From the NCBI GenBank assembly GCA_038134595.1, contig JAYPVM010000005.1, forward strand, positions 21,408 through 85,407: a stretch of 64,000 bases of DNA, read 5' to 3'. Source of the stretch: Pseudomonadota bacterium (lineage in GTDB: Bacteria > Bdellovibrionota_C > UBA2361 > OMII01). The translations under genes were made by a program, and so were the position numbers. Positions 1 through 64,000 of this stretch are shown here, piece by piece. Every line of letters starts with the position of its first letter. The stretch's first letter is position 1. The notes beneath the pieces were generated by a model that searched no databases, was not told the DNA's origin, and was given only the letters and a program-made list of their open reading frames with translations.

Positions 1-866
1 CGCATGGCGGATTCAAATGCAACTCCCTCCTTCGAGATTCCCGTTGGGCTGTCGATTTTCTCCTGGCCCCATCCAACCCCCAAAATAACAAGATCAGTTT
101 CCCGTAGGTCCTCCCGTCCGACTCTTAGCAATACACCGGTCCCAACCGCTTCACCAAGCACTAAACCACTCGACTGCTGGGAGCCCTCTGCACAAGGCCT
201 ACACGGCCACCGGCCTGATTCCTGGCCGGCTATTCGTAGGGCTTGAATTTGGGCAAAAGTAAATGAAGTTAGGGGGGCCTCGCTCCCTCCAAATAGCGCG
301 GCGTTGGCCATACCACTCTCAACAAATGCCTTTGAAATAAGAAGGCTGTGAAAAGCCGAGGTGCACGTCATCGATGTGGAAAACGTTGCAAGGTTATGAC
401 TTAGCTGCTCTGGATAAGAACGAGCAAGCAGGTCCTGACCAACCCAGCTTGATATTGAGCCAGACGTAGTAACTGGAGAGGCGAGCGGACTAAGCTTGGT
501 CTCGGACTCCAGCATTTGGGAATAAAACCCTTCAATTGATATAGTTGGTCCCCTAGACGAACCTACAGAAATTACGCCAATATCCGAAACATCCTCTATC
601 GATCTTATCGACTGTCTACTAGAAGCGAGGGCCATCTGCGCTGTCCGATCAAGGCACCTGTATCGCGGAGTCATGCAAACTTCTCTGAGTATTTCTTGAG
701 CACGCGAATGGAGCGGAAAAACCGGAACACCAATTTGCTGCAGCTCCCTGGTAGGCGCCTGAGACCATAAAAGGGCATCGTTCCAACAGTCTACACTCGT
801 GCCAACCGACGAAAATACGGTCAAACCACGAATCACCAGCTGTGTTTTATCCTTCGCACTAGTCAT
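1..866 (-). CDS. beta-ketoacyl-[ACP] synthase (KAS I/II-like), 5' part only; C-terminus lies beyond the window start
   Basis: Manual translation of the minus strand from ATG at 866..864 is open to position 1 (the track omits it because there is no stop in the window). N-terminus MTSAKDKTQLVIRGLTVFSSVG resembles the KAS N-terminus. An active-site-like segment STSMTCTSAFHSLL...AALFGGSEA matches the KAS Cys motif (TACTSGxHxI...GGxE). The start lies 5 nt from the bioF-like stop. Confidence 0.6.
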   Translation of the reverse strand, partial: MTSAKDKTQLVIRGLTVFSSVGTSVDCWNDALLWSQAPTRELQQIGVPVFPLHSRAQEILREVCMTPRYRCLDRTAQMALASSRQSIRSIEDVSDIGVISVGSSRGPTISIEGFYSQMLESETKLSPLASPVTTSGSISSWVGQDLLARSYPEQLSHNLATFSTSMTCTSAFHSLLISKAFVESGMANAALFGGSEAPLTSFTFAQIQALRIAGQESGRWPCRPCAEGSQQSSGLVLGEAVGTGVLLRVGREDLRETDLVILGVGWGQEKIDSPTGISKEGVAFESAM

Positions 867-870
867 GAGA

Positions 871-2004
871 TTAGAAATTTCTTTTGAGTAGCTGCCAGAG
901 CTGTTTTATCTCGCTTGGTGAATTGAAACTGTGAATACAGACTCTGATACGCTCCTCTCCCTCCGGCACGGTCGGACTCCGGATTCCTTTCGCCAATAGC
1001 CCTGACTCCGCAAGAAGATTTTGCGCGGCCATTACCGGCTCATTGCCCGATATCTTGCATACCTGTATCGGAGAGTTTGGCCTAAAATCAACATTCTTAC
1101 TATCAGCGTGAACTAGTTTACCCCACAGTGCAATATTTGACATAAGTTGACAGCGCCGTTTGGTCGCCGTTCTCAACAAACCTAACGACTCCTGAACCAG
1201 CGCAATCGTAATTAAATCAGGGGCAGTTGAGTATATAAAGGGGCGAGAGAAGTTTACCAAATACTCCTTAAGGGTGGCGCTCCCAACCACACAGGCCCCT
1301 TTGTAGCCTGCAGCCTTACCGAAGGTGTGTACCCGCGCGAAACAAACCTGGTCGATGCCATACTGGCAAACAAGCCCCTCTCCATAACTACCAAACACTC
1401 CCGTGGAATGCGCCTCGTCGACAATTAGCTTAAAATCCAACTCTAGGGAGAGTTCGCACAAATCCTCGAGCGGCGCCGTATCACCATCCATAGAGTACAG
1501 GGACTCCACTGCAACAAACACCTCACCGGATGCGTTTAGAACCTTGCTTCGTAAATCGTCAAGATCGTTATGCCGGAAGGAAAACGAGCGAGCTTGACTG
1601 AGCCGGATTCCATCTCGCATCGACGCATGAATGTTTTTGTCATAGATAATCGTGTCTCCGCGAGTACCGATGCAAGACATGAGGCCGAGATTAGCCTCGT
1701 ATCCCGAACCAAAAAAAAGAGCTGACTCGGATCTAAAAAATTGAGCCAGAGATTCTTCGAGTACAACGTGACTATCGGTGGTTCCGCTCACAAGTCGCGA
1801 TCCAGTTGCTCCGATTTGCCAGCTCACTTGAGCGAATAATTCGGCAAAGTCAATCGAACGAGCAATCTCCCGTGACAAGCCAAGATAATCATTGGAGCAG
1901 AAATCAACACCTACCCCGCTCGTTTTGCTGAGGAAGCGATATCGGCCGTCAGATTGCGCTTTGGATAAAGCCTTAACCAAATGTGAGGGAGGTCTGATTT
2001 CCAT
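871..2004 (-). CDS. bioF: alpha-oxoamine synthase family PLP enzyme, most likely 8-amino-7-oxononanoate synthase
   Basis: 377 aa. Motifs VDEAHSTGVFG and HTFGKAAGYKGACVVGS (PLP-Lys region) are typical of the BioF/KBL/SPT family. Length fits BioF. A serine-palmitoyltransferase-like role cannot be excluded from sequence alone. Confidence 0.75.
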   Translation of the reverse strand: MEIRPPSHLVKALSKAQSDGRYRFLSKTSGVGVDFCSNDYLGLSREIARSIDFAELFAQVSWQIGATGSRLVSGTTDSHVVLEESLAQFFRSESALFFGSGYEANLGLMSCIGTRGDTIIYDKNIHASMRDGIRLSQARSFSFRHNDLDDLRSKVLNASGEVFVAVESLYSMDGDTAPLEDLCELSLELDFKLIVDEAHSTGVFGSYGEGLVCQYGIDQVCFARVHTFGKAAGYKGACVVGSATLKEYLVNFSRPFIYSTAPDLITIALVQESLGLLRTATKRRCQLMSNIALWGKLVHADSKNVDFRPNSPIQVCKISGNEPVMAAQNLLAESGLLAKGIRSPTVPEGEERIRVCIHSFNSPSEIKQLWQLLKRNF

Positions 2005-2144
2005 TTCTATCTATCACTACAACATAAACAGCACGCGATATCTCTTATTTTTTGGCTCCCTAGTTGGACATTGAGAGGGTTCCTGACGATGGCAAAGTAT
2101 GGTATCAAACCGGTACTGAAATTACCAAGCACGTAGGAACTTAA

Positions 2145-3407
2145 ATGGACTTTCTCGAAGAATTAACCTGGCGGGGCTTATTGCAAGATACCTCAGATCC
2201 CCAATTATTTTCAAAGCTTAGGCCTGGCGATAGTTTTTATATCGGATTTGATCCAACAGCCCCATCCCTTCAAGTTGGAAACCTTGTTCAGCTACTAGTG
2301 GCAATCCATCTCACAAAAAAACTTAAATTAAAACCTATACTGCTTTTTGGTGGTGCAACTGGCATGATTGGAGACCCCGGTGGTCGGAGTGCCGAGCGAA
2401 ACCTACTACCATTAGAGCAGGTAGCAAGAAACGTAGAGCTTCAGACCGCTCAGGCTAAGCGGTTGTGGCAACACGCCGGTTGCGACGTTTCGCCACAATT
2501 TGTCAATAATCTCGACTGGGCCGAGGGGTTATCAATGCTTTCGTTCCTTCGCGACGTAGGCAAACATTTCACCGTAAACTATATGCTCCAAAAAGAGTCC
2601 GTAAAGGCAAGACTTTCTGGAGATGGCATATCGTATACCGAATTTAGCTACATGCTCCTACAGGCCAACGACTTTGACCATCTATACAACACCAAAAACT
2701 GCAAGCTTCAATTTGGCGGCTCCGATCAATGGGGTAACATAACAGCAGGGCTTGAGCTTATCAGGCGACGGTCCCAAGGGGAGGCGTTCGGCTTCTCGGT
2801 ACCATTGATAACCAACGCAGACGGAAAGAAGTTCGGAAAAAGCGCTGGTAATGCCATATGGCTTGATTCAGGCCTTACCTCACCGTATACCTTTCATCAG
2901 TTTTGGTTAAACACACCGGACACAGAGGTCGTAAAACTTCTCAAAGTTTTTACCTCCAGCTCCCCCGAAGAGGTTAGTCGCTTTGAGGGATTAGTCAAAA
3001 CTGCCCCGCAGAAGCGCGAAGCACAACGGTATTTAGCCGATGTGCTATGCACCATGATTCACGGAGAGAGAGCAACTCTCGATGCAACTCTGGCGGCTAA
3101 TGTGCTTTTTGGTGGAACAATCGAGGGGCTAACTCTCGATCAAATTGAGGAGATATTTGCAGAAGCTCCCAATACGGTCATAGCTACATCCGAGGTGCAG
3201 ACCTTAACCATATTAGACCTTCTTGCAAAAACCGTGGCAAGCTCCAAGGGTGAGGCGCGTCGCCTCGTCCAAGCCGGTGGCATCTACTTGGACAATCTCC
3301 GCTGTGAAGACGCCTCCATGGGAGTCGCGAGCACGAATTTAATCCAGAAGGGGTTTCTCGTGCTCCGAAGTGGCAAGAAAAACTACCACCTCGTCAAAGT
3401 GGCGTAG
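2145..3407 (+). CDS. tyrS: tyrosyl-tRNA synthetase
   Basis: 420 aa. Class I HIGH-like (PTAPSLQVGNL) and KMSKS-like (KFGKSAGN) motifs and a C-terminal S4-like domain. Divergent from the bioF-like gene. Confidence 0.95.
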   Translation: MDFLEELTWRGLLQDTSDPQLFSKLRPGDSFYIGFDPTAPSLQVGNLVQLLVAIHLTKKLKLKPILLFGGATGMIGDPGGRSAERNLLPLEQVARNVELQTAQAKRLWQHAGCDVSPQFVNNLDWAEGLSMLSFLRDVGKHFTVNYMLQKESVKARLSGDGISYTEFSYMLLQANDFDHLYNTKNCKLQFGGSDQWGNITAGLELIRRRSQGEAFGFSVPLITNADGKKFGKSAGNAIWLDSGLTSPYTFHQFWLNTPDTEVVKLLKVFTSSSPEEVSRFEGLVKTAPQKREAQRYLADVLCTMIHGERATLDATLAANVLFGGTIEGLTLDQIEEIFAEAPNTVIATSEVQTLTILDLLAKTVASSKGEARRLVQAGGIYLDNLRCEDASMGVASTNLIQKGFLVLRSGKKNYHLVKVA

Positions 3408-3409
3408 AG

Positions 3410-3868
3410 GTGTCTCAAGCCATGAAATCGGGCCGATACTCTCTTGGTGATACAGTGCGCGTAACTACCCTCGAGCAAAACGGAACCATTAAGCGGGTCT
3501 TAAATAATGGGAGATACGAAATTGCCATCGGCTCATTTACGACAATATGCTCTGATCACGATCTTACCGGTGCAGTTAAAGAGGCATCTACCCCAACAGC
3601 TTCGCTCAATCTACACGCCCACCAAAAAAAACCGCAGGTTAATCGCACGATCGATCTGCATGGACTCACCGCACTTGACGCAGAGAGCGCGCTAGAAACG
3701 TGGCTCAATACTCTAATCCTTCAGAATGGCAAGCAGGGTCGGATAATTCACGGCCTAGGAACCGGAGTGGTACAGAGAGTGACCCACGCGGTTCTCTCAA
3801 GGTATGGGTCTGTGCGATCCTATAAAATAAACCCGTCCAATCCCGGCGAAACTCTGGTTTATCTGTAA
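3410..3868 (+). CDS. Smr (small MutS-related) domain protein
   Basis: 152 aa. C-terminal Smr domain (IDLHGLTALDAESALETWL...GRIIHGLGTGVVQ). Starts 3 nt after the tyrS stop. Confidence 0.75.
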   Translation: MSQAMKSGRYSLGDTVRVTTLEQNGTIKRVLNNGRYEIAIGSFTTICSDHDLTGAVKEASTPTASLNLHAHQKKPQVNRTIDLHGLTALDAESALETWLNTLILQNGKQGRIIHGLGTGVVQRVTHAVLSRYGSVRSYKINPSNPGETLVYL

Positions 3869-3878
3869 TAAAAGCGCA

Positions 3879-4688
3879 CTATGATTCGGTAATGATACTT
3901 AGCGCTTCACTGGCTGCTACAAAACCCATTGTTCCCGTCATAAATACAGCACTACCGAGACCATCGTTGCAGGTCTTTCTTGGAGAGGAAGCTTGGTTAT
4001 GACATTCAATGGTTATGGGCTTTCGCGGGCCCCTTTGTAGCGGCACGTACACTGCAGAAACACCAAACACGCTTCGATCTCCTCTTGGAAACTCATGCTT
4101 CTGCCGAAGCCGTTTGCGAACAATCTGCAGCAAAGCGTCGTATTCCGTTTTTGCTAAATCCGTCACTACTATTCGACTAGGGTCTATCCGGTCGCCTCCT
4201 GAGCCGACTGTCACAATTCTAACGCTTCTTTTTACACACTCTGCAATGAGGGAGGCTTTAACCTTTGCACTATCGATCGCATCTATGACGACATCATAAC
4301 GATGGGACAGAACCTCTGAGAGCGAGTTATCCGTGACAAACTTCTCCATCAAGCGCAGGTTACATGTGGGGTTAATATCTCGGATACGTTCCCCGAGGGC
4401 TCGACATTTTGATGCACCGACAGTCGAGCTAAGCGCCTGCACCTGTCGATTAATATTAGTGACACAGACGTCATCAAGGTCGACAAGTGTAATGTTTCCG
4501 ATTCCAGACCGAGCGCAGGCCTCAGCACACCAGGATCCAACACCACCAAGACCTATGATACAAACGGAAGATGATGCGATTTTACCAAATTTTTCGGGGC
4601 CATAGAGGGCTTCGACGCCGGCGAAGCGGAAGTCGTTAGTTACCGTCGCATCGATAGATGCGGTATGACCGAATACAGGTTTTGACAT
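3879..4688 (-). CDS. tcdA: ThiF/MoeB-family adenylyltransferase, TcdA-like tRNA threonylcarbamoyladenosine dehydratase
   Basis: 269 aa. Nucleotide-binding GLGGVGSW motif. Size and architecture match TcdA/CsdL. Confidence 0.65.
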   Translation of the reverse strand: MSKPVFGHTASIDATVTNDFRFAGVEALYGPEKFGKIASSSVCIIGLGGVGSWCAEACARSGIGNITLVDLDDVCVTNINRQVQALSSTVGASKCRALGERIRDINPTCNLRLMEKFVTDNSLSEVLSHRYDVVIDAIDSAKVKASLIAECVKRSVRIVTVGSGGDRIDPSRIVVTDLAKTEYDALLQIVRKRLRQKHEFPRGDRSVFGVSAVYVPLQRGPRKPITIECHNQASSPRKTCNDGLGSAVFMTGTMGFVAASEALSIITES

Positions 4689-4864
4689 TGGTTGGTATGG
4701 TACCTAGAATTTTTGTATATATCTACTCTCGCTAGATCCTCCAAAGCTTAGCCGGATTTTCCCAATATCTTCAATAATTCCTATAGATACAACAATCGCA
4801 TCTAAAACTCGGATTACATCGGGCAGTACGGCAGTTGAATAACGATTAACTCGACCCTGCTTGA

Positions 4865-4893
4865 CCGTCATTAATAACAAGCATCAATGACGG
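4865..4893. promoter_or_regulatory. palindrome CCGTCATT-N13-AATGACGG in the divergent tcdA/oxidoreductase intergenic region
   Basis: 8-bp perfect arms read from the sequence. Shares the 11-mer ATCAATGACGG with the palindrome at 13075..13116. Confidence 0.25.
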
Positions 4894-5028
4894 GGAATCT
4901 CGAATAGGCTAAGATAAGTTTTGGGTGGACGGCTAGGGCTCAGTGCGAGTAAATCTGAGCACTTGTTGGGCCAACTAAACGGCTCGTTTAGCTTAGAGTT
5001 GGCGGTCCTTCGTAAGTGGAGATTCCTT

Positions 5029-6258
5029 ATGTACGATGCGGACGTCATTGTAATTGGCGCTGGCTTAACCGGACTTCGGGCGGCTGTTGAACTATCTACC
5101 GTTGGAGCATCGGTTATTGTAATTGAACGCGGCTCCTCGGTCGGCGGCAGAGTGAGGACGACATGTCACGATGGGTGCCTGCTAGATTATGGATTTCAGG
5201 TTATTCATACCGGATATCCCGAACTATCACGCCTTAATCTTTTATCTGAGTTAGATCTTAAACCTTTTACTGCCGGGGCCCGAATATATTTTACCGACGG
5301 GAGTCGGTCTTCTGACATCCTAAGCCCTATCCATCATCCGATTGCTAGCCTTCGAGCAATCGGAACAAAAGACTGCTCGATTAGCGACCTCCTCAAATGT
5401 GCTCCTATAATGCTTCCCAGGTTTCGCAGACAACCGAAACCAATGGGGATGCCGTTTTACGAACTATTACAAAGCAAACGCTTCACCGAGCGTTTCCATT
5501 CTGGCTTTCTAAAGCCGATGTTGCGGGGTGTTCTACTTGACGAGCTTTTAAAGATGGATGCCGGGATAGCTCTGTTTTTCGCGAATATCATATGCTCCGG
5601 TAGGGCTTCACTGCCACGTTACGGAATTCAGGCCCTTCCCGATCTATTAGCAAGTAAGCTAGGGACAAACCACATCACGCTTAATACGTCAGTTCGTTGG
5701 GTGTCTCAACATGAGGTGGAGCTTGAAAGCGGAGCCAGTCTCACCGCAAAACACATCATATGTGCGACCGATAGCCTCACTGCTTCAACATTCGGAGGTG
5801 GCGAGCAAACGATTCCCTACAATGGAACCACCACTCTGTATTTTAGGGCTACAGAACCACCTTTTGCAGAGCCGCTACTCGTTCTCTCGGGTGATAGCGG
5901 TGGTCCGATAAACAACATTGCAATTCCGACCAATATACAACCAAGCTACACAAACGATTCGTCGGCATTAATAGCTGCGTCCGTCGTCGGACGACCGGCA
6001 AAACTATCTCTCGATACTTTATTGCCCCAAGTACGACACCAAATGTCAGCGTGGTTTGGTCGATGTTGTCATGGCTGGGATTTTGTCAAGGAGTTTCGTA
6101 TCCCGATAGCCGTTCCAGCGCGCCCCCGGTGTGGGCCGGGATGGGAGCAACGAAACGGCATCTACTACGCCGGAGACTATTTGTCATATGGCTCTCACAA
6201 CGGAGCTCTTCAGGCTGGGCGCTTGGTAGCCAAACATGTCCTTGCTAATTTCTTTTGA
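5029..6258 (+). CDS. NAD(P)/FAD-dependent oxidoreductase (amine oxidase/desaturase-like)
   Basis: Rossmann dinucleotide motif VIVIGAGLTGLRAA sits at the N-terminus if translation starts at ATG 5029, which has a GTGGAG RBS 9 nt upstream. The track start 4921 is a non-ATG extension. Confidence 0.75.
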   Translation: MYDADVIVIGAGLTGLRAAVELSTVGASVIVIERGSSVGGRVRTTCHDGCLLDYGFQVIHTGYPELSRLNLLSELDLKPFTAGARIYFTDGSRSSDILSPIHHPIASLRAIGTKDCSISDLLKCAPIMLPRFRRQPKPMGMPFYELLQSKRFTERFHSGFLKPMLRGVLLDELLKMDAGIALFFANIICSGRASLPRYGIQALPDLLASKLGTNHITLNTSVRWVSQHEVELESGASLTAKHIICATDSLTASTFGGGEQTIPYNGTTTLYFRATEPPFAEPLLVLSGDSGGPINNIAIPTNIQPSYTNDSSALIAASVVGRPAKLSLDTLLPQVRHQMSAWFGRCCHGWDFVKEFRIPIAVPARPRCGPGWEQRNGIYYAGDYLSYGSHNGALQAGRLVAKHVLANFF

Positions 6259-8308
6259 GCACTAACGCAGTCCGGTTGGGTATATATAATTTTAGCAGCG
6301 ACTCTGCGCCTTGGGTGCGGTATACAATGGACTTGTCCACCCGTCCAAATCCACCGTATATGAGCTCATCTGTATTGAGCACCACTTTATATGTACCCGG
6401 TGGCACTTTTATCCCGTACCCCTCAAACGACCGCGCGGGATTGAGGTTGCTCACACACACGAGCTCTCCACGTCCAAACGCAAGAACCTGATCGCTTACA
6501 TGCTCATGTAACACGTCAATCCAATCCTGGTCGAAGATGTTATAAAAATCCGCTACCGCCATCATGCTTCGATCAAAGACTGATAGATGCTTGTACTTGA
6601 GTGTTTCAGAGTCAACGAGGCTCCACTGACGGCGAGCATGATGATAAGACCACCCATTACCCTCTCTCGGAAAGTCGACCCATTCTGGATGTCCGAATTC
6701 ATTACCCATGAAATTTAGGTATCCGTGCCCAGCGCTCAAAAGGGTGAGTAGACGAATAACTTTGTGCAGAGCAACAGCGCGTTCGATAACTGGGTGGTTG
6801 TCGTCACTCGACATGTGCCAATACATCTCTTTATCAGCCAGTCGAAACATAATAGTCTTGTCTCCGACCAGAGCCTGGTCATGCGATTCGCAATAATGAA
6901 TCGTCCGTTCCTCCGCTCTTCGGCCCGAAAGCTCGCGCCATATCTCGGACACGTTCCAATCTTCATCTCGGGTGTGCTTAAGTAGCTTTATCCAGAAATC
7001 TGGAACGCCCATAGCCAGGCGGTAATCAAAACCGATTCCGCCTTGGTCTCTTGGAGCGGCCAGGCCCGGCAGAGCCGTAACTTCTTCGGCAACGGTAATC
7101 GCATCGGGCCTTAAATCATGAATTAGTGTATTGGCAAGAGCAAGGTATGAAACCGCATCTTCATCGACATTTGGCGAGAAATAGTGGTCATAAGAATCAA
7201 CTCGACTACCCAAGCCGTGATCGTGGTAAATCATGCTGGTTACACCATCAAATCGAAAACCGTCGAACTTGAAAACGTCAAGCCAGTACCTGCAGTTTGA
7301 CAACAGAAAGTGAAGTGTTTCGGTTTTTCCATAGTCGAAGGTACGGGTATTCCAGGCACTGTGCTCCCCCCTTTCCCCTCCGTGAAAATACAAAGTATAC
7401 GATCCATCGAAACGACTCAGCCCCTCAACTTCGTTTTTTACAGCATGCGAATGAACAAGATCCATAATTACGGCGATGTCCATCGAATGTGCGGTGTCAA
7501 CCAAGCGCATGAGATCCTCTGGGGTGCCAAAACGCGATGAGGGTGCAAAGAAATTCGATACCTGATAACCAAAAGAACCGTAATATGGATGCTCCTGCAC
7601 TGCCATCAGCTGAATGGTGTTGTAGCCCGCCCTCTTTATTCGGGGTAAAACATAATCAGTAAACTCCCGATAGCTGGCAACCTTGGGGGACTCACTGGAC
7701 ATACCCACATGAGCCTCATATATCCGCGGCCCTTCATGCGTGACCTCAAAACGGGGGATCCTCCAATTATACTCCTCTGGCGGGCTCCAGACCTGTGCGC
7801 AAAATGAATAATCGTTTGAATCCTGAACTACGCGTCTACAAAAAGAGGGGATCCGCTCCCCGCTGTGCTCACCGCTTTCGTCGTTCCAGAACACGACAAG
7901 TTTGTACAGCATTCCGTGAGCAAGAGCCTCATCGGGTAATTCGAGATTCCATTCTCCGTTGCCCGTCGGTGTAAAGAGATTTTCATCCTTGATAGCCCAG
8001 TCCGAGAATTCTCCAATCAGAGCAATCTTTGATGCATTCGGGGCTCGTTCTCGAATTATCCATCCTGAAGAGTGCTTATGTAGTCCGAAGTGCTCATGAC
8101 CGAGAGCAAAATCCATGAGCGAACCATTGTCTGGACAGATTCGCCTGTGATGAAAGGCTATTGTTTGCAGACGACGCTCAAGAGCCTCTTTAAAAGGGCT
8201 TAACCAAGGGTCGGTTGTAAGGATTGAGTTGGGTTGCTCTTGGGCCTGTTCCATGGGATAACCATACTCTATCTTGGGCTCCTCCAAAATATTTGAATCG
8301 GCCAACAT
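6245..8308 (-). CDS. glgB: 1,4-alpha-glucan branching enzyme
   Basis: 687 aa. GH13 catalytic motifs (DLVHSH, GFRFDGVTSMIY, HDQ...) and the branching-enzyme N-domain. Convergent 14-nt overlap with the oxidoreductase. Confidence 0.9.
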   Translation of the reverse strand: MLADSNILEEPKIEYGYPMEQAQEQPNSILTTDPWLSPFKEALERRLQTIAFHHRRICPDNGSLMDFALGHEHFGLHKHSSGWIIRERAPNASKIALIGEFSDWAIKDENLFTPTGNGEWNLELPDEALAHGMLYKLVVFWNDESGEHSGERIPSFCRRVVQDSNDYSFCAQVWSPPEEYNWRIPRFEVTHEGPRIYEAHVGMSSESPKVASYREFTDYVLPRIKRAGYNTIQLMAVQEHPYYGSFGYQVSNFFAPSSRFGTPEDLMRLVDTAHSMDIAVIMDLVHSHAVKNEVEGLSRFDGSYTLYFHGGERGEHSAWNTRTFDYGKTETLHFLLSNCRYWLDVFKFDGFRFDGVTSMIYHDHGLGSRVDSYDHYFSPNVDEDAVSYLALANTLIHDLRPDAITVAEEVTALPGLAAPRDQGGIGFDYRLAMGVPDFWIKLLKHTRDEDWNVSEIWRELSGRRAEERTIHYCESHDQALVGDKTIMFRLADKEMYWHMSSDDNHPVIERAVALHKVIRLLTLLSAGHGYLNFMGNEFGHPEWVDFPREGNGWSYHHARRQWSLVDSETLKYKHLSVFDRSMMAVADFYNIFDQDWIDVLHEHVSDQVLAFGRGELVCVSNLNPARSFEGYGIKVPPGTYKVVLNTDELIYGGFGRVDKSIVYRTQGAESLLKLYIPNRTALVLKRN

Positions 8309-8353
8309 TCACTTTTTATTTAAACCGAGAGTATCATAGGTCGCGAGGACAAT

Positions 8354-8620
8354 GTGAAAAATACAGGTATCTGCCACGTTTTAGTAGTAATCGATGGAGC
8401 CAGCGAGGAGATTATAGAGGTTGTTGAACTTCTAAATTTTAATAAAAAGGCTTTTGCAGAGCAGCTTGACGTGCCCACCCTCACCGATCCGGAGATGCTA
8501 GACCGATACGTCATCGGTCCAGACGATGTGGATTTCGTGTCTCCATATCTCTCGAAGACCGTTGAATTTAACTTTTCGGAGTCGGGCTATTGGATTGAAG
8601 CCGTTAAGTACGACACGTAA
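8354..8620 (+). CDS. hypothetical small protein (GTG start)
   Basis: 88 aa. GAGGA 4-5 nt upstream of GTG. Divergent from glgB. No recognisable domain. Confidence 0.35.
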   Translation: MKNTGICHVLVVIDGASEEIIEVVELLNFNKKAFAEQLDVPTLTDPEMLDRYVIGPDDVDFVSPYLSKTVEFNFSESGYWIEAVKYDT

Positions 8621-8669
8621 ATCGCCGCCAGTAAAAAAGGCTTCGTCCAAGGGGCCCGTTTAGGCAGGT

Positions 8670-8948
8670 TTAATGGTGCCGTATTGAGGGTTCAATATCA
8701 AACCGGACTTTACAACGCACCATATATCGTTCGATGGTATTATCTTTTATGGACACTGTCATGTCGGTCACCTCAACAGTTTCGACATGCCGAAGTGTTT
8801 CGGTGGCCTCAGCGACACAGAGCTGAAGGGCATTTTCCCACCCGCTTTCCGACTCACCCACTAATTCAATTACCTTCGAAACCCCGTAGTTTGCTACTGC
8901 CGGTCGCTCTCTCTTCTGTTCTCGGTCTGACTTTGAAGCTTTGGACAT
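8670..8948 (-). CDS. dodecin-family flavin-binding protein
   Basis: 92 aa. Core YGVSKVIELVGESESGWENALQLCVAEATETLRHVETVEVTDMTV resembles the dodecin fold signature. Confidence 0.7.
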   Translation of the reverse strand: MSKASKSDREQKRERPAVANYGVSKVIELVGESESGWENALQLCVAEATETLRHVETVEVTDMTVSIKDNTIERYMVRCKVRFDIEPSIRHH

Positions 8949-9123
8949 GCTAGGTGCTCCTCATAAAATAACTATTCACAGCCACAATTTCAATACAACA
9001 AATTCGAATAATGCCGTTAACCGACCCGCTCTACTATGTGCCTAGTTACTCTAATCCCCGTCATAATTATGCTCCTCGCAATAGCGTAATTTCATTAAAT
9101 TAGGATTTAACGGAGAGCCGAAT

Positions 9124-9624
9124 ATGAAAAGCAACCAGTCGAAAAATATCCACACAAGGTTCTCGCCTTTATTGACCGTAGCAAGCGTTAGCGCACTTCT
9201 CATCGGAGGCGGCTTAATGTATCTATTTGATCCTCAAGCTGGCAACCGTCGTCGGGCTATCGCGAGAGACAGAACAAGGAAACTGGTCCGAAAGACCTCT
9301 CACCGCTCTCTTCAGCTCTTCAGGCACTCCAGAAACAGAGCTAGCGGAGTACTTTCGCTTCTGGTCAGAAATCTGATTTCCACTGGCGGGGTAAGTGATA
9401 GAAAGGTCTTAGGCCGGATAAAATCCTCGCTAGGTAGATCGATTAAACAGCCACATGCCGTCGCTGTCGTGGTTAAAAATGGCGCGGTTATGCTTCGAGG
9501 ATATCTCGACCGACACGAAATCTCGAAAGTCGTACAGGCGGTTCAAGAAATTCCTGGCGTGCGCGCGATAGAAAATCAAATCATCGATAAGTCTCAGGAG
9601 GTGACGTCAGCACACCAGCATTAA
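9124..9624 (+). CDS. BON-domain membrane protein (OsmY-like)
   Basis: 166 aa. N-terminal TM helix. C-terminal BON domain (VAVVVKNGAVMLRGYLDRHEISKVVQAVQEIPGVRAIENQI). Confidence 0.7.
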   Translation: MKSNQSKNIHTRFSPLLTVASVSALLIGGGLMYLFDPQAGNRRRAIARDRTRKLVRKTSHRSLQLFRHSRNRASGVLSLLVRNLISTGGVSDRKVLGRIKSSLGRSIKQPHAVAVVVKNGAVMLRGYLDRHEISKVVQAVQEIPGVRAIENQIIDKSQEVTSAHQH

Positions 9625-9649
9625 CTAGCCCTCTCTTCGCACCACCCTG

Positions 9650-11407
9650 CTAAACAGTATCCCAAGGATATCCCTGACTCTCTCGAATATGGTCAGCTAA
9701 ACCGATTAAGTGCTCGTCAGCATTTGAAAACAGGGCTCGAAAATTATTGGTTATCCTAACTCGAGCTACATGATTAAACACCCTTGCGATCTGAATTTCG
9801 GCACTACATGCGGCGGCTCCTTTATCGGCAATATATGAACTAACCCGGGACAGGACGCACATTCCTACAAAAAGGTCAGTAGCTATATCGGCTAGGCGCT
9901 TCGAGATCAACTGCTCCCCAATAATTCCCTTCCGGTGTTTTAACAAGACCCCGTCAACCGCCTGTCCTAGTTTTAACACTCCCTGCTCCAACGCCCTCAC
10001 CTCCGAATGAAGCTCTGATGAGATACCCTGCAAGCGCGGCCTTCCAAGACTTGTCATTTGACCGACCCGCCTAGAGGCATAATCACTCAAAACTCCGAAG
10101 CCCTTAATGGGATCGTTAAATATTCCCTGAAGACTCTTAGAGACCCCCTTGAGATGCTCCGCAGGCTCCTTGAGGCCTGAAAGTGCAATGTAGAGTCTAA
10201 GTATTTCGTTTGTGCCCTCAAAAATACGGTTAATTCGCGAATCTCTTACGACCCGCTCATACGGAAACTCTCTCATAAAACCGTTTCCACCGGAGATTTG
10301 AAGTGCCTCGTCTGCAACACACCACAGAGCCTCTGACGCAAACACCTTGCTCATGGCGGCCTCAATCGAAAAATCCTCCGACCCCGAATCTATGAGATGG
10401 CCCACCACACTTACTATGCTTTCGGTGGCAAAGCATAGAGTTGTCATAAGAGCCAACTTCTCCTTGATCAATTTAAACTCAAGAATCGGTCTACCAAACT
10501 GCTTTCGTTGCTCAGCTTGAGCCACACTGAGTTCTATCAGTCGCTTCATCGCGCCAACGCAACCCCCTCCTAATCCGGTTCTCCCATTATTGAGTACCGC
10601 CATAGCAACCTTAAACCCCTTGCCTTCCTCGCCTAATATCGCATCACTTGGGATTCGCACGTTATCAAAACGGACTGTTGTAGTGCAGGAAGCTCTGATA
10701 CCCATTTTGTCCTCTTTAGGCCCAACAGAAACTCCTTCCCAATCCCGCTCAACAATAAAAGCAGTCATCTTTCCGTTATCACCAGCTGTCTTTGCAAAGA
10801 CTGTAAAGAATCCAGCCGTGCCTCCGTTTGTAATCCATATTTTTTCCCCAGATAGAGAGTAGCTTCCATCAGAATTTTTAACAGCTTCCGTTTTAATCGA
10901 CGCGGCATCCGAGCCCGAACCTGACTCAGTGAGGCAAAACGCCGCTATTAATTCCCCGGTTGCAAGCCTTGGCAGGTACTTCTCTTTCTGTGCTTCGGTA
11001 CCAAACAGCAGAAGCGCTTTCATCCCAATAGACGAGTGCGCTCCAATGGTAAGGGAAGTGGAACCATCATACCGGCTTGTTTGCTGTAGTATCCGCGAGT
11101 AGCCCGTATTCGATAAGCCTAGGCCTGCATACTCCTCAGGAATAATGAGAGAAAATAAACCTAACTCTCGAAGCTCATTTAGGTACTCTTCAGGCTGTTG
11201 CCCTTCGGAATCAAACCGACGGAAGTCCTCTTCTCGATTAGCCATAAACTTATCAACGGATTCGACAATAAAGCGAAGCGTCTCCTTTTCTTCTTCTGCC
11301 ACAGAGGGAAACGGGATAATCGACTCAGTCCGAAACATGCCAGAAAACAGGCCCTTGGCTGGGCTTGCTAGATTAGAGAACTCTGAATCACTTTTGGCAC
11401 TATCCAT
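9650..11407 (-). CDS. acyl-CoA dehydrogenase (long FadE-type)
   Basis: 585 aa. All three ACAD domains are present (middle-domain ITNGG, C-terminal GGNGFMREFPYER). Confidence 0.9.
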   Translation of the reverse strand: MDSAKSDSEFSNLASPAKGLFSGMFRTESIIPFPSVAEEEKETLRFIVESVDKFMANREEDFRRFDSEGQQPEEYLNELRELGLFSLIIPEEYAGLGLSNTGYSRILQQTSRYDGSTSLTIGAHSSIGMKALLLFGTEAQKEKYLPRLATGELIAAFCLTESGSGSDAASIKTEAVKNSDGSYSLSGEKIWITNGGTAGFFTVFAKTAGDNGKMTAFIVERDWEGVSVGPKEDKMGIRASCTTTVRFDNVRIPSDAILGEEGKGFKVAMAVLNNGRTGLGGGCVGAMKRLIELSVAQAEQRKQFGRPILEFKLIKEKLALMTTLCFATESIVSVVGHLIDSGSEDFSIEAAMSKVFASEALWCVADEALQISGGNGFMREFPYERVVRDSRINRIFEGTNEILRLYIALSGLKEPAEHLKGVSKSLQGIFNDPIKGFGVLSDYASRRVGQMTSLGRPRLQGISSELHSEVRALEQGVLKLGQAVDGVLLKHRKGIIGEQLISKRLADIATDLFVGMCVLSRVSSYIADKGAAACSAEIQIARVFNHVARVRITNNFRALFSNADEHLIGLADHIRESQGYPWDTV

Positions 11408-11418
11408 TATGCTTGCTC

Positions 11419-12582
11419 CTAAGTAGACACCCCTTCACTGCCACTAGCGGTGTTCGTTAAAAACCTTACAATTTCTAAAAACGTGTCTTCACGATTCGCT
11501 ACCGCTGAGTGCCCACCCTGAACCCAACGTAGGTCCACATCGCTCCATCTCTTCCGGAGCTCAGAGATCTGCCCGATTGGAACTAAATGATCTCCTTCCC
11601 CCCCTATTACCAACATTCGTTTTTGCGGCGTGGCGGGCAGAGAATTATAAGGGCAGTGGTCTTGATAGAGACTCCTTAAAAAGTCTCTATCGATGCCATC
11701 GCTCTGACCATCCTTAGAAAGCAGACTCCAAGCCATGTCTCCCATTGAGAACATGGGAACTAGAAAGAGTGCCCTATCCAAGACATCTCGAGACGCCCAA
11801 ACTGCACCGACATACGCACCTAAACTCATACCAACCGTAGCAACCCGCCTAGATCCCTTAGACTCAAGGTAACTACGAAGCACACGGAGGTCGTGAAGCG
11901 CATGGGCAATTGCTATACATGTCCGCACAGGATCAACACTCGGAAATAAAGGACCATCTACTGAAGATTTAGTTGGCATTCTACGACCATGAAAAGGCAG
12001 CTCAACCAAGGCCACATCAAAGCCGAGACGGTAGAGAATACCTGGTAGAAATGCTAACGAATTAGCCCGCTGATCTCCCATCGTCCAGCCGTGAATACCC
12101 ACGACCGTCAATCGCTCCTTATTGCCATCGCTGTGGGACCAGAACCTTACAAAAGACGCTGCGTTCTCTTCAATCAGCCTATAACTAGGATCTAAATGTA
12201 ATCTAGAATCTGGAAATGGTGATGCAAACTTTAAATCATAAACCGCCCCATCTGGAAATCCGTGAACCTGAGTTACTTCCGGAATTGGCGTAAAAGAAGG
12301 CCTCTCAAACAGTAGATCTAGAGCACCGGTTTTGCGAGTTTTTTGAAGAAACTCACCCTTCTCTACCAAAAGCTCGATATTCAGAGAGGGTGCAAAACTT
12401 TGGAGAGACACTTCTCCTAGGCTTTTACCAAGTCGACCCAAGACCCGGTCTAATCCCCTTCCTCCCACTACGGTAAGTCGCTCAACGTCACTGAGACGAC
12501 TGTCAACACAGCCATTAAGAATACAAAAATCAGACGGCGAATCAGCCATTAACGACATTCCTTGAATGTTTTTACCCCACAC
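11419..12582 (-). CDS. alpha/beta-fold hydrolase
   Basis: 387 aa. Nucleophile elbow GMSLGA. Start codon uncertain. Confidence 0.7.
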   Translation of the reverse strand: MWGKNIQGMSLMADSPSDFCILNGCVDSRLSDVERLTVVGGRGLDRVLGRLGKSLGEVSLQSFAPSLNIELLVEKGEFLQKTRKTGALDLLFERPSFTPIPEVTQVHGFPDGAVYDLKFASPFPDSRLHLDPSYRLIEENAASFVRFWSHSDGNKERLTVVGIHGWTMGDQRANSLAFLPGILYRLGFDVALVELPFHGRRMPTKSSVDGPLFPSVDPVRTCIAIAHALHDLRVLRSYLESKGSRRVATVGMSLGAYVGAVWASRDVLDRALFLVPMFSMGDMAWSLLSKDGQSDGIDRDFLRSLYQDHCPYNSLPATPQKRMLVIGGEGDHLVPIGQISELRKRWSDVDLRWVQGGHSAVANREDTFLEIVRFLTNTASGSEGVST

Positions 12583-13074
12583 CTACAGACAGCCAAACAG
12601 TAACAACGGAACAAGCTGCCAGAGAGCACCCGGGCGCGCCTCGGCTTCGTTTCCGGGTAAAGCTTATTCTTTCTCACACTAATATGATGCCGGCCCATCA
12701 ATGGTAGATTGGGATAACTTGCTAATTATACCAGAATATTCCTTCGGTCGGATAGAAAATCTACGGTCAGATATGGCTGCAAATTGAAAATGACTCTTAA
12801 GCCAAGAGGTTTTTAAACAGAACAGTGGATTAATAACTAAGTCTCCAGTAGGCTATCCAGGGTAGCATGATAGTGGGATTGTCCGACTGCACCTATAGCC
12901 GCAAGAGTTTGCGTTACGTTTTCAAGAGCAAAAACTACGTATTTTATATGAGATACCGGTTACCTTGCCCCTGACAGCTAACTAGCCCTTCGTGCAATTT
13001 GGGCTGCTTGCCGGATAAGCAAAACTCACAGCACTACTGGCTCCCGTTGGGTGTTATTTTGAGCTCGCGTCTTT

Positions 13075-13116
13075 CCATCCCTAGGAATAATCAATGACGG
13101 TTATTCGTAGGGATGG
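13075..13116. promoter_or_regulatory. 42-nt near-perfect palindrome (16-nt arms CCATCCCTAGGAATAA / TTATTCGTAGGGATGG, 1 mismatch, 10-nt spacer) in a divergent intergenic region; candidate operator or structured RNA element
   Basis: Read directly from the sequence. Lies ~50 nt upstream of the RBS of small ORF 13164..13430, in a 1-kb non-coding region. Confidence 0.3.
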
Positions 13117-13163
13117 CAGAGCATGGTGCGATGCCAAAATAGATCACTAAGGAGGATTGCGTT

Positions 13164-13430
13164 GTGGCAATTAGCTATGATCCGCTCACAGGAGCACGTG
13201 AAGCAACATGGGCACCCGGTGGGTCGCCCGAGAGGGACCTCACCGAGGCCTTTCTTCGGTACTGCAACACCGTACCAAAAAGGAATAGGAATTTCGCCAG
13301 CTGCGTTCGACAATGGGCACAACTGAGAATACAGGCGGAACAGAGTGTCGATCCGGAAGGGGCAGACGCAAAAAAGATGCCACCGGAGTTTCGGAAAAAG
13401 CTTCAGGAGGCCTTTGCCTCTCGGTTTTAG
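13164..13430 (+). CDS. hypothetical small protein (GTG start)
   Basis: 88 aa. Consensus AGGAGG at 13150..13155, 8 nt before the GTG. GC-rich hairpin terminator immediately downstream. The antisense ORF 13101..13484 is low-complexity and rejected. Confidence 0.5.
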   Translation: MAISYDPLTGAREATWAPGGSPERDLTEAFLRYCNTVPKRNRNFASCVRQWAQLRIQAEQSVDPEGADAKKMPPEFRKKLQEAFASRF

Positions 13431-13443
13431 ATGATTAAACAAG

Positions 13444-13476
13444 CTCCAGGGGAAGCCGCTTGTGCTTCCCCTGGAG
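13444..13476 (+). terminator. putative intrinsic terminator (13-bp perfect stem CTCCAGGGGAAGC/GCTTCCCCTGGAG, 7-nt loop, followed by GATTT)
   Basis: Perfect inverted repeat 14 nt after the stop of ORF 13164..13430. The U-tract is short. Confidence 0.45.
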
Positions 13477-13584
13477 GATTTCATCGACTAAGGTTATCTA
13501 ATGCTCTGCACATCCATCGTTGCCAATGAAAAAGGGCAAATGCGGCTTTAGAAAAAAGAGACTGGGTTAAGGAGCGCTCTTGAG

Positions 13585-14973
13585 ATGCACCGAGACGATT
13601 TTAGACGTGAAAGCGGCGAAATGAAAGAAGAGACACATCATAGCTCACATGTGCCCGATGCTATAGATGGCGCAATAACACCACCATTGGACCGCACGTT
13701 AATTCTTGATCTCTTAATTGAAACGGCACTGACCTCTGACAACCCCGTGGAGGAGCTCCATGCCATTCAAGCTGATTCCCGATTCGACTACAAAGGCGCA
13801 CAGAGGGATTTCTGTGACACGCTCTGGAATATTGAACAACGACACTTTGATAAACTAGTATCTTCCTCACAATACTCAGCCGAGCTTGTAGGTGCTATAA
13901 GGCACCGCGGCGAAATATTTGTCCAACTGAATGCCTATCACATCCCGTCAGCATCCATCAATGCATGGCTACAACTGGCATCTGAAGAGATTGAATTCCT
14001 CAATCATCTACCGGAATGGAACGACGCCGACGTTCTCCTTTGCTCACATGCGCTCTCTGTTCTAGAGGAGCTTGTCGTAAATGGGCCGTCCGAATGGTCA
14101 ATATATGAAAAACTTCAGGCCAATATTCTTCAACAACTAGAGGGGATGTCACACCGTTTTTTTCACGATGAAAATTTATCCTCACCTCCGGAGGAGGCAA
14201 ACAGAGTAGCTCTGCTCTCTTGGTTAGTTCTTGCAAATGATTCTGGTATTGATTCCCTCAAAAATGAGGCGGCTGGCCTAATCCCGCAGCTACTCGAAAT
14301 CTGGAAATTAGTGGATCAAAGAGACGGCGATTCAGAGTCAGAAGATGAATCCCTCTATCCCCAGAGTGAGTGCGACAAGGAAGGGGATACAGACTCCGAA
14401 TTTTTATTAGAAAATCTGGAAAATTGGCGGGCGAACAACCAAGAGGAATCCACGGATGAGACATTCGCAATTGACTCAGATGAGGACAACCTGGAATGGC
14501 GAGAAGGCTTTGAGTTATCTGAAATCCAACAGTGGGAACATGCGTTAACTTTAGCTCTCCAGGCCGGCCAGTCGAGAATCGATTTAGATGATGAGTTCAT
14601 ACTAGTCCTACACACAGCCGATATAGGCTCCGATCTGTGGCAGTCTGCTTTTGACGGACTCTTAGTCTCGTCCTATGCAGAGAGCCTACGCGTTATTGAA
14701 TCGTTGTTCGACACAGTGCAATCGATGCCGGGGGCAATGCGGCATATTACATCACCCCTCGATGCATCCGAGAGAATTTCCCACAAATTCTATTATTCCC
14801 CTCCTGACCTTCTGCAAGACGCACTACAAAAAGAAAAACCTAGGGCTAGGCGAAAGATCTTAAAAATGATCTCTAAATATATCGAAGATGAAAAACTCTC
14901 GGGGGGTGAAACTGAAGTGATGGCTTCAAGGTTCAATAAACTTCTTCGAAACCTTCGTGGATTAAAGCGATAA
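13585..14973 (+). CDS. hypothetical protein with a strongly acidic central region
   Basis: 462 aa. AAGGAG RBS 9 nt upstream of the ATG. D/E/S-rich segment (DGDSESEDESLYPQSECDKEGDTDSEF...EESTDETFAIDSDEDNLEW). No recognisable domain. Confidence 0.6.
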   Translation: MHRDDFRRESGEMKEETHHSSHVPDAIDGAITPPLDRTLILDLLIETALTSDNPVEELHAIQADSRFDYKGAQRDFCDTLWNIEQRHFDKLVSSSQYSAELVGAIRHRGEIFVQLNAYHIPSASINAWLQLASEEIEFLNHLPEWNDADVLLCSHALSVLEELVVNGPSEWSIYEKLQANILQQLEGMSHRFFHDENLSSPPEEANRVALLSWLVLANDSGIDSLKNEAAGLIPQLLEIWKLVDQRDGDSESEDESLYPQSECDKEGDTDSEFLLENLENWRANNQEESTDETFAIDSDEDNLEWREGFELSEIQQWEHALTLALQAGQSRIDLDDEFILVLHTADIGSDLWQSAFDGLLVSSYAESLRVIESLFDTVQSMPGAMRHITSPLDASERISHKFYYSPPDLLQDALQKEKPRARRKILKMISKYIEDEKLSGGETEVMASRFNKLLRNLRGLKR

Positions 14974-14981
14974 AAATCATG

Positions 14982-15659
14982 TTAGCGAACTTTCGCAGCT
15001 TGATTTTGAGCTGAATTGACTGTTACATGTAGCAGCGAGTCCTGAGTGAACAATTTTTCAACTAGCGACAGATCTCCCAATGCTGAAACTAATGCACCTT
15101 CAAGCCAGGTGCTTGCGTGACCTCTTGCCATCTCGTCGAATAACTTTTGGTTTAATACGAATTTTTCTAGTTCTACTTTAGGAACGCCATCAGTTATTTC
15201 GAACTTGCCGGCTAGCTCTCCAGTTGCGAAACGAGAGTTAATGTTTGGTACAATGATGCGAGCAGCTCGCCATTCACCAAGAAAACCGAGCGGTAGAGAG
15301 AACCTCAAAAACACCTTATCCCCATTGAGAGCAAGGGATATGTTTTCCTCTAAACCTCGGATGCGCACAGCTGCGTTTAGATCTGTGCTAGTAAAGCTAT
15401 CCGCGAAGTCATTACCAGAGTCCAATGCGCGGAGTAATCCTAACAACTTATCGCCATTTACATTGTCATTAGAGGATACGTCCTCGCTCAGGCGCACGAG
15501 GCTAGAGGCCGCGGGCGTTGTATACATCTCCACAGCACCTTTAACACTGCGAATTCCCCACCAGGTTAGAAAAGCCCCTAGAATAATGACTATGAAAGCC
15601 GAAATAAGGCATCCGTAACTAAAACACCCGGGTTGTTTGGATTGCGAATTCACCAACAA
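14982..15659 (-). CDS. hypothetical membrane-anchored protein (single N-terminal TM)
   Basis: 225 aa. Hydrophobic helix CLISAFIVIILGAFLTWWGI followed by a soluble domain. Confidence 0.5.
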   Translation of the reverse strand: MLVNSQSKQPGCFSYGCLISAFIVIILGAFLTWWGIRSVKGAVEMYTTPAASSLVRLSEDVSSNDNVNGDKLLGLLRALDSGNDFADSFTSTDLNAAVRIRGLEENISLALNGDKVFLRFSLPLGFLGEWRAARIIVPNINSRFATGELAGKFEITDGVPKVELEKFVLNQKLFDEMARGHASTWLEGALVSALGDLSLVEKLFTQDSLLHVTVNSAQNQAAKVR

Positions 15660-15660
15660 A

Positions 15661-15894
15661 TTACTCCGCGACCTTAGAGTGTGCCTCTTCTTGAATTGCT
15701 TTTATCTGGCTGTCGAAGAGACATCCACGTAGTGATCGCTCATCCACCTCGCCTAGTTTTTCGACACAGGCCTTACACAGACCAACATCTATTGAATCTC
15801 CATTCGCATTGCGCCATGGAGAACATGGATCGACAGGCGCCACCGAGCAACCTAAAAAAGATAGAAACACTACGGTAAAAAACAGGGTTCTCAT
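15661..15894 (-). CDS. hypothetical small secreted Cys-containing protein, possible lipoprotein
   Basis: Internal Met (MRTLFFTVVFLSFLGCS...) gives a signal peptide with a lipobox-like FLGC. Six Cys in ~77 aa. The track start 15957 would overlap the SNF2 gene. Same strand, 46 nt downstream of the SNF2 helicase. Confidence 0.4.
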   Translation of the reverse strand: MRTLFFTVVFLSFLGCSVAPVDPCSPWRNANGDSIDVGLCKACVEKLGEVDERSLRGCLFDSQIKAIQEEAHSKVAE

Positions 15895-15940
15895 AACGAG
15901 CAGTTGTAGCAGAGACTCTCTTAACTGAAAAGACCAAGCT

Positions 15941-18712
15941 TTAGAGCTCAAGCGCATTCATGAGTTCTTCCCTGCTAATTCCACCTACGAAACCCTCTTG
16001 AGTGTTACTCGCTGCGTAATCACCTAACGTTTTAGCCTGCCCCTTCTCTTTTCGCCTCAAATTCCAATGAATAATCTCATCAACTTTGCACCCTACTAGC
16101 GAAATTATATTTACGGTACCGGTCTGACCGATCCGATGAATTCGATCAACGGACTGCATCCAATGTTCTGCATTCCACGTTTTTTCAAGATAAACGGCAG
16201 TTTGAGCGGCTGTCAGTGTTATTCCGACACCGCCAGCAGCTGGCACCGCTACTAATATCGAAGGCGAATCCTCCTCTTGAAATGCTCTAACTGTCTTTTC
16301 CCGCACAGAAGTCGCCACTTCACCAGAAAACGGTGCGGCACCATATGATTTATAGCGGTCACATAACTCTACGATATTTCCAAGGTAATTCGTCCAAATT
16401 ACCATTTTCTGCCGATGTTCGCCGACAACTTCCCGCACAAGCTCATCTAATTCTACAAATTTAGCAGGCTCTCCTGTCCACTGAGGATCGATTAAACGAG
16501 GGTTTGAAGCTACTTGCACTGCCCGAAGATACTCTTCAAGGATATTGGTTATTTCTCGGACAAACTGCTCTCCAGAGAGACTTCGCATGCGTAGCATCAA
16601 TCCTTCGCGAATTTCATTATACCGCTCTAGCTGGGTCCCTCGAAGCTCAACCTCCCGAAGCGAAAACGTCTTCGCAGGTAAGTTTACAACATTCTCCTTT
16701 CGCCTCCGAAGCATTACCTCATGTACTCTATGAATACTTTCGCGGACTTCATCATCTCGGAACTTTTTGACGGCATACTGGCTAAATTCCGTGCCGAGTT
16801 CAGCAACCTTTGAAAGCCATTTGTAATAACTCTTACCGAGCCTAAGACCTCCGTCAGCTATCTTCATTTGAGCCCAAATATCAGACACATCCTTTGGTGT
16901 AGGAGTACCGCTTAATAAAACCCTTCGGTCACAGGCACAAGCAACCTGACTGACAGCCTTAAAAGTCTTGCCGGAGGGATTCTTAATGCGCTGTGACTCA
17001 TCTAAACACAGTAAGGTCTTTTGACTACGAACGAGAGCCTCAACTTCAGGGCTAACATATTCTAGTCGAATCGCCTCATAATTTACGATAAGCACATCAC
17101 AGGACGCACTTCCACTCGATAACAGACGAAGATTCCAAGCCTTAGCCTTTTTGTCTCCGGACAGGGTATGCACCTTCAGGTCAGGAAACCACATAGCAAC
17201 CTCCCTCGCCCAGTTTCGCGCAAGTGAGTTAGGACAAACAACAAGAAGCTGAGAACAGTCTTCCATGTTTCGCAACGACCAAAAATAACTAAGCACAGAG
17301 AGCGTCTTACCCAAACCCATATCATCGCCTAAAAATGCATAGGGCGTCTTCATTAACCAGGAGACAGCTACGCGCTGATGGGGAAATAACCGCTTGCACT
17401 CTTCAAGACTGAGACCTGAGATTCCATCATAATTGACATCTTGCAAGCCTGCATAAAACCTCGCCTGCTCCAAACGTTGAATTCTATCTCTACAGTCTTC
17501 CAGAAGTCGTTCAAAAGACTGACTGATAGGAAAAGGATTTTCCCCGAAGTCGGTACATAGCCGATCAATCTCTTGCTTTATTGACAGGAGCTTTGAATCG
17601 GGAACCTCTAATAAAGGACTAGTTGCGGAGTCCTGGTAACTACCGCCAGTCTCCTCCCTAAAAGTATCGAATATAAGTCCGCGCAACTCTCGATCGATTC
17701 CGCCACCAATTAAAAGCGCCCCTCGACCTGACTCCAAAGTTTTCCAAAGACTCGCCGAATCGAGTAAATCCGCTGCCTCATCCTCAAGAACAACGTCCCC
17801 AGAACCAATTCGGCCGAAAACTTCCTCTCTCCTATCTGATATAAATGAATGAACATCGCGCGCAAGCCATACTGGGAATGGAAGAGAGGATATTCTTCCA
17901 GCCAACTGAATCAGTTCTCGCTCATTTAAACTAATAGGCTGCCCCGACTGCCGTCGAAAACCGGGAAAGGCAAGCTTAAATTGCTCTCTTGAAAAACTCT
18001 GGGGCTCAAACGAGCCAACATTTTCGCTCGAAACATCAATAAAAGGAGTGAGGAGCGATTCCTTCAATTCCTGACCGGTGGCGCTACCTCTGTCCTTTTC
18101 AATGGATTGGCGCACGGCAGCAGTCTTTTTAAGAACGAGCCCAGCTTGTTCCTCAATAGCGAACAAAATGTTTTTATCGCGGCACCGCTTGACAAAGGAG
18201 CTTAGCTCGGAGGCCGGTAGCGTGAATGCCTTATCCGAGGAGCAGAAGACTGCAGATGAGAGTCGCTGTAGGATACGATAAGCCGGATGCCCCACGCGAG
18301 CCACTACCTTAAGCCTTCTAGCCTTATCTTCAAGCCGTATAATTACCTCTAATGGAGCACCCGCAATCGCTATTTCTGGCACTGCGAACGGATTGTTACG
18401 GAGACACTCCAAAGCCTCCCCTATAGCTAACGGCGGCTCCTCAAGCGGATACACTCCATCTAGCACGCCCACGCCGGAAAATTCTGGGAGCGTTACGACC
18501 CGATGATAATCAGAGAAAGCGATACGCCAACTCTTATCCTCTGCATTGTAACGAGAGGTTGCCACCGCCTTAATAGCCTTGACCCGATCTGGCCTATACC
18601 GGAAGTCCACGAGAACAAATTGCCCGTTACGGAAAAATGAAACTATTGGTCCAGACTCCTGCCTCCACCAACGTTTAGAACCCTTCTTGGTGGTATTCTT
18701 CGCTTTAGCCAT
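15941..18712 (-). CDS. SNF2-family DEAD/DEAH-box helicase
   Basis: 923 aa. SNF2_N motifs (LGDDMGLGKT, DESQRIKN) and helicase-C (HRIGQ). Lys-rich N-terminus. ~450-aa N-terminal region of unknown function. Confidence 0.9.
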   Translation of the reverse strand: MAKAKNTTKKGSKRWWRQESGPIVSFFRNGQFVLVDFRYRPDRVKAIKAVATSRYNAEDKSWRIAFSDYHRVVTLPEFSGVGVLDGVYPLEEPPLAIGEALECLRNNPFAVPEIAIAGAPLEVIIRLEDKARRLKVVARVGHPAYRILQRLSSAVFCSSDKAFTLPASELSSFVKRCRDKNILFAIEEQAGLVLKKTAAVRQSIEKDRGSATGQELKESLLTPFIDVSSENVGSFEPQSFSREQFKLAFPGFRRQSGQPISLNERELIQLAGRISSLPFPVWLARDVHSFISDRREEVFGRIGSGDVVLEDEAADLLDSASLWKTLESGRGALLIGGGIDRELRGLIFDTFREETGGSYQDSATSPLLEVPDSKLLSIKQEIDRLCTDFGENPFPISQSFERLLEDCRDRIQRLEQARFYAGLQDVNYDGISGLSLEECKRLFPHQRVAVSWLMKTPYAFLGDDMGLGKTLSVLSYFWSLRNMEDCSQLLVVCPNSLARNWAREVAMWFPDLKVHTLSGDKKAKAWNLRLLSSGSASCDVLIVNYEAIRLEYVSPEVEALVRSQKTLLCLDESQRIKNPSGKTFKAVSQVACACDRRVLLSGTPTPKDVSDIWAQMKIADGGLRLGKSYYKWLSKVAELGTEFSQYAVKKFRDDEVRESIHRVHEVMLRRRKENVVNLPAKTFSLREVELRGTQLERYNEIREGLMLRMRSLSGEQFVREITNILEEYLRAVQVASNPRLIDPQWTGEPAKFVELDELVREVVGEHRQKMVIWTNYLGNIVELCDRYKSYGAAPFSGEVATSVREKTVRAFQEEDSPSILVAVPAAGGVGITLTAAQTAVYLEKTWNAEHWMQSVDRIHRIGQTGTVNIISLVGCKVDEIIHWNLRRKEKGQAKTLGDYAASNTQEGFVGGISREELMNALEL

Positions 18713-18803
18713 ACGTTCTTTAAAACAGAAAACAACCGCACAAAAAAACTAGCGCCCCAAACCCTCTTTTTCTAATGCGAATCTATACGGCTAATACTAT
18801 AAT

Positions 18804-19955
18804 GTGACTGGTGGGCGTCAAGGCATTAGTAACGAGATGACAAGTCTATCTATACGGAATATCACGAAGCGTTTTGGGGGTCTACCCATCCTCGACAATA
18901 TCTCAATCGACATCGAAGATGGTGAATTTTTCTCACTTCTCGGTCCGTCTGGTTGTGGCAAATCAACTCTCCTGCGGATCATCGCTGGACTCGAGCAAGC
19001 CGACTCGGGAACAATAGCCGTTGGAGGAGACTCGATCGACCACCTCCCTCCACAAAGAAGAGGCATAGGCTTTGTATTTCAAAACTATGCCCTTTGGCCC
19101 CATATGACCGTTCTCGATAACGTACTTTTTGGACTCAAAGCCAACGGGACTCCTCCGAGTGTTCGAAAGAAAAGGGTCGAAAACGTGCTTGAGCTTGTTC
19201 AACTCTCCCATCTACGCGCGCGATTTCCACATGAGCTCTCCGGAGGACAGCAGCAACGTGTCGCGCTCGCGCGCGCTCTTGCAATCCGTCCTTCGGTTAT
19301 CCTTCTTGACGAACCATTGTCTAACCTCGACGCTCGCCTAAGGCTTGATATTCGAAACGAGCTTGCGGCACTTCACCGAGAACTTGGCACGACCACGGTA
19401 TATGTCACTCACGATCAAGACGATGCCCTCTCGCTCTCAAATCGAATCGCACTTGTAAATTCGGGACAAGTTGCACAAATAGGCACGCCAACGCAGCTCT
19501 ATTTCACTCCCCAATCAAAGTTTGTTGGAGAATTTCTTGGATCAACTAATTTAATTGATGCAACTGCCTATAAGCCAGGTATACACGACGAACTACACGT
19601 CTCGATAAATGGGATTTCCCATGCGCCTATAATCCTTCACCAGAAGTTAGCGCTCGCTTCTTCGGAAGATAAAATAAACGGCACGCTATCCATTAGGCCA
19701 GAGAGTATTAGAGCTTCGTGCAACCCCGACGAGCAATCTGGTAAACTCGAAGCCGTAGTAGTTAGTCGTCAATTTCGGGGGTTTTATGAACTCATCGAGC
19801 TGAGATTGAAAAATGGGGTAACCCTTAACCAGATTACAACTGAGCGTAGTCCAGACGACGGAGTAGTTGAGGGCGCTACCGCTTATATCACCTGGACTGC
19901 AAGTGACTTACTATTTCTTCCTGAAAGTATGGAGAAAGCTTGTGCGAGGGCATAG
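18804..19955 (+). CDS. ABC transporter ATP-binding protein (FbpC/PotA/ThiQ-like importer ATPase with C-terminal TOBE-like domain)
   Basis: 383 aa. Walker [10 protein letters not shown], signature LSGGQQQRV, Walker B ILLDEP. True start may be the internal Met of MTSLSIRNI. Confidence 0.9.
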
Positions 19956-22941
19956 AATTCAGCTCATAGTACTGGCATTATTTGCAAGTCTATTCTTATT
20001 TTATCCTCTCTCTCACATATTGGTTTATTCAGTTCAGTACAACAATGAACTATCACTTCGTTTCTTTAAAATCCTTTTTACCACGAAGCTCTATCAAGAT
20101 TTAATTCTTCACTCGTTAAACATAGCGCTTGCTGTAACAATCATCTGCTCCGTATTCGCCTATTTCATAGCATTCTTGTTAACTCGCTTTAACATCCCAT
20201 TACAAAAAATACTGGCGACCTTGGTCATCGCTCCTCTTATCGTCCCACCATTTGTAGGAGTAATCGGTGTAAAGCAGCTTTTCGGCCGTTTCGGAAGCAT
20301 AAACCTCCTCCTGTTGCACAATAATATTGTAGAGGAACCGATAGACTGGCTAGGATCAAACGGATTGATTGGTGTTATCGCTCTTCAAGTTGTTCACTTG
20401 ATGCCGATACTGTTTTTGACGCTACGAGCGTCACTGAGAAATTCTCACCAATCGCTTGAGGAAGCGGCCCTTGTATCTGGTGCAACAACTCTGTTTAGCC
20501 TTCTAAAGATTACACTTCCCCTTACCCTTCCCGGGTGGTTCGCGGGAGCTACCTTAGTTTTCGTTGCGAGCTTTACCGACCTCGGCACTCCGCTGATGTT
20601 TGACTACAGAGAGGTCATAAGCGTTCAGATATTTAACATGCTCTCGGATATAAATACGAACCCAGTTGGATACTCTCTTGTCGTTTTTACTTGCATTATT
20701 TCGATTGTTCTCTATACGCTCTCTCGATCGCTATTTCTCTATGGCGGATTTGTCTCAACGGATAAGTACTCAAAACGAGCTCCGCAGTTTGTAACATCGA
20801 AGTCTACAGCTTGTATCCTTGGCGGGATCGTTTTTGCTTATGGGCTTATGGCATCTATCCCGCAACTCTCCCTTGTTCTTACTGCGAGCAGTGAACGGTG
20901 GTTTATGACTATAGCACCTGAAAAGCTCACTCTAAACAACTTCCTACTGGTCTTTTCGCATCCACTTACAGCTCGAAGCATTGCAATAAGCATTCTATTG
21001 AGCGCGCTTGCAACAATCCTTACCATTCTTCTGGGATTAACTTCATCGCATATTATTTCACGAGCCGGCCGGACTATCAGCTCCGTTGTAGAGTCGATCT
21101 CTCTTGTACCACTTGCTATTCCCGGCTTAGTTTTTGCATTCGGATTTATCGGAGCGTTTGCCGGAAGTATAATCGACAACCGAGTCAACCCCCTACCACT
21201 GCTTGTATTCGCATATACGGTCAGGCGACTTCCGACCCTTGTACGAATCACAACAGCGGGCTTTCAAGAGGCTAATAAATCGCTTGAAGATGCGGCGTAT
21301 ATAGTCGGAGCGGGTCGCTATCAAACCATGCGTCAAATTATCCTACCCCTAGTAAAAAGACATTTATACGCGGGAGCGTTACTCACGTTTGCATATTCCA
21401 TGATTGAAGTAAGTGATAGTCTTTTTCTCGCCCTGGAGGAGAAGTATTACCCTATAGCGAAAGCTATGTATGCGCTTATTGGCCGCCCAGATGGGATAGA
21501 GCTTGCGTCCGCCTTGGGTGTTATCGTAATGGCAACACTAATTATTCTCTTTTATCTCTCGCAAAGATTGTCGGGCTCGACTCTTAGGACACTGTCAGCG
21601 ATTGTCGGAATTTTAGTAGTCGCGCCACGGCCTTCACTAGCGTCCGCTGACGAACTCGTTTTACTATCGCCTCATTGGGAGGGTATTCGCCACGAATTTT
21701 CTGAAGCTTTTGCTCGATCATGGGAGAAGCGGACGGGCAAAACGGTGGAATTTCGCTGGATGGACGTTGGAGGAACCTCCGACATAGTCAAATACGTAAA
21801 GAGCGAATTCAAGCGGAACCCAAACTCCATCGGAGTCGATATCTTCTTCGGGGGCGGAATAGACTCTTTTCTTGAGCTAGAGCGGTTTGGGTTCCTAACG
21901 CCTGCCAAGATAAGTGAGCGGGTGCTTGCCCAGATACCATCTGACATAGCTGGAACACCGCTGTTTTCAGAGTCTCATCTCTGGTTTGCAAACTCCATGA
22001 GTACATTCGGGATTCTTTGCAACCTCGATGCCCTAAAACTTCTCCGCAAGCCTGCTCCTCGCTCCTGGGCAGCCCTGGCGAGCCCAGAGTACAATAGCTA
22101 TATTAGCGCGGGAGATCCCAGAAAAAGTGGGAGTATGCACGCCATGTATGAGATTATCCTGCAAGGATACGGCTGGGAGAAGGGTTGGGAAATCATTTAT
22201 GGAATTGCCGGTAATACCAGACGATTTACTAACAACGCAAGTCAGGTTGGCAAAGACGTAACTACTGGTGATGCCCTTTGTGGGATAGTCATCGACACGT
22301 ACGCTAATGAAATAGTGAAGCGAGTCGGCGAGCAGCATGTCTCATTTATCCTTCCGGAGGATTTCGTCTCGGTCAATGGTGATGGAGCTGCTATCTTGCG
22401 CGGCGCTCCAAACATGCAAGTGGCGCAAGCATTTGCTGAATTTCTACTCACCAAAGAAGCCCAGACGTTGTGGTATGGGAAAAAAGGGGTTACTGGAGGA
22501 CCGCAAAGATATGAAATAGGAAAGCTCTCGGTGCTACCATCGATTTATGATACAACTGCTCCCGCTTCGCTATTCCGTTCAAATCCATTCCGCTTGCCAA
22601 ATATGCTTTCGTACAACGCCTCCCTTGCATCCGCTAGGTGGAACATTCTAAACGATTTGTTTGGGGCATTTATTGTAGACACCCACAGCAACCTCAAGTC
22701 GTTATCATCAAACCAACTACCCAATCAAGCGCCAGTTTCAGAAGAGATGATAAACAACTTACAGAAGACAACCCCGTGGGGAGATGACCAGAGCTTGCGA
22801 GCACAAATTGTAGCCCAGTGGAGCACGCAAGCACAAAAACTAGTAGCTGAATCGAATCGCCAAGCCGGAGTCTCAAAAATTCCTGTTCTATTGCTTTTAG
22901 CAAGTCTTATTCTAACGCTGGGCGCTCGAAGGTTCCGATAG
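19867..22941 (+). CDS. ABC permease (two-repeat FbpB/ThiP-type) fused in-frame to an iron(III)/thiamine-family periplasmic solute-binding domain
   Basis: 1024 aa. Residues ~1-570 are a 12-TM-type double permease. Residues ~600-1024 are SBP-like. The junction carries a signal-peptide-like segment (LSGSTLRTLSAIVGILVVAPRPSLASA/DE). A likely alternative start is GTG 19942, overlapping the ATPase stop. Confidence 0.85.
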   Translation: MRALPLISPGLQVTYYFFLKVWRKLVRGHRIQLIVLALFASLFLFYPLSHILVYSVQYNNELSLRFFKILFTTKLYQDLILHSLNIALAVTIICSVFAYFIAFLLTRFNIPLQKILATLVIAPLIVPPFVGVIGVKQLFGRFGSINLLLLHNNIVEEPIDWLGSNGLIGVIALQVVHLMPILFLTLRASLRNSHQSLEEAALVSGATTLFSLLKITLPLTLPGWFAGATLVFVASFTDLGTPLMFDYREVISVQIFNMLSDINTNPVGYSLVVFTCIISIVLYTLSRSLFLYGGFVSTDKYSKRAPQFVTSKSTACILGGIVFAYGLMASIPQLSLVLTASSERWFMTIAPEKLTLNNFLLVFSHPLTARSIAISILLSALATILTILLGLTSSHIISRAGRTISSVVESISLVPLAIPGLVFAFGFIGAFAGSIIDNRVNPLPLLVFAYTVRRLPTLVRITTAGFQEANKSLEDAAYIVGAGRYQTMRQIILPLVKRHLYAGALLTFAYSMIEVSDSLFLALEEKYYPIAKAMYALIGRPDGIELASALGVIVMATLIILFYLSQRLSGSTLRTLSAIVGILVVAPRPSLASADELVLLSPHWEGIRHEFSEAFARSWEKRTGKTVEFRWMDVGGTSDIVKYVKSEFKRNPNSIGVDIFFGGGIDSFLELERFGFLTPAKISERVLAQIPSDIAGTPLFSESHLWFANSMSTFGILCNLDALKLLRKPAPRSWAALASPEYNSYISAGDPRKSGSMHAMYEIILQGYGWEKGWEIIYGIAGNTRRFTNNASQVGKDVTTGDALCGIVIDTYANEIVKRVGEQHVSFILPEDFVSVNGDGAAILRGAPNMQVAQAFAEFLLTKEAQTLWYGKKGVTGGPQRYEIGKLSVLPSIYDTTAPASLFRSNPFRLPNMLSYNASLASARWNILNDLFGAFIVDTHSNLKSLSSNQLPNQAPVSEEMINNLQKTTPWGDDQSLRAQIVAQWSTQAQKLVAESNRQAGVSKIPVLLLLASLILTLGARRFR

Positions 22942-22989
22942 ACACTTGTTACATAAGAGAGAAACACTCGACCACTAATACACTCTTAA

Positions 22990-23256
22990 CTACTTGCCTA
23001 AGAGCTCTTCAAGTTCTCTGCAGCGATTCTTTATTTTCTTTATCTCAGTGATTCTAGAGTGAAATAAAGACCAGAAAAGCGGCTGGGGAAGTCGTTCGCG
23101 TTCCTGAGAGAACCTAAGTATGGTCTGCTTCAACTCCGATAACTCATCAGCCAAACTGCTTCTCTGCAAAGGCTTTGTCTGAGTCGTCTCACTTTCTCGT
23201 TGATCAGATTTTAACTTCATAGCATAACCATCATTCCCTAGTGGGTCTGGTGTCAA
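22990..23256 (-). CDS. hypothetical small charged/coiled-coil protein
   Basis: 88 aa. Co-oriented with and 54 nt downstream of the lytic transglycosylase gene. No domain recognised. Confidence 0.3.
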   Translation of the reverse strand: MTPDPLGNDGYAMKLKSDQRESETTQTKPLQRSSLADELSELKQTILRFSQERERLPQPLFWSLFHSRITEIKKIKNRCRELEELLGK

Positions 23257-23310
23257 GAGTTTTTAAATTCAACCAATGCGGTTTTTACATCACCGACCAC
23301 AGGTTACAGG

Positions 23311-24261
23311 TCAGACTATCTCCTGTTTCCATTCATGGTAGTCTCGCAAGATAGTGAGTGCATACTTCATGCACTCCCGAGGCACTCGACGTGTGCCAGA
23401 AGTTGCCGATTTAACGTGGCCAGGCCCCCAATTATAGGCAACAAGGGCAAATAATACGTTGTCGTCGTATTCTCTTTTCAAATGCCTTAGATACTCGATC
23501 CCAATTTGTATATTATACGCAACATCACTCAATGGCCGTGGCTTCAGACCTTTGCTTTTGGCTATCCACTCTGCGGTCCTAGGCATTAACTGCATCAATC
23601 CACGTGCGCCCTTTTGCGAAACTGCATGCGTGTCAAAGGCGCTTTCAGATTTTATCACCGCAGCAAGAAAGAGAGGATCAATTTGGTAGCGATAACTTGT
23701 CGATACTATAACCCGTGCTAACGCTCGACTATCAACGTGAGGCTTCCCGTGCTTTTTCACTATCACTGCCACTCTATCTTCGACGGTTTTAATCGAGATC
23801 GGCTGCTTATTAGTTGCTACTAATGACAAACCTGTAGAGAGCACATTTGGAACTAAACGACTTGGCACCATCTTTGTATGTTCTAGCCGATTCTTTCCAA
23901 CTCTATTTTTGACACCGAGCTCGTCAGTATCTGGATAATCTTTCAATTGACGGGAAAGGCTCTCAAAAGAATGGCTAGAATGTCCTGATTTCTGATGGAG
24001 CGCAGATATGGCGGAGAAACTAACTACACGGAGAAACACTCCTACTGAGAGTATCCCCACAAAAAGCCCGAGCCATCTTATAGATTTCTTGGGGTAGCTA
24101 TTTTTTTTTGCACAACTGGAAATACCCGCCCCGAGGATATCGGCGGCAATTATGCGCCCCTGGGGCAGAATATATCCCCTAGCGACACTACCGCTCCTAT
24201 CGATTGCCCGACTCGTTTTGCTAGGTTTCTCAATTCCCTTTGGCATCGTAAGACTTTCCAA
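23311..24261 (-). CDS. lytic transglycosylase (SLT domain) with N-terminal membrane anchor
   Basis: 316 aa. SLT catalytic region (ESAFDTHAVSQKGARGLMQLMPRTA, AYNWGPGHV). Confidence 0.8.
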   Translation of the reverse strand: MESLTMPKGIEKPSKTSRAIDRSGSVARGYILPQGRIIAADILGAGISSCAKKNSYPKKSIRWLGLFVGILSVGVFLRVVSFSAISALHQKSGHSSHSFESLSRQLKDYPDTDELGVKNRVGKNRLEHTKMVPSRLVPNVLSTGLSLVATNKQPISIKTVEDRVAVIVKKHGKPHVDSRALARVIVSTSYRYQIDPLFLAAVIKSESAFDTHAVSQKGARGLMQLMPRTAEWIAKSKGLKPRPLSDVAYNIQIGIEYLRHLKREYDDNVLFALVAYNWGPGHVKSATSGTRRVPRECMKYALTILRDYHEWKQEIV

Positions 24262-24334
24262 TGGTCGATTTTAATCCCCAAAGAGCGCTCTGCACTTTAA
24301 GCTACTGAAAGCACTCGCTAAAAACACGTTCGGC

Positions 24335-24362
24335 AGTCCGTCTTATTACCACCAGACGGACT
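24335..24362 (-). terminator. hairpin (9-bp perfect stem AGTCCGTCT/AGACGGACT, 10-nt loop) downstream of the SWIM-SNF2 gene; possible terminator
   Basis: Inverted repeat read from the sequence. On the minus strand a T-rich stretch (GTGTTTTTAG) follows only after an ~11-nt spacer, so the terminator call is weak. Confidence 0.25.
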
Positions 24363-24570
24363 CTCCCGTGTTACATGCTCTTATCTGCACGAAACGACCT
24401 ATTGCTTCACAAATTGAAATAAAAAATTAGTTGCTTTTTCCGAGTCTTACAAACCCGCCTACACGTGCCGACATCGAACGTAGAGGACTTAGCTGTCACA
24501 CAATCAAAAACACAAGGTAGAGGCCACTCAAAATAAGCACCTACAATCAGTACAGAACAGCTCCAAAGAA

Positions 24571-27525
24571 CTATTCAGTCTGACTGGTAAAGCCCGATGC
24601 CCGCTCAGCCCTGTCTAATACATACAACAATTCCTCCCGAGAGAGGTGAAAATCGCTTCCCTTCTCTCCATCCAAAGAATTCTTTATCAGTTGCCTTTTT
24701 CGACGCTGTAACTCCAACACTCGATGCTCGACCGTATCTTTTGCCACTAGTTTGTGAACTACAACGGGATTTTCCTGTCCTATCCTATGAGCTCTGTCGG
24801 CCGCCTGATCTTCTGCAGCAGGGTTCCACCACGGGTCTAGGATATAAACGTGGTCAGCTGCCGTTAAGGTTAATCCGACACCACCTGCTTTAAGCGATAT
24901 TAGCAACACATCAGGCCCTGAGTCCGACTGAAAACTCTCTACCACCGCACCCCGATTGGTCGTATTGCCGTCAATACGTCCAAAGCTTATCCCTGAGTCG
25001 GTGAGAAGAGGTTCTACCTTATCGAGCAACGAAACCCACTGAGAAAAAACAAGGCACCGATGACCATACGCCTTAGATTGCTCTAGATGGTGCATTAAAA
25101 GAGATAGTTTACTCGAAGTCTCACTGGTTATTCCGGGTACCATCCCTGTGTGACAGCAGGCTTGTCGGAGCCTGAGAAGCATCTCCAGAATAGAAAATGT
25201 CCCGCCACCACTATCTAGTTTATCAACTACAGAACTTTTTGTACTCGTAAGAATTGCGTCATACACCACTCGCTCTTCGCTCGAAAGCTCGCACTCTAAA
25301 ACCATTTCCGTCTTAGGTGGCAATTCCTTAGCAACGTCTCGTTTGTATCGTCGCAAGACAAATGGAGCTACACGAGCCCTAAGATGTGATATATCAACAC
25401 TCTCTCTTGACTCTTTGCCCTGCAGATATTTTCTTTCGAATTCCGCAAGTGTGCCCAGCAATCCAGGGTTTAAGAAGTTACACTGACTCCACAGATCGCG
25501 GGCGCTGTTTTCAATAGGAGTGCCCGTTAAGCATATCTTATAGCGACTTTTTATTTGATACGCAGCTCTTGCCACCTGGCTATATGGATTTCGGATTACA
25601 TGGGCCTCATCAAGTACAACGGTCTCCCAATCACTAGCTGCCAGGCTAGCAACATCTGCTCGAAGAATTCCATACGTAGTTATCGTTATCTGCGCGTTTA
25701 GATCCAATTGTCGTTCTGCACCGTGATAAAGTGCCGTTTTTCTACCGGGCAGAAATGACGCAACCTGTTCTTGCCAACTCGATACAACTGAGGTCGGACA
25801 GACAATCAGAGACTTGCCACGTAGGGCACACAGCGCCTGAACAGTCTTGCCTAGGCCCATATCATCGGCAAGGAGTGCGCCTATGTCGTGGTCCATTAAA
25901 AACGATAGCCAATTTACACCTACTTTCTGATAAGATCTAAGGCTGCAGGTTAATTCAGCCGGAAGCTGGCTATCGGGGATACTCGAACAGTCTGCCAATC
26001 CCTTACCAAGCCGAGAGAAATACCGCGGGGGATCTACACCAAGCGATTCTGATATCTCCAATACGTCAGGCAAAAATACTCTAGAGCAACTTTCAGCGTC
26101 CCTTCGTCCTTGAAGCAGCCGTTGCAGTGCCTCACTATGAGCCAATAACCACTGATCCGGAAAGCCCAGCCATCCAAAACCCTCGTGATAATATGCACCA
26201 TTGGACCTAAAATCCCACGCGTCCAGTATCGTTTGTGCGGAAATGCTATCCCCATTGGGCGCTTGAAACTCAACTAGAAGACCAGTATTGCTTCCTGTTA
26301 CGGTCGGCACCAACGCAGTTGTCGATCGACACAGCGAGATATCACTTCCTTCAATACACTTATCAGCAATCTGCGCCGCGATATTTACGACCTTCTGCCC
26401 GGAGAATACAGTCGGAACATCCCTACGAAGTCCGTACTGCTGCTCGACCTGCCGCAACAATGCGCCCTCCTGCACCATGTCACGAATTGGTACCTCGTAA
26501 CGATTTTTGATTTCACACTGCCCCAAGCGAATTTCTGCTATGCAAGGATCTCCGTATTGGATTACCGGAAGAACACTTAGAGCTTGTCCGTGCTCAAAAG
26601 CCTGTGCCTCAAATCGAACCGTTGGACGTAATTTTCTTGCCTTTGGTAGAGAGCACCCTATCGTCTCAACCGCAATCTTGGCGCGAAGATTCGGGATAAC
26701 TCTCGTAGAGAGATCGAGAGAATCTGAATGGTTGAAAATCTTACCAGCCCCTTTAAGCATCTCAAAATCTTCATACCGAAGAGAGGAGTCCTCGATTGCG
26801 CTAAGAATACCATCAAGGATAACCGCGCTATTATCAAAAACCTCTGTTGTAGCGTCAGCCATTTTTCTACGAAGACAATACCCCTCAGAAACATCTACCA
26901 CCTCCGCCACAACAGGCATAGCCTCCGGCGAGACCCGGATTGGTTCACCGTCCAATTCAACATGGCGGACTCGAGCTAATGATGGGAGCAGATACCGCAT
27001 AGTCTGAGGATCGAGCACACCGTTCTTCTGAGTCATTAATACGTGATCGATATTCATCTCCTGATCGCTCATTGAGAAATGAGCAGTCGAATTTGATCCG
27101 TTTAACTTCAAGGTCTGTAGTAGCGATGTTTTTACCTCTATACGAGAATCGTTAGAGACAAGATAGCGAGTAAACGATAAAACACTGCCCTGACGAAAAA
27201 AAGCATGCACCACCGAGCCCTGGCGAACACTTGCAACACTCGAGGAATTCTTACGAACCGCTCCTTGCTTTACGGCGATAAGGGTTGCTAATACATGTTC
27301 GCACGGGTCAACATCTCCCCCACAATCACAATCCCAGCTTTCATCTTCCGGTGTTAACGAGACGATTACATCTCGGTCGCGACTAGCTGAATGGATATGG
27401 TATTCATGCTCGCCTAGATCACCTGTGCGGATCCACGTAATTTTAGCATGCCGAGCGAGTGTTACAGCCGTTGTCCAAACGCTCCCGTCGCTTAACTTCC
27501 TTGCTAACGCAAATAAACTATCCAT
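24571..27525 (-). CDS. SNF2-family helicase with N-terminal SWIM zinc finger
   Basis: 984 aa. SWIM CxCxnCxH (WDCDCGGDVDPCEHV) near the N-terminus. SNF2_N (LADDMGLGKT, DEAH-like LDEAHVIRN) and helicase-C (HRIGQ). Confidence 0.9.
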   Translation of the reverse strand: MDSLFALARKLSDGSVWTTAVTLARHAKITWIRTGDLGEHEYHIHSASRDRDVIVSLTPEDESWDCDCGGDVDPCEHVLATLIAVKQGAVRKNSSSVASVRQGSVVHAFFRQGSVLSFTRYLVSNDSRIEVKTSLLQTLKLNGSNSTAHFSMSDQEMNIDHVLMTQKNGVLDPQTMRYLLPSLARVRHVELDGEPIRVSPEAMPVVAEVVDVSEGYCLRRKMADATTEVFDNSAVILDGILSAIEDSSLRYEDFEMLKGAGKIFNHSDSLDLSTRVIPNLRAKIAVETIGCSLPKARKLRPTVRFEAQAFEHGQALSVLPVIQYGDPCIAEIRLGQCEIKNRYEVPIRDMVQEGALLRQVEQQYGLRRDVPTVFSGQKVVNIAAQIADKCIEGSDISLCRSTTALVPTVTGSNTGLLVEFQAPNGDSISAQTILDAWDFRSNGAYYHEGFGWLGFPDQWLLAHSEALQRLLQGRRDAESCSRVFLPDVLEISESLGVDPPRYFSRLGKGLADCSSIPDSQLPAELTCSLRSYQKVGVNWLSFLMDHDIGALLADDMGLGKTVQALCALRGKSLIVCPTSVVSSWQEQVASFLPGRKTALYHGAERQLDLNAQITITTYGILRADVASLAASDWETVVLDEAHVIRNPYSQVARAAYQIKSRYKICLTGTPIENSARDLWSQCNFLNPGLLGTLAEFERKYLQGKESRESVDISHLRARVAPFVLRRYKRDVAKELPPKTEMVLECELSSEERVVYDAILTSTKSSVVDKLDSGGGTFSILEMLLRLRQACCHTGMVPGITSETSSKLSLLMHHLEQSKAYGHRCLVFSQWVSLLDKVEPLLTDSGISFGRIDGNTTNRGAVVESFQSDSGPDVLLISLKAGGVGLTLTAADHVYILDPWWNPAAEDQAADRAHRIGQENPVVVHKLVAKDTVEHRVLELQRRKRQLIKNSLDGEKGSDFHLSREELLYVLDRAERASGFTSQTE

Positions 27526-27534
27526 TATCTCTTC

Positions 27535-28560
27535 CTAAGCGGCAGCGGTAACGCGTCGATGAAAATCAGCTGAAGCAGTAGGAACGCCGCATCTATCAAG
27601 CGTTGATAGCAACTCCTTAATATCTCTACACCGCTTCGCAGTTGAGAACCAAGATATAGAACCTCGCTTATGCGCATAATTTAACCATTGCTTGACTCGA
27701 GAAAGGGTACGTCGCTCGGCCTCTCCCTTCTCTCGTGAGAGCCAGACTACATCTGAGACGATCTGCGACCACACCGCCCCTTCATGCAGACTATCATAAC
27801 ACTCCGACAGAACAGGAAGCCCCAGATGTCGGGCGCATTGTTCGGCTAGAAATGGATTTGCAAGAACCCCCCTTCCCAGCATAAAGTGCTTGCAGTTAGT
27901 AATATCTTGGCACCGCTTAAGATCCTCGACAGTCCATATCTCTCCATTCGCAATCACAGGAATATCTAGGGCCCGATTCACATCTCTTATAGGCTTCCAA
28001 TACGCCGGAGGATTATAGCCGTGCATCTTCGTTCTACCGTGAATAGCAATCCAATCGGCTCCCGCAAGAGCTGCTCGCTCTGCATTCTCATGGATCGCTG
28101 ATGGGTCATCCCAACCAAGACGAAACTTAGCAGAAACCGGAATCGCAATTGGGAGAGCACTACGCACCGCTCTAACAATATTTTCTATACGCTCTGGAAA
28201 ACGTAAAAGTGTGGCGCCTCCATCGTGCCGATTAACTGTTGGAGCAGGACAACCAAAATTTAGGTCAACGCAGGTGGCTCCCATTTCGACAGCGAGCTGG
28301 GCCGTTCGAGCCAGTCGGTCGGGGTCTCCGCCGAGCAATTGAATTGCAACCGGGACTCCTGAGCTAGTAACACTGCCGGCTTGAATCTCAGGTACTGACT
28401 TGATTAAGACTTTCTTCGGAGGCACCAACCCCGAAACTCTCACAAATTCGCTAACGCATCCAGAAAAAGGCATACGTTGAGTCAGCAACCCCCTCATAAG
28501 CGGGTCGGTCACCCCATCCATCGGAGCTAAAATAATTGCTGGTTTATCTGGTGTTATCAT
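27535..28560 (-). CDS. tRNA-dihydrouridine synthase
   Basis: 341 aa. Dus TIM-barrel motifs (ILAPMDGVTD, DLNFGCP, HGRT). Confidence 0.85.
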   Translation of the reverse strand: MITPDKPAIILAPMDGVTDPLMRGLLTQRMPFSGCVSEFVRVSGLVPPKKVLIKSVPEIQAGSVTSSGVPVAIQLLGGDPDRLARTAQLAVEMGATCVDLNFGCPAPTVNRHDGGATLLRFPERIENIVRAVRSALPIAIPVSAKFRLGWDDPSAIHENAERAALAGADWIAIHGRTKMHGYNPPAYWKPIRDVNRALDIPVIANGEIWTVEDLKRCQDITNCKHFMLGRGVLANPFLAEQCARHLGLPVLSECYDSLHEGAVWSQIVSDVVWLSREKGEAERRTLSRVKQWLNYAHKRGSISWFSTAKRCRDIKELLSTLDRCGVPTASADFHRRVTAAA

Positions 28561-28614
28561 GCAGTATAAGTCTACTGTGAAGTCATATCCCTAGTCACCT
28601 AAACCACTAAAAGG

Positions 28615-29418
28615 CTACGTAACCCTTTCTTTCATATGACGCCCAAACCGCTCACGTAAAACACCCATTACCGCTTCCCGCGGAAGCGATAAGCGAGTAG
28701 AACCAAGTACATAGGGACCGACTTCGTAACTATTGTAATGAAGCTCCAAACTGTTTTCCGTAAGCATCCAGTTATTCGGAAGCGGGAGAGCCTCACCCGC
28801 AGGAATAAAAAAACCAGCATCAAATAGGCTCTGCTCCATAGGAATATTACGAGCACGACGGAACTCGGCCTCGACAATACGAGCAAATGAGGCGCTCGCC
28901 CCATTCCGCACGATCTCATCCAACGCAAGGATACCACCGGTCTGACCATCAAACATAAGTAACGACACCTCGTGAAATCCGTGAGCACCACCTAAATAAC
29001 CATCATTGAGTATCTCAACCGCGATAAACTCTTCCGCGAGACTTGAAACTTTTACTGTTCGAGACAGCGACCAATCAATAGGTGTTTCAGAGAAGCTCTC
29101 GTACTCTTCTAGACGGTTCTCAAGCTCCCTTAGCACATGAGAACTGGACGGTTCCAACGTTTCCGAATCAACAGGAAGGTATAAAATCCGCGCTATCTCA
29201 GCTTGAACTCTCTTAACCACATCAGTTTTAAAGCTCGCCGGGAGCTCCGGGACAGCGGCTAAACTAACCTTTACACACGGCGTCGGTGCACACGTCCCGA
29301 GAGTCGTTTCCACCCCGGGATCGAGAGGTTTCGCGGCGGGGATAAAACATCCCCCGATGCTCGTTCCCAAAAAAACAACACATATAATGTTGAACAACGA
29401 TTTATGAACGGTGCGCAC
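28615..29418 (-). CDS. DUF3298/DUF4163-type (RsiV-like) exported protein, possible lipoprotein
   Basis: 267 aa. Signal peptide with SIGGC lipobox. C-terminal region resembles the DUF3298 fold signature. Confidence 0.65.
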   Translation of the reverse strand: MRTVHKSLFNIICVVFLGTSIGGCFIPAAKPLDPGVETTLGTCAPTPCVKVSLAAVPELPASFKTDVVKRVQAEIARILYLPVDSETLEPSSSHVLRELENRLEEYESFSETPIDWSLSRTVKVSSLAEEFIAVEILNDGYLGGAHGFHEVSLLMFDGQTGGILALDEIVRNGASASFARIVEAEFRRARNIPMEQSLFDAGFFIPAGEALPLPNNWMLTENSLELHYNSYEVGPYVLGSTRLSLPREAVMGVLRERFGRHMKERVT

Positions 29419-29419
29419 G

Positions 29420-30196
29420 TCATTGAGCCTTCATTTTTCCACGAAGGCTAACCGCACGCTTAACGGTGGCTCGAATATAATCGCGGTTCATCTTTGTTAT
29501 ATACTTTATACTAATCCCTTTCGGACATGCTTCTTGACACTCGCCATGATTCGTACATCCCCCGAACCCCTCTTTATCCATTTGATCTACCATCGATAGC
29601 ACACGATCAGTTTGTTCTGCCTGACCCTGCGGCAATAGGCCTAAATGAACAACCTTCGCCGCCGTAAATAGCATTGCGGATCCGTTTGGACACGCAGAAA
29701 CACATGCCCCACACCCGATACATGCCGCTGCATCAAAAGCCTCATCTGAAAACTCCTTTTCTATCGGCGTAGCGTTGGCCTCTGGCGCTGCACCCGTCGA
29801 TACCGAGACAAATCCACCAGACTGCTGAATACGATCAAATGCAGAGCGGTCTGTTACCAAATCTTTAACCACCGGAAACGCACCTGCTCGAAATGGCTCG
29901 ACATAGATAACGTCACCACTGCTAAACGTTCTCATATGGAGCTGACAAGCAGTCGTAAGTTTCTTGTGGCCGTGCGGTCTTCCATTAATACTCATCGAAC
30001 ACGAGCCGCAAATACCTTCTCGACAGTCGTGCTCAAAGGCAAACGGCTCATTGCCCTGCTCAATGAGAATACCGTTAAGAGTGTCAAGCATCTCCAAAAA
30101 CGACGAGTCCTCACTAATTCCCGTCAACTCATGACGCTCAAATGAGCCTTTGGCCTTGCTATTTCTTTGCCGCCAAACGTACACCGTTAAATCCAT
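29420..30196 (-). CDS. sdhB: succinate dehydrogenase/fumarate reductase iron-sulfur subunit
   Basis: 258 aa. 2Fe-2S (CREGICGSC), 4Fe-4S (CIGCGAC) and 3Fe-4S (CTNHGEC...CP) cysteine clusters. Confidence 0.9.
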
Positions 30197-30206
30197 GTCT
30201 CTCTCC

Positions 30207-32126
30207 CTACTTGTAACTTCTCGTACTCAGTGTCACGTTTTCAAAGCTCAACGGCTCTTTTGTAAGCTCATGTTTACCCTGCGCCCCCCCTGGACTCCAT
30301 ACGGCACCGTAGCAAAACTTTTCATCATCTCTCTTAGCTTCTCCGTCCTGAGTTTGATGTTCTTCTCGGAAGTGCCCGCCGCAGGACTCCTCTCGGTTAA
30401 GAGCGTCCACACACATCAGTTCAGCAAAATCAAAAAAATCAGCTACCCTACCTGCCTTTTCTAATTCTTGATTCAAATCCTGCCCATCTCCGCCAACTCT
30501 CGCGTTCTGCCAAAACTCTTCTCTTATCTCCCCAATCTCTGAGATAGCCTCTTTGAGTCCAGACTCAGACCTTGACATCCCGCATTTATCCCACATCACT
30601 CGTCCAAGTTTTCTGTGATAGAAATCAACAGGCTTGGAGCCCTGCATAGCAAGAAATCCGTCCAATCGTTCACCGACCCGGCCCTTGGCTTCTTTTACAT
30701 CTGCGTGATCCGTTGAAAACTCCCCCGGCTTCTGGCCTGCGAGATAATCTCCAATTGTGTTCGGAAGCACAAAATAACCGTCGGCTAACCCTTGCATCAA
30801 CGCGCTCGCCCCTAACCGATTGGCGCCATGGTCTGAGAAGTTTGCCTCTCCCGCGGCAAACAAACCTGGAATGGTGGTCATCAGATTATAGTCAACCCAC
30901 AAGCCACCCATTGTGTAGTGCGGAGCGGGATAAATCCGCATCGGCGTCGCGTACGGATTCTCCCCAGCGATATTCGCGTACATATCGAATAGATTCCCAT
31001 ACCGCGATTCTATCACGTCCTTTCCGAGCCTGTTGATTGCATCTGAAAAATCGAGATAAACCCCTAGCCCCATCGGACCGACTCCGTATCCGGCGTCGCA
31101 GCGTTCCTTTGCTGCTCGAGACGCAATATCCCGGGGCGAAAGATTTCCGAAGCTAGGATACCGACGCTCAAGATAGTAATCGCGTTCGTTCTCGGGTATT
31201 TCCGCGGGTCGTCGACGATCCCCTTGAGCTTTGGGCACCCACACCCGCCCGTCATTACGAAGTGATTCACTCATAAGAGTAAGCTTAGACTGATGTTCAC
31301 CAGAAACAGGAATGGAAGTGGGATGAATCTGCGTAAAACAAGGATTGGCAAATCCAGCGCCATGCTTATACGCTCTCCATGTTGCCGTAACATTACAGTT
31401 CTTTGCATTGGTAGAAAGATAGAAGACATTTGAATATCCTCCGGTCGCCAAAACAACAGCATCGGCTACATGCGGTGTTATTTCTCCAGTCCTTAGGTCT
31501 CGAACTATCACACCGCGACACCGCCCATCACTAATAATGAGGTCTAACATCTCGGTGTGCGGAAACATAGCAACTGTACCCGCATGAATCTGTCGATTTA
31601 GAGCGGCATACGCACCCAGTAACAGTTGTTGCCCTGTTTGACCTTTTGCGTAGAAAGTCCTCGATACCTGCGCACCACCGAAAGACCGATTTGCAAGCAG
31701 TCCCCCATAATCTCTCGCAAACGGAACCCCTTGCGCGACACACTGATCGATTATGTTGACACTCAACTGCGCTAATCTATATACATTGGCTTCGCGAGCC
31801 CTAAAATCTCCACCCTTGATGGTATCGTAAAATAGCCGGAATACACTGTCGCCGTCGTTTTGATAATTTTTTGCAGCGTTGATACCCCCTTGAGCTGCGA
31901 TGCTATGCGCCCGACGAGGAGAATCCTGAAAACAAAAAGACTTTACATTATACCCCAGCTCACCAAACGAAGCCGCCGCAGACGCACCGGCCAAACCCGT
32001 TCCTATTACTACGATAGAGTACTTTCGCTTATTAGCCGGACTGACTAGCTTAATCGAGGCCTTGTGTTTCTGCCACTTTTCTTCGAGCGGCCCTGCTGGA
32101 ATCTTGGAGTCAAGCTTGAGAGACAT
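30207..32126 (-). CDS. sdhA: succinate dehydrogenase/fumarate reductase flavoprotein subunit
   Basis: 639 aa. FAD-binding [10 protein letters not shown] and the covalent-FAD His region ([15 protein letters not shown]). Confidence 0.95.
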
Positions 32127-32159
32127 ACTAAATCCTTTATGAAAATCTCTTTATCAAAA

Positions 32160-32891
32160 TCAATGCCTACCGCCTTCCGTATGGTGCGCAACCGGCTGTG
32201 GCAACAGATTCATGGCTATCGATGCGGGAACAGCAGAAAAGCCAATAAACATTAAGACCGAAACAACCTTTGCGATATTCCTTATCCCGTTATTCCAACT
32301 CGGCGTATCTACTCCTAATGTTTGAAACATACTCCATGTTCCATGATAGAGATGCATCCCCAAAAAACCCATGGCTACAACGTATACAGATGCTATCCCC
32401 CTGTTTTGGAAGGCATTCCATACGTTCTGATATACTTCTCCCTCAACGAACCCCTGAGTATGAACATGCCCTGTCGTGAAATGAAGGATATGAAAAGCGA
32501 TAAACGAAAGGAGAAATAATCCTCCGTACAACATAGTCTTCGAGGCAGCATTTGCTGACCTATAGCGTATGTTATTCCCGGAGATTGGTTTAGCCGCTCG
32601 GTTTAACCTCGCCAACTGAATACCGCTTATGGCGTGCACAAGTAGCGCAACGATAAGAACCGCCCGAACCACCCACAAAACTCCACTGTTTCCGAACATC
32701 TCCGAACCCATTGACCGCAAGAACCTGCCGTAATCGTCAATCTTATAGTCACCAGTTGCAGGGTCAATGCCAGCAAAAATCTTCAGATTACCTACCATAT
32801 GACCAATCACAAAGCCGACCATAATGACGCCACTAAGGGCCATCGAGACCTTTTTGCCGATGGTGGATTTATAAAAGCTTCCTAGAGTCAT
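32160..32891 (-). CDS. sdhC: succinate dehydrogenase cytochrome b558 subunit (Bacillus type, 5 TM)
   Basis: 243 aa. Polytopic, with conserved His in the helices. Gene order sdhC-sdhA-sdhB on the minus strand. Confidence 0.8.
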   Translation of the reverse strand: MTLGSFYKSTIGKKVSMALSGVIMVGFVIGHMVGNLKIFAGIDPATGDYKIDDYGRFLRSMGSEMFGNSGVLWVVRAVLIVALLVHAISGIQLARLNRAAKPISGNNIRYRSANAASKTMLYGGLFLLSFIAFHILHFTTGHVHTQGFVEGEVYQNVWNAFQNRGIASVYVVAMGFLGMHLYHGTWSMFQTLGVDTPSWNNGIRNIAKVVSVLMFIGFSAVPASIAMNLLPQPVAHHTEGGRH

Positions 32892-33205
32892 ACCAACCTA
32901 CTGTCATTTAATGTGTGCGCTAATGAAATCACGCGCCTTGAAGCCGACAACACAGTGCCAAAGATAAGAAATGAAAAGACGCGCCCTTCCCTAGGCACGC
33001 CCCGCAAACGTCCCCTTGGAGAGGCCAACGAGCCCGCACCCCGAATCAAACCCTTCAAGATTACAGGACATTATTCCACATAGACCTCCGGCGCAATAGG
33101 AACAAATTACTTCCAACGCCAACTACAACACTGTTTCTGTTTTTATACTCATAGTTTAGCTTTGTCAGCCCGATAAACCTATGAAACATCGCAAGAATCG
33201 AGGCT

Positions 33206-34495
33206 ATGCGTAAGATATCAATCAAATTAGGAGAGCGAATGGATGGCTCAGCCGAGATTCGCATCGCCCCTGAACAACTCTTTGGGTGCCACTGTGCTAT
33301 ACTCGGAAGCTCGGGGAGCGGAAAAAGCTGGACCCTTGCCCGATGCCTCGAGGAGTCTGCTAACTATGGCTCTAAATTTGTCCTACTTGACGTATCAGGC
33401 GAGTACAGCAACCTCGAGCACCGGACGTTTCACATCCACATCCCAACCACTCACGCGATCACACCCTCATCGGAGAATAGATCAGTGGCCGCGACCATAC
33501 CGTACTATGAACTGACAGAATCAGACCTGTTTTCGATATTCGCGCCTAATGGACCTCTGCAACGCGTAAAACTTAGAGAGGCAATGCGCACTCTCAAGTT
33601 ACTGCAACGAATCCCCCAGCTTGCGGTTAGTGGCGTATTTCCGAAATCAAACAAACTTAAAGCGCCCTATGAAGAGGCGCTCATTGCAGAGTCAAAAAGT
33701 ATCAACCGGCCCGACAGCATTTTTAACGTGTATAACCTTCCAAACCAAATAGCACACGAGTGCGTTGACCCATCTAGAAGCGACGCGGAACAGGGGTACT
33801 GGGGTTCGGTAAATAGCGCAGACCAAACCGAGTGTGCGTCTCTCATCCATAGGATTGACGACCTCTTAAAGCAGGGTACATTAAATTGTATATTTAATCC
33901 TCCCGCTATCCCTAGCGTCTTCGAGGCACTCGAGAAATTCATAACCGATGATACCGTTTCCATTCTAAGAATCTCGCTAGAGGAGCTCCCGATAGCAAAT
34001 GAAGTTCGAACAATCGTTTTAGAAGCCATCGCTCGCACGCTACTATCAATGGCCCGACATAACGAGTTTCGAGAGAGACCAGTAGTCTTGGTTATGGATG
34101 AAGCTCACCAAGCCATTTCCCCGGGGGTGGCCGCCAGACAGCTTGAAACGCCTAAATTCCCTGTATTCGAATCGATTGCCAAGGAGGGAAGAAAATACGG
34201 ACTAACCCTCTGCTTGGCAACCCAACGGCCAGCAGATCTTTCAGATGGCATCTTAACGCAGGTGTCCACTTTTGTCGTGCACCGACTTATCGGGAAAGGA
34301 GACCAGGATTCGGTACAGCACGTATTAGGCGGAGTCGACGCCTCACTGATAAAAAATCTAAGTAAATTACCAAAGGGGAGCGCAATTTTAATAAGTGGTG
34401 GATCGCATACGACCTTGAAGGTAACAAAGCCAGATGTTCCACCTGTATCAAATGGCCCTAATTACCAACAAGCATGGTCCCAATCAAAGCGGTAA
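33206..34495 (+). CDS. HerA/FtsK-superfamily P-loop ATPase (DUF87-like AAA-like domain protein)
   Basis: 429 aa. Walker A AILGSSGSGKSW. Walker B plus DEAH-like VVLVMDEAHQ. Arginine-finger-like LATQRPADL. No partner nuclease or effector gene adjacent. Confidence 0.7.
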   Translation: MRKISIKLGERMDGSAEIRIAPEQLFGCHCAILGSSGSGKSWTLARCLEESANYGSKFVLLDVSGEYSNLEHRTFHIHIPTTHAITPSSENRSVAATIPYYELTESDLFSIFAPNGPLQRVKLREAMRTLKLLQRIPQLAVSGVFPKSNKLKAPYEEALIAESKSINRPDSIFNVYNLPNQIAHECVDPSRSDAEQGYWGSVNSADQTECASLIHRIDDLLKQGTLNCIFNPPAIPSVFEALEKFITDDTVSILRISLEELPIANEVRTIVLEAIARTLLSMARHNEFRERPVVLVMDEAHQAISPGVAARQLETPKFPVFESIAKEGRKYGLTLCLATQRPADLSDGILTQVSTFVVHRLIGKGDQDSVQHVLGGVDASLIKNLSKLPKGSAILISGGSHTTLKVTKPDVPPVSNGPNYQQAWSQSKR

Positions 34496-34594
34496 ATCTG
34501 GCCTCGTCAATAAGACGCCCAGAGCATATAACTCTGAGGTAAAAGGAAGCATTTCACACTATAAGCCGCAATCCTACTACGCTATACTACCAAT

Positions 34595-36061
34595 ATGAAT
34601 CCAAGCCTGCTTCAATTAAACACCAGAGTCCTTCTCTCTTCAATAAAACCAAACGCTACCCTTGATGATATTCCCGATAGCTTTCTCCGGCAAATTAACG
34701 TCGATGGATTCGATTGGGTTTGGCTTTTGGGAGTCTGGTCAGTTGGACCGGCGAGCCGTCGCATATCCCGTTCCCGAACTAGTTGGCTAGACGAGTATCG
34801 CAACGCTCTCCCGGATTTAGAAGAGAAGGATATCTGCGGCTCTCCGTTTGCCATTCAAGGATACACTGTTGATCCTTATCTCGGTGGTGAAGACGCGCTA
34901 GCGCGCATACGCTCCCGAATGCGAGCTCTCGACATCAAACTGATGGTTGATTTCATTCCCAATCACATAGGGTTCGACCACCCTTGGATTGCTTCGAACC
35001 CAGAATTTCTCATTAGGGGCACAGAGGCTGACTATTTCACGAGTCCAGACGAATGGGTGCGCTTAGACTCAGGACAAATCTATGCCTATGGCCGGGACCC
35101 TCACTACCCAGGTTGGCCCGATACCTTACAGCTAAATTATTTTAATCCGAACCTGCGTGCCGCCATGCACCAGGAGCTTGCCAGTATCGCTCAGCGAGCC
35201 GATGGAGTTCGTTGCGATATGGCAATGCTTATCGAACCAGAGATATTTACTAAGACATGGCAGAAAGCCTCACCAGAGGAAAGCTTCCCCTCTTTTTGGC
35301 CTTCCGCAATCGAAATGGCGCGAAAAAGGAACCCTTCCTTCCTCATGATGGCTGAAGTGTACTGGAACTATGAATGGAGGCTTCAACAACATGGCTTTGA
35401 CTATGTTTACGACAAGACTTTATACGACCGGATCATCGCCGGCAACGCCGCAGAGATTTATGCTCACTTAACTGCTCCGCTCGAATACCAAAGCAAGCTA
35501 ACTCGTTTTCTAGAGAATCACGATGAAGCTCGAGCTGCAGCGGCTATACCATATGAGCGTTACAACGCTGCTGCCGTTCTTACCTATCTAACACCAGGGC
35601 TTCGCTTGTTTCACGATGGTCAGCTAGAGGGGAAAAAAATCCGAATCCCCGTTCACTTACAAAGAGGCCCTGAGGAAAGAATCGCACCCGACATTGCTAG
35701 GTTTTATGAGAAGTTTTTACCCCTGGTAAACTCTCCTATTAGCAAGCTGGGCAAATGGAGCTTGGTCGAAACAGAAAGTGCCACAAACAAAGACTCGACA
35801 TGCAGCCCAATCATCTCATTTGCACTAACCTCTGATGAGGCCTGCTGGGTCGTCGTGGTCAACTTTACAAATAGTCACCAGTCAGTAACACTGAAGCTTT
35901 CAGGTAATAACCTTTCTTCCGACACTCAAGCTGGCACAAAATTAACTCTAACCGAACTCCTCAATGAAGAGACAGCCCGTCATAGCGTTAATGCAAACAA
36001 ATTAGAGCTTAAGCTCAAACCATGGGATGCTTGCGTGTTCGAAGTCACACTTGATACCTGA
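34595..36061 (+). CDS. GH13 alpha-amylase family glycoside hydrolase (cytoplasmic)
   Basis: 488 aa. GH13 regions DFIPNHIG, GVRCDMAMLIEPE, EVYWNYEW and FLENHDEAR. No signal peptide. Confidence 0.8.
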   Translation: MNPSLLQLNTRVLLSSIKPNATLDDIPDSFLRQINVDGFDWVWLLGVWSVGPASRRISRSRTSWLDEYRNALPDLEEKDICGSPFAIQGYTVDPYLGGEDALARIRSRMRALDIKLMVDFIPNHIGFDHPWIASNPEFLIRGTEADYFTSPDEWVRLDSGQIYAYGRDPHYPGWPDTLQLNYFNPNLRAAMHQELASIAQRADGVRCDMAMLIEPEIFTKTWQKASPEESFPSFWPSAIEMARKRNPSFLMMAEVYWNYEWRLQQHGFDYVYDKTLYDRIIAGNAAEIYAHLTAPLEYQSKLTRFLENHDEARAAAAIPYERYNAAAVLTYLTPGLRLFHDGQLEGKKIRIPVHLQRGPEERIAPDIARFYEKFLPLVNSPISKLGKWSLVETESATNKDSTCSPIISFALTSDEACWVVVVNFTNSHQSVTLKLSGNNLSSDTQAGTKLTLTELLNEETARHSVNANKLELKLKPWDACVFEVTLDT

Positions 36062-36080
36062 AGGCTACTCCCACTCTTTT

Positions 36081-36629
36081 TTAATGCTCTGGCAGTAAAC
36101 GCTCACCCACGGGGATATCGCTGGAGCTAAAGGACATGTTGAAATCACGCAACTTCTCTGCTCCTAGTAAAAGTCCTAAAAGAGATGCGAACTCTCCCAA
36201 TTTTTCGGAGCCTAAATGCCCAAGCTCTCTTATGTAGAAATCACGCACTTGTAGACTTAACACAGACAGCACCCGCTTAGCTTCATCGGTAATTGAAACA
36301 GTAATAACCCGTCTATCCTCTGTACTTCTTTTTCGAGCCACATAACCAAGTCGATCGAGGCGATCGAGAAGTCGCGTCATGTCCGGCACTTCGGCGATGA
36401 GTTGAGTACTGATATCACCACACGATTGCCCAGTACTATCGGCAGATTGAAGAATACGCAATATGTCATAGGTAGCGGTGGTTAGATCGTACTGACGCAG
36501 TAATCTATTCAACTCAGCCTCTAGCTTCCCCGCACATTTAGCAAGAAGACGATACACCGTCTCCTCTATAGGCTGGTCGCGGTTTGCGATTTCCGATGCC
36601 ACAACCCTCTCCTTTCCGTCTGAGCTCAT
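36081..36629 (-). CDS. MarR-family transcriptional regulator
   Basis: Winged-helix region (TYDILRILQS...GDISTQL...VTRLLDRLDRLGYVARKRSTEDRRV). Start reassigned to an internal ATG (182 aa) with AAGGGG 8 nt upstream. The 245-aa track ORF has an implausible N-terminal extension. Confidence 0.7.
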   Translation of the reverse strand: MSSDGKERVVASEIANRDQPIEETVYRLLAKCAGKLEAELNRLLRQYDLTTATYDILRILQSADSTGQSCGDISTQLIAEVPDMTRLLDRLDRLGYVARKRSTEDRRVITVSITDEAKRVLSVLSLQVRDFYIRELGHLGSEKLGEFASLLGLLLGAEKLRDFNMSFSSSDIPVGERLLPEH

Positions 36630-37049
36630 AAACACGCCCCTTACGCTACACACTGTTTCAGCACAAAACGGGGGCACAAAACACTGCCCTACGTTTTTGG
36701 CTCGCCTATTTGACAGCAGAAATAGTTTCAAAAAACGGGGGTTGCGGCTATGACTCCGATTACTCAGCACATTGTATGTCAAAGCGCGAGACCGCACTTC
36801 CAAGCGCTCGCTTATCATACTAAAGGTTAAATCAACCGCGCCTTACGCAAGCAGTTTTGTTCAAATTATCGATACACTTGTGCTCCACTCCCAAGAAGGG
36901 GTACCTTTGACAGCGAGATAAACAGTCTAGCCATTGATGACTCAGACCATCTAACGGGAGAAAACACGTTCGGCTTAAAAATTTTCGATGAATACCGAGC
37001 TCGCTCACCACTTTGACACCTACCAGCGCCTAGACCACCGCGACAGCTT

Positions 37050-38480
37050 ATGAATCCTTTAAAGACGAAAGAACTTACACTTCGGTCTGCTACCAAAAAG
37101 CCCCTAAACGCATTACTCCTTCTTTCTGGTTCCCTTTTGCTCTCGTTAGGGCTCTGCGCATGCTCTATCCCTAATCTGGACCGAGTCGCTTTAAACCAAC
37201 AAAACGACTCTCCGAAGGACGAATCCCTATTCATCGAGTCGCTTAACCCTGAGCTACTCGAATCAGATCTCGAACTTCTTAAAAACACCTCGAAACCCGT
37301 GAGAGCCCTGACACTATCAACTGCATGGCTTTCAAAATCTCGATATCAATTAACCCACGGCTCACCTGGCGCGATATCCAGCATGCTTCGCGCTATTCAA
37401 CTTACACTCTCTGGAATGGAAATGAGTGGGTGCGAAAGCTTTGCATCAAAGCGATGTAAGAGTCTAAACGAAATTCAGAGAGAGGCTATATTTCTGCTAT
37501 TCTCAACACTTCAAGACCGAAGCTGGATAGCACCAAAGCTTGCTCCATCGCGCTACCGGTTTTCACAAACAGCAATCGACCTAATCCAACAACTTCAGAA
37601 CTGGGAGATAACACTCCCGACAACGCCACGCGACCTACTCATAGATAGAAGTGGTATTGGACTCCCTCTCGCCGGATGTCGAAAACTACGAAAGGCAAGA
37701 ATATGCACTCCGCTAACTGCAGTAGTCTCGTTTCGGGAGGAACTTTCGAGTGACCTTATAACCGCCGATATATCCATCATCGATAGCTACCAGCAAGAAG
37801 TGTTGTCAACTCATGGAAAAAGCGCTCCCGTGGCTGCTAGTTTTTCCAAAGCAGTGGAACTCGTCAAAGATTCACTAGTAGCGTCGGGACAACTTGTGTG
37901 TTTGAGCACACCGACATCCTCTACGGGCGTTGTGCTCATCCCGCATCAGTCCTCGAGTAATCCCGCGGATGTCGGAACTTTTCTACTTTCGGTAGCAACC
38001 AACCCATCGGTCCGCAATGCATTTACTCCATGCGTGACAAGCATCCAAGTATCACACTCCATGCCCCAGACTCGAAAACTTGCCCAGCGTGCCATCTCAA
38101 ATCTCACCGGGCTTACGAGACCACAACTACCGACGTCTACTATCAAGCTCGCTCTGATCAATCTAGCGAATGAAACAATTCCATTCTCCACCATACTAGC
38201 GACAACTCTCAACCCTTCTCAGACCAACAGATGGAGCCTCTGTAGTGTAGGAGTTCCTCCTTTTCTCCTTTCTGCCCAAAACGCTCGGCACGCCCTAGAG
38301 GACGTCGCAGCGTCGGCAGCCGCATCGGTCTTCACTACCTCTGCACGTTGCGACAATAAGTGCGAAACAGCACTTTTAACTGGAAACGATCTTCTCGGAG
38401 ATAAAACGCAACCTACAGCACCTAGCCGAAAGGCGCGAACTCTAAAAGACGAGTCGTTTTCGGTGTCGTCTGCCATGTAA
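37050..38480 (+). CDS. hypothetical lipoprotein
   Basis: 476 aa. Signal peptide with LGLCAC lipobox. S/T-rich. No recognisable domain. Divergent from the MarR gene. Confidence 0.6.
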   Translation: MNPLKTKELTLRSATKKPLNALLLLSGSLLLSLGLCACSIPNLDRVALNQQNDSPKDESLFIESLNPELLESDLELLKNTSKPVRALTLSTAWLSKSRYQLTHGSPGAISSMLRAIQLTLSGMEMSGCESFASKRCKSLNEIQREAIFLLFSTLQDRSWIAPKLAPSRYRFSQTAIDLIQQLQNWEITLPTTPRDLLIDRSGIGLPLAGCRKLRKARICTPLTAVVSFREELSSDLITADISIIDSYQQEVLSTHGKSAPVAASFSKAVELVKDSLVASGQLVCLSTPTSSTGVVLIPHQSSSNPADVGTFLLSVATNPSVRNAFTPCVTSIQVSHSMPQTRKLAQRAISNLTGLTRPQLPTSTIKLALINLANETIPFSTILATTLNPSQTNRWSLCSVGVPPFLLSAQNARHALEDVAASAAASVFTTSARCDNKCETALLTGNDLLGDKTQPTAPSRKARTLKDESFSVSSAM

Positions 38481-38563
38481 AAAGGAGATGCAGACATTTT
38501 TGTTGCCATCTGCTAGGCTTCGCTTAAGTGTTCATATGTACCAGCTGAGTTAAAAATCACTTT

Positions 38564-39847
38564 TTGGCGACAGTTGAATTAAACACAACGGTTCCTATGT
38601 CATCAATTGCAACCCTTCCACCAGTTAACCAATCCAACGAGTCGGTATCATCCACGGCCTATGGAATATCCGAATTATACCTTTCAGCCGAGCCAGATGA
38701 AATCGCTTCTTTACTCGCTGACGCATCACCGCGTGAAATCTCTCACACCCTAAAACAACTACTCCCGGATAAGGCTACAATTGTTTTCTCGCTTTTGTCG
38801 GAGGCAACACGGGACGAGCTCGGCCAATATCTCGACGCGCGATATCTAGAGCAGTGGGCTCATAACAGCACTTATCCCGAGGATTCTGTAGGCCGGCTTA
38901 TGGATCCGCCTTTTGGGGTCTATCAACTCGATCAAGCGGTGAATGAGGTTCTTCGAACCCTTAAGGATCAACTCAGGCGTGAATTTATCACCTATCTCTA
39001 TGTCGTAGATAACACTGGGCAACTACAGGGGCTCGTTGTTATGAGAGATCTGCTCTTTGCTCAGCCGACCCAATTACTCAGTGATATCATGGCATCTGAC
39101 ATTTTCTCCCTCACCCCTGAAACGCCTGTTATGGAGGCGATGCGTGGGGTTGCGGCTCGGCATTACCCAGTATATCCCGTCATCGATTCAAAAAGGCAGC
39201 TATGTGGTTTAGTACGAGGCTCACGGCTATTTCAAGCGCAAGCATTTGAGATTAGTTCTCAAGCCGGGACTATGGTGGGTGTTGAAAAGGGGGAGCGTTC
39301 TACGACGCATTTCTTCAAAAGTCTCCGTTATCGCCATCCCTGGCTTCAACTTAACCTTCTTACTGCTTTCATCGCGGGAGCAATCGTCAATCTTTTTCAG
39401 GATACAATTAATCAGGTCGTTGTACTGGCTTCATTTCTGCCGATTCTGGCAGGACAGTCGGGTAATACAGGGTGTCAATCCCTAGCCATCACACTCCGTG
39501 GTCTTACCCTCGGAGAGATAGATCAGACAAAAATCTCCCGCCTACTCCTAAAAGAGGCGTTTTTAGGTTTACTAAACGGAGCTCTCGTTGGTCTAACCGC
39601 AGGTCTAGCAATGCTGGTTCTGGCACACGTTCAGGAGCTCTCTGAGCCCTTTCTTCTCGCTTCCATCGTATTCATGGCGATGACTGCTAGCTGCTGCATA
39701 AGCGGCGTATCCGGTGTGCTCGTGCCGGTCGCATTGCGTCGACTAGGTGCCGATCCCGCCACAGCATCAGGTATCTTTCTTACTACAGCCACCGACGTTG
39801 CCAGCATGGGCCTACTTCTGGCACTGGCAACTCTAATTTTACTCTAA
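38564..39847 (+). CDS. mgtE: magnesium transporter MgtE
   Basis: 427 aa. N-domain, tandem CBS and C-terminal 5-TM MgtE domain (AGQSGNTGCQSLAI, FLTTATDVASM). Confidence 0.9.
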   Translation: MATVELNTTVPMSSIATLPPVNQSNESVSSTAYGISELYLSAEPDEIASLLADASPREISHTLKQLLPDKATIVFSLLSEATRDELGQYLDARYLEQWAHNSTYPEDSVGRLMDPPFGVYQLDQAVNEVLRTLKDQLRREFITYLYVVDNTGQLQGLVVMRDLLFAQPTQLLSDIMASDIFSLTPETPVMEAMRGVAARHYPVYPVIDSKRQLCGLVRGSRLFQAQAFEISSQAGTMVGVEKGERSTTHFFKSLRYRHPWLQLNLLTAFIAGAIVNLFQDTINQVVVLASFLPILAGQSGNTGCQSLAITLRGLTLGEIDQTKISRLLLKEAFLGLLNGALVGLTAGLAMLVLAHVQELSEPFLLASIVFMAMTASCCISGVSGVLVPVALRRLGADPATASGIFLTTATDVASMGLLLALATLILL

Positions 39848-40168
39848 GCCCCCTGCGAATGCGTCTACAACTTCAAGGACCGTCGTAATCGTCTGCGCCT
39901 GTCCAGGAAATCGCGCCTCGAGCCGACTGCTAATCGACTTTGAAAATTGTCGTTGGTATCTCTCGTAGGACTCCATGTTCTCGGCCTCAAACTGAACAGC
40001 ATAGGTAAAACCACCCTGTTCAAACGCATGAATTCGCAGCAATCTCGACCGTTCGAAACAGCCCGTCTCTAATACCGCCCGAACATAGATACTTCTGATC
40101 CACTCGAGCCATTTGTCATGTACATCCTTATCCACGTTCATTGTGATATTGAAAACTATCCCCGGCAT
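39839..40168 (-). CDS. DUF4286-like small protein
   Basis: 109 aa. Convergent 9-nt overlap with mgtE. Compact and conserved-looking. Confidence 0.5.
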   Translation of the reverse strand: MPGIVFNITMNVDKDVHDKWLEWIRSIYVRAVLETGCFERSRLLRIHAFEQGGFTYAVQFEAENMESYERYQRQFSKSISSRLEARFPGQAQTITTVLEVVDAFAGGLE

Positions 40169-40355
40169 ACTCTCCTCTATCTCGCCCCCAAACAGCCTTT
40201 TCCTAAATAAACCTGAAGCATTTTAAAGCAAATGCACCAAGATAATCCAATACTTGTTCCGTTGAGGCCACTCGCCTCTTTCAACATTGTCTAACGATAT
40301 TTACTGCTAAAACCCTTCCAGAAGGCCGCGTTCTCTGATAAAAATCTAACGTATC

Positions 40356-42065
40356 ATGAAAAAGTTATTAGCCTCCATCCTTGCAGACGCGACAGGTCTA
40401 GAAGAATCCGTTGTTTATAAGGCACTTTCGATCCCCAAGACAATAGAACAAGGCGATATTGCATTCCCCTGCTTTCTCCTGGCTAAGTCGTGGAAGCTTT
40501 CTCCGGATCAGTGCAGCGCAAAGCTTTCCTCAATGATCACTCTTCCCTCTACGTTCGCTCGGGCCGAGTGTCAGGGGGCTTATCTAAATATCTTTTTAAA
40601 CCGGGAAACCTCGACCCGAGACACCACAAAATCCATTTTGTCCATACAACCCATTCCCGAGCGAAGCAACAGGGGCACTATCGCAATCGACTACTCAGGG
40701 CCAAACATATCCAAGCCATTTCATGTAGGACACCTGAGAACAACTGTTATCGGTTTCTCCCTTTACAAGCTTTTTTCTCATCTCGGGTTCAACGTGATTG
40801 GCGTCAATCATTTAGGCGATTGGGGAACTCAATTTGGTTTTGTCTATGCAGGCTGCTCTCTGTGGGGAAAGCCGAAGGACGACATGAACGAGTTAGTTTC
40901 CCGTTACGTGGAGGCTAACCTACTCCGGAAATCCCAAGAGGCGGGCGGCGAGTTAGATAAACCATTGGTGAACGATATCGCCCGCGACTATTTCATCCGA
41001 CTCGAGGCTGGGGATCCAGAAGCTGTTGAGTTCTGGAAATGGAACCTTGATATCTCCAAAAAATACTATGAAAAGACCTATGCTCGAATGGGGATTACCT
41101 TTGATTCCTGGAACGGAGAATCCTTTTATGCACAATTCTTCGACCAGTACATTACTGAACTCAGGGCTAGCGGAATCCTAGAGGAATCTAGAGGAGCATT
41201 CGGAGTCGATTTAGGAAAAGATTTGGGGTTTGCTCGGCTTTTGACCGAGGATGGGCGAACACTGTACCTCACCCGAGATCTAATAACTGCCGACTATCGA
41301 GAGAACACCTACCACCCCGACCGAATAATTTACGTGGTCGGAGCCCCACAAGCGCTCCACTTTAAACAGCTACGAGAGATACTCCGCAAGATGGGGCGGT
41401 CAGTTGCAGAGAAGATTGTTCATATCTCTTATGGACATGTCCCAGGTATAAGCACTAGGAGCTTAAAGACAGAATCGGGCGATATATCTCTTGACGCTCT
41501 ATTGGATGAGGCACAAGACCGTGCCAAAGAGGCGTATGAATCCGCCGTATCCAAACGACCTGAGGATGTCGACGTCGAGCACGTTGCGCAAGCAGTCGGG
41601 CTTGGTGCAATCTATTTTAATTATTTATGCCGCACCAACAACAAGGAGTTTCATTTCAGCTGGGAAGAGGCGCTTAACTTTAAAGGCGATACGGGTCCTT
41701 ATCTGATGTACGCCGTGGCAAGACTTCACAGCATAGAGGAAAAGGCAAAAGCCGTGGGCATAGAGGTCAACGTAGACTGTGATTACAGTTGCCTACAAGA
41801 AACTGAGGCTTGGGAGCTAACAAGTATTCTGCGTAGATTTACTGAGGTTCTAGAAAAAACGGCCGTTGATTATGAACCGTGCAACATCTGCAACTACGCT
41901 CTCGATCTCGCAAAAAGCATCTCCCGAGCATACCTAAAACTGCGCGTTGTAGGTGAAGATAATATCGAGACGGCTCGTGCGAGACTCACATTGTTTGTGG
42001 CGGCACGAGAGGTTCTCACTACCAGCTTAAACATACTGGGAATAACGCCTCTAAAACGCATGTAA
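40356..42065 (+). CDS. argS: arginyl-tRNA synthetase
   Basis: 569 aa. HIGH-region PNISKPFHVGHLR and the C-terminal DALR anticodon-binding domain. Confidence 0.95.
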   Translation: MKKLLASILADATGLEESVVYKALSIPKTIEQGDIAFPCFLLAKSWKLSPDQCSAKLSSMITLPSTFARAECQGAYLNIFLNRETSTRDTTKSILSIQPIPERSNRGTIAIDYSGPNISKPFHVGHLRTTVIGFSLYKLFSHLGFNVIGVNHLGDWGTQFGFVYAGCSLWGKPKDDMNELVSRYVEANLLRKSQEAGGELDKPLVNDIARDYFIRLEAGDPEAVEFWKWNLDISKKYYEKTYARMGITFDSWNGESFYAQFFDQYITELRASGILEESRGAFGVDLGKDLGFARLLTEDGRTLYLTRDLITADYRENTYHPDRIIYVVGAPQALHFKQLREILRKMGRSVAEKIVHISYGHVPGISTRSLKTESGDISLDALLDEAQDRAKEAYESAVSKRPEDVDVEHVAQAVGLGAIYFNYLCRTNNKEFHFSWEEALNFKGDTGPYLMYAVARLHSIEEKAKAVGIEVNVDCDYSCLQETEAWELTSILRRFTEVLEKTAVDYEPCNICNYALDLAKSISRAYLKLRVVGEDNIETARARLTLFVAAREVLTTSLNILGITPLKRM

Positions 42066-42401
42066 GCTCAAACCAACAGGGGAACGGGCGCGGGCATCCT
42101 AAGGCGATATAATTTTCGGACACACCTAACCGCCTGAAAATCAATCAGATTATCCGCTATCTCAAAATAGAACTTAACTTCAAAACATGTTAAAATGGAC
42201 TAACGGTGTAGACGTTGAGATACACAAATTTTAATCGCACCGATAACGAATACGTAAACAATTCAAGCAGGGCGTGAAACAAGCACCCCACGATTAGAGC
42301 AGTTTTAGTGCAAAGAAGAGCAAATCCTTTTTATCCTTATTGAAAAGCGGTCTTTCTACTTACAACACCAAAACCGTCGAAACCAATAAGTTACCATTAC
42401 T

Positions 42402-43547
42402 ATGCAAGATACTGAAAACACCAGCACCACATCGAAGTTCGCCTTTCTCCAGCATGCACAAATCGAAGAGTCACTTCAGAAGCTTGGAATAACGACACCC
42501 ACGCCGGTTCAATCGAGAGCTATTCCAAGCATCCTAGAAGGCGGTGACCACATCGTTGAAGCACAAACCGGTAGTGGAAAGACGCTAGCTTTCGCGCTTC
42601 CAATACTTCTACAGCTACTAAACTCCTCTTCTCAAAGGGGTACGCAATGCCTGATCATCTCGCCAACCAGAGAACTAGCCACTCAAATCTCCTCGGTCAT
42701 TACAAATATAACCCCAGACATTGTACCAGCTGTAATAATAGGAGGCGAGCGTCAGGAAAAGCAGATGCGACAACTAAAAAGAGATTCTCGCCTCATCGTT
42801 GGAACACCGGGGAGGATACTTGATCTAATCCAACAGAGAGTCATCGTTCTCAGAAAATGCAAGAGCTTCGTTTTAGATGAGGCCGATGAGATGCTTTCGA
42901 TGGGATTTATCGAGGAGGTTCGCTCCATCCTCTCCCGACTCCCTTCAGAACGGCAGGGTCTGTTCTTCAGCGCAACAATTACGCCCAGAGTACTTTCCCT
43001 TGCGTCTTCATTCTTAAAATCCCCGACTACGATTGAGATCGAAAAGAAAATCGAGAATGCTCCCTCAATTGAACACTTATTCTATCGGGTAGATGGAGCT
43101 TTAACAGCTAAAGTAGACGCCTTATCGCTTTATCTCGAAAAACATAAGCCATTTTCAACGATCGTTTTCTGCAATACAAAATCTGATACAGAACTTGTTG
43201 AGATTCTTCTCAAAAAAAGAGGCTTCTCTCCGAGACGGATCAATTCTGACCTTTCACAAAAAGAGCGGGATAAAACAATGGCCGAGTTTCGGTCGGGAGA
43301 CTGCAGGTTGCTCATCGCGACAGATGTGGCCGCCCGTGGAATTGACATATCAGACGTCGAGCTCGTCGTTAACTACTCTGTTCACGACACCGTAGAGACC
43401 TATGTTCATAGAACAGGAAGAACAGGCAGGGCAGGTAAAAGCGGCACAGCTCTCTCGCTCGTAGGGCCACAGGACTTCACTACATTTTACACCCTAAGCA
43501 AAACGCTTGGATCTACGCTTCACGAAATCACGTCGCTAGACTCCTAA
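42402..43547 (+). CDS. DEAD-box ATP-dependent RNA helicase
   Basis: 381 aa. Motif I AQTGSGKT, Ia PTRELA, II DEAD (VLDEADEML), III SAT, VI HRTGRTGRAG. Preceded by a 336-nt leader. Confidence 0.9.
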   Translation: MQDTENTSTTSKFAFLQHAQIEESLQKLGITTPTPVQSRAIPSILEGGDHIVEAQTGSGKTLAFALPILLQLLNSSSQRGTQCLIISPTRELATQISSVITNITPDIVPAVIIGGERQEKQMRQLKRDSRLIVGTPGRILDLIQQRVIVLRKCKSFVLDEADEMLSMGFIEEVRSILSRLPSERQGLFFSATITPRVLSLASSFLKSPTTIEIEKKIENAPSIEHLFYRVDGALTAKVDALSLYLEKHKPFSTIVFCNTKSDTELVEILLKKRGFSPRRINSDLSQKERDKTMAEFRSGDCRLLIATDVAARGIDISDVELVVNYSVHDTVETYVHRTGRTGRAGKSGTALSLVGPQDFTTFYTLSKTLGSTLHEITSLDS

Positions 43548-43774
43548 ATCGTCATCAAACCTAGAGAAGCCGCTCGAGAGACCCTACAGCATATGACCAG
43601 TCCGTGGGGTTGCACGACCAGGCGTGGCGCATAGTCCGTTACTGATTCGGCCTAGTTTGCGATTTTCGGAGCCCTTAATAATAAACAACAAGGCCACCGC
43701 TCGTCTTTGAAATCTACTCTGACAAAGGGCGCACAACATATACCGCAGTCACTAGCTAAGCATACTGTTATCCG

Positions 43775-44854
43775 ATGCTTGGTATATTTTTTTTCTTCAT
43801 CACGGGCCTTTTTTTACTCATTTTTGGAGCCGAACTATTTGTTAAAGGAGCGACTTCCGTATCCCGGAACGTTGGAATTTCACCTCTGTTTATCGGTCTT
43901 ACTATCGTTGCACTCGGAACAAGCTTACCAGAGATATTTGTGACAACAATTAGCGTTCTGAGGGGAGCTCAATCTCTAGCAATTGGAAATCTCATAGGAA
44001 GCAACCTTGCAAATCTACTACTGATAGGTGGAGGATCTGCAATAATTGGAGAGCTGATCGTAGCTCGCTCGGTCGTGTATTTTCATGGGCCTACCATGGT
44101 AGGAGTAACCGCAGTCGGATACGTACTCTGCGCCGATGAGGCACTGAAGGGATTTGAGGGTATTACGCTATTCATCACATTTCTATGTTACATCACCCTA
44201 GCAACCTATATCGAAGGCGGGCAGAATGTAAGAGGCCATTATCCTAAACACAACTCAGCGGGCCGAGAGCATAACCGGACTCGGCTACTTATCGGAAATG
44301 CCGCCGTCGCACTAACAGGTCTTGTACTCCTTCTGGTGGGCTCTGATTGGCTGGTGCAATCAGCAACTCGTTTTTCTCGACTGATGGGCCTTAGTGAACT
44401 TGTAATTGGCCTGACTGTCGTTGCCGTCGGCACCTCACTACCCGAATTCGCCACATCAATCGTAGCGACAGCACGAGGACAACAAGAGCTTGCGCTAGGT
44501 AATATAATTGGCTCGAATATAACCAACCTTTCATTAGTCCTAGGTATCGCTGTGTCTTCCTCCAAAGATATGAAAATCGATGCCCGAGTACTCTCGTGGG
44601 ACTTTCCGCTACTACTCGTTACTACAAGCTTTATGTATCTAATATTTAAAACCACACCAAGAATTCGCACCAATACCGGCCTTACCCTTCTTTGCGTATA
44701 TCTACTTTATGTTACACATGCGATTCTTACCGCTATTAGTCATCCGCTCGAACCTCTCACAGCCTGGACACTAGTCGCAATGATTCTAGGTGTGGGCCTA
44801 TTTTTTGCTCTGCGACTTAGACTAAGAAGCCGTCAACACAAATCACGCTTTTAG
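43775..44854 (+). CDS. CaCA-family cation/Ca2+ antiporter (YrbG-like)
   Basis: 359 aa. Two alpha-repeats (GTSLPE ... GTSLPEF) in a 10-TM protein. Confidence 0.85.
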   Translation: MLGIFFFFITGLFLLIFGAELFVKGATSVSRNVGISPLFIGLTIVALGTSLPEIFVTTISVLRGAQSLAIGNLIGSNLANLLLIGGGSAIIGELIVARSVVYFHGPTMVGVTAVGYVLCADEALKGFEGITLFITFLCYITLATYIEGGQNVRGHYPKHNSAGREHNRTRLLIGNAAVALTGLVLLLVGSDWLVQSATRFSRLMGLSELVIGLTVVAVGTSLPEFATSIVATARGQQELALGNIIGSNITNLSLVLGIAVSSSKDMKIDARVLSWDFPLLLVTTSFMYLIFKTTPRIRTNTGLTLLCVYLLYVTHAILTAISHPLEPLTAWTLVAMILGVGLFFALRLRLRSRQHKSRF

Positions 44855-44920
44855 TTTAATTGTGCACACTTCTTATGGTATAGAACATACAATAGCCCCC
44901 TATTTAGAAGGAAACATAGT

Positions 44921-45271
44921 ATGTCTCTAACCCTCCGCGAGCTTCAAACACGTATACTAGATTTTCGCGACGCGCGCGATTGGGCGCAATTCCACACGCC
45001 TAAGGACCTCGCAATGAGCCTTTCTATCGAGGCTAACGAGCTGCTAGAATTGTTTTTATGGAAGGATTCATCAAAAGCTAAACCAGAGGACATCGCTGAT
45101 GAAATTGCAGATGTCATCCACACAGCTCTTCTCATCGCAGAACGCTACAACATAGATGTAGAGCAAGCCTGCACGGCCAAACTGATAAAAAACGAGAGAA
45201 AATACCCGATAGAAAAAAGCAAAGGGACGAACCTTAAGTACACTGAACTAAACGCTAAAGTCAGCGAGTAG
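44921..45271 (+). CDS. MazG-like nucleoside triphosphate pyrophosphohydrolase
   Basis: 116 aa. All-alpha MazG/HisE-like EExxE motif (EANELLE ... EIADV). Confidence 0.7.
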   Translation: MSLTLRELQTRILDFRDARDWAQFHTPKDLAMSLSIEANELLELFLWKDSSKAKPEDIADEIADVIHTALLIAERYNIDVEQACTAKLIKNERKYPIEKSKGTNLKYTELNAKVSE

Positions 45272-45361
45272 AAAGTCACCGAGTAGCCACTTGGGTTAGC
45301 CCCTCGGGCTCATCTACGCTACAAGAGCCTTTTGCTCTGGCTGTTGAGCACTATGATTTCA

Positions 45362-46225
45362 CTAGAAGTTTCTAATCAGAACCTCGTCGACCTCTCCCCT
45401 CTTATTAGCGTTTGCATTGATAGCTCGTTGCGCTTTAACTGACGTGATTTTGTAACCGCTATATAACTCGCGTATGATAAAACTCGAAGAGTTGGAAAGG
45501 AGCCATTTGACTCCAGCGCCATCTAAACGGACGCACAAATCACGAAGAGCTGTTTGCATATCGATAGTGAATCGATCTGCCGTATAGCTAGTAAATGACG
45601 ATGTGCTCGTAAGAGGAATATACGGCGGGTCGAAATAGACAAAATCATCAGGCGTAATCCTGGACTCAATATCTAAAAAACTCCCGCACTCAACCTCAAT
45701 TCCCTGAAGAGCTTTACTACACGAAATCAGATTCACGCGGTCGGCAATAGTCGGATTGCGATATCGCCCAAACGGCACGTTAAATTGGCCCTTACTATTG
45801 ACGCGATACAAGCCGTTAAAACATGTCTTGTTGAGATAGATAAAACGAGCCGCACGCTCAACACTTGACCTTTCGGCAAAGCCAGGCACTCGGTCCCACT
45901 CCCTTAGCGAATAAAAAGTCTCCTCGTCATGAGCATATTTCTCTAACTCACCGATTAAGCTTTCAACGTCCTGTTGAACAACTCGATAGGCGTTAACCAG
46001 CTCCTCGTTGGCATCAATAAGAGACGCCTCAGTCGGTGCTAGGTGAAAAAAAACTGCCCCACCTCCAACAAATGGCTCCCAGTATCGTTTAAAATGTAGA
46101 GGCGCGTGCTTTCGAATTTCAGTTAGAAGCTGGTGCTTACCGCCCGCCCACTTAACAAAAGGTCGAGCGGTAACCAGAGGCTCCGTAGTTTCATCAAGCG
46201 TTCGAGCAGTATTGTCTTCTCCCAT
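45362..46225 (-). CDS. dam: DNA adenine methyltransferase (D12 class N6-adenine MTase)
   Basis: 287 aa. SAM motif I (FVKWAGGKHQLL...EPFVGGGAVFF) and catalytic DPPY (VYFDPPY). No restriction endonuclease gene adjacent. Confidence 0.85.
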   Translation of the reverse strand: MGEDNTARTLDETTEPLVTARPFVKWAGGKHQLLTEIRKHAPLHFKRYWEPFVGGGAVFFHLAPTEASLIDANEELVNAYRVVQQDVESLIGELEKYAHDEETFYSLREWDRVPGFAERSSVERAARFIYLNKTCFNGLYRVNSKGQFNVPFGRYRNPTIADRVNLISCSKALQGIEVECGSFLDIESRITPDDFVYFDPPYIPLTSTSSFTSYTADRFTIDMQTALRDLCVRLDGAGVKWLLSNSSSFIIRELYSGYKITSVKAQRAINANANKRGEVDEVLIRNF

Positions 46226-46374
46226 ACCAATAACTTTTCAAAGCGAGTCGAACGCTTCGTCAACATGTCCGCGTTACGTAACTTAATCAAAGATAGAACT
46301 CTATTTGTACTAATTAAGGCAGGGTGTGGCAAGAAGATAGCAACAAAACCGCAAAAATGCCGAACACACGCCCG

Positions 46375-47382
46375 TCAATCTGCTTGCTCCGCAAACAAAT
46401 AACGATACGCCTTAGAGGGGCGGTTCAAATCATACTGGGCTCTCCATGCTTCGGGCAGCTCATCTCTAGAGACCTTGGCAAATCCGATACGTTCGAAGAA
46501 TTTCCCTACATAATCCTGTACGGTGAGCGCAAAAACATAACGACGGCCCTGTGCCCGAGCCTTTTCAAGCAAAGCTTCTACCACAGCTTTCGCTCTCCCT
46601 TTAGCCTGATATCGTGGCAAGGTACACAACTTCGAGAGCTCACTTGCATCGCCAAACTCTATGAGTGCCGCTCCAGCAACGACTTGAGAGTTTACAGTAT
46701 ACACCCAAAATGACGGGATAAGCTCCAACAACTTCTCCTCTGACATTACAGTCAAAGAGCCATCTGCTATCTGAGGAGTCATAATAGCCATAAGTTCCCG
46801 CACATCATTTGGCTCCGCGGGACGAAGCTCGTTGGTATACTCCCTTGAAAAGAGCGTCCCCGAGCCCGCATGTGTAAACACTTCCTCATAGACACTTCCC
46901 TCGCGAGCACCCACAAGAACAACATCAATACCGGTGCGTTCCTGCTCTCGAAGAAGCATCTCGAGGCTACTTACCGGCATATTGACGGACACCCCTTCTG
47001 ATACCGCCTTTCGCACACTATCAGGCGTCGGGTAGGATTGGAACGTATCACCAAACCGGAGCCCCTCATCCTGAATCGAAAAAAACATCTTCTTTGCCTC
47101 GAGCGCTTCGGAGACCATAAAAACATCTCTCTGCAATTGAGCCTCCCTGTCACAAACAGCTTGCCCAAACTCGACGAAAACAACCGGCACCTGTCCTCGA
47201 CTTAAGGCTTCACTAACACTACCAACGACTACATCGCTTACATCGTCGCCATCCCGTAGGTGAATTAATCCAAAATTGTCACCAGCCTTTATCCAGGTTT
47301 GAAAGCTTCCCATAAGGGGCTCATCATAAGGAGTGAAAACAACATGCCTAATGCGCGCTGCATGAAGCACTCGGAGGTCCAT
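46375..47382 (-). CDS. amino-acid-kinase-like plus GNAT acetyltransferase protein (ArgA-like N-acetylglutamate synthase family)
   Basis: C-terminal GNAT fold (QVVAGAALIEF...RYQAKGRAKAVVEAL...YVFALT). Upstream AAK-like region. Start reassigned to an internal ATG (335 aa). The track N-terminus is Cys/Phe-rich junk. Confidence 0.55.
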   Translation of the reverse strand: MDLRVLHAARIRHVVFTPYDEPLMGSFQTWIKAGDNFGLIHLRDGDDVSDVVVGSVSEALSRGQVPVVFVEFGQAVCDREAQLQRDVFMVSEALEAKKMFFSIQDEGLRFGDTFQSYPTPDSVRKAVSEGVSVNMPVSSLEMLLREQERTGIDVVLVGAREGSVYEEVFTHAGSGTLFSREYTNELRPAEPNDVRELMAIMTPQIADGSLTVMSEEKLLELIPSFWVYTVNSQVVAGAALIEFGDASELSKLCTLPRYQAKGRAKAVVEALLEKARAQGRRYVFALTVQDYVGKFFERIGFAKVSRDELPEAWRAQYDLNRPSKAYRYLFAEQAD

Positions 47383-47901
47383 CAGCAATCGCCTACAGTG
47401 CTCCGCGCTGAAGAAACAAAAGGAAAAAAGTTGATTTCGGAACCGTCGGCAATAATGAAGAAATTCAAGCGACGATAACATCTGACTAGTTATCAATGAA
47501 ACTGCCCCGCATTTACCATTACAAAAGACGTCAAACCAAAAGAGATATATTCGCTTTGATACCCAAAAAATTCCTCAGTCCACTCTTAAGACTGCAATGC
47601 ATACGCCCTATCTCATCTTTTTTATTTAAAGGCACATGCCTTTCAAAAAAAGGCTTTGTCCCCCAAAAATACTACAGACCAAAAACTCGGTAGTAAAGCC
47701 GCCTGCTCGCAATACTCAGTCAACACAGCATCCTCCATAAATCAATCCTGCGTGTAGCTTCCTTCTTCCGAGTTCTAACGGGGCGGTGAAAATTCTCCCG
47801 CGATAAGGGGTAAAATCCGGCATACTTAGATACCCGCTAACCTCCGCCTAGAACGGGCAATCTCGAATGGGATAATCAAAATTCGTTGGAGGTCAAAAAC
47901 T

Positions 47902-47987
47902 TGGTGCCCAGGGCGAGACTTGAACTCGCACGACCTTTCGGTCCCAGGATTTTAAGTCCTGTATGTCTACCATTCCATCACCCGGGC
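47902..47987 (-). tRNA. tRNA-Leu (anticodon UAA), class II with long variable arm, CCA encoded
   Basis: Manually folded. 7-bp acceptor stem with one G-U. D-loop AATGGTAG. Anticodon stem CAGGA/TCCTG with loop CTTAAAA (U33, anticodon UAA, A37). Variable stem-loop GACC-GAAA-GGTC. T-arm GCGAG-TTCAAGT-CTCGC. Discriminator A plus CCA. Confidence 0.9.
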
Positions 47988-48074
47988 AGAAATTAGAGAA
48001 AACGCCTACTTACAGACGCCAACACGGCGAAAGCTTAGCACTATCTTACAACAACGCCAAGAGCCTTACTGAGA

Positions 48075-49868
48075 TTACTCAACGGTTGGCTTTTCTGGAG
48101 GTACTACTCGAATATGAACATCCTGCAATGCCTTATCACTTGGCACCCCGGGAGCTCCCATAAGAAGGTCTTCGACACTTTGTGCCATCGGGAATGCTAT
48201 AACATCCCGTATGGCCTCCTCTTGGGCGAGCAGCATAACAATCCTGTCAATACCAGGGGCAAAACCACCGTGAGGTGGCGCGCCAAACTTAAAGGCGTTA
48301 ATCATACCACCAAACTTCTCCTCAACGTCGCGTCGGGTGTAGCCAGCGATCTCAAATGCCTTATACATAATTTCAGGCTTATGATTCCTAATCGCTCCAC
48401 TAGATAATTCATAACCATTACAAACGATATCATACTGAAACGCCTTGATGTCGTAAGGGCCCTGCTCCTCAAGGGCTTGCAATTCCCCCTGTGGCATTGA
48501 AAAAGGATTGTGACTAAACACAATTTTTCGAGCGTCTTCGTCCCACTCATACATCGGATAGTCAGTAATCCAACAGAAACGGTATCCACCAGACAGCAAC
48601 GAAAAATCTTGTCCAAGCTTCGTCAAAAGCCTGCCAAGGTGCGGAAGGATGCGTCCTGCCTCGCCTGCACCAAAAAAGACAACTTGACCTGGCGAGAGGT
48701 CTAGAGATTTAACCAACGCTTGCCTTTCGTCTTCACCGATAAACTTTAAGATAGATCCTCTCCAGCCATCCTCTTCAAATATTAAATAGGCTAATCCACT
48801 ACCGCTCCACTTGGTAAACAATGCGATCGTATCATCAAAATATTTTCTAGCAGGAGCCTCCATCACAGGCAAAGCGATGGCAAATATATCACCTCCCTGA
48901 GATATTACATTACTAAAAACCTTAAACTCCGTTGCGCGGAAAGCATCACTCACCTTGTTAATCCGCAAGGGATTCCTAAGGTCAGGTTTATCTGAGCCAA
49001 ACTGCTCTAATGCTTGCTTGTAAGGAATCCTTGTAAACGGCGGTTTCGTCACTTCCTCCGAACCAAACTCAGAGAAAAGTGAATACATAAGGTACTCTCC
49101 GATCTCAAACACATCATCCTGCTCTACAAATGACATCTCCACGTCCAATTGATAAAACTCACCGGGCGAGCGATCCGCGCGAGGATCCTCATCGCGAAAG
49201 CATGGAGCTATTTGAAAATATCTATCAAATCCCGAGACCATCAAGAGCTGTTTAAACTGTTGCGGCGCCTGCGGCAAAGCAAAAAACTTTCCTGGATGAA
49301 ACCTAGACGGAACCAGAAAATCCCTCGCACCCTCTGGAGAGCTGCTTGTTAAAATCGGCGTTTGGAATTCATTAAATCCACGGCTATGCATTAACTCTCG
49401 AATTCTCCGGATAACTTGTCCACGAAGGAGGATGTTCTGATGAACTTTTTCTCGTCGAAGATCAAGAAAGCGATATGCCAAGCGAGTGGTTTCGGGCGCC
49501 TTATCGTCTTCAGCTATCTGAAATGGTAGGACCTCACACTCGGATAAGACCTCAAGTCTCTCGCAGTGAACCTCAATCTCCCCCGTCTCCACCTTAGGAT
49601 TAATCATAGCTTCATCACGACGTCTTACCGTACCTGTGATTTTAATGACCGACTCCACACGGACTCGCTGTATAGCCTCCACACTGCTATCATTGAAAAC
49701 AACCTGGTTCTGGCCGTAATTATCTCTCAGATCAACAAAAACAACTCCACCGTGATCGCGCTTTCTCAGTATCCAGCCGGATAATGTAACTTGGCTTCCC
49801 TCATTAGCTGAACGCAGCGCTCCACAAGAATGACTCCTGTACGCACTCTCTAGCTGTGTCTTCTCCAT
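48075..49868 (-). CDS. aspS: aspartyl-tRNA synthetase
   Basis: Class II motifs and an OB-fold N-domain. Start reassigned to ATG 49868 (MEKTQLESAYRSHSCGALR..., AAGGGA RBS). The 40-aa track extension is basic junk. Confidence 0.95.
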   Translation of the reverse strand: MEKTQLESAYRSHSCGALRSANEGSQVTLSGWILRKRDHGGVVFVDLRDNYGQNQVVFNDSSVEAIQRVRVESVIKITGTVRRRDEAMINPKVETGEIEVHCERLEVLSECEVLPFQIAEDDKAPETTRLAYRFLDLRREKVHQNILLRGQVIRRIRELMHSRGFNEFQTPILTSSSPEGARDFLVPSRFHPGKFFALPQAPQQFKQLLMVSGFDRYFQIAPCFRDEDPRADRSPGEFYQLDVEMSFVEQDDVFEIGEYLMYSLFSEFGSEEVTKPPFTRIPYKQALEQFGSDKPDLRNPLRINKVSDAFRATEFKVFSNVISQGGDIFAIALPVMEAPARKYFDDTIALFTKWSGSGLAYLIFEEDGWRGSILKFIGEDERQALVKSLDLSPGQVVFFGAGEAGRILPHLGRLLTKLGQDFSLLSGGYRFCWITDYPMYEWDEDARKIVFSHNPFSMPQGELQALEEQGPYDIKAFQYDIVCNGYELSSGAIRNHKPEIMYKAFEIAGYTRRDVEEKFGGMINAFKFGAPPHGGFAPGIDRIVMLLAQEEAIRDVIAFPMAQSVEDLLMGAPGVPSDKALQDVHIRVVPPEKPTVE

Positions 49869-50153
49869 TTTTTCCCTTTTGTTGTAGAGTAAACGAAAAC
49901 CCAATCCATTACTCTCTGAACCAATACGCCGTCTCGTCCCAAGTCTTAGAGCCACGCAGCTCTTATGTCTCATCCGAAACGGTTTCAAGCCCTACCCCCC
50001 ACTTCAGATCCCACATCCTGTATTGATATAGGTGAACAAGGCGGCCCGCCCCCTGGCGAATTTAGGCTCCGTCAAAGTAGTACTACGAATCAAAGTTTTC
50101 GTCATCTATTTGAGCAAATTAAATGACAGATAAGGCATAGAAATAAAAGGAGT

Positions 50154-50627
50154 TTAGCGACCAAGTAGGCCAACTGAACGTAATTGCCTACGGCAAGCCT
50201 CCCTTGTGCCCATTAAAAACGAGCGATTACCCTCAGATCCGCTACCTCGAAAATGGGCTAGACTGGGAATCCCGCTGCTAGAATCAAAATTGGCTACCAT
50301 TATCGCTCCGGCCGTCTGCAAAAGAAGCTTGGTACAAAACTGGGCCGATACGCCTTCTAATGTCTTAAAGCAAGAAACTCTCTTGTATTCGCCAAACTGT
50401 TCGACGAACAGCCACCCTGGGCTCTCAAATGTATCTGATGAGCTAAAGAAATCGGGCACCACCTCTCCCCTATCCTGTAAGAAAATACGGACAAACGCCT
50501 GAGGTTCTGACAAGCGTAGCTTTCGGACAACTGACTGAACATATGTAACAAATGAGCCCTCAGCAGACGGACAGCGCAAATCTCCTAACGGATCTCTTTT
50601 TGACTCATTGTAACTAGCCTGAAACAT
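50154..50627 (-). CDS. hypothetical protein
   Basis: 157 aa. No recognisable domain. Sits between aspS and murG on the same strand. Confidence 0.4.
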   Translation of the reverse strand: MFQASYNESKRDPLGDLRCPSAEGSFVTYVQSVVRKLRLSEPQAFVRIFLQDRGEVVPDFFSSSDTFESPGWLFVEQFGEYKRVSCFKTLEGVSAQFCTKLLLQTAGAIMVANFDSSSGIPSLAHFRGSGSEGNRSFLMGTREACRRQLRSVGLLGR

Positions 50628-50762
50628 TATATCCTCAAAACAGCCAGTCTACGACAATTTGGCTGACCTTCTTTTGATGCCGGCCGGAAGGCCAAGGTTC
50701 AGAACAGGTGAAGTGTCTGGATAAAAGACAAAAAGATTTCCAAAGCTCTTATATACGGCTAG

Positions 50763-51941
50763 TTACGGCAGCTGCCTTTTAACTAACCGTAAGATACCTA
50801 AGGCAATTGTTTTAGCTGCGCCAAGACCTCGAGGCTCAAAAGGTTCCTGCTTCATACGGAGATAGTGCTCTGTGGTGAAAAGCTCCTGTAGGCTCTCTAA
50901 TAGCCGACCCGCAAAGTTTGGCTGAGCCTCTTCAACGACAACTGCCTTTCCGGCATTTGCAAGAGATCGAGCATTGTCCGTCTGGTGCGTACCCTGTTGA
51001 AACGGGTATGGAACAAAAATAGTAGGCTTGTTGACACAACCTATCTCAGCCACTGAACTTGCCCCAGCCCTACTAATTATGACATCAGCCCAGTCATATG
51101 CCCCTGCCATATCATCAATAAACGGCACAACCGACGCCATTACGCCACAAGCTCGATATGAATTCACTACAAGCTCTATGTTTTCAGAGCGACACTGATG
51201 AACAACCTCAATCGCCCGCTCCTTTAGAAACTCTCCAATCTCGCTAATGACGTTATCGAGCCCTTGCGCCCCCTGAGATCCCCCTAAAATCAATAATCGC
51301 TCCGGGTTGTTACTCCTAACCTTTCTACGTTCAACTGTGGCCAACTCAGGCCGAACGGGATGGCCCGTAAATTCAAGATTCGCCCCACCACGAATCTTCG
51401 TCTCTTCAAAGGATATGGAGACAGTTGATGCAAAAAAACCTAATACCGAATTTGCAAGACCGGGATGCAACTCTGCCTCGTGCGCCCATGTCGGTATCCT
51501 CATTAATCGTGCGACAACTACTGGCATAACCGAAGCATATCCCCCGATCCCTACTACGACATCAGGTCGAAACCGTCGAAATAGCGAAACGCATTGCAAG
51601 AAACATCGCGGCGTCATAAACACAAATCGCAATAGGCCACCCAAACCACGACGCTTAATTGCGGTACCGCTAATAATGTGACGTTTTAGGCCGTGCCCCC
51701 CAAGAATCTTTTCTTCGAGGGGTCGACCAACCCCGATACACTCAACAACCGCATCGGGCTGAACCGATTTAAGAGCATCAATAATGTGTATCGCTGGTAT
51801 AAGATGTCCCCCCGTGCCAGATGCAGCAACCAAAATACGGACAGGAGATTCGGAGCTCACTATAGACGCTTCGCTCTCACCTCTTACATCTTGTTGCGTC
51901 GAATCAATCGATTTTGCCATAGACATCTCTACTACCCCCAT
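50763..51941 (-). CDS. murG: UDP-N-acetylglucosamine--N-acetylmuramyl-(pentapeptide) pyrophosphoryl-undecaprenol GlcNAc transferase
   Basis: GT28 N-terminal motif RILVAASGTGGHLIPA and C-terminal donor-binding domain. Start trimmed to an internal Met so the overlap with ftsW is <=10 nt. Exact start uncertain (51941 or 51926). Confidence 0.85.
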   Translation of the reverse strand: MGVVEMSMAKSIDSTQQDVRGESEASIVSSESPVRILVAASGTGGHLIPAIHIIDALKSVQPDAVVECIGVGRPLEEKILGGHGLKRHIISGTAIKRRGLGGLLRFVFMTPRCFLQCVSLFRRFRPDVVVGIGGYASVMPVVVARLMRIPTWAHEAELHPGLANSVLGFFASTVSISFEETKIRGGANLEFTGHPVRPELATVERRKVRSNNPERLLILGGSQGAQGLDNVISEIGEFLKERAIEVVHQCRSENIELVVNSYRACGVMASVVPFIDDMAGAYDWADVIISRAGASSVAEIGCVNKPTIFVPYPFQQGTHQTDNARSLANAGKAVVVEEAQPNFAGRLLESLQELFTTEHYLRMKQEPFEPRGLGAAKTIALGILRLVKRQLP

Positions 51942-53215
51942 GCTCTGGCACCAATCCCCATTACATATTCTCGCCTTATGCGAACAAGCAGACCAACAAC
52001 ACCCAAACAAGCCATCAAGCTTGATCCCCCGTAGCCAACAAGAGGCAATACAAGCCCCTTGGTCGGTAATACTCCTATCACCACGCCAACATTTAAAAAT
52101 GCAGGCGCAACTATTATCATCGTAAGACCTACCGTCAGCGCAAAGAGAAACGTATCATCCCGGACTTGCTTCGCCAGCAACAACCCCCGCCACAGCAATA
52201 CCAAAAATCCTATCAGAACCGATATCCCCCCGACAAACCCGAGCTCTTCCGAAATTACCGCAAAAATAAAATCCGTGTGCGCCGCCGGCAAGAAGAACAA
52301 CTTCTGTTGCCCTTCTCCCAAACCAACTCCCATCACTTGTCCTGAACCAACCGCTATCAATGACTGTATAAGCTGATAGCCCTTTCCCGAGGCATCGGAA
52401 AAGGGATTAAGAAAGCTTACTATTCTCATCATGCGATACGGTGATATCGCTACAAGAACACCCAACACTATAGCCAAGCCAACCGAACAAAATGCCAAGT
52501 GACCCAGCCTCACCCCACACGCAAGCGCCATAGCCAACACAACAAGCAGAATAACAACCGACGATCCAAAGTCTGGTTGTAGCAAAAGCAATCCAGCTAA
52601 AACTCCCACCAAAGCAAAGGGCTTGATGATACCATGTAAAAAAGAGCCAATTTTCATCTCATGCCTGGCAAAGAACCCCGCCATGAACACAACAACCCCA
52701 ACTTTTACAAATTCAGCAGGCTGGAAACGTATAGGCCCAAGCTTAACCCACCGAGAAGCCCCCCCTGCTCGATCGGCGATACCGGGGACGAGGGGAAAAA
52801 CTAACATTATAAAACACGCGGGTAGTAAAACTGGGGACAGCTTTTTAATCAGCGAAACAGGCACCTTAGCCGCAACGACCATGAGAAATAAACCAAGTAA
52901 TGCAGAAAGGCTTTGGCGCTTCGCGCAAAACAAGGCATCACCCATACGCTCTTGCGATACGATTCCAGTCGTCGAGTAAACCATAATGAGCCCGAAACCA
53001 ACTAGAGCCATGACTGTAAAGATAAATATGTAATCTAACGACGAAGGCGCCTTGAGATCCCTAAATTTTGCGCTGTGTAGATTTCCAATTAAGTCCATAG
53101 GGGTAAGTATGCCAGAACACAACCCCGTTCGACTAGTCCGAATCTTTTCTAAAAATACCAGCAGCCGCCCACACCCTTCATTCCAATCCGACTTTTTTGA
53201 ATAAATACTTCGCAA
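51932..53215 (-). CDS. ftsW: SEDS-family cell division protein FtsW
   Basis: Polytopic (10 TM) SEDS protein lying immediately upstream of murG, as in dcw clusters. Plausible internal start at 53098 (MDLIGNL...). Neither candidate start has a clear RBS. Confidence 0.85.
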   Translation of the reverse strand: MRSIYSKKSDWNEGCGRLLVFLEKIRTSRTGLCSGILTPMDLIGNLHSAKFRDLKAPSSLDYIFIFTVMALVGFGLIMVYSTTGIVSQERMGDALFCAKRQSLSALLGLFLMVVAAKVPVSLIKKLSPVLLPACFIMLVFPLVPGIADRAGGASRWVKLGPIRFQPAEFVKVGVVVFMAGFFARHEMKIGSFLHGIIKPFALVGVLAGLLLLQPDFGSSVVILLVVLAMALACGVRLGHLAFCSVGLAIVLGVLVAISPYRMMRIVSFLNPFSDASGKGYQLIQSLIAVGSGQVMGVGLGEGQQKLFFLPAAHTDFIFAVISEELGFVGGISVLIGFLVLLWRGLLLAKQVRDDTFLFALTVGLTMIIVAPAFLNVGVVIGVLPTKGLVLPLVGYGGSSLMACLGVVGLLVRIRREYVMGIGARAWG

Positions 53216-53331
53216 AACTACATAGTCTGCTATCCCACTCTAAAGAGTCGCGGCCAACAACACAACGATCACAAGAGACGCACAAAACCCCACTCTAAAG
53301 CATATTGGATTACTGTGTCCGCGACTTATGA

Positions 53332-54270
53332 ATGGTACTTTTTACTCTCGTCCCCTTGTCACCCGAGGCCGTGTCGGTAATGATACTCTTAATGAAGCCG
53401 GACTCTCCCAAAGCCATCAAAATAATACTGTCAGAATCCCCCAATTCGGATACTGAGGGCTTACCTCTATGCGACGCAGAGCCGAGTCACACCAACATAA
53501 ATATCGTTGACTTAGGAAATAAAAACGAACCGACGATTATAATGCTCCACGGCTGGGGTCGCTCGGTCGAAAGCCTGCGAGGGTTAGGCGAGTTACTCGC
53601 TACAACCTACCGTGTCATTTTAGTTGATCTACCTGGCTTCGGCGAAAGTCCGCTTCCATTCGAAGCGAGCAATGAAGGTGGAGGATGGAGCACCTTAGAC
53701 TACGCCCATGCGATAGATAACTATATAGACCAGCTTGGTATTAAGTCCTGTACATTGCTTGGGCACTCTTTTGGAGGCAGGATTTCTATCCGACTAGCTT
53801 CTAGAAACCCCCAAAAATTCACGTCAGTCATTCTCGTGGGGAGCCATGGATTACAGACAAAACGTTCTGCACTATTTAAATTAAAGGCCGCGGCAATTCG
53901 GTTCTCCGGTAGATTCTTAAAATCAGTTGACGGTTGGTTTGGCACCCGACTGTTTGAGCGAGCATTTATTCCCCGATTCGGCTCTATCGACTATCAGCAA
54001 GCAGGGCAACTTCGCAAAACTCTGGTAAAAACGGTAACCGAAGACCTCACCGAAGAGGCGCGGGAAATAACACAACCCACACTACTTCTCTGGGGAGAAG
54101 AAGACCGGCAAACTCCTCTCGATCTGGCACACAGATTTCATAATCTCATCACTCGTAGCACCCTCTTTACTTTTCCCAACATGGGACACGAACCGTTTGC
54201 TGACGTTGGCTCGCACACATTGTGTCGATATATTGAGAGGTTTCTCGCAAACAAGGAATCAACGATATGA
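53332..54270 (+). CDS. alpha/beta-fold hydrolase
   Basis: 312 aa. Nucleophile elbow GHSFGG, HG oxyanion region (IMLHGWG). Its stop overlaps the murF-like start by 4 nt (ATGA). Confidence 0.7.
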   Translation: MVLFTLVPLSPEAVSVMILLMKPDSPKAIKIILSESPNSDTEGLPLCDAEPSHTNINIVDLGNKNEPTIIMLHGWGRSVESLRGLGELLATTYRVILVDLPGFGESPLPFEASNEGGGWSTLDYAHAIDNYIDQLGIKSCTLLGHSFGGRISIRLASRNPQKFTSVILVGSHGLQTKRSALFKLKAAAIRFSGRFLKSVDGWFGTRLFERAFIPRFGSIDYQQAGQLRKTLVKTVTEDLTEEAREITQPTLLLWGEEDRQTPLDLAHRFHNLITRSTLFTFPNMGHEPFADVGSHTLCRYIERFLANKESTI

Positions 54271-55895
54271 CTTTCACGGCTTTACTGTTATTCTACACGG
54301 CCATTGCAGTCTTCACATGGCGGCGACTCCTTCAATACCTACGCTTTTTTCAGCAAGAGGGATACAATCACAAGAGGTTTTACCGGTGGCTCTACGATCA
54401 GCGACTACTTGACACTCGCTTCACACTCATACTGAGTTCGCTCTGGTTTGCCCTAAGCGTTACCCCTTCATACGTGATCAAAATAGGATTTTTGTTTATA
54501 GCATCAGCTTCTCTTGCTTTCATTTCATTTACCAAAGAGCTCGATCCGCGGACGACAGGCAAGGTGAGGCTTGTAATGACTTCCCGCGCACAAAAGCTAG
54601 CATTTGTGACGCAGCTACTATTTATGACGGTGGCATCGTTGACCTTTTACTACTCGACAGCCGGAGCAACGAGCCCCCTGTCCGGCTTTGGCACCCTCAT
54701 TACTGTAGCTTTAGTGCAAGCCCTTCCCGCATTCTTGATGGTATCAAATTTTCTCTTACGACCCTTTGAATCTTGGGTGCAGGAATCGTTTAAATCCGAT
54801 GCTCTCAAACGCCTACACTCGTGTGCTCCGTACACGGTGGGGATTACTGGTAGCTACGGGAAAACAGGAGCAAAGGCAGCGCTTGGGGAATTATTAACTC
54901 AATGCTTAGGACCAACCTTTTGGCCGCCACAAGGAATTAATACCGTCATGGGTATTACCCGCTCCATCCGGGAGGGTCTAAACCAGCATCACCGATATGC
55001 CGTTATTGAGATGGGGGCATACAACGTGGGCTCCATAAAACGTCTTTGTGATTTTACACCACCGCAGGCAGCCCTTGTCACCTCGGTCGGGATTATGCAT
55101 CTGGAACGATTTGGAAGTGCAGAAAATGTGTACCGAGCAAAATCGGAACTGGCTGAGAGCGTTCCATCGGATGGAATCCTCGTCTGCAACGGTGATAGTC
55201 ATAATGCCCGTCGGATGGCGACTGAGCACCCCAAAGAAACCACCCTGCTTTATGGTTTACAACCGGGGCTAGGGAACCTAGACGTCTATGCGACTGAAAT
55301 ATCCTTCACAGCCGCAGGCACGACATTTAATCTCCACTATAACGGGCTTAAATTGAAGGTAGTCACACCACTCTTAGGACGCCCGGCTCTTCTAAATATA
55401 CTCGGCGCATACACAATGGCATGCGCTCTGGGCGCAGAACCTCACTATGCCGCTGCATGCCTTGCAAACTTAAAGCCTGTAGATAATAGACTTGTCTATG
55501 ACAAACAGCCAAAGGTTTCATACCTCCGCGACGCCTATAACTCAAATCCCATCGGGTTTAACGCGGCATTAGAGGTCCTTAAGGCGATCCCTGCTTCGAG
55601 ACGAATTCTCATGACCCCCGGAATGATTGAACTCGGAGAAGCTCAGTATGAGGAGAATAAAAGTGCGGCAATCACCGCCGCATCGGTTGCCGACTTAGCT
55701 ATAATCGTCGGTGAAACCAATCGGGAACCTCTTCTCGCTGGCCTAAAAGAAGGCGGATATTCCGACGAACGGACTGTCGTTGTTGACTCTCGTGATGAGG
55801 CATTTAACTACATCCGTGAAAACGGAGAAACGGGAGACCTAGTTCTCCTTGAAAATGACCTTGGAGATCTCCACGAGGGGCGCGTTCGGTTTTAA
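54267..55895 (+). CDS. murF: Mur ligase family protein, MurF-like, with N-terminal polytopic membrane domain
   Basis: 542 aa. Residues ~1-170 contain ~5 hydrophobic helices. Mur ligase central domain P-loop GITGSYGKTG lies at ~aa 195 (vs ~107 in E. coli MurF). C-terminal Mur ligase domain present. ddl follows immediately. Confidence 0.75.
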   Translation: MTFTALLLFYTAIAVFTWRRLLQYLRFFQQEGYNHKRFYRWLYDQRLLDTRFTLILSSLWFALSVTPSYVIKIGFLFIASASLAFISFTKELDPRTTGKVRLVMTSRAQKLAFVTQLLFMTVASLTFYYSTAGATSPLSGFGTLITVALVQALPAFLMVSNFLLRPFESWVQESFKSDALKRLHSCAPYTVGITGSYGKTGAKAALGELLTQCLGPTFWPPQGINTVMGITRSIREGLNQHHRYAVIEMGAYNVGSIKRLCDFTPPQAALVTSVGIMHLERFGSAENVYRAKSELAESVPSDGILVCNGDSHNARRMATEHPKETTLLYGLQPGLGNLDVYATEISFTAAGTTFNLHYNGLKLKVVTPLLGRPALLNILGAYTMACALGAEPHYAAACLANLKPVDNRLVYDKQPKVSYLRDAYNSNPIGFNAALEVLKAIPASRRILMTPGMIELGEAQYEENKSAAITAASVADLAIIVGETNREPLLAGLKEGGYSDERTVVVDSRDEAFNYIRENGETGDLVLLENDLGDLHEGRVRF

Positions 55896-57128
55896 ATGGG
55901 AGAGCCACTAATTATGCAATCAGAAAAACGACTTCGAATCGCCGTCATGTTTGGTGGCCGGTCAGTCGAGCATGAAATTTCGGTCATCACCGCTCTGCAA
56001 CTTATGTTAGCAGCCGATCCAGAACGATATGAAATAATTCCTGTATACGTAGCGCCCGATGGTCGCTGGTATACTGGAAAAAGCCTACTTTCTCGGGAAT
56101 TCTATCGCCTCTTTCCGAAGCAAGCGCACTCGTTAACAGAGGTCACGCTCCTGCCCAAACCTGGAACTGGAGGATTAACAGTGCTGACCCCCCCCTCTGT
56201 TCTATTCAAAGGCGCTCCCGCTTCGACGAGGATAGGATCGACAATTCCAATTGACATTTTTCTCCCAGTTTTTCACGGCCAGTACGGCGAGGATGGCTGT
56301 ATTCAGGGGTTGTTTGAATTAGCTCAAGTTCCATATACCGGCTCCGATATGACAGCTTCTGCTCTATCGATGAACAAATACGTATGCAAGAGCGTTCTCA
56401 AGGAACATGGCCTACCCGTCTTACCGGGGGTGCTCATCTCAAAAACTGCGGCGCAAAAGGACCTGGTTGGTGTTACAGAGAAGATACTTCTTACTCCCGA
56501 GCTGTCACGTTTCCCGCTCTTCATCAAACCCTGCAATCTGGGCTCTAGCATCGGGATATCGCGAGTAGAATCGAGAGGAGACTTACCGGGAGCCCTCGCC
56601 AAGGTCTTTCGCTACGACGAGAGCGCTATAGTCGAGCCCTGCATCAGCGATATTATGGAGATAAACGTCTCTGTCCGTGACAATCGCGGCTCCATCGAAG
56701 CCTCCGTGGTTGAAATTCCCGTCTCCGAGACCGGAGTATTATCATATGAAGAGAAATATCTCCGAGATGGTGGTAAGAAAAACGGTCCATCCCAAGGGAT
56801 GGCGAGCTTGACCAGAGTCATCAACCCGACCGATCTTGATTCGACCTTGCGAGATAACGCCGTAGAGCTTGCAAAGCAGGCATTCGACATCTTAGGATGC
56901 TCAGGCGTAGCTCGTATGGATTTCATCGTAGATCTCAAGACAGGCATCCTATACTGCAACGAACTTAACGCACTACCTGGCTCCTGTGCATTCTATCTCT
57001 GGGCTCGTTCAGAACCTCGAATCCTCTATACTGATCTAATTGACACAATGATAGAAACTGCCATCGAACGTTTCGCTAAGAGCCTGTCTCTCGAACGGAA
57101 CATCGAACTAAGGGCTCTGAAACGGTAG
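55896..57128 (+). CDS. ddl: D-alanine--D-alanine ligase (long form)
   Basis: 410 aa. ATP-grasp with N-terminal IAVMFGGRSVEHEISVITA and C-terminal GVARMDFIVD...ELNALPG. Possible true start at ATG 55914 (MQSEKRLRIAV...). Confidence 0.9.
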   Translation: MGEPLIMQSEKRLRIAVMFGGRSVEHEISVITALQLMLAADPERYEIIPVYVAPDGRWYTGKSLLSREFYRLFPKQAHSLTEVTLLPKPGTGGLTVLTPPSVLFKGAPASTRIGSTIPIDIFLPVFHGQYGEDGCIQGLFELAQVPYTGSDMTASALSMNKYVCKSVLKEHGLPVLPGVLISKTAAQKDLVGVTEKILLTPELSRFPLFIKPCNLGSSIGISRVESRGDLPGALAKVFRYDESAIVEPCISDIMEINVSVRDNRGSIEASVVEIPVSETGVLSYEEKYLRDGGKKNGPSQGMASLTRVINPTDLDSTLRDNAVELAKQAFDILGCSGVARMDFIVDLKTGILYCNELNALPGSCAFYLWARSEPRILYTDLIDTMIETAIERFAKSLSLERNIELRALKR

Positions 57129-57134
57129 GAAGCA

Positions 57135-57350
57135 ATGAGTACACACAAGACATCGCAGAAACACACCTGTCGAACATGCAAAAATGCCATACCAACTGGC
57201 TCACAATTTGGCCCCTTCTGCTCTAACCGATGCAAAATGAACGACCTATCGAGGTGGTTTAGTGAAAGTTACGGCATTGAAGCTGTAGATGACGACGCAG
57301 GGGAAGTTATCCACAATCTCAACGATCCACACCAACAAGAACAAGACTAA
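57135..57350 (+). CDS. yacG: DNA gyrase inhibitor YacG (zinc-ribbon)
   Basis: 71 aa. CRTC...FCSNRCKMNDLSRW matches the YacG Cys4 zinc-ribbon signature. Confidence 0.7.
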   Translation: MSTHKTSQKHTCRTCKNAIPTGSQFGPFCSNRCKMNDLSRWFSESYGIEAVDDDAGEVIHNLNDPHQQEQD

Positions 57351-57394
57351 CCACCGCCTACGAACCTTAAATACTCTCAATAAAACTACCGCTT

Positions 57395-57754
57395 CTATGA
57401 AACACGTCTTGCTTTGGAAATTTGCTTAAGGTGGGGATTAGTTGCGTTAATTACCCCCAGTTTCAAATACTCAGGATTAATCCCCAGAGCTTCACAGACA
57501 GCTACGAAGGAAAATGTATAATCACTCTCCTTTGATTGTACCCACCGGTATGCTTCCCGATACCGACTGCGTTCTACCTCTGTCTTTGCCAATAAAAAAT
57601 TAACGTACGATTGAATCCCATCGAACAACAATGCCGATAAAAGCTCTCTCTCAGGCCCATCGGCATAGCCAGATCTGCCGTCAAGTAGCTCCTCAACCAC
57701 GCCAGCTACAAAACCTCTCTCAATCCTGCATCCTGCATCGGTATCGCCAATCAT
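57395..57754 (-). CDS. hypothetical protein
   Basis: 119 aa. No recognisable domain. Confidence 0.4.
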   Translation of the reverse strand: MIGDTDAGCRIERGFVAGVVEELLDGRSGYADGPERELLSALLFDGIQSYVNFLLAKTEVERSRYREAYRWVQSKESDYTFSFVAVCEALGINPEYLKLGVINATNPHLKQISKARRVS

Positions 57755-58022
57755 AACACAACCCCTCTCGATCTCTGTTATCAGACACTTTTAATAAGCA
57801 GAACACAGCCGTAGTTCTGTCGCATAAAAAGCTCTGAATTTAAGGCTTCTATTACTTTGGATGCCGGAATCTCGAGTTCGGTGCGGCTCGGCACGAATTC
57901 TATCTACCTAAATATACTTGCGATTCTATTTTTTCGTGTTTTTTTTGAATCCTTTTCATAGCATTGTTGGTTGATCGAAAAAGATACTTTGGCGGATTAG
58001 TCCAAGCCCCTGCTCTTACTCG

Positions 58023-59153
58023 TCAGAAGTGATCCCACACCGTAATCGCAACCTCAAGAAGTATAAGCAGCACGATAATCCACTCCAAAACCTCGGAGCG
58101 TCGTTGGGCCGCAGCATCGGAAAGCTTTTGATAGATACTATCAAGAGTATCAAGTTTACGACGGATGCTTGAGTTCCAATCAGAGAGATGAAACTTCTTT
58201 GAACCCAAGGAGTACACACGAGCAAGATACTGATCACCTAGAAGCTTCAAAGCATTCTCCACGGCTTCATACAGTAGCGCCGAGTCAACCTGCAAACGCG
58301 CAACTTTTCTGAGGTTATTCTCAGTGCGCTTCTTATTGAGTAACGTCGAGTAAGCCTCTTCAAGTTGCGCATCAAGCTGTTCGTCGAGAAACCGCATCTC
58401 CATTAGTTCAACGTTACAGAACTCTAATACAGCTCGAACATCCTCAACATCGTCTCCGAAGAACAATGCGCCATTCCAGTCCACCACGACACAATCGTTA
58501 GTCCCGTATGACGTCCGAGTTGATAACGCATCGCGAACCTCCTCACCACCTAACTGCTCTCGTTCAACTCGCAACAAACTTGCAAAATCATGCGCACCAT
58601 CCGAAAGGAGCGATTCGACTGAATGCACTCCTTCAAACCTCTCAAAGTGATACACAACATAACCCTCGACGGAATCGCTCTTCACTGGGCGGACTACAGT
58701 GTGTTGCAACTCTTCGAGCATCTGCTCGATTCGTAGCTGTGCATCTTGTAGTAAATACGAATTATCGTATAAAACCTCGCCAAGCTCAATTAGGGGCGCC
58801 ATTGGGCCGCGAATATCAATTTGATACGTAACAGAACATGCACCGAAATCAAAAATCGTGAGTTCAGTCTGCGGATTTGTAAAAAATTTACCTAGATTAA
58901 TTTGCTTGCCCTGCTGAAAGATTCTCAACGGAGGGGGATCGTAATCGAAATACTTAGGCGCCCGTCTATTGCGACGCAACTTGGTTCGCTCGACCTCCTG
59001 CTTTCTGAGACAAGCTGCCGCTTCATCGAGCTTCATCGACAAGCCGAGCTCGAAAGCAAAGGTTACATAACAAACGCCCTTTTGCAGAAACGGCACTCGC
59101 GAGGCCATAACCGACAAGCTTGGCGTAACTTCCCCAAATTCCTTGCTATTCAC
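58023..59153 (-). CDS. hypothetical protein with single C-terminal transmembrane anchor
   Basis: 376 aa. Soluble N-terminal ~340 aa, C-terminal helix WIIVLLILLEVAITVW. No confident family assignment. Confidence 0.55.
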   Translation of the reverse strand: MNSKEFGEVTPSLSVMASRVPFLQKGVCYVTFAFELGLSMKLDEAAACLRKQEVERTKLRRNRRAPKYFDYDPPPLRIFQQGKQINLGKFFTNPQTELTIFDFGACSVTYQIDIRGPMAPLIELGEVLYDNSYLLQDAQLRIEQMLEELQHTVVRPVKSDSVEGYVVYHFERFEGVHSVESLLSDGAHDFASLLRVEREQLGGEEVRDALSTRTSYGTNDCVVVDWNGALFFGDDVEDVRAVLEFCNVELMEMRFLDEQLDAQLEEAYSTLLNKKRTENNLRKVARLQVDSALLYEAVENALKLLGDQYLARVYSLGSKKFHLSDWNSSIRRKLDTLDSIYQKLSDAAAQRRSEVLEWIIVLLILLEVAITVWDHF

Positions 59154-59332
59154 ACAATACTCCTTTGCCTTTAAACCATTATACCGGGTTTTAAGAAAGA
59201 TACACGAACAGAAACCCTTTGTAGTAACATCTATATTAATATTAATATCTTAGGTGAGTAAGAGAATGAGTATGCGCTTGGCTCCTTTGTAAAAACTTGT
59301 CGCATTAACTCGTTACATAATACCTGTATAAC

Positions 59333-60946
59333 ATGCAAATCGGAACGCCACTACCAAGGACGAGCGCCTCGAGCGATTCTCACGATTCTGACTTTCAGCG
59401 ACATCTAGACCGACTTGACTCGCTCCTTAAACTCCGCCTACCAGACCCCGCATCAAACCAGGTCAAAAAACACTGCGCACGCGGCAAGCTTTTAGCCCGT
59501 GACCGCATTAGCCATCTCATCGACCCTGGTTCGGCATTTCTAGAACTAGCCCCTCTAGCTGGTTTTGACGTCTATCCCGAGCACAAGCTCCCGCCCGGAG
59601 CCGGCATCGTGACCGGCATTGGAATTGTCGACGGAATCCCCACCATGATAATAGCTAACGATGCAACCGTGAAAGGCGGAACATACTTTCCCCTTACGGT
59701 CAAAAAACACATCCGCGCCCAAGAGATTGCTCTTGAGAACAATCTACCGTGTATCTATTTGGTAGATTCCGGCGGCGCTTTTCTACCTCTTCAAGACGAT
59801 GTATTTCCCGACAAGGAGCACTTCGGTAGATTGTTCTACAATCAAGCTCGCATGAGTGCTCAGGGAATAGCACAGATTTCAGTTGTACTAGGATCGTGCA
59901 CCGCTGGAGGCGCCTATGTTCCCGCAATGAGCGATGAAGCTATTATCGTCAAAGAACAGGGGATGATTTTCCTTGGCGGCCCCCCGCTCGTTAAGGCGGC
60001 AACAGGCGAAATCGTATCAGCCGAGGAGCTGGGGGGAGGAGACGTTCACTCAAGGATTAGTGGAGTTACGGATCATTTAGCAAGAGACGATTTTGAAGCA
60101 CTCCATATAGCCAGGCGCAGTATTGGTACATTAAGAAATACTCAGCCTGTGAGGATCGGACGTGAGAGATCAAAGCCACCACGATTTGACCCTGTCGAGC
60201 TTAATTCACTTATACCCGCTGACCCTCGAAAACACTTCCCAATGCGCGAAATTCTCGCTCGCATCATAGATGATAGTGAACTCGATGAGTTTAAATCCGA
60301 GTACGGAAAAACACTAATATGTGGGTTCGCAAAAATCGATGGCTTTCTAGTTGGAATGCTAGCAAATGATGGCATCCTATTTTCAGAAAGTGCGCTTAAG
60401 GCCGCGCACTTTATCCAACTTTGCGATCAACGCTCTATCCCTCTCGTGTTTTTTCAAAACATTGTCGGTTTCATGGTCGGAAAGGACTATGAACACAAAG
60501 GCATAGCTAAAGATGGGGCAAAAATGGTAACAGCGGTTGCGTGCGCTAATGTGCCAAAATACACCGTCATCGTGGGTAATTCATATGGAGCTGGCAACTA
60601 TGCGATGTGCGGCAGAGCTTACAATCCGCGCTTTCTTTGGACATGGCCTCAAAGTCGCATTGGCGTTATGGGACCTGAACAAGCTGGCAATGTTCTAACA
60701 CAGGTCCGGGCAGACAGTTTTTCTGCTCGAGGCGAACACTGGTCAGAAGAAGCGCAGGAAGCCTACTACAATCAAATCAACGACCAATACACCACTCAGA
60801 CCGACGTAGTCTACGGGAGTGCTCGGTTGTGGGACGATGGGATTATCAAACCCGCCGATACACGTGCAACACTAGCTCTCGCCCTTTCGCTCTCTGTGAA
60901 GCCCACCAGCGGTACTTACCGGTCGTATGGAACATTCAGGATGTAA
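59333..60946 (+). CDS. acyl-CoA carboxylase carboxyltransferase (beta) subunit, methylcrotonyl-/propionyl-CoA carboxylase type
   Basis: 537 aa. Two crotonase-like CT domains. N-terminal KLLARDRI motif typical of the MCC/PCC beta subunit. Confidence 0.9.
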
Positions 60947-60951
60947 GCAAA

Positions 60952-63015
60952 ATGAACCTACCGCGTTCCATCTCTCGGATTCTTATAGCAAATAGGGGTG
61001 AGATCGCCTCGCGCATCATACGAACCTGTCGAGAGCTTCGGATAGAATCCGTAGCTGTCTACTCAGATATTGATCGACACATGCCCTTTGTTTCAGATGC
61101 TGACATTGCTATCCCGCTCGGTGGAACATCGCAATATCTATCTGGTGAAGCAATCGTACGTGCCTGTATAGAATCGGGGATCGATGCGGTTCATCCTGGC
61201 TATGGATTCCTATCTGAAGATCCCTCGTTTCCTGAGCTTTTGGAAAAAAATAAAATTAGATTTATCGGCCCATCTGCCAAAAACATCAGAGACCTAGGCA
61301 ACAAGGTCAACGCGAAGAACATTGCTAAACGCGCCAACGTCCCGACTTCTCCCACGCTCCTGCTGCAAGATACACGCAAATCCATAGTCGAAGGGAAGCT
61401 GAAAGCCTTTTTAGAACAGACGTCATACCCGCTCCTCATCAAAGCCGCTGCCGGTGGCGGTGGTCGTGGAATGCGCGTCGTTCACCAACATAGTGATATT
61501 CACAATCTACTCGAAAGCGCCTCTAGAGAGGCGGCAAAGAGTTTTGGAGATGGTGCAGTTTTCATAGAAAAATTCATATCCGAGGCCCGTCATATCGAAG
61601 TGCAAATTGCAGGAGATATTACTGGGCGCGTAATAGCCCTCGGCACGCGGGATTGCACAGTACAACGAAACAATCAAAAGATAATCGAAGAAGCACCCGC
61701 TACGAATCTACTTCCAGGGATAGAGGCTGCTTTGTGCGATGCGGCGTGTAGGCTTGCTGAAGCTGTGGAATATAAAAACATAGGCACTGTCGAATTCTTA
61801 TATAACGACGATGGATCGTTTTACTTTCTTGAGGTAAATACACGCCTTCAAGTTGAACATCCAGTAACAGAGTTGGTGACCGGTGTCGATTTGGTAGCGC
61901 TACAAATCCATTTAGCGCAGGGCGGCACCCTCACAGAGTTAGGCTTTCAGGAGAAATTTGCATCGGTTAACGGGCACGCCATCGAAGCTCGTATCTGCGC
62001 TGAAACATTCGATGGAGCATTTCATCCCAGCACCGGTACTATCGTAGCGATGACATTACCGGCATCATCCGATCAACAAAACAACCCGGTTCGAACTGAC
62101 TTTGGATATCAGCCATGCTGTAAAGTAAGTCACCACTACGACTCTCTACTAGGAAAGTTGATTACGCACGGCCCCGACCGATTATCTACCATCGAAACAC
62201 TTGAGCATTCATTAGCAGACCTGACGGTATCCGGCGTTGAAACCAATAAGACCCTTCTGCATAGTATTATCACTAACAATAAGTTTCTCGCCCAAAAGCA
62301 CTCAATACACGACTCGGATAATTTATTCCCATCCAAAAAAGATCTTCAGTTTCTTCATTTTTTGTCAGCCGCCGCTCACGCAGTTTCAAGAATTCTTCTG
62401 ACTAGAGCGCCGCAGCAAAACGACAGGGTTTGGTACAGTTCCTCACCGTGGGTCCGTTCTCCATCACACAACCTAGTCAGCTATCCATCCTTGAGTCTTA
62501 TAAATAATGTACTTCATGAAGCATTCGTACAGTTAGAATCTCCAGATCTATTTCATATCTCGCAGTCGCTACCAGACTCCGACACAATTTCACTTCGGGT
62601 GAATAAATCAGCTTTTATAAATAGTAACACGTTCTTTATGGCGTGCACGTTAGACACCGGCAAGACCCTTACAGCAAACATCGTACAAGATGGCCGCGCT
62701 AATTGGGTGCACCTGCCTCAAGGCACCACTCTCGTGACCAGCGTTGATAGCTGTAGCACGCTGAACAGTAAGTTCGTTAATGGGTCGGAATCCACAGAGA
62801 TAACCTCTCCACTTCCTGCAACGGTGCTATCAATATCACCAAAAGTCGACGACATCGTTTCAGAGGGAGATACGCTCATCGTACTTGACTCGATGAAAAT
62901 GGAGCATCCGATCCGCTCGCCTCTTTCGGGCACCATCTGCTCTGTTGAAGTTGCTGTAGGCGAAGCTGTATCGGCAAAGCAAGTGCTCCTTCGGATACTA
63001 AACTCCCCTGCATAA
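60952..63015 (+). CDS. acyl-CoA carboxylase alpha subunit (biotin carboxylase + biotin-carboxyl carrier)
   Basis: Starts at ATG 60952 (MNLPRSISRILIANRGEIA...), 5 nt after the beta-subunit stop. The track start 60829 overlaps the upstream gene. BC ATP-grasp motifs. C-terminal biotinyl domain with the biotinylation site in LIVLDSMKMEHPI. Confidence 0.9.
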   Translation: MNLPRSISRILIANRGEIASRIIRTCRELRIESVAVYSDIDRHMPFVSDADIAIPLGGTSQYLSGEAIVRACIESGIDAVHPGYGFLSEDPSFPELLEKNKIRFIGPSAKNIRDLGNKVNAKNIAKRANVPTSPTLLLQDTRKSIVEGKLKAFLEQTSYPLLIKAAAGGGGRGMRVVHQHSDIHNLLESASREAAKSFGDGAVFIEKFISEARHIEVQIAGDITGRVIALGTRDCTVQRNNQKIIEEAPATNLLPGIEAALCDAACRLAEAVEYKNIGTVEFLYNDDGSFYFLEVNTRLQVEHPVTELVTGVDLVALQIHLAQGGTLTELGFQEKFASVNGHAIEARICAETFDGAFHPSTGTIVAMTLPASSDQQNNPVRTDFGYQPCCKVSHHYDSLLGKLITHGPDRLSTIETLEHSLADLTVSGVETNKTLLHSIITNNKFLAQKHSIHDSDNLFPSKKDLQFLHFLSAAAHAVSRILLTRAPQQNDRVWYSSSPWVRSPSHNLVSYPSLSLINNVLHEAFVQLESPDLFHISQSLPDSDTISLRVNKSAFINSNTFFMACTLDTGKTLTANIVQDGRANWVHLPQGTTLVTSVDSCSTLNSKFVNGSESTEITSPLPATVLSISPKVDDIVSEGDTLIVLDSMKMEHPIRSPLSGTICSVEVAVGEAVSAKQVLLRILNSPA

Positions 63016-63308
63016 CGCTTAAATACTGAGTATTATTATTGGGCTAACCCACTTCTATGCCGATTAGCTACCCGCTTTGCATAGCAGCAAGAAACCCAGT
63101 ACCATTTACACAAGCTATCATAATAGATTACAGACGGTTGCGTGTGAAATATCCATCCCCCTCGCAGAAAGAACGGCAGAGAACTTTTTTTTGGTCGGAT
63201 TCCCTAGAGAGCTCTCCCGCAACTCTACCGGACGCATCGCCCTTTCCCGCCGCACCTCGACCCATACTGCTAGACTCCTCCGGCCTTTCTGGCTCCCCAT
63301 CAGGAAGC

Positions 63309-64000
63309 ATGGCGAAAAGAATTTCGATGAAGCTTAAACAGGCTCGCGATAACAATCGTCAAGCACCACTCCCATCACCAAAGACTCTTTTAAACTTTGA
63401 GCCAGCTGTCGTCAAAATTCTAGATGCGATTTCTGATAACCGGCATATTGGACTCGTTGGAGACTACGATGTAGATGGAACGACAGCGGTTGCGCAATGG
63501 GTTAACCTCCTAACGGACGCAGGAACCCCTCATTCCTACTGGGTCCCTAATCGATTTAGCGATGGCTACGGAATCAGTGACTCGATCGTAAAACAAATAT
63601 TGGAATCAGATTGCAAATTAGTGGTCTTGCTCGACCACGGCACCCACGCACACGCTCACATAACGGCCTTGAGAACAGGGGGAATTGATGTAGTGGTCAT
63701 TGATCACCACAATGTAGGAGACAAACTGCCAGACGCTATAGTAATCAATCCACGACAGGAAGGTTGTGGATTTTTAAATGAGTTTCCATGCGCAGCGGCC
63801 CTCACCGCAATTGTATCCCGGGAAGTTGCCAGAAGAGCCGGGTTACCAGTTCCAAATCTAGCACTTGCAGGGCTTGGCACAATCGCCGATATGGTTCCGT
63901 TGCATGGGATTAATAGAATATTTGGAAAGCACGGTCTTGATTCAATTCGTAACGATCCATCTGTTGGTCTTCGTGCATTAGCACAAGCCCTCAAATTAGA
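63309..64000 (+). CDS. recJ: single-stranded-DNA-specific exonuclease RecJ (N-terminal part; continues beyond window)
   Basis: Open frame from ATG 63309 to the window end. DHH motifs (GDYDVDGTT, LDHGTHAH, IDHH). Absent from the ORF track because it has no stop codon. Confidence 0.8.
   Translation, partial: MAKRISMKLKQARDNNRQAPLPSPKTLLNFEPAVVKILDAISDNRHIGLVGDYDVDGTTAVAQWVNLLTDAGTPHSYWVPNRFSDGYGISDSIVKQILESDCKLVVLLDHGTHAHAHITALRTGGIDVVVIDHHNVGDKLPDAIVINPRQEGCGFLNEFPCAAALTAIVSREVARRAGLPVPNLALAGLGTIADMVPLHGINRIFGKHGLDSIRNDPSVGLRALAQALKL

Follow-up and report, generated by a model that had tools for sequence, protein, structure and literature searches.

To our knowledge, work on fusions between a solute-binding domain (SBD) and an ABC permease has so far dealt with two Gram-positive families, OpuA and GlnPQ, in both of which the domain stays attached. 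These importers of Lactococcus lactis carry the SBD and the transmembrane domain (TMD) in one polypeptide (TMD-SBD in OpuA, SBD-SBD-TMD in GlnPQ), work as homodimers with 2 or 4 SBDs, use binding proteins of the glycine betaine or amino acid clusters and have no C-terminal anchor past the SBD. Another way of making two partners from one chain is known from the FbcH cytochrome b-c1 precursor of Bradyrhizobium japonicum, which is cut at an internal signal peptide, with c1 keeping a C-terminal anchor. The importers of the FbpABC/AfuABC type, which serve the uptake of ferric ion, sugar phosphates or PLP (T. thermophilus FbpBC, 9j4r; A. pleuropneumoniae AfuA, 4r72-4r75; P5PA, 6wce; V. cholerae VcA0625, 8x1a), combine a 12-TM permease of two repeats in one chain, two EAA loops, a cluster-D solute-binding protein (SBP) and an adjacent TOBE-domain ATPase, and have their SBP as a soluble protein of its own in the periplasm. 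OpuA places its C-terminal SBD outside by means of a hydrophobic segment that lies between it and the TMD; this SBD is known not to be released, and the anchor and linker sequences reportedly lack conservation (PMC11065425).

Here we analyse a locus of the FbpABC/AfuABC kind in which the SBP lies within the permease open reading frame. It was found in a stretch of 64,000 nucleotides (the window), and the first-pass annotation had correctly described a permease and an SBP in frame without an intervening stop: on the forward strand, the mechanical open reading frame 19867..22941 has 1024 codons without a stop and begins with TTG 19867. The true start of the fused gene is likely GTG 19942, with GGAG 7 nt upstream and an overlap with the stop of the preceding ATPase gene. 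From this GTG to the stop at 22941 the gene encodes 999 aa, which is also how public assemblies call it (P0001: 999 aa, 100% identity). The ATPase subunit, encoded on the same strand at 18804..19955, carries Walker A (GPSGCGKST) and the LSGGQ signature, and the identical gene in L001/L002 gives Pfam matches to ABC_tran and TOBE_2, as expected for the partner of an FbpB/AfuB-type permease. Its real start is likely ATG 18837, by sequence inspection, because TATAAT directly precedes GTG 18804. As we read it, the two genes form one operon for a type I ABC importer like FbpBC/AfuBC, made of an ATPase and a chain with both permease halves and the SBP. A promoter and terminator scan of 18500-23400 gave counts not above those of shuffled sequences, and none at the junction. 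No hint to the substrate came from Rfam (no upstream riboswitch or regulatory RNA match at E <= 1) or from the conserved neighbours, which are SNF2 helicases, SLT, Dus and DUF3298.

The first half of the chain is a 12-TM FbpB-type double permease. Repeat 1 (TM1-6, 19942..20739, forward strand) contains EAA loop 1, EEAALVSGA...ITLPLTLPG (nt 20458-20535, aa 173-198), and repeat 2 (TM7-12, 20779..21576, forward strand) contains EAA loop 2, EDAAYIVGAG...IILPLVKRH (nt 21286-21363, aa 449-474), its last helix ending at aa 545. The helices were taken from the AlphaFold2 model and its match to FbpB, since a crude hydropathy count misses two that are weakly hydrophobic. Pfam finds BPD_transp_1 (PF00528) in two stretches up to about aa 570, one per repeat, followed by SBP_bac_6/11/8/1 at aa 658-875; in Foldseek the first half of the model matches T. 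thermophilus FbpB (9j4r_A) with a target TM-score of 0.85. None of the curated NCBIfam equivalogs (PhnU2, ThiP, ModB, PotB and others) reached its cut-off (the best matches gave 130 bits against 210, and 106 against 593) and none covers the fused protein.

The second half is an SBP whose core of FbpA/AfuA/P5PA fold lies at 21649..22557 (forward strand), supported by Pfam, by PDB sequence matches (6wce, 4r72, 8x1a, FbpA), by Foldseek and by invariant columns. Its family motifs, on the same strand, are SPHWEG and FGGG (21841-21864), GDPRKSGSMH (22111-22140) and DTY (22288-22308). In Foldseek this half matches binding proteins of the AfuA/P5PA/FbpA group with target TM-scores of 0.80-0.86, and the cluster-D fold is evident from the scores of 0.70-0.82 to FbpA, FutA and HitA structures. 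Two further elements are not seen in the FbpABC/AfuABC importers. The core is followed by a helical extension of about 100 aa (22558..22857, forward strand; helices at 893-968 in AlphaFold2) with conserved residues R899, W900, N904, D905, R953 and W960, which is missing from the crystallised FbpA/AfuA proteins of about 310 aa. Beyond it lies a C-terminal TM anchor (…IPVLLLLASLILTLGA) with the basic cytoplasmic tail RRFR (22858..22938, forward strand), anchor and tail together reading …IPVLLLLASLILTLGARRFR. The anchor is modelled as a confident helix at 973-998, and every one of the 99 full-length fused homologues has an anchor with a K/R-rich tail. This element was absent from the first-pass annotation, and it alters the mechanistic picture.

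The sequence casts doubt on bare ferric ion as the substrate. In a HMMER alignment to H. influenzae FbpA (2o69/2o6a), the full set of iron ligands (His9, Glu57, Tyr195, Tyr196) finds no match in the SBP: at the sequence level, Thr stands opposite Tyr195 and a Gly of the invariant FGGG opposite Glu57, while His9 is ambiguous and Tyr196, though kept, is kept in AfuA and P5PA too. With two of the four ligands absent, an iron assignment of the fused proteins appears doubtful. The best PDB relatives are of the AfuA/P5PA type (6wce, 1e-15; 4r72, 3e-13; 8x1a), with target TM-scores of 0.83-0.86 at an identity of only 18-21%. In sequence alignments at this low identity, DPRKSGS of the SBP faces the DPRSSGT/DPQSSGT of that type (the helix-cap motif D-P-x-S-S-G-T), and the position of Glu57, where the SBP has the Gly of FGGG, is occupied by GG. 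By analogy with these nearest relatives, the substrate is suggested to be a small molecule, anionic or phosphorylated, and not bare Fe3+.

The fusion is genuine, and it is conserved between orthologous genes. About 100 protein clusters of about 1000 aa, at 38-100% identity, have the same Pfam set, mostly from freshwater Bdellovibrionota MAGs, and the fusion is seen in about 29 genome loci. These proteins are annotated only as "iron(III) transport system permease" or "hypothetical". Synteny persists where identity has fallen to 47-51%, and the surroundings contain no separate SBP gene. The first-pass annotation had also considered the loss of a stop codon by sequencing error or pseudogenisation. 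For such a loss in this genome only, by an assembly or sequencing error or a recent pseudogenisation, the one point in favour is that distant relatives (L034, L055) have the permease and the SBP in the same order as separate reading frames. Against it, the identical 999-aa protein occurs in two independent SRA assemblies, the synteny is orthologous, and a single reading frame is found in the clusters and in every complete locus of the closer relatives (mostly Bdellovibrionota), which stay in frame despite many indels at the junction. Members of cluster P0050 of 522-626 aa, which we took up as candidate split genes, proved to be truncated calls that start within the permease and still read through the junction. 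We therefore give an error or a recent pseudogene practically no weight. The same annotation had called permease-SBP fusions rare; this is right for the FbpB-type transporter family, for which a literature search returned no paper on such fusions, but SBD-permease fusions at large are well known (OpuA, GlnPQ).

Comparison with relatives shows fused genes in the closer ones and separate genes in two distant ones. In L055, the SBP gene starts with GTG 2 nt past the permease stop and encodes VIKLRLIIICFLGLLSRIAPLQA|DDLIVISPHWDG together with a C-terminal TM; L034 resembles it, with the SBP gene directly after the permease stop, an ordinary signal peptide and the same C-terminal anchor. In an exhaustive search most representatives were stand-alone proteins of 430-490 aa with leaders, about half of them with a C-terminal anchor (about 20 of 46 stand-alone representatives). 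The stand-alone anchored SBPs (L055, L034, L033; P0135, P0137, P0139-P0146) share with the fused proteins the motifs SPHWEG, FGGG and DPRKSG, the helical extension and the C-terminal TM with basic tail, and their signal peptides end 2-5 residues ahead of strand 1; they differ in being separate genes with their own start codon. This large subfamily, with 329 representatives at E <= 1e-30, seems uncharacterised, and a literature search found no paper on bacterial SBPs with a C-terminal TM anchor. Loss of a stop codon long ago is the likely origin of the fusion. It would have occurred between a permease gene and the adjacent downstream SBP gene, whose product would already have had a signal peptide at its N-terminus and a membrane anchor at its C-terminus.

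The junction between the two halves reads ...SQR-L(TTG 21568)-SGSTLRTLSAIVGILVVAPRPSLASA|DELVLLSPHWEG. The first-pass annotation had seen a signal peptide in it, and the family bears this out: the segment (21562..21648, forward strand) has an n-region QRLSGSTLRT (21562-21591), an h-region LSAIVGILVVA (21592-21624) and a c-region PRPSLASA (21625-21648), this pattern recurs across the homologues, and stand-alone relatives carry true signal peptides at the equivalent place. Judged by sequence comparison, the junction is a former signal peptide, homologous to the N-terminal ones of the stand-alone relatives. The predicted signal peptidase I site, A|D, falls at nt 21648|21649 (aa 594|595 of the mechanical reading frame, aa 569|570 from the GTG; forward strand), and strand 1 of the SBP (DELVLL) begins at its +1. 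When 99 fused homologues were anchored on this site, position -1 was Ala in 88 (3.70 bits) and position -3 was Ala in 76 (2.98 bits), counts that are not independent because the sequences share kinship. Position -6 was Pro, Ala or Ser (1.74 bits), positions -2, -4, -5 and -7 held only 0.65-0.90 bits, and the hydrophobic core was not conserved. The A-x-A at the picked site was found in 70 of the 99, far above composition-preserving shuffles (mean 26.8, maximum 38), a control that corrects only in part for the leaning of the site-picking rule towards small residues. Small residues at -3 and -1 are retained in divergent fused lineages as well.

The same region bears on the proposal, also made in the first pass, that there are in effect two genes, with the SBP translated separately from the internal TTG 21568, besides or instead of the fusion. 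An in-frame TTG does stand just before the n-region in the window, at the place where the stand-alone relatives begin their SBP gene. However, it has no Shine-Dalgarno (SD) sequence (upstream, TTTTATCTCTCGCAA), as opposed to the GGAG at -7 of the gene's own start. In a search of the window's junction DNA and that of 24 further fused loci for in-frame ATG, GTG or TTG with an SD, no start codon proved conserved over these 25 loci; a start accompanied by 4 nt or more of SD-like core occurs in only 3 of the 25, as a weak match and not at equivalent positions, and the junctions of L004 and L023 contain no start codon at all. There is no promoter-like enrichment either, and termination-reinitiation coupling is impossible because the junction has no stop codon. 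An internal start is thus very improbable.

What remains to be weighed is whether the chain is cut. We lean, by a little, towards a precursor that is cleaved into a permease and a C-terminally anchored SBP. The conserved -3 and -1 residues are the signature of signal peptidase I, as in a cleavable signal, and as a sequence pattern they argue against lasting attachment of the SBD. The alternative is that the junction stays uncleaved as a 13th TM helix, which would permanently tether the SBP by TM13 on one side and the C-terminal TM14 on the other, next to its own translocator, an arrangement like that of OpuA with a second anchor. We regard this as possible, if somewhat doubtful. One uninterrupted, conserved reading frame fits with it, the approximately 18 residues from the last K/R of the n-region to -1 could just span a bilayer, OpuA and GlnPQ function with covalently tethered SBDs on short linkers, and the pTM of 0.82 suggests, as far as the model goes, a defined SBP-permease arrangement. 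But a plain anchor gives no reason for Ala at -1 and -3 and Pro, Ala or Ser at -6 amid drifting surroundings, and the OpuA anchor and linker, which are not cleaved, are reported to lack such conservation (PMC11065425). The junction is also modelled, unlike the C-terminal anchor, as low-confidence coil, being the non-helical and least confident stretch of the model (pLDDT 35-42, against 84.5 for the whole). Signal peptidase I normally accepts an accessible A-x-A that follows a short hydrophobic core inserted N-in/C-out, which again speaks against a lasting helix. In the first-pass annotation, the former signal peptide of a genuine fusion was to export the SBP as an extra TM helix; the fusion and the exporting signal peptide are supported by the clusters, the loci and the stand-alone relatives, whereas the lasting helix is doubtful in view of the conserved -3/-1 residues and the lack of a packed helix in AlphaFold2.

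Some observations run counter to the cleaved reading. The selective benefit of a fusion is not obvious if the chain is cut anyway, the 8-residue c-region could act as a linker (OpuA's has 11 residues), and a low pLDDT is also expected of a genuine but poorly constrained TM helix. The length of the apolar core does not tell signal from anchor: we tried it as a sign and discarded it, as the apolar run has a median of 12 at the junction and 13 in the C-terminal anchor of the same proteins. In peptide terms, an intact chain would give the junction-spanning tryptic peptide PSLASADELVLLSPHWEGIR, and the semi-tryptic counterpart after the predicted cleavage would be DELVLLSPHWEGIR.

If the chain is cleaved, we envisage the following. 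As TM12 leaves the permease chain on the cytoplasmic side, the former signal peptide would still be able to insert N-in/C-out, exporting the SBP domain, until the C-terminal hydrophobic segment and its basic tail halt transfer and anchor the SBP. Signal peptidase I would then cut after the conserved A-x-A (ASA|DE), leaving a permease with a leftover signal segment and a C-terminally anchored SBP, made 1:1 and inserted side by side. The benefit may be one of stoichiometry and co-localisation, or the fusion may be neutral and tolerated because cleavage restores both products. This layout resembles that of FbcH, in which one reading frame runs from a polytopic membrane protein through an internal signal peptide and a periplasmic domain to a C-terminal TM anchor, and partners of one complex come from one precursor. 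In the fused family, likewise, an internal n/h/c segment with small -3/-1 residues follows a TM that ends in the cytoplasm, and the downstream periplasmic domain has its own C-terminal TM anchor. FbcH is an unrelated protein, of a respiratory complex rather than an ABC importer, and its cleavage was demonstrated experimentally, while that of the fused importer is deduced. From OpuA and GlnPQ the family differs in its FbpA/AfuA-type SBP, in being a single-chain pseudo-heterodimer with one SBD, in its C-terminal anchor, in the conserved signal peptidase motif and in its Bdellovibrionota hosts.

The fused family extends SBD fusion to single-chain permeases of the FbpB/AfuB type in a diderm lineage, with two unusual additions: the SBP bears a TM anchor at its C-terminus, and the junction has gone on evolving as a cleavable signal peptide does. 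It also has value for annotation, bearing on the labels of the fused proteins of about 1000 aa, iron assignment included. We see an even chance that it represents a class of importer precursors that signal peptidase I splits at an internal signal peptide they have retained, with a C-terminally TM-anchored SBP; such precursors may have evolved several times from neighbouring genes for a permease and an anchored SBP, and been tolerated or favoured as cleavage restores 1:1 proteins. If cleavage holds true, the family would offer a natural instance of an ABC importer built from a processed precursor, and a clean example of a fusion that can be tolerated since a processing site already in place reverses it.

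The uninterrupted reading frame of 1024 codons that the first-pass annotation had described, without a stop codon between an FbpB-type double permease and a solute-binding protein (SBP), is present in the window at 19867..22941 (+). Pfam places two BPD_transp_1 stretches in it, followed by SBP_bac_6/11/8/1; the NCBIfam matches (PhnU2/PhnS2, ModB, CysT, PotB and ThiP) are all sub-threshold, and none of the curated NCBIfam models searched with the fused protein reaches its own cut-off. From the sequence, GTG 19942 is the most likely start of the gene: a GGAG is found 7 nt before it, and the beginning of the gene overlaps the stop of the ATPase gene. Starting there, the product is a 999-aa protein (P0001), as called in public assemblies. 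The gene directly upstream (18804..19955, +) encodes the cognate ABC ATPase, with Walker A, LSGGQ, ABC_tran and TOBE_2. A perfect TATAAT directly precedes the mechanical GTG start of this ATPase frame at 18804 (region 18795-18839), and the in-frame ATG 18837 is more likely the real start. No second SBP gene was found nearby among the neighbouring genes. Two large SNF2-family helicase genes on the reverse strand flank the transporter operon (15941-18712 and 24571-27525), the latter beginning with a SWIM-like Cys/His motif (CDCGGDVDPCEH), and the flanking genes include a lytic transglycosylase gene on the strand opposite to the fused gene. A 462-aa ORF at 13585-14973 (+) is very acidic, Glu/Asp/Ser-rich and devoid of an obvious domain.

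The permease-SBP fusion is real, neither the sequencing error nor the pseudogenisation considered in the first-pass annotation. Two independent assemblies, derived from different SRA runs, each contain the identical 999-aa gene preceded by the same ATPase gene. A search of 5.8 billion proteins recovered about 100 clusters of ~1000 aa, at 38-100% identity and with one common Pfam set, and unfused permeases (563-565 aa) appeared only below that identity range. Comparison with orthologues, which had been proposed as a check, gave the same picture: in contigs from one genome per species, permease and SBP share one ORF at every complete locus of the closer relatives, which are mostly freshwater MAGs labelled Bdellovibrionota, with some delta-/Proteobacteria. 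The window's gene order (SNF2 helicase, ATPase, fused gene, SLT, SNF2, Dus, DUF3298) is kept at loci L083 and L084 (47-51% identity), which are therefore orthologous loci retaining the fusion. The single ORF, kept in these loci and in the ~100 clusters, bears out the option of a genuine fusion. At L083 (3411-10063) three opposite-strand genes, for a PALP-domain enzyme and two small ORFs, separate the ATPase gene from the fused gene and break the operon. The 522-626-aa proteins in the 90% cluster of the homologue P0050 all begin at an internal Met within the permease part and continue across the junction; we considered them as split genes and rejected this, as they are truncated gene calls.

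The junction (nt 21562-21648) reads as first reported, with TTG 21568 followed by SGSTLRT-LSAIVGILVVA-PRPSLASA/DELVLLSPHWEG, the slash marking the predicted signal peptidase I site between nt 21648 and 21649. Separate translation of the SBP from an internal start here, another option raised earlier, is not supported. The window TTG lacks a Shine-Dalgarno sequence (upstream TTTTATCTCTCGCAA), whereas the real start of the fused gene has one, and the 25 fused loci compared share no conserved start codon in this segment. A start accompanied by an SD-like core (≥4 nt) occurs in only 3 of the 25, at non-equivalent positions, while loci L004 and L023 have no ATG, GTG or TTG there at all. No promoter-like signal supporting such a start stands out in the promoter scan.

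At its C-terminus the protein has a further hydrophobic segment with a basic tail (...IPVLLLLASLILTLGARRFR; nt 22858-22938), absent from the first-pass annotation. A hydrophobic segment followed by a K/R-rich tail is found in all 99 full-length fused homologues, and in the AlphaFold2 model of the window protein the segment is a helix of high confidence (973-998). The positive-inside rule predicts a cytoplasmic tail, so that the SBP domain would be bracketed by two membrane segments. C-terminal transmembrane anchoring of binding proteins is better known from archaea.

Structurally, the permease half superposes on Thermus thermophilus FbpB (9j4r; target TM-score 0.85). For the SBP half the best superpositions are with P5PA, which binds pyridoxal-5'-phosphate, and with AfuA and VcA0625, which bind hexose-6-phosphates; the ferric binders FbpA, FutA and HitA come next. 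In the sequence alignment, Glu57 of Haemophilus influenzae FbpA is replaced by a Gly of the family-invariant FGGG, and Tyr195 by Thr; Tyr196 is retained, as it also is in AfuA and P5PA. The equivalent of FbpA His9 is ambiguous in the alignment, and the anion-binding helix cap (DPRKSGS) is retained. On this alignment, public annotation as an "iron(III) transport system permease" is not secure, and an anionic or phosphorylated ligand is at least as likely. No riboswitch was found that would hint at the substrate, and the neighbour genes of the orthologous loci were not informative.

Stand-alone relatives point to where the junction came from. The mature SBP part, run exhaustively with HMMER against 1.84 billion representatives, matched 1854 of them, 329 at E <= 1e-30. 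The best 150 of the 1854 are mostly stand-alone proteins of ~430-490 aa in which the match starts at residue 20-45; about 6-8 are fused. N-terminal signal peptides are present in all 46 inspected stand-alone proteins with the SPHWEG motif and stop 2-5 residues short of the first β-strand; about half of these proteins (~20 of 46) have the C-terminal anchor. At two more distant loci the same order, permease then SBP, occurs as separate genes. At L055, from a Bdellovibrionota MAG, the GTG of the SBP gene comes 2 nt after the permease stop TAA, and the protein has a leader (VIKLRLIIICFLGLLSRIAPLQA/DDLIVISPHWDG...) and a C-terminal TM with a basic tail; at L034 the SBP gene follows the permease after 60 nt, and its product has a leader ...FLSTALSCTYA/QEQDELVVLSPHWEG and a similar anchor. 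These signal peptides, at the place equivalent to the junction, and these anchors identify the junction as what was once an N-terminal signal peptide, as had been suspected from the window alone. The ancestral SBP was secreted, anchored at its C-terminus and encoded directly after the permease. The order is reversed, with a related SBP gene ahead of the permease, at a Gemmatimonadota locus (L033), where the anchor is kept, and in Verrucomicrobiota/Chthoniobacterales (L049-L082). The Verrucomicrobiota/Chthoniobacterales SBPs have neither the HWE motif nor a C-terminal TM, and their last segment is a basic amphipathic helix. In a neighbour-joining tree of SBP domains, which has long branches and no support values, the window's group falls in one large fused clade adjoining a stand-alone anchored SBP, and five other fused representatives are scattered among stand-alone anchored SBPs, hinting that the fusion may have arisen several times independently. 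The stand-alone subfamily itself (P0132-P0277; L033, L034, L055) is large, with 329 representatives at E <= 1e-30, and apparently uncharacterised; its traits are the SPHWEG, FGGG and DPRKSG motifs, a ~100-aa helical extension and, in many members, a C-terminal TM. One member, P0154, has a lipobox-like leader (LLSC) instead.

The junction retains the marks of a cleavage site. In 99 aligned fused proteins, a basic n-region (~3 K/R in the 8 preceding residues) and a hydrophobic core of unconserved sequence lead to a small-x-small site, which precedes the invariant SPHWEG by 8 residues (median). Anchored on this site, by a picking rule biased toward small residues and in related, hence not independent, sequences, position -1 carries 3.70 bits (Ala 88, Ser 8, Cys 2, Gly 1), position -3 2.98 bits (Ala 76) and position -6 1.74 bits (Pro, Ala or Ser), with positions -2, -4, -5 and -7 variable at 0.65–0.90 bits. 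A-x-A is present in 70 of the 99 junctions, against a mean of 26.8 and a maximum of 38 in shuffles of the last 25 residues, and 11.8 in random permease windows. Small residues or Ala at -3 and -1 are the textbook recognition pattern of signal peptidase I. Genuine signal peptides, those of the stand-alone relatives, have Ala at -1 in 27 of 46 and at -3 in 15 of 46, so the fused junctions look at least as canonical. Divergent fused lineages retain the pattern (AQA/Q, AIA/Q, AFA/D, TYA/Q, SYS/E), with one weak case. In some fused homologues (P0097-P0099) the cytoplasmic n-region is much longer, by up to ~30 Ser/Thr-rich residues, and a Ser/Pro-rich linker of ~20 residues follows the predicted cleavage site. 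The full-length AlphaFold2 model of the window protein (pLDDT 84.5, pTM 0.82) has residues 546-568 as coil, one of only two stretches with pLDDT <50, and its first SBP strand starts exactly at +1.

Alternatively, the junction could stay uncleaved as a thirteenth TM, tethering the SBP at both ends. The 8-residue c-region could then serve as a linker, and the core (12 residues, against 13 in the C-terminal anchor) has a length that does not tell signal from anchor. In OpuA, however, where an anchoring helix with a linker of 11 residues keeps the fused substrate-binding domain (SBD) attached, the sequences of both are reported not to be conserved among related species (PMC11065425), in contrast to the conserved -1 and -3 residues here. 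We consider a thirteenth TM possible yet rather doubtful. Because -1 and -3 are kept while the core drifts, the junction is modelled as coil and the OpuA linker behaves differently, we lean, somewhat beyond an even bet, towards a junction that still acts as a cleavable signal peptide.

Compared with known SBD-fused importers, the window protein is of the FbpB/AfuB type, a single-chain pseudo-heterodimer with one SBD; it belongs to a Bdellovibrionota lineage, has an extra C-terminal anchor, and has a junction conserved like a cleavage site. No published description of FbpB-type permease-SBP fusions like these was found in the literature searched, and the fusion should be moderately surprising to a transporter specialist. 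The closest known precedent for a cleaved precursor is the Bradyrhizobium japonicum FbcH cytochrome b-c1 precursor. Cleavage would yield the semi-tryptic N-terminal peptide DELVLLSPHWEGIR, and its absence the site-spanning tryptic peptide PSLASADELVLLSPHWEGIR. If cut, the precursor would leave two mature proteins, a permease that retains what is left of the signal segment and an SBP anchored at its C-terminus, matching the pair made by the unfused relatives.

What the first reader, a model, noticed from the sequence alone, without database searches (positions are those of the whole stretch)
33206..34495. Stand-alone HerA/FtsK-like (DUF87-type) ATPase with no partner, flanked by sdhC and a GH13 gene
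The protein has Walker A (ILGSSGSGKSW) and a Walker B/DEAH-like box (VVLVMDEAHQ), typical of the HerA/FtsK/VirB4 clade. Members of this clade usually work with a partner (NurA-like nuclease, Sir2/DUF4297 effectors in defence systems, or secretion/conjugation machinery). No nuclease, effector or conjugation gene lies within several kb, and a 314-nt non-coding stretch precedes the gene. It could be an orphaned remnant of a defence or DNA-translocation module, or a lineage-specific housekeeping ATPase.
Basis: partly seen in the sequence, partly recalled or inferred. Interest (0 to 1): 0.5.

Follow-up and report, generated by a model that had tools for sequence, protein, structure and literature searches.

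The report
Partner-less, barrel-less HerA ATPase
This gene encodes a HerA-type motor ATPase whose closest relatives serve in the two-gene SIR2–HerA anti-phage system, yet here it has neither the SIR2 partner nor the domain that partners dock on, and it has been kept as an ordinary, vertically inherited chromosomal gene in one bacterial lineage.

Summary
Window 33206-34495 (+) is an intact 429-aa HerA-family P-loop ATPase with the quoted Walker A and B motifs. It lies divergent to sdhC across a 314-nt gap and 99 nt upstream of a GH13 gene.

Published work shows SIR2, DUF4297 and NurA all dock on that domain.

Its nearest relatives outside its own clade are HerA subunits of SIR2-HerA defence pairs. 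In about 57 fetched loci from many phyla, SIR2 lies directly upstream and the barrel is present. The window gene belongs to a SIR2-less clade found in Bdellovibrionota-type MAGs.

Within that clade, one sub-clade occupies a fixed slot (SNF2-dus-DUF3298-sdhBAC <> herA > GH13; bootstrap 97). HerA divergence there tracks that of its flanks (r 0.75-0.79), and dN/dS is 0.12, like the neighbours. In SIR2-less full-length copies the barrel has drifted (barrel/core identity ratio 0.44 against 0.78). It was deleted without trace in the window's sub-clade (bootstrap 87).

Best reading: a functional, naturally barrel-less HerA ring ATPase working without the canonical effector. Its biological role is unknown. 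New variant of a known kind; moderate interest.

The parts
33206..34495 (+). Barrel-less HerA-family ATPase gene, 429 aa
   Evidence: ORF. Pfam DUF87 E=2.7e-16. PADLOC HerA PDLC04103 E=1.9e-94, matching profile positions 158-576 of 579. AF2 model pLDDT 92.6. Best Foldseek matches are HerA chains of SIR2-HerA and DUF4297-HerA complexes, TM about 0.75 normalised to the query. The start at 33206 is supported by orthologues that begin MRKISIKLG / MSKISIKLG.
33305..33328 (+). Walker A / P-loop, G34-S-S-G-S-G-K40-S41
   Evidence: G34, G37, G39, K40 and S41 are invariant in 112 aligned family members.
33389..33406 (+). D62-V-S-G-E66-Y motif on the strand after the P-loop helix
   Evidence: D62 and E66 are invariant in 112 sequences. 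The motif aligns with DihsEY of the solved HerA 8xau. Whether it corresponds to the nickase determinant D218 of E. coli type III HerA was not verified.
33503..33955 (+). Helical-bundle insertion, approximately residues 100-250
   Evidence: DSSP on the model shows helices 105-112, 117-135, 152-166, 175-185, 204-230 and 238-247 between core strands. This corresponds to the alpha-bundle domain described for Paenibacillus HerA. K122, K147 and K152 are invariant in 32 sequences, and R124 is nearly invariant.
34082..34108 (+). Walker B, V293-VLVM-D298-E299-A-H301 (DEAH-like)
   Evidence: P292 and H301 are invariant and D298/E299 invariant or nearly so.
34175..34231 (+). IAKEGRKYGLTLCLATQRP block (residues 324-342), the most conserved stretch of the family
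   Evidence: A325, E327, G328, R329, K330 and Q340 are invariant, and R341 and P342 nearly invariant or invariant. This block supplied the search patterns. Assigning Q340 as sensor-1 and R341 as the arginine finger rests on my recollection of Iyer et al. 2004 on the FtsK-HerA superfamily; I did not test it.
34430..34477 (+). C-terminal conserved tail, P409...P413-x-S415-x-G417-P418-x-Y-Q421-x-x-W424
   Evidence: P413 and W424 are invariant, and S415, G417, P418 and Q421 nearly invariant. It likely corresponds to the C-terminal hook that docks into the neighbouring subunit in DUF4297-HerA. That correspondence is inferred.
32892..33205 (.). 314-nt gap between divergent sdhC and the HerA-like gene; probable shared promoter/regulatory region; no relic of the lost barrel
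   Evidence: A barrel profile finds nothing in any frame (E>0.5), while positive controls score 1e-12 to 1e-53. No Rfam hit. No sigma-70-like site on the + strand. Short conserved blocks are shared with orthologous gaps, for example around 33047-33078, 33148-33160 and 33171-33183.
32160..32891 (-). sdhC, first gene of the divergent sdhCAB operon; conserved left flank of the slot
   Evidence: Pfam Sdh_cyt. Adjacent to the HerA-like gene in every slot locus.
34595..36061 (+). GH13 alpha-amylase-family gene; conserved right flank, same strand, 99 nt downstream
   Evidence: Pfam Alpha-amylase E=7.3e-13. Adjacent in all slot loci except L005, which has a 657-aa insert. 79 of 80 homologues in metagenomes have no HerA nearby, so it is a syntenic neighbour and not a travelling partner.

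Best explanation
The gene encodes a functional, naturally barrel-less ('delta-HAS') HerA-family ring ATPase that works without the canonical effector partner.

Shown by the evidence:
(1) It is a HerA by sequence and by predicted fold. The RecA-like core, helical bundle, all ATPase motifs and the conserved C-terminal tail are intact.
(2) It lacks the N-terminal beta-barrel. No relic of the barrel remains upstream, and no separate barrel gene exists in the window.
(3) Its nearest relatives outside its own clade are HerA subunits of SIR2-HerA anti-phage pairs. It belongs to a SIR2-less clade found in Bdellovibrionota-type genomes.
(4) Within that clade, the sub-clade containing the window gene sits in a fixed chromosomal slot between sdhCAB and a GH13 gene. 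It co-diverges with its flanks and is under purifying selection as strong as theirs.
(5) In SIR2-less copies that still have the barrel, the barrel has diverged far faster than the core. It was then deleted in the window's sub-clade, and probably a second time independently.

Inferred:
- SIR2 was lost in the ancestor of the clade.
- The barrel, whose documented role is docking SIR2, DUF4297 or NurA, then became dispensable.
- The remaining protein still assembles into a hexamer through the core, the bundle and the C-terminal hook, with a trans-acting arginine. An engineered delta-HAS archaeal HerA keeps its oligomeric state.
- It acts as a self-sufficient, probably DNA-dependent ATPase/translocase, possibly with nicking activity, in a lineage-specific chromosomal role and not as a two-gene abortive-infection system.
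For: Identity and architecture.

Missing barrel: PDLC04103 matches from position 158 in the window protein, from 98 in the SIR2-less full-length form L006, and from 11 in the SIR2-linked L010. The alignment shows short forms starting exactly where the barrel ends. The barrel profile finds nothing in the upstream gaps or anywhere in the window.

Partner: about 57 loci from many phyla have SIR2 immediately upstream plus the barrel, whereas no Bdellovibrionota-type locus has SIR2. The SIR2 profile is negative in the 64-kb window and in 30 SIR2-less loci. Neighbours of SIR2-less copies share no family and match no PADLOC model.

Vertical inheritance: the same gene order holds in relatives 44-81% identical. 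The slot clade has bootstrap 97 and the barrel-less sub-clade 87. HerA distances correlate with GH13 (r=0.75) and SdhC (r=0.79), Mantel p about 0.0005. GC content is uniform and there are no flanking repeats or tRNA.

Selection: dN/dS is 0.118, against GH13 0.135, MgtE 0.106, MarR 0.061 and SdhC 0.052. Catalytic residues are invariant in 112 sequences.

Barrel relaxation: the median barrel/core identity ratio is 0.44 in SIR2-less pairs (n=120) and 0.78 in SIR2-linked pairs (n=1651).

Role of the barrel in the literature: SIR2 docks on the beta-barrels (PMC11472057). The DUF4297 C-terminal domain docks on the HAS domain (PMC11291478). S. solfataricus HerA delta-HAS keeps its oligomeric state but loses NurA binding (PMC3326311).
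Against: In every characterised system, HerA alone is nearly inactive as an ATPase (PMC11291478; PMC13434337). A partner-independent HerA would therefore be unprecedented, and an unlinked or unrecognised partner cannot be excluded.

I could inspect only the 64-kb window and about 8-10 kb around relatives, not whole genomes. All members are MAG or metagenome sequences; no isolate is known and there are no expression data.

Monophyly of all SIR2-less copies has only 67% NJ bootstrap support and the rooting is weak. Loss of SIR2, as opposed to gain in the sister radiation, is inferred mainly from more distant solved HerAs also being SIR2-linked.

The barrel also contacts the neighbouring subunit in the Paenibacillus hexamer, so its loss could weaken assembly. 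No sigma-70-like promoter was found on the + strand of the gap. The pairs in the barrel/core comparison are not phylogenetically independent.
Confidence: 0.6

Rival explanations
1. It is still an immune protein. Either it is a stand-alone abortive-infection ATPase/nickase, or it is the sensor/motor of a defence system whose effector is unlinked or of an unrecognised type and docks somewhere other than the barrel.
For: The best profile matches are PADLOC defence HerA models. The closest relatives outside its own clade are SIR2-HerA subunits. E. coli type III HerA alone has intrinsic nickase activity (PMC13434337), and D62/E66, possibly equivalent to its determinant, are invariant. HerA alone is otherwise almost inactive in known systems, which argues that some partner is needed.
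Against: The gene is not in a defence island. It holds a fixed slot among housekeeping genes across relatives 44-81% identical and co-diverges with them. It evolves no faster than its neighbours. There is no conserved neighbour and no PADLOC hit among neighbours. The docking platform used by all three known partner types is deleted. In type III systems SIR2 is what keeps the HerA nickase silent, so an unrestrained nickase would be expected to be toxic.
Confidence: 0.22
2. It forms a functional operon with the downstream GH13 gene (and, in relatives, the HrpB helicase), so GH13 or HrpB is the new partner.
For: HerA and GH13 lie on the same strand, 48-122 nt apart, in nearly all slot loci. HrpB follows GH13 in L005, L006, L011, L012, L014-L016 and L094. 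No terminator-like site was found on the + strand between HerA and GH13.
Against: 79 of 80 GH13 homologues in metagenomes have no HerA nearby. SIR2-less HerAs that left the slot (L007, L008, L017, L018) did not take GH13 with them. L005 has a 657-aa gene inserted between the two. In the window lineage HrpB is no longer adjacent. No known biochemical logic links a glycoside hydrolase to a HerA ring.
Confidence: 0.07
3. It is a decaying remnant: a 5'-truncated pseudogene left after a SIR2-HerA system broke down.
For: It lacks the first ~130-157 residues of its full-length relatives and has no SIR2. No recognisable promoter was found upstream on the + strand.
Against: The reading frame is intact in seven or more orthologues 46-81% identical, all starting at the same aligned position. 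dN/dS is 0.118. All catalytic motifs are invariant. The predicted fold is confident, pLDDT 92.6. The barrel-less sub-clade is old enough that synonymous sites are saturated between its members.
Confidence: 0.03

Closest known systems
HerA subunit of SIR2-HerA (Nezha) anti-phage systems, specifically the subfamily captured by PADLOC model PDLC04103 (for example Paraburkholderia youngii, locus L010)
   Same: 36-40% identity over the whole ATPase core, helical bundle and C-terminal tail. Walker A, DxxGEY, Walker B, KEGRKYG...ATQRP and the PPxSxGPxYQxxW tail are identical in both. The best structural matches include the SIR2-HerA HerA chains 8wiv/8wld, 8sub and 8j4u.
   Different: No SIR2 gene. 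No N-terminal beta-barrel, which is the SIR2 docking platform. A fixed chromosomal slot with vertical inheritance, where SIR2-HerA pairs are patchily distributed over many phyla and, in the one case examined, lie near an integrase gene. NCBIfam HerA_antiphage scores 128 bits against a cut-off of 800.
HerA of DUF4297-HerA defence systems (PDB 8xau-8xay, 8ziq-8zit, 9c1m)
   Same: 8xau is the top hit by both sequence (E=7e-26) and structure (Foldseek E=1e-23, TMq 0.75). Same RecA-like core, helical bundle and C-terminal hook.
   Different: Only about 21% identity. No DUF4297 nuclease nearby. No HAS barrel, which is where the DUF4297 C-terminal domain docks.
Archaeal/bacterial HerA-NurA DNA-end resection helicase (for example S. 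solfataricus HerA, PDB 4d2i) and its engineered delta-HAS truncation
   Same: Same superfamily and fold. The window protein is the natural counterpart of the engineered HerA delta-HAS, which kept its oligomeric state (PMC3326311).
   Different: About 17% identity. No NurA, Mre11 or Rad50 genes adjacent. The engineered truncation lost partner binding, and the reduced nucleolytic activity noted in that paper's figure legend may refer to complexes made with it. Here a barrel-less form is maintained by selection.
Other FtsK-HerA superfamily pumps: FtsK, VirB4/TraC, TrwB/TraG coupling proteins, CedB/CedD, Mad8 of MADS
   Same: Shared P-loop core. Matches are weak and cover only part of the protein.
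   Different: All of these except Mad8 match only at the P-loop or the C-terminal core and fall far below curated cut-offs (for example VirB4 19.9 bits against 643, TraC 23.3 against 567, CedD 65 against 600). Mad8 has no curated cut-off; it scores 74 bits (E=3.4e-21) over residues 28-406, well below the 315 bits of the HerA model PDLC04103. No secretion, conjugation or division genes are nearby.

Membership tests
HerA family (FtsK-HerA superfamily; Pfam DUF87/PF01935) | P-loop ATPase core with Walker A, Walker B and the family's conserved Q/R block | tested here: met
   GSSGSGKS, VVLVMDEAH and KEGRKYG...ATQRP are present and invariant across 112 relatives. DUF87 scores 60.8 bits against a cut-off of 23.2.
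HerA family (FtsK-HerA superfamily; Pfam DUF87/PF01935) | HerA fold: RecA-like core with inserted helical bundle | tested here: met
   AF2 model pLDDT 92.6, pTM 0.91. All 50 listed Foldseek PDB hits are HerA chains, E down to 1e-23, TMq up to 0.75.
HerA family (FtsK-HerA superfamily; Pfam DUF87/PF01935) | N-terminal HAS beta-barrel domain | tested here: not met
   The profile match starts at position 158 of 579. The alignment shows the protein starting after the barrel. The barrel HMM is negative in the gap and across the window. TM normalised to the targets is only 0.5-0.6.
HerA family (FtsK-HerA superfamily; Pfam DUF87/PF01935) | Hexameric ring with ATP-driven DNA translocation | not testable with these tools
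   Only a monomer could be predicted. Retention of the conserved arginines and C-terminal tail, together with the delta-HAS precedent, makes a ring plausible but does not show it.
SIR2-HerA (Nezha) anti-phage system | HerA of the SIR2-associated subfamily | tested here: inconclusive
   PADLOC PDLC04103 scores E=1.9e-94, and the same model covers a bona fide SIR2-linked HerA end to end. However, NCBIfam HerA_antiphage scores 128 bits against a cut-off of 800, and the gene falls in a separate SIR2-less clade.
SIR2-HerA (Nezha) anti-phage system | Adjacent, usually overlapping SIR2 NADase gene | tested here: not met
   tblastn and a 57-sequence SIR2 HMM are negative in the 64-kb window and in all SIR2-less loci, while controls score 1e-140 to 1e-165. 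The rest of the genome could not be searched.
SIR2-HerA (Nezha) anti-phage system | Barrel platform that docks SIR2 | tested here: not met
   The barrel is absent. Its docking role is taken from PMC11472057.
SIR2-HerA (Nezha) anti-phage system | Accessory, patchy, island-like distribution | tested here: not met
   Fixed slot among housekeeping genes, co-divergence with the flanks, uniform GC, no flanking repeats or tRNA.
SIR2-HerA (Nezha) anti-phage system | Protection against phage | not testable with these tools
   Requires experiment.
DUF4297-HerA defence system | Adjacent DUF4297 (Cap4-like) nuclease | tested here: not met
   None of the Pfam annotations of genes within about 8 kb, here or in orthologous loci, includes DUF4297 or any nuclease.
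HerA-NurA end-resection module | Adjacent NurA, often with Mre11/Rad50 | tested here: not met
   No such families appear among the neighbours. NCBIfam HerA repair-helicase models score 64-67 bits against cut-offs of 800-970.
VirB4/TraC/TrwB/FtsK translocases | Full-length match to the family model and a secretion, conjugation or division context | tested here: not met
   Matches cover only part of the protein. The NCBIfam conjugation/secretion models score far below their cut-offs. TrwB_AAD_bind reaches 21.9 bits against a gathering score of 20.5 for the whole protein, but covers only the P-loop stretch (residues 28-68) and no single stretch passes on its own. TraG P-loop is below its cut-off. 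No such genes are nearby.

The most novel reading that the evidence does not exclude
A HerA ATPase from the SIR2-HerA immune family has been domesticated in a Bdellovibrionota lineage. It would be a partner-independent ring motor with a core cellular role, for example in DNA maintenance. It shed first its effector and then its effector-docking barrel. If so, it would be the first natural delta-HAS HerA and the first HerA shown to work alone. The mirror-image reading, that this SIR2-less chromosomal clade is the ancestral stock from which the mobile SIR2-HerA systems arose, is also not excluded by the weakly supported rooting.
Probability: 0.35. Interest if true: 0.65.

Novelty: new variant of a known kind. 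Interest (0 to 1): 0.45.

Why it matters
Every HerA studied so far (with NurA, SIR2 or DUF4297) is nearly inert alone and is switched on by a partner that sits on its N-terminal barrel.

This clade is a natural experiment. The partner is gone, and the barrel first drifts and is then deleted. The motor core, by contrast, stays under the same purifying selection as succinate dehydrogenase's neighbours, over a divergence deep enough to saturate synonymous sites.

That provides:
- evolutionary evidence, independent of the structures, that the barrel's main selected function in this family is partner docking;
- a candidate case of an immune-system component being retained as an ordinary chromosomal gene;
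- a compact 429-aa HerA core that could be used to ask what a HerA ring can do on its own.

The finding is not categorically new, and its biological role is unknown.

Tried and rejected
1. Looked for a relic of the barrel in the 314-nt gap, to test for a frameshifted or degraded 5' end. A barrel HMM in all six frames of seven orthologous gaps found nothing (E>0.5), while controls scored 1e-12 to 1e-53. There is also no in-frame upstream start.

2. Looked for a split gene, with the barrel encoded separately. The best hit in the window was E=0.9.

3. Looked for SIR2 anywhere in the window or around relatives. Negative.

4. Looked for any conserved neighbour among SIR2-less copies outside the slot. 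The only clusters were HerA itself and a generic ABC ATPase. Pfam and PADLOC scans of immediate neighbours gave only glycosyltransferases, a weak flagellin-like hit and unknowns.

5. Tested GH13 as a travelling partner by scanning metagenomes with a GH13 alignment. Only 1 of 80 loci had a HerA, and that locus is from the same lineage. I had also hoped this scan would show whether the slot is ever empty within the lineage, but it returned only one lineage member, so occupancy remains untested.

6. Rfam on the gap and gene gave only a chance-level IhtA hit (E=0.61, 21 bits against 76). Across the whole window only one tRNA-Leu was found, 13 kb away.

7. The repeat search found no flanking direct or inverted repeats that would mark a mobile element.

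8. dN/dS against more distant orthologues (L001, L004) was unusable because synonymous sites are saturated.

9. I could not map the E. coli type III HerA nickase residue D218 onto this protein, because the paper text does not place it in a motif and I had no sequence.

10. Literature searches for a stand-alone or Bdellovibrio HerA found nothing relevant.

11. The listing of cluster members gave no organism names. The taxon therefore rests on the record titles of the genome scan.
Full report
OBSERVATION. The ORF is real and lies exactly where reported: 33206-34495 on the + strand, 429 aa, ATG start. The quoted motifs are present, ILGSSGSGKSW at residues 32-42 and VVLVMDEAHQ at 293-302. Pfam DUF87 (described as 'Helicase HerA, central domain') scores E=2.7e-16, 60.8 bits against a gathering score of 23.2. 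All other Pfam hits (AAA_22, TrwB_AAD_bind, HerA_C, TraG, Zot) are P-loop-level or cover only part of the protein. sdhC (32160-32891, minus strand) is divergent, leaving a 314-nt gap. A GH13 gene (34595-36061, + strand) follows after 99 nt. GC content is uniform across the window at 0.46-0.50.

Against PADLOC, the protein scores E=1.9e-94 on HerA model PDLC04103, but only over profile positions 158-576 of 579. The same model covers a genuine SIR2-linked HerA (L010) from position 11, and a SIR2-less full-length relative (L006) from position 98. In alignments, the ~430-aa relatives all begin (MRKISIKLG..., MSKISIKLG...) exactly where an N-terminal domain of about 130 aa ends in the ~560-aa relatives. 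So the protein lacks the N-terminal HAS beta-barrel. NCBIfam places it nearest 'anti-phage-associated helicase HerA', but far below the cut-off (128 bits against 800).

STRUCTURE. An AlphaFold2 model built from a 112-sequence alignment is confident (pLDDT 92.6, pTM 0.91). It shows a RecA-like core interrupted by a helical bundle at roughly residues 100-250. All 50 listed Foldseek PDB hits are HerA chains: DUF4297-HerA (8xau and related entries), Paenibacillus and E. coli SIR2-HerA (8wiv/8wld, 8sub, 8j4u), and HerA-NurA (9x1m, 4d2i). TM-scores are about 0.75 normalised to the query but 0.5-0.6 normalised to the targets, as expected if the targets carry extra domains. A sequence search of the PDB agrees: 8xau is best at E=7e-26.

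RELATIVES AND THEIR PARTNERS. A search of 5.8 billion proteins found 661 relatives in two size classes, about 430 aa (P0001-P0025, 46-100% identity) and about 560 aa. A scan of species-representative genomes returned 80 loci. tblastn classification gave a clean dichotomy. About 57 loci from Burkholderiales, Pseudomonas, Xanthomonas, Vibrio, Actinomycetota, Verrucomicrobiota, Planctomycetota, Cyanobium, Methanosaeta and others have a SIR2 gene directly upstream and the barrel present. Every locus from MAGs labelled Bdellovibrionota (or with older proteobacterial labels, or simply 'bacterium') lacks SIR2. One SIR2-linked example, Paraburkholderia youngii, has overlapping SIR2_2 and HerA genes with a phage-integrase gene about 3 kb upstream. 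A SIR2 HMM built from 57 of these proteins, run with filters off, hits nothing at E<=1 in the 64-kb window or in 30 SIR2-less loci, while controls score 1e-140 to 1e-165.

A FIXED CHROMOSOMAL SLOT. Short forms P0004, P0006, P0011 and P0002, and long forms P0029, L012, L014-L016 and L094, all sit in the same arrangement as the window: SNF2 - dus - DUF3298 - sdhB - sdhA - sdhC <> herA > GH13. In many relatives HrpB follows GH13. Their HerA identity to the window is only 43-81%. In an outgroup-rooted NJ bootstrap, this slot clade has 97% support and the barrel-less sub-clade within it 87%. All SIR2-less copies together are monophyletic in the full tree, with 67% support. Across 13 slot loci, HerA-core distances correlate with those of GH13 (r=0.75) and SdhC (r=0.79), both with Mantel p of about 0.0005. 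No tRNA or flanking repeats mark an island. SIR2-less copies outside the slot share no conserved neighbour, and their immediate neighbours match no defence model.

SELECTION. Against the 80%-identical orthologue L091, dN/dS is 0.118. That is the same range as GH13 (0.135), MgtE (0.106), MarR (0.061) and SdhC (0.052). Walker A (G34, G37, G39, K40, S41), D62/E66, H301, A325/E327/G328/R329/K330, Q340, P413 and W424 are invariant in 112 sequences. The gene is therefore not a decaying remnant.

FATE OF THE BARREL. A barrel HMM finds no relic in any frame of the upstream gaps of seven short-form loci (E>0.5; controls 1e-12 to 1e-53). It finds no separate barrel gene in the window (best E=0.9). L019 and L027, in another SIR2-less branch, also lack the barrel. 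That suggests a second loss, although their pairing has only 44% bootstrap support. In SIR2-less copies that retain it, the barrel is far more diverged than in SIR2-linked copies at the same core divergence: at core identity of about 0.55, barrel identity is 0.25 against 0.46. The median barrel/core identity ratio is 0.44 (n=120 pairs) against 0.78 (n=1651). These pairs are not phylogenetically independent, so this is a trend and not a formal test.

WHAT THE BARREL DOES, FROM THE LITERATURE. [quoted passage not shown] It also packs against the neighbouring subunit (PMC11472057). [quoted passage not shown] An engineered S. solfataricus HerA delta-HAS kept its oligomeric state in gel filtration but lost NurA binding (PMC3326311). 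In E. coli type III Sir2-HerA, HerA alone has intrinsic nickase activity (D218) that SIR2 represses, and HerA alone shows no ATPase activity (PMC13434337).

INTERPRETATION. The shown facts are these. The protein is a HerA core without barrel and without SIR2. It is nested among, or sister to, SIR2-linked HerAs. It is inherited vertically in a housekeeping neighbourhood and is under purifying selection. Barrel decay precedes barrel loss. The inference is that, after SIR2 was lost in an ancestor of this Bdellovibrionota-type clade, the docking barrel became dispensable. The remaining core, bundle and C-terminal hook would still form a ring ATPase that acts on DNA without the canonical effector, in a lineage-specific role. 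The main caveat is that no characterised HerA is active alone, so an unlinked or novel partner cannot be excluded without whole genomes.

RIVALS. (a) It is still a defence protein, either acting alone as a nickase or with an unlinked partner. This is plausible from ancestry but is not supported by the genomic context or the rate of evolution (about 0.22). (b) It forms an operon with GH13 or HrpB. This fits the same-strand synteny, but 79 of 80 GH13 homologues lack a HerA, and HerAs that left the slot did not take GH13 with them (about 0.07). (c) It is a pseudogene. This is refuted (about 0.03).

COMPARISON AND NOVELTY. The protein is a member of the HerA family by sequence and by fold, but it fails the family's N-terminal-barrel criterion. 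It fails three of the four testable criteria for a SIR2-HerA system: adjacent SIR2, the barrel platform, and an accessory distribution. It is likewise not part of a DUF4297-HerA, HerA-NurA, VirB4 or FtsK module. Searches of the paper library found no description of a chromosomal, partner-less or barrel-less HerA. At the 50%-identity cluster level, only a handful of the 128 closest representatives are complete barrel-less forms. I rate it a new variant of a known kind, with moderate interest (0.45). It is a clean natural delta-HAS, partner-loss series and a possible case of an immune component being retained as an ordinary chromosomal gene, but its function is unknown and no surprising mechanism has been demonstrated.

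Noticed in passing
L035:241-4718: In another SIR2-less branch (an uncultured Bdellovibrionales MAG), a full-length HerA lies immediately upstream of sdhC-sdhA-sdhB on the same strand, not divergent to it as in the window. HerA-sdh adjacency may therefore be older than the GH13 adjacency, or it may be a coincidence.
   Followed up: partly
L019:9827-11242 and L027:9881-11254: Two SIR2-less HerA genes outside the sdh slot also lack the barrel (at most 60 and 41 open codons upstream, barrel HMM negative). This suggests a second, independent barrel loss, but their pairing has only 44% bootstrap support.
   Followed up: partly
window:24571-27525 (-): A 984-aa SWIM-zinc-finger SNF2 helicase gives very strong PADLOC hits to DpdE and ZorD models (E down to 3e-117). 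It is nevertheless part of the same conserved housekeeping synteny in all relatives, so these are probably generic SNF2 matches and not a defence gene.
   Followed up: partly
window:34595-36061 (+): The GH13 neighbour belongs to a widespread subfamily. More than 500 metagenome stretches matched, the best 80 at 43-51% identity. It matches Pfam Alpha-amylase only weakly (E=7e-13) and no NCBIfam equivalog. The four canonical GH13 regions are visible by eye (DFIPNH, GVRCDMA, MAEVYW, FLENHD). Substrate unknown.
   Followed up: partly
window:37050-38480 (+): A 476-aa ORF with no Pfam or PADLOC hit and a lipoprotein-like N-terminus (LSLGLCAC). It is conserved in the same position in relatives (464-527 aa, also without Pfam hits).
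   Followed up: no
window:36081-36818 (-): The MarR-family ORF is listed as 245 aa, but its orthologues are 181-186 aa. The true start is probably about 60 codons downstream of the mechanical ORF start.
   Followed up: no
window:32924-32939, 32972-32987, 36136-36155, 36232-36247: The short motif TGAAATCACGC(N) occurs twice, 48 nt apart, in the sdhC-herA gap and twice, 96 nt apart, in the MarR gene region. It could be an operator for the nearby MarR regulator, or it could be chance.
   Followed up: no
window:33047-33078, 33148-33160, 33171-33183: Blocks in the sdhC-herA gap are conserved with orthologous gaps of loci whose proteins are only 50-80% identical. They are candidate promoter or regulatory elements for the divergent genes. 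No sigma-70 consensus was found on the + strand.
   Followed up: partly
L005:9411-11384: In one short-form relative, a 657-aa gene with no significant Pfam or PADLOC match is inserted between the HerA-like gene and GH13.
   Followed up: partly
L065, L085, L086 (HerA core match): Three SIR2-linked HerA matches contain in-frame stop codons in the tblastn-defined core. They may be pseudogenised defence copies or assembly errors.
   Followed up: no
window:33206 vs 33239: The public gene call for the identical sequence (P0001, 418 aa) starts at Met12. Orthologues begin MRKISIKLG / MSKISIKLG, and a GAGG lies 3 nt upstream of 33206, so the longer 429-aa form is favoured.
   Followed up: yes
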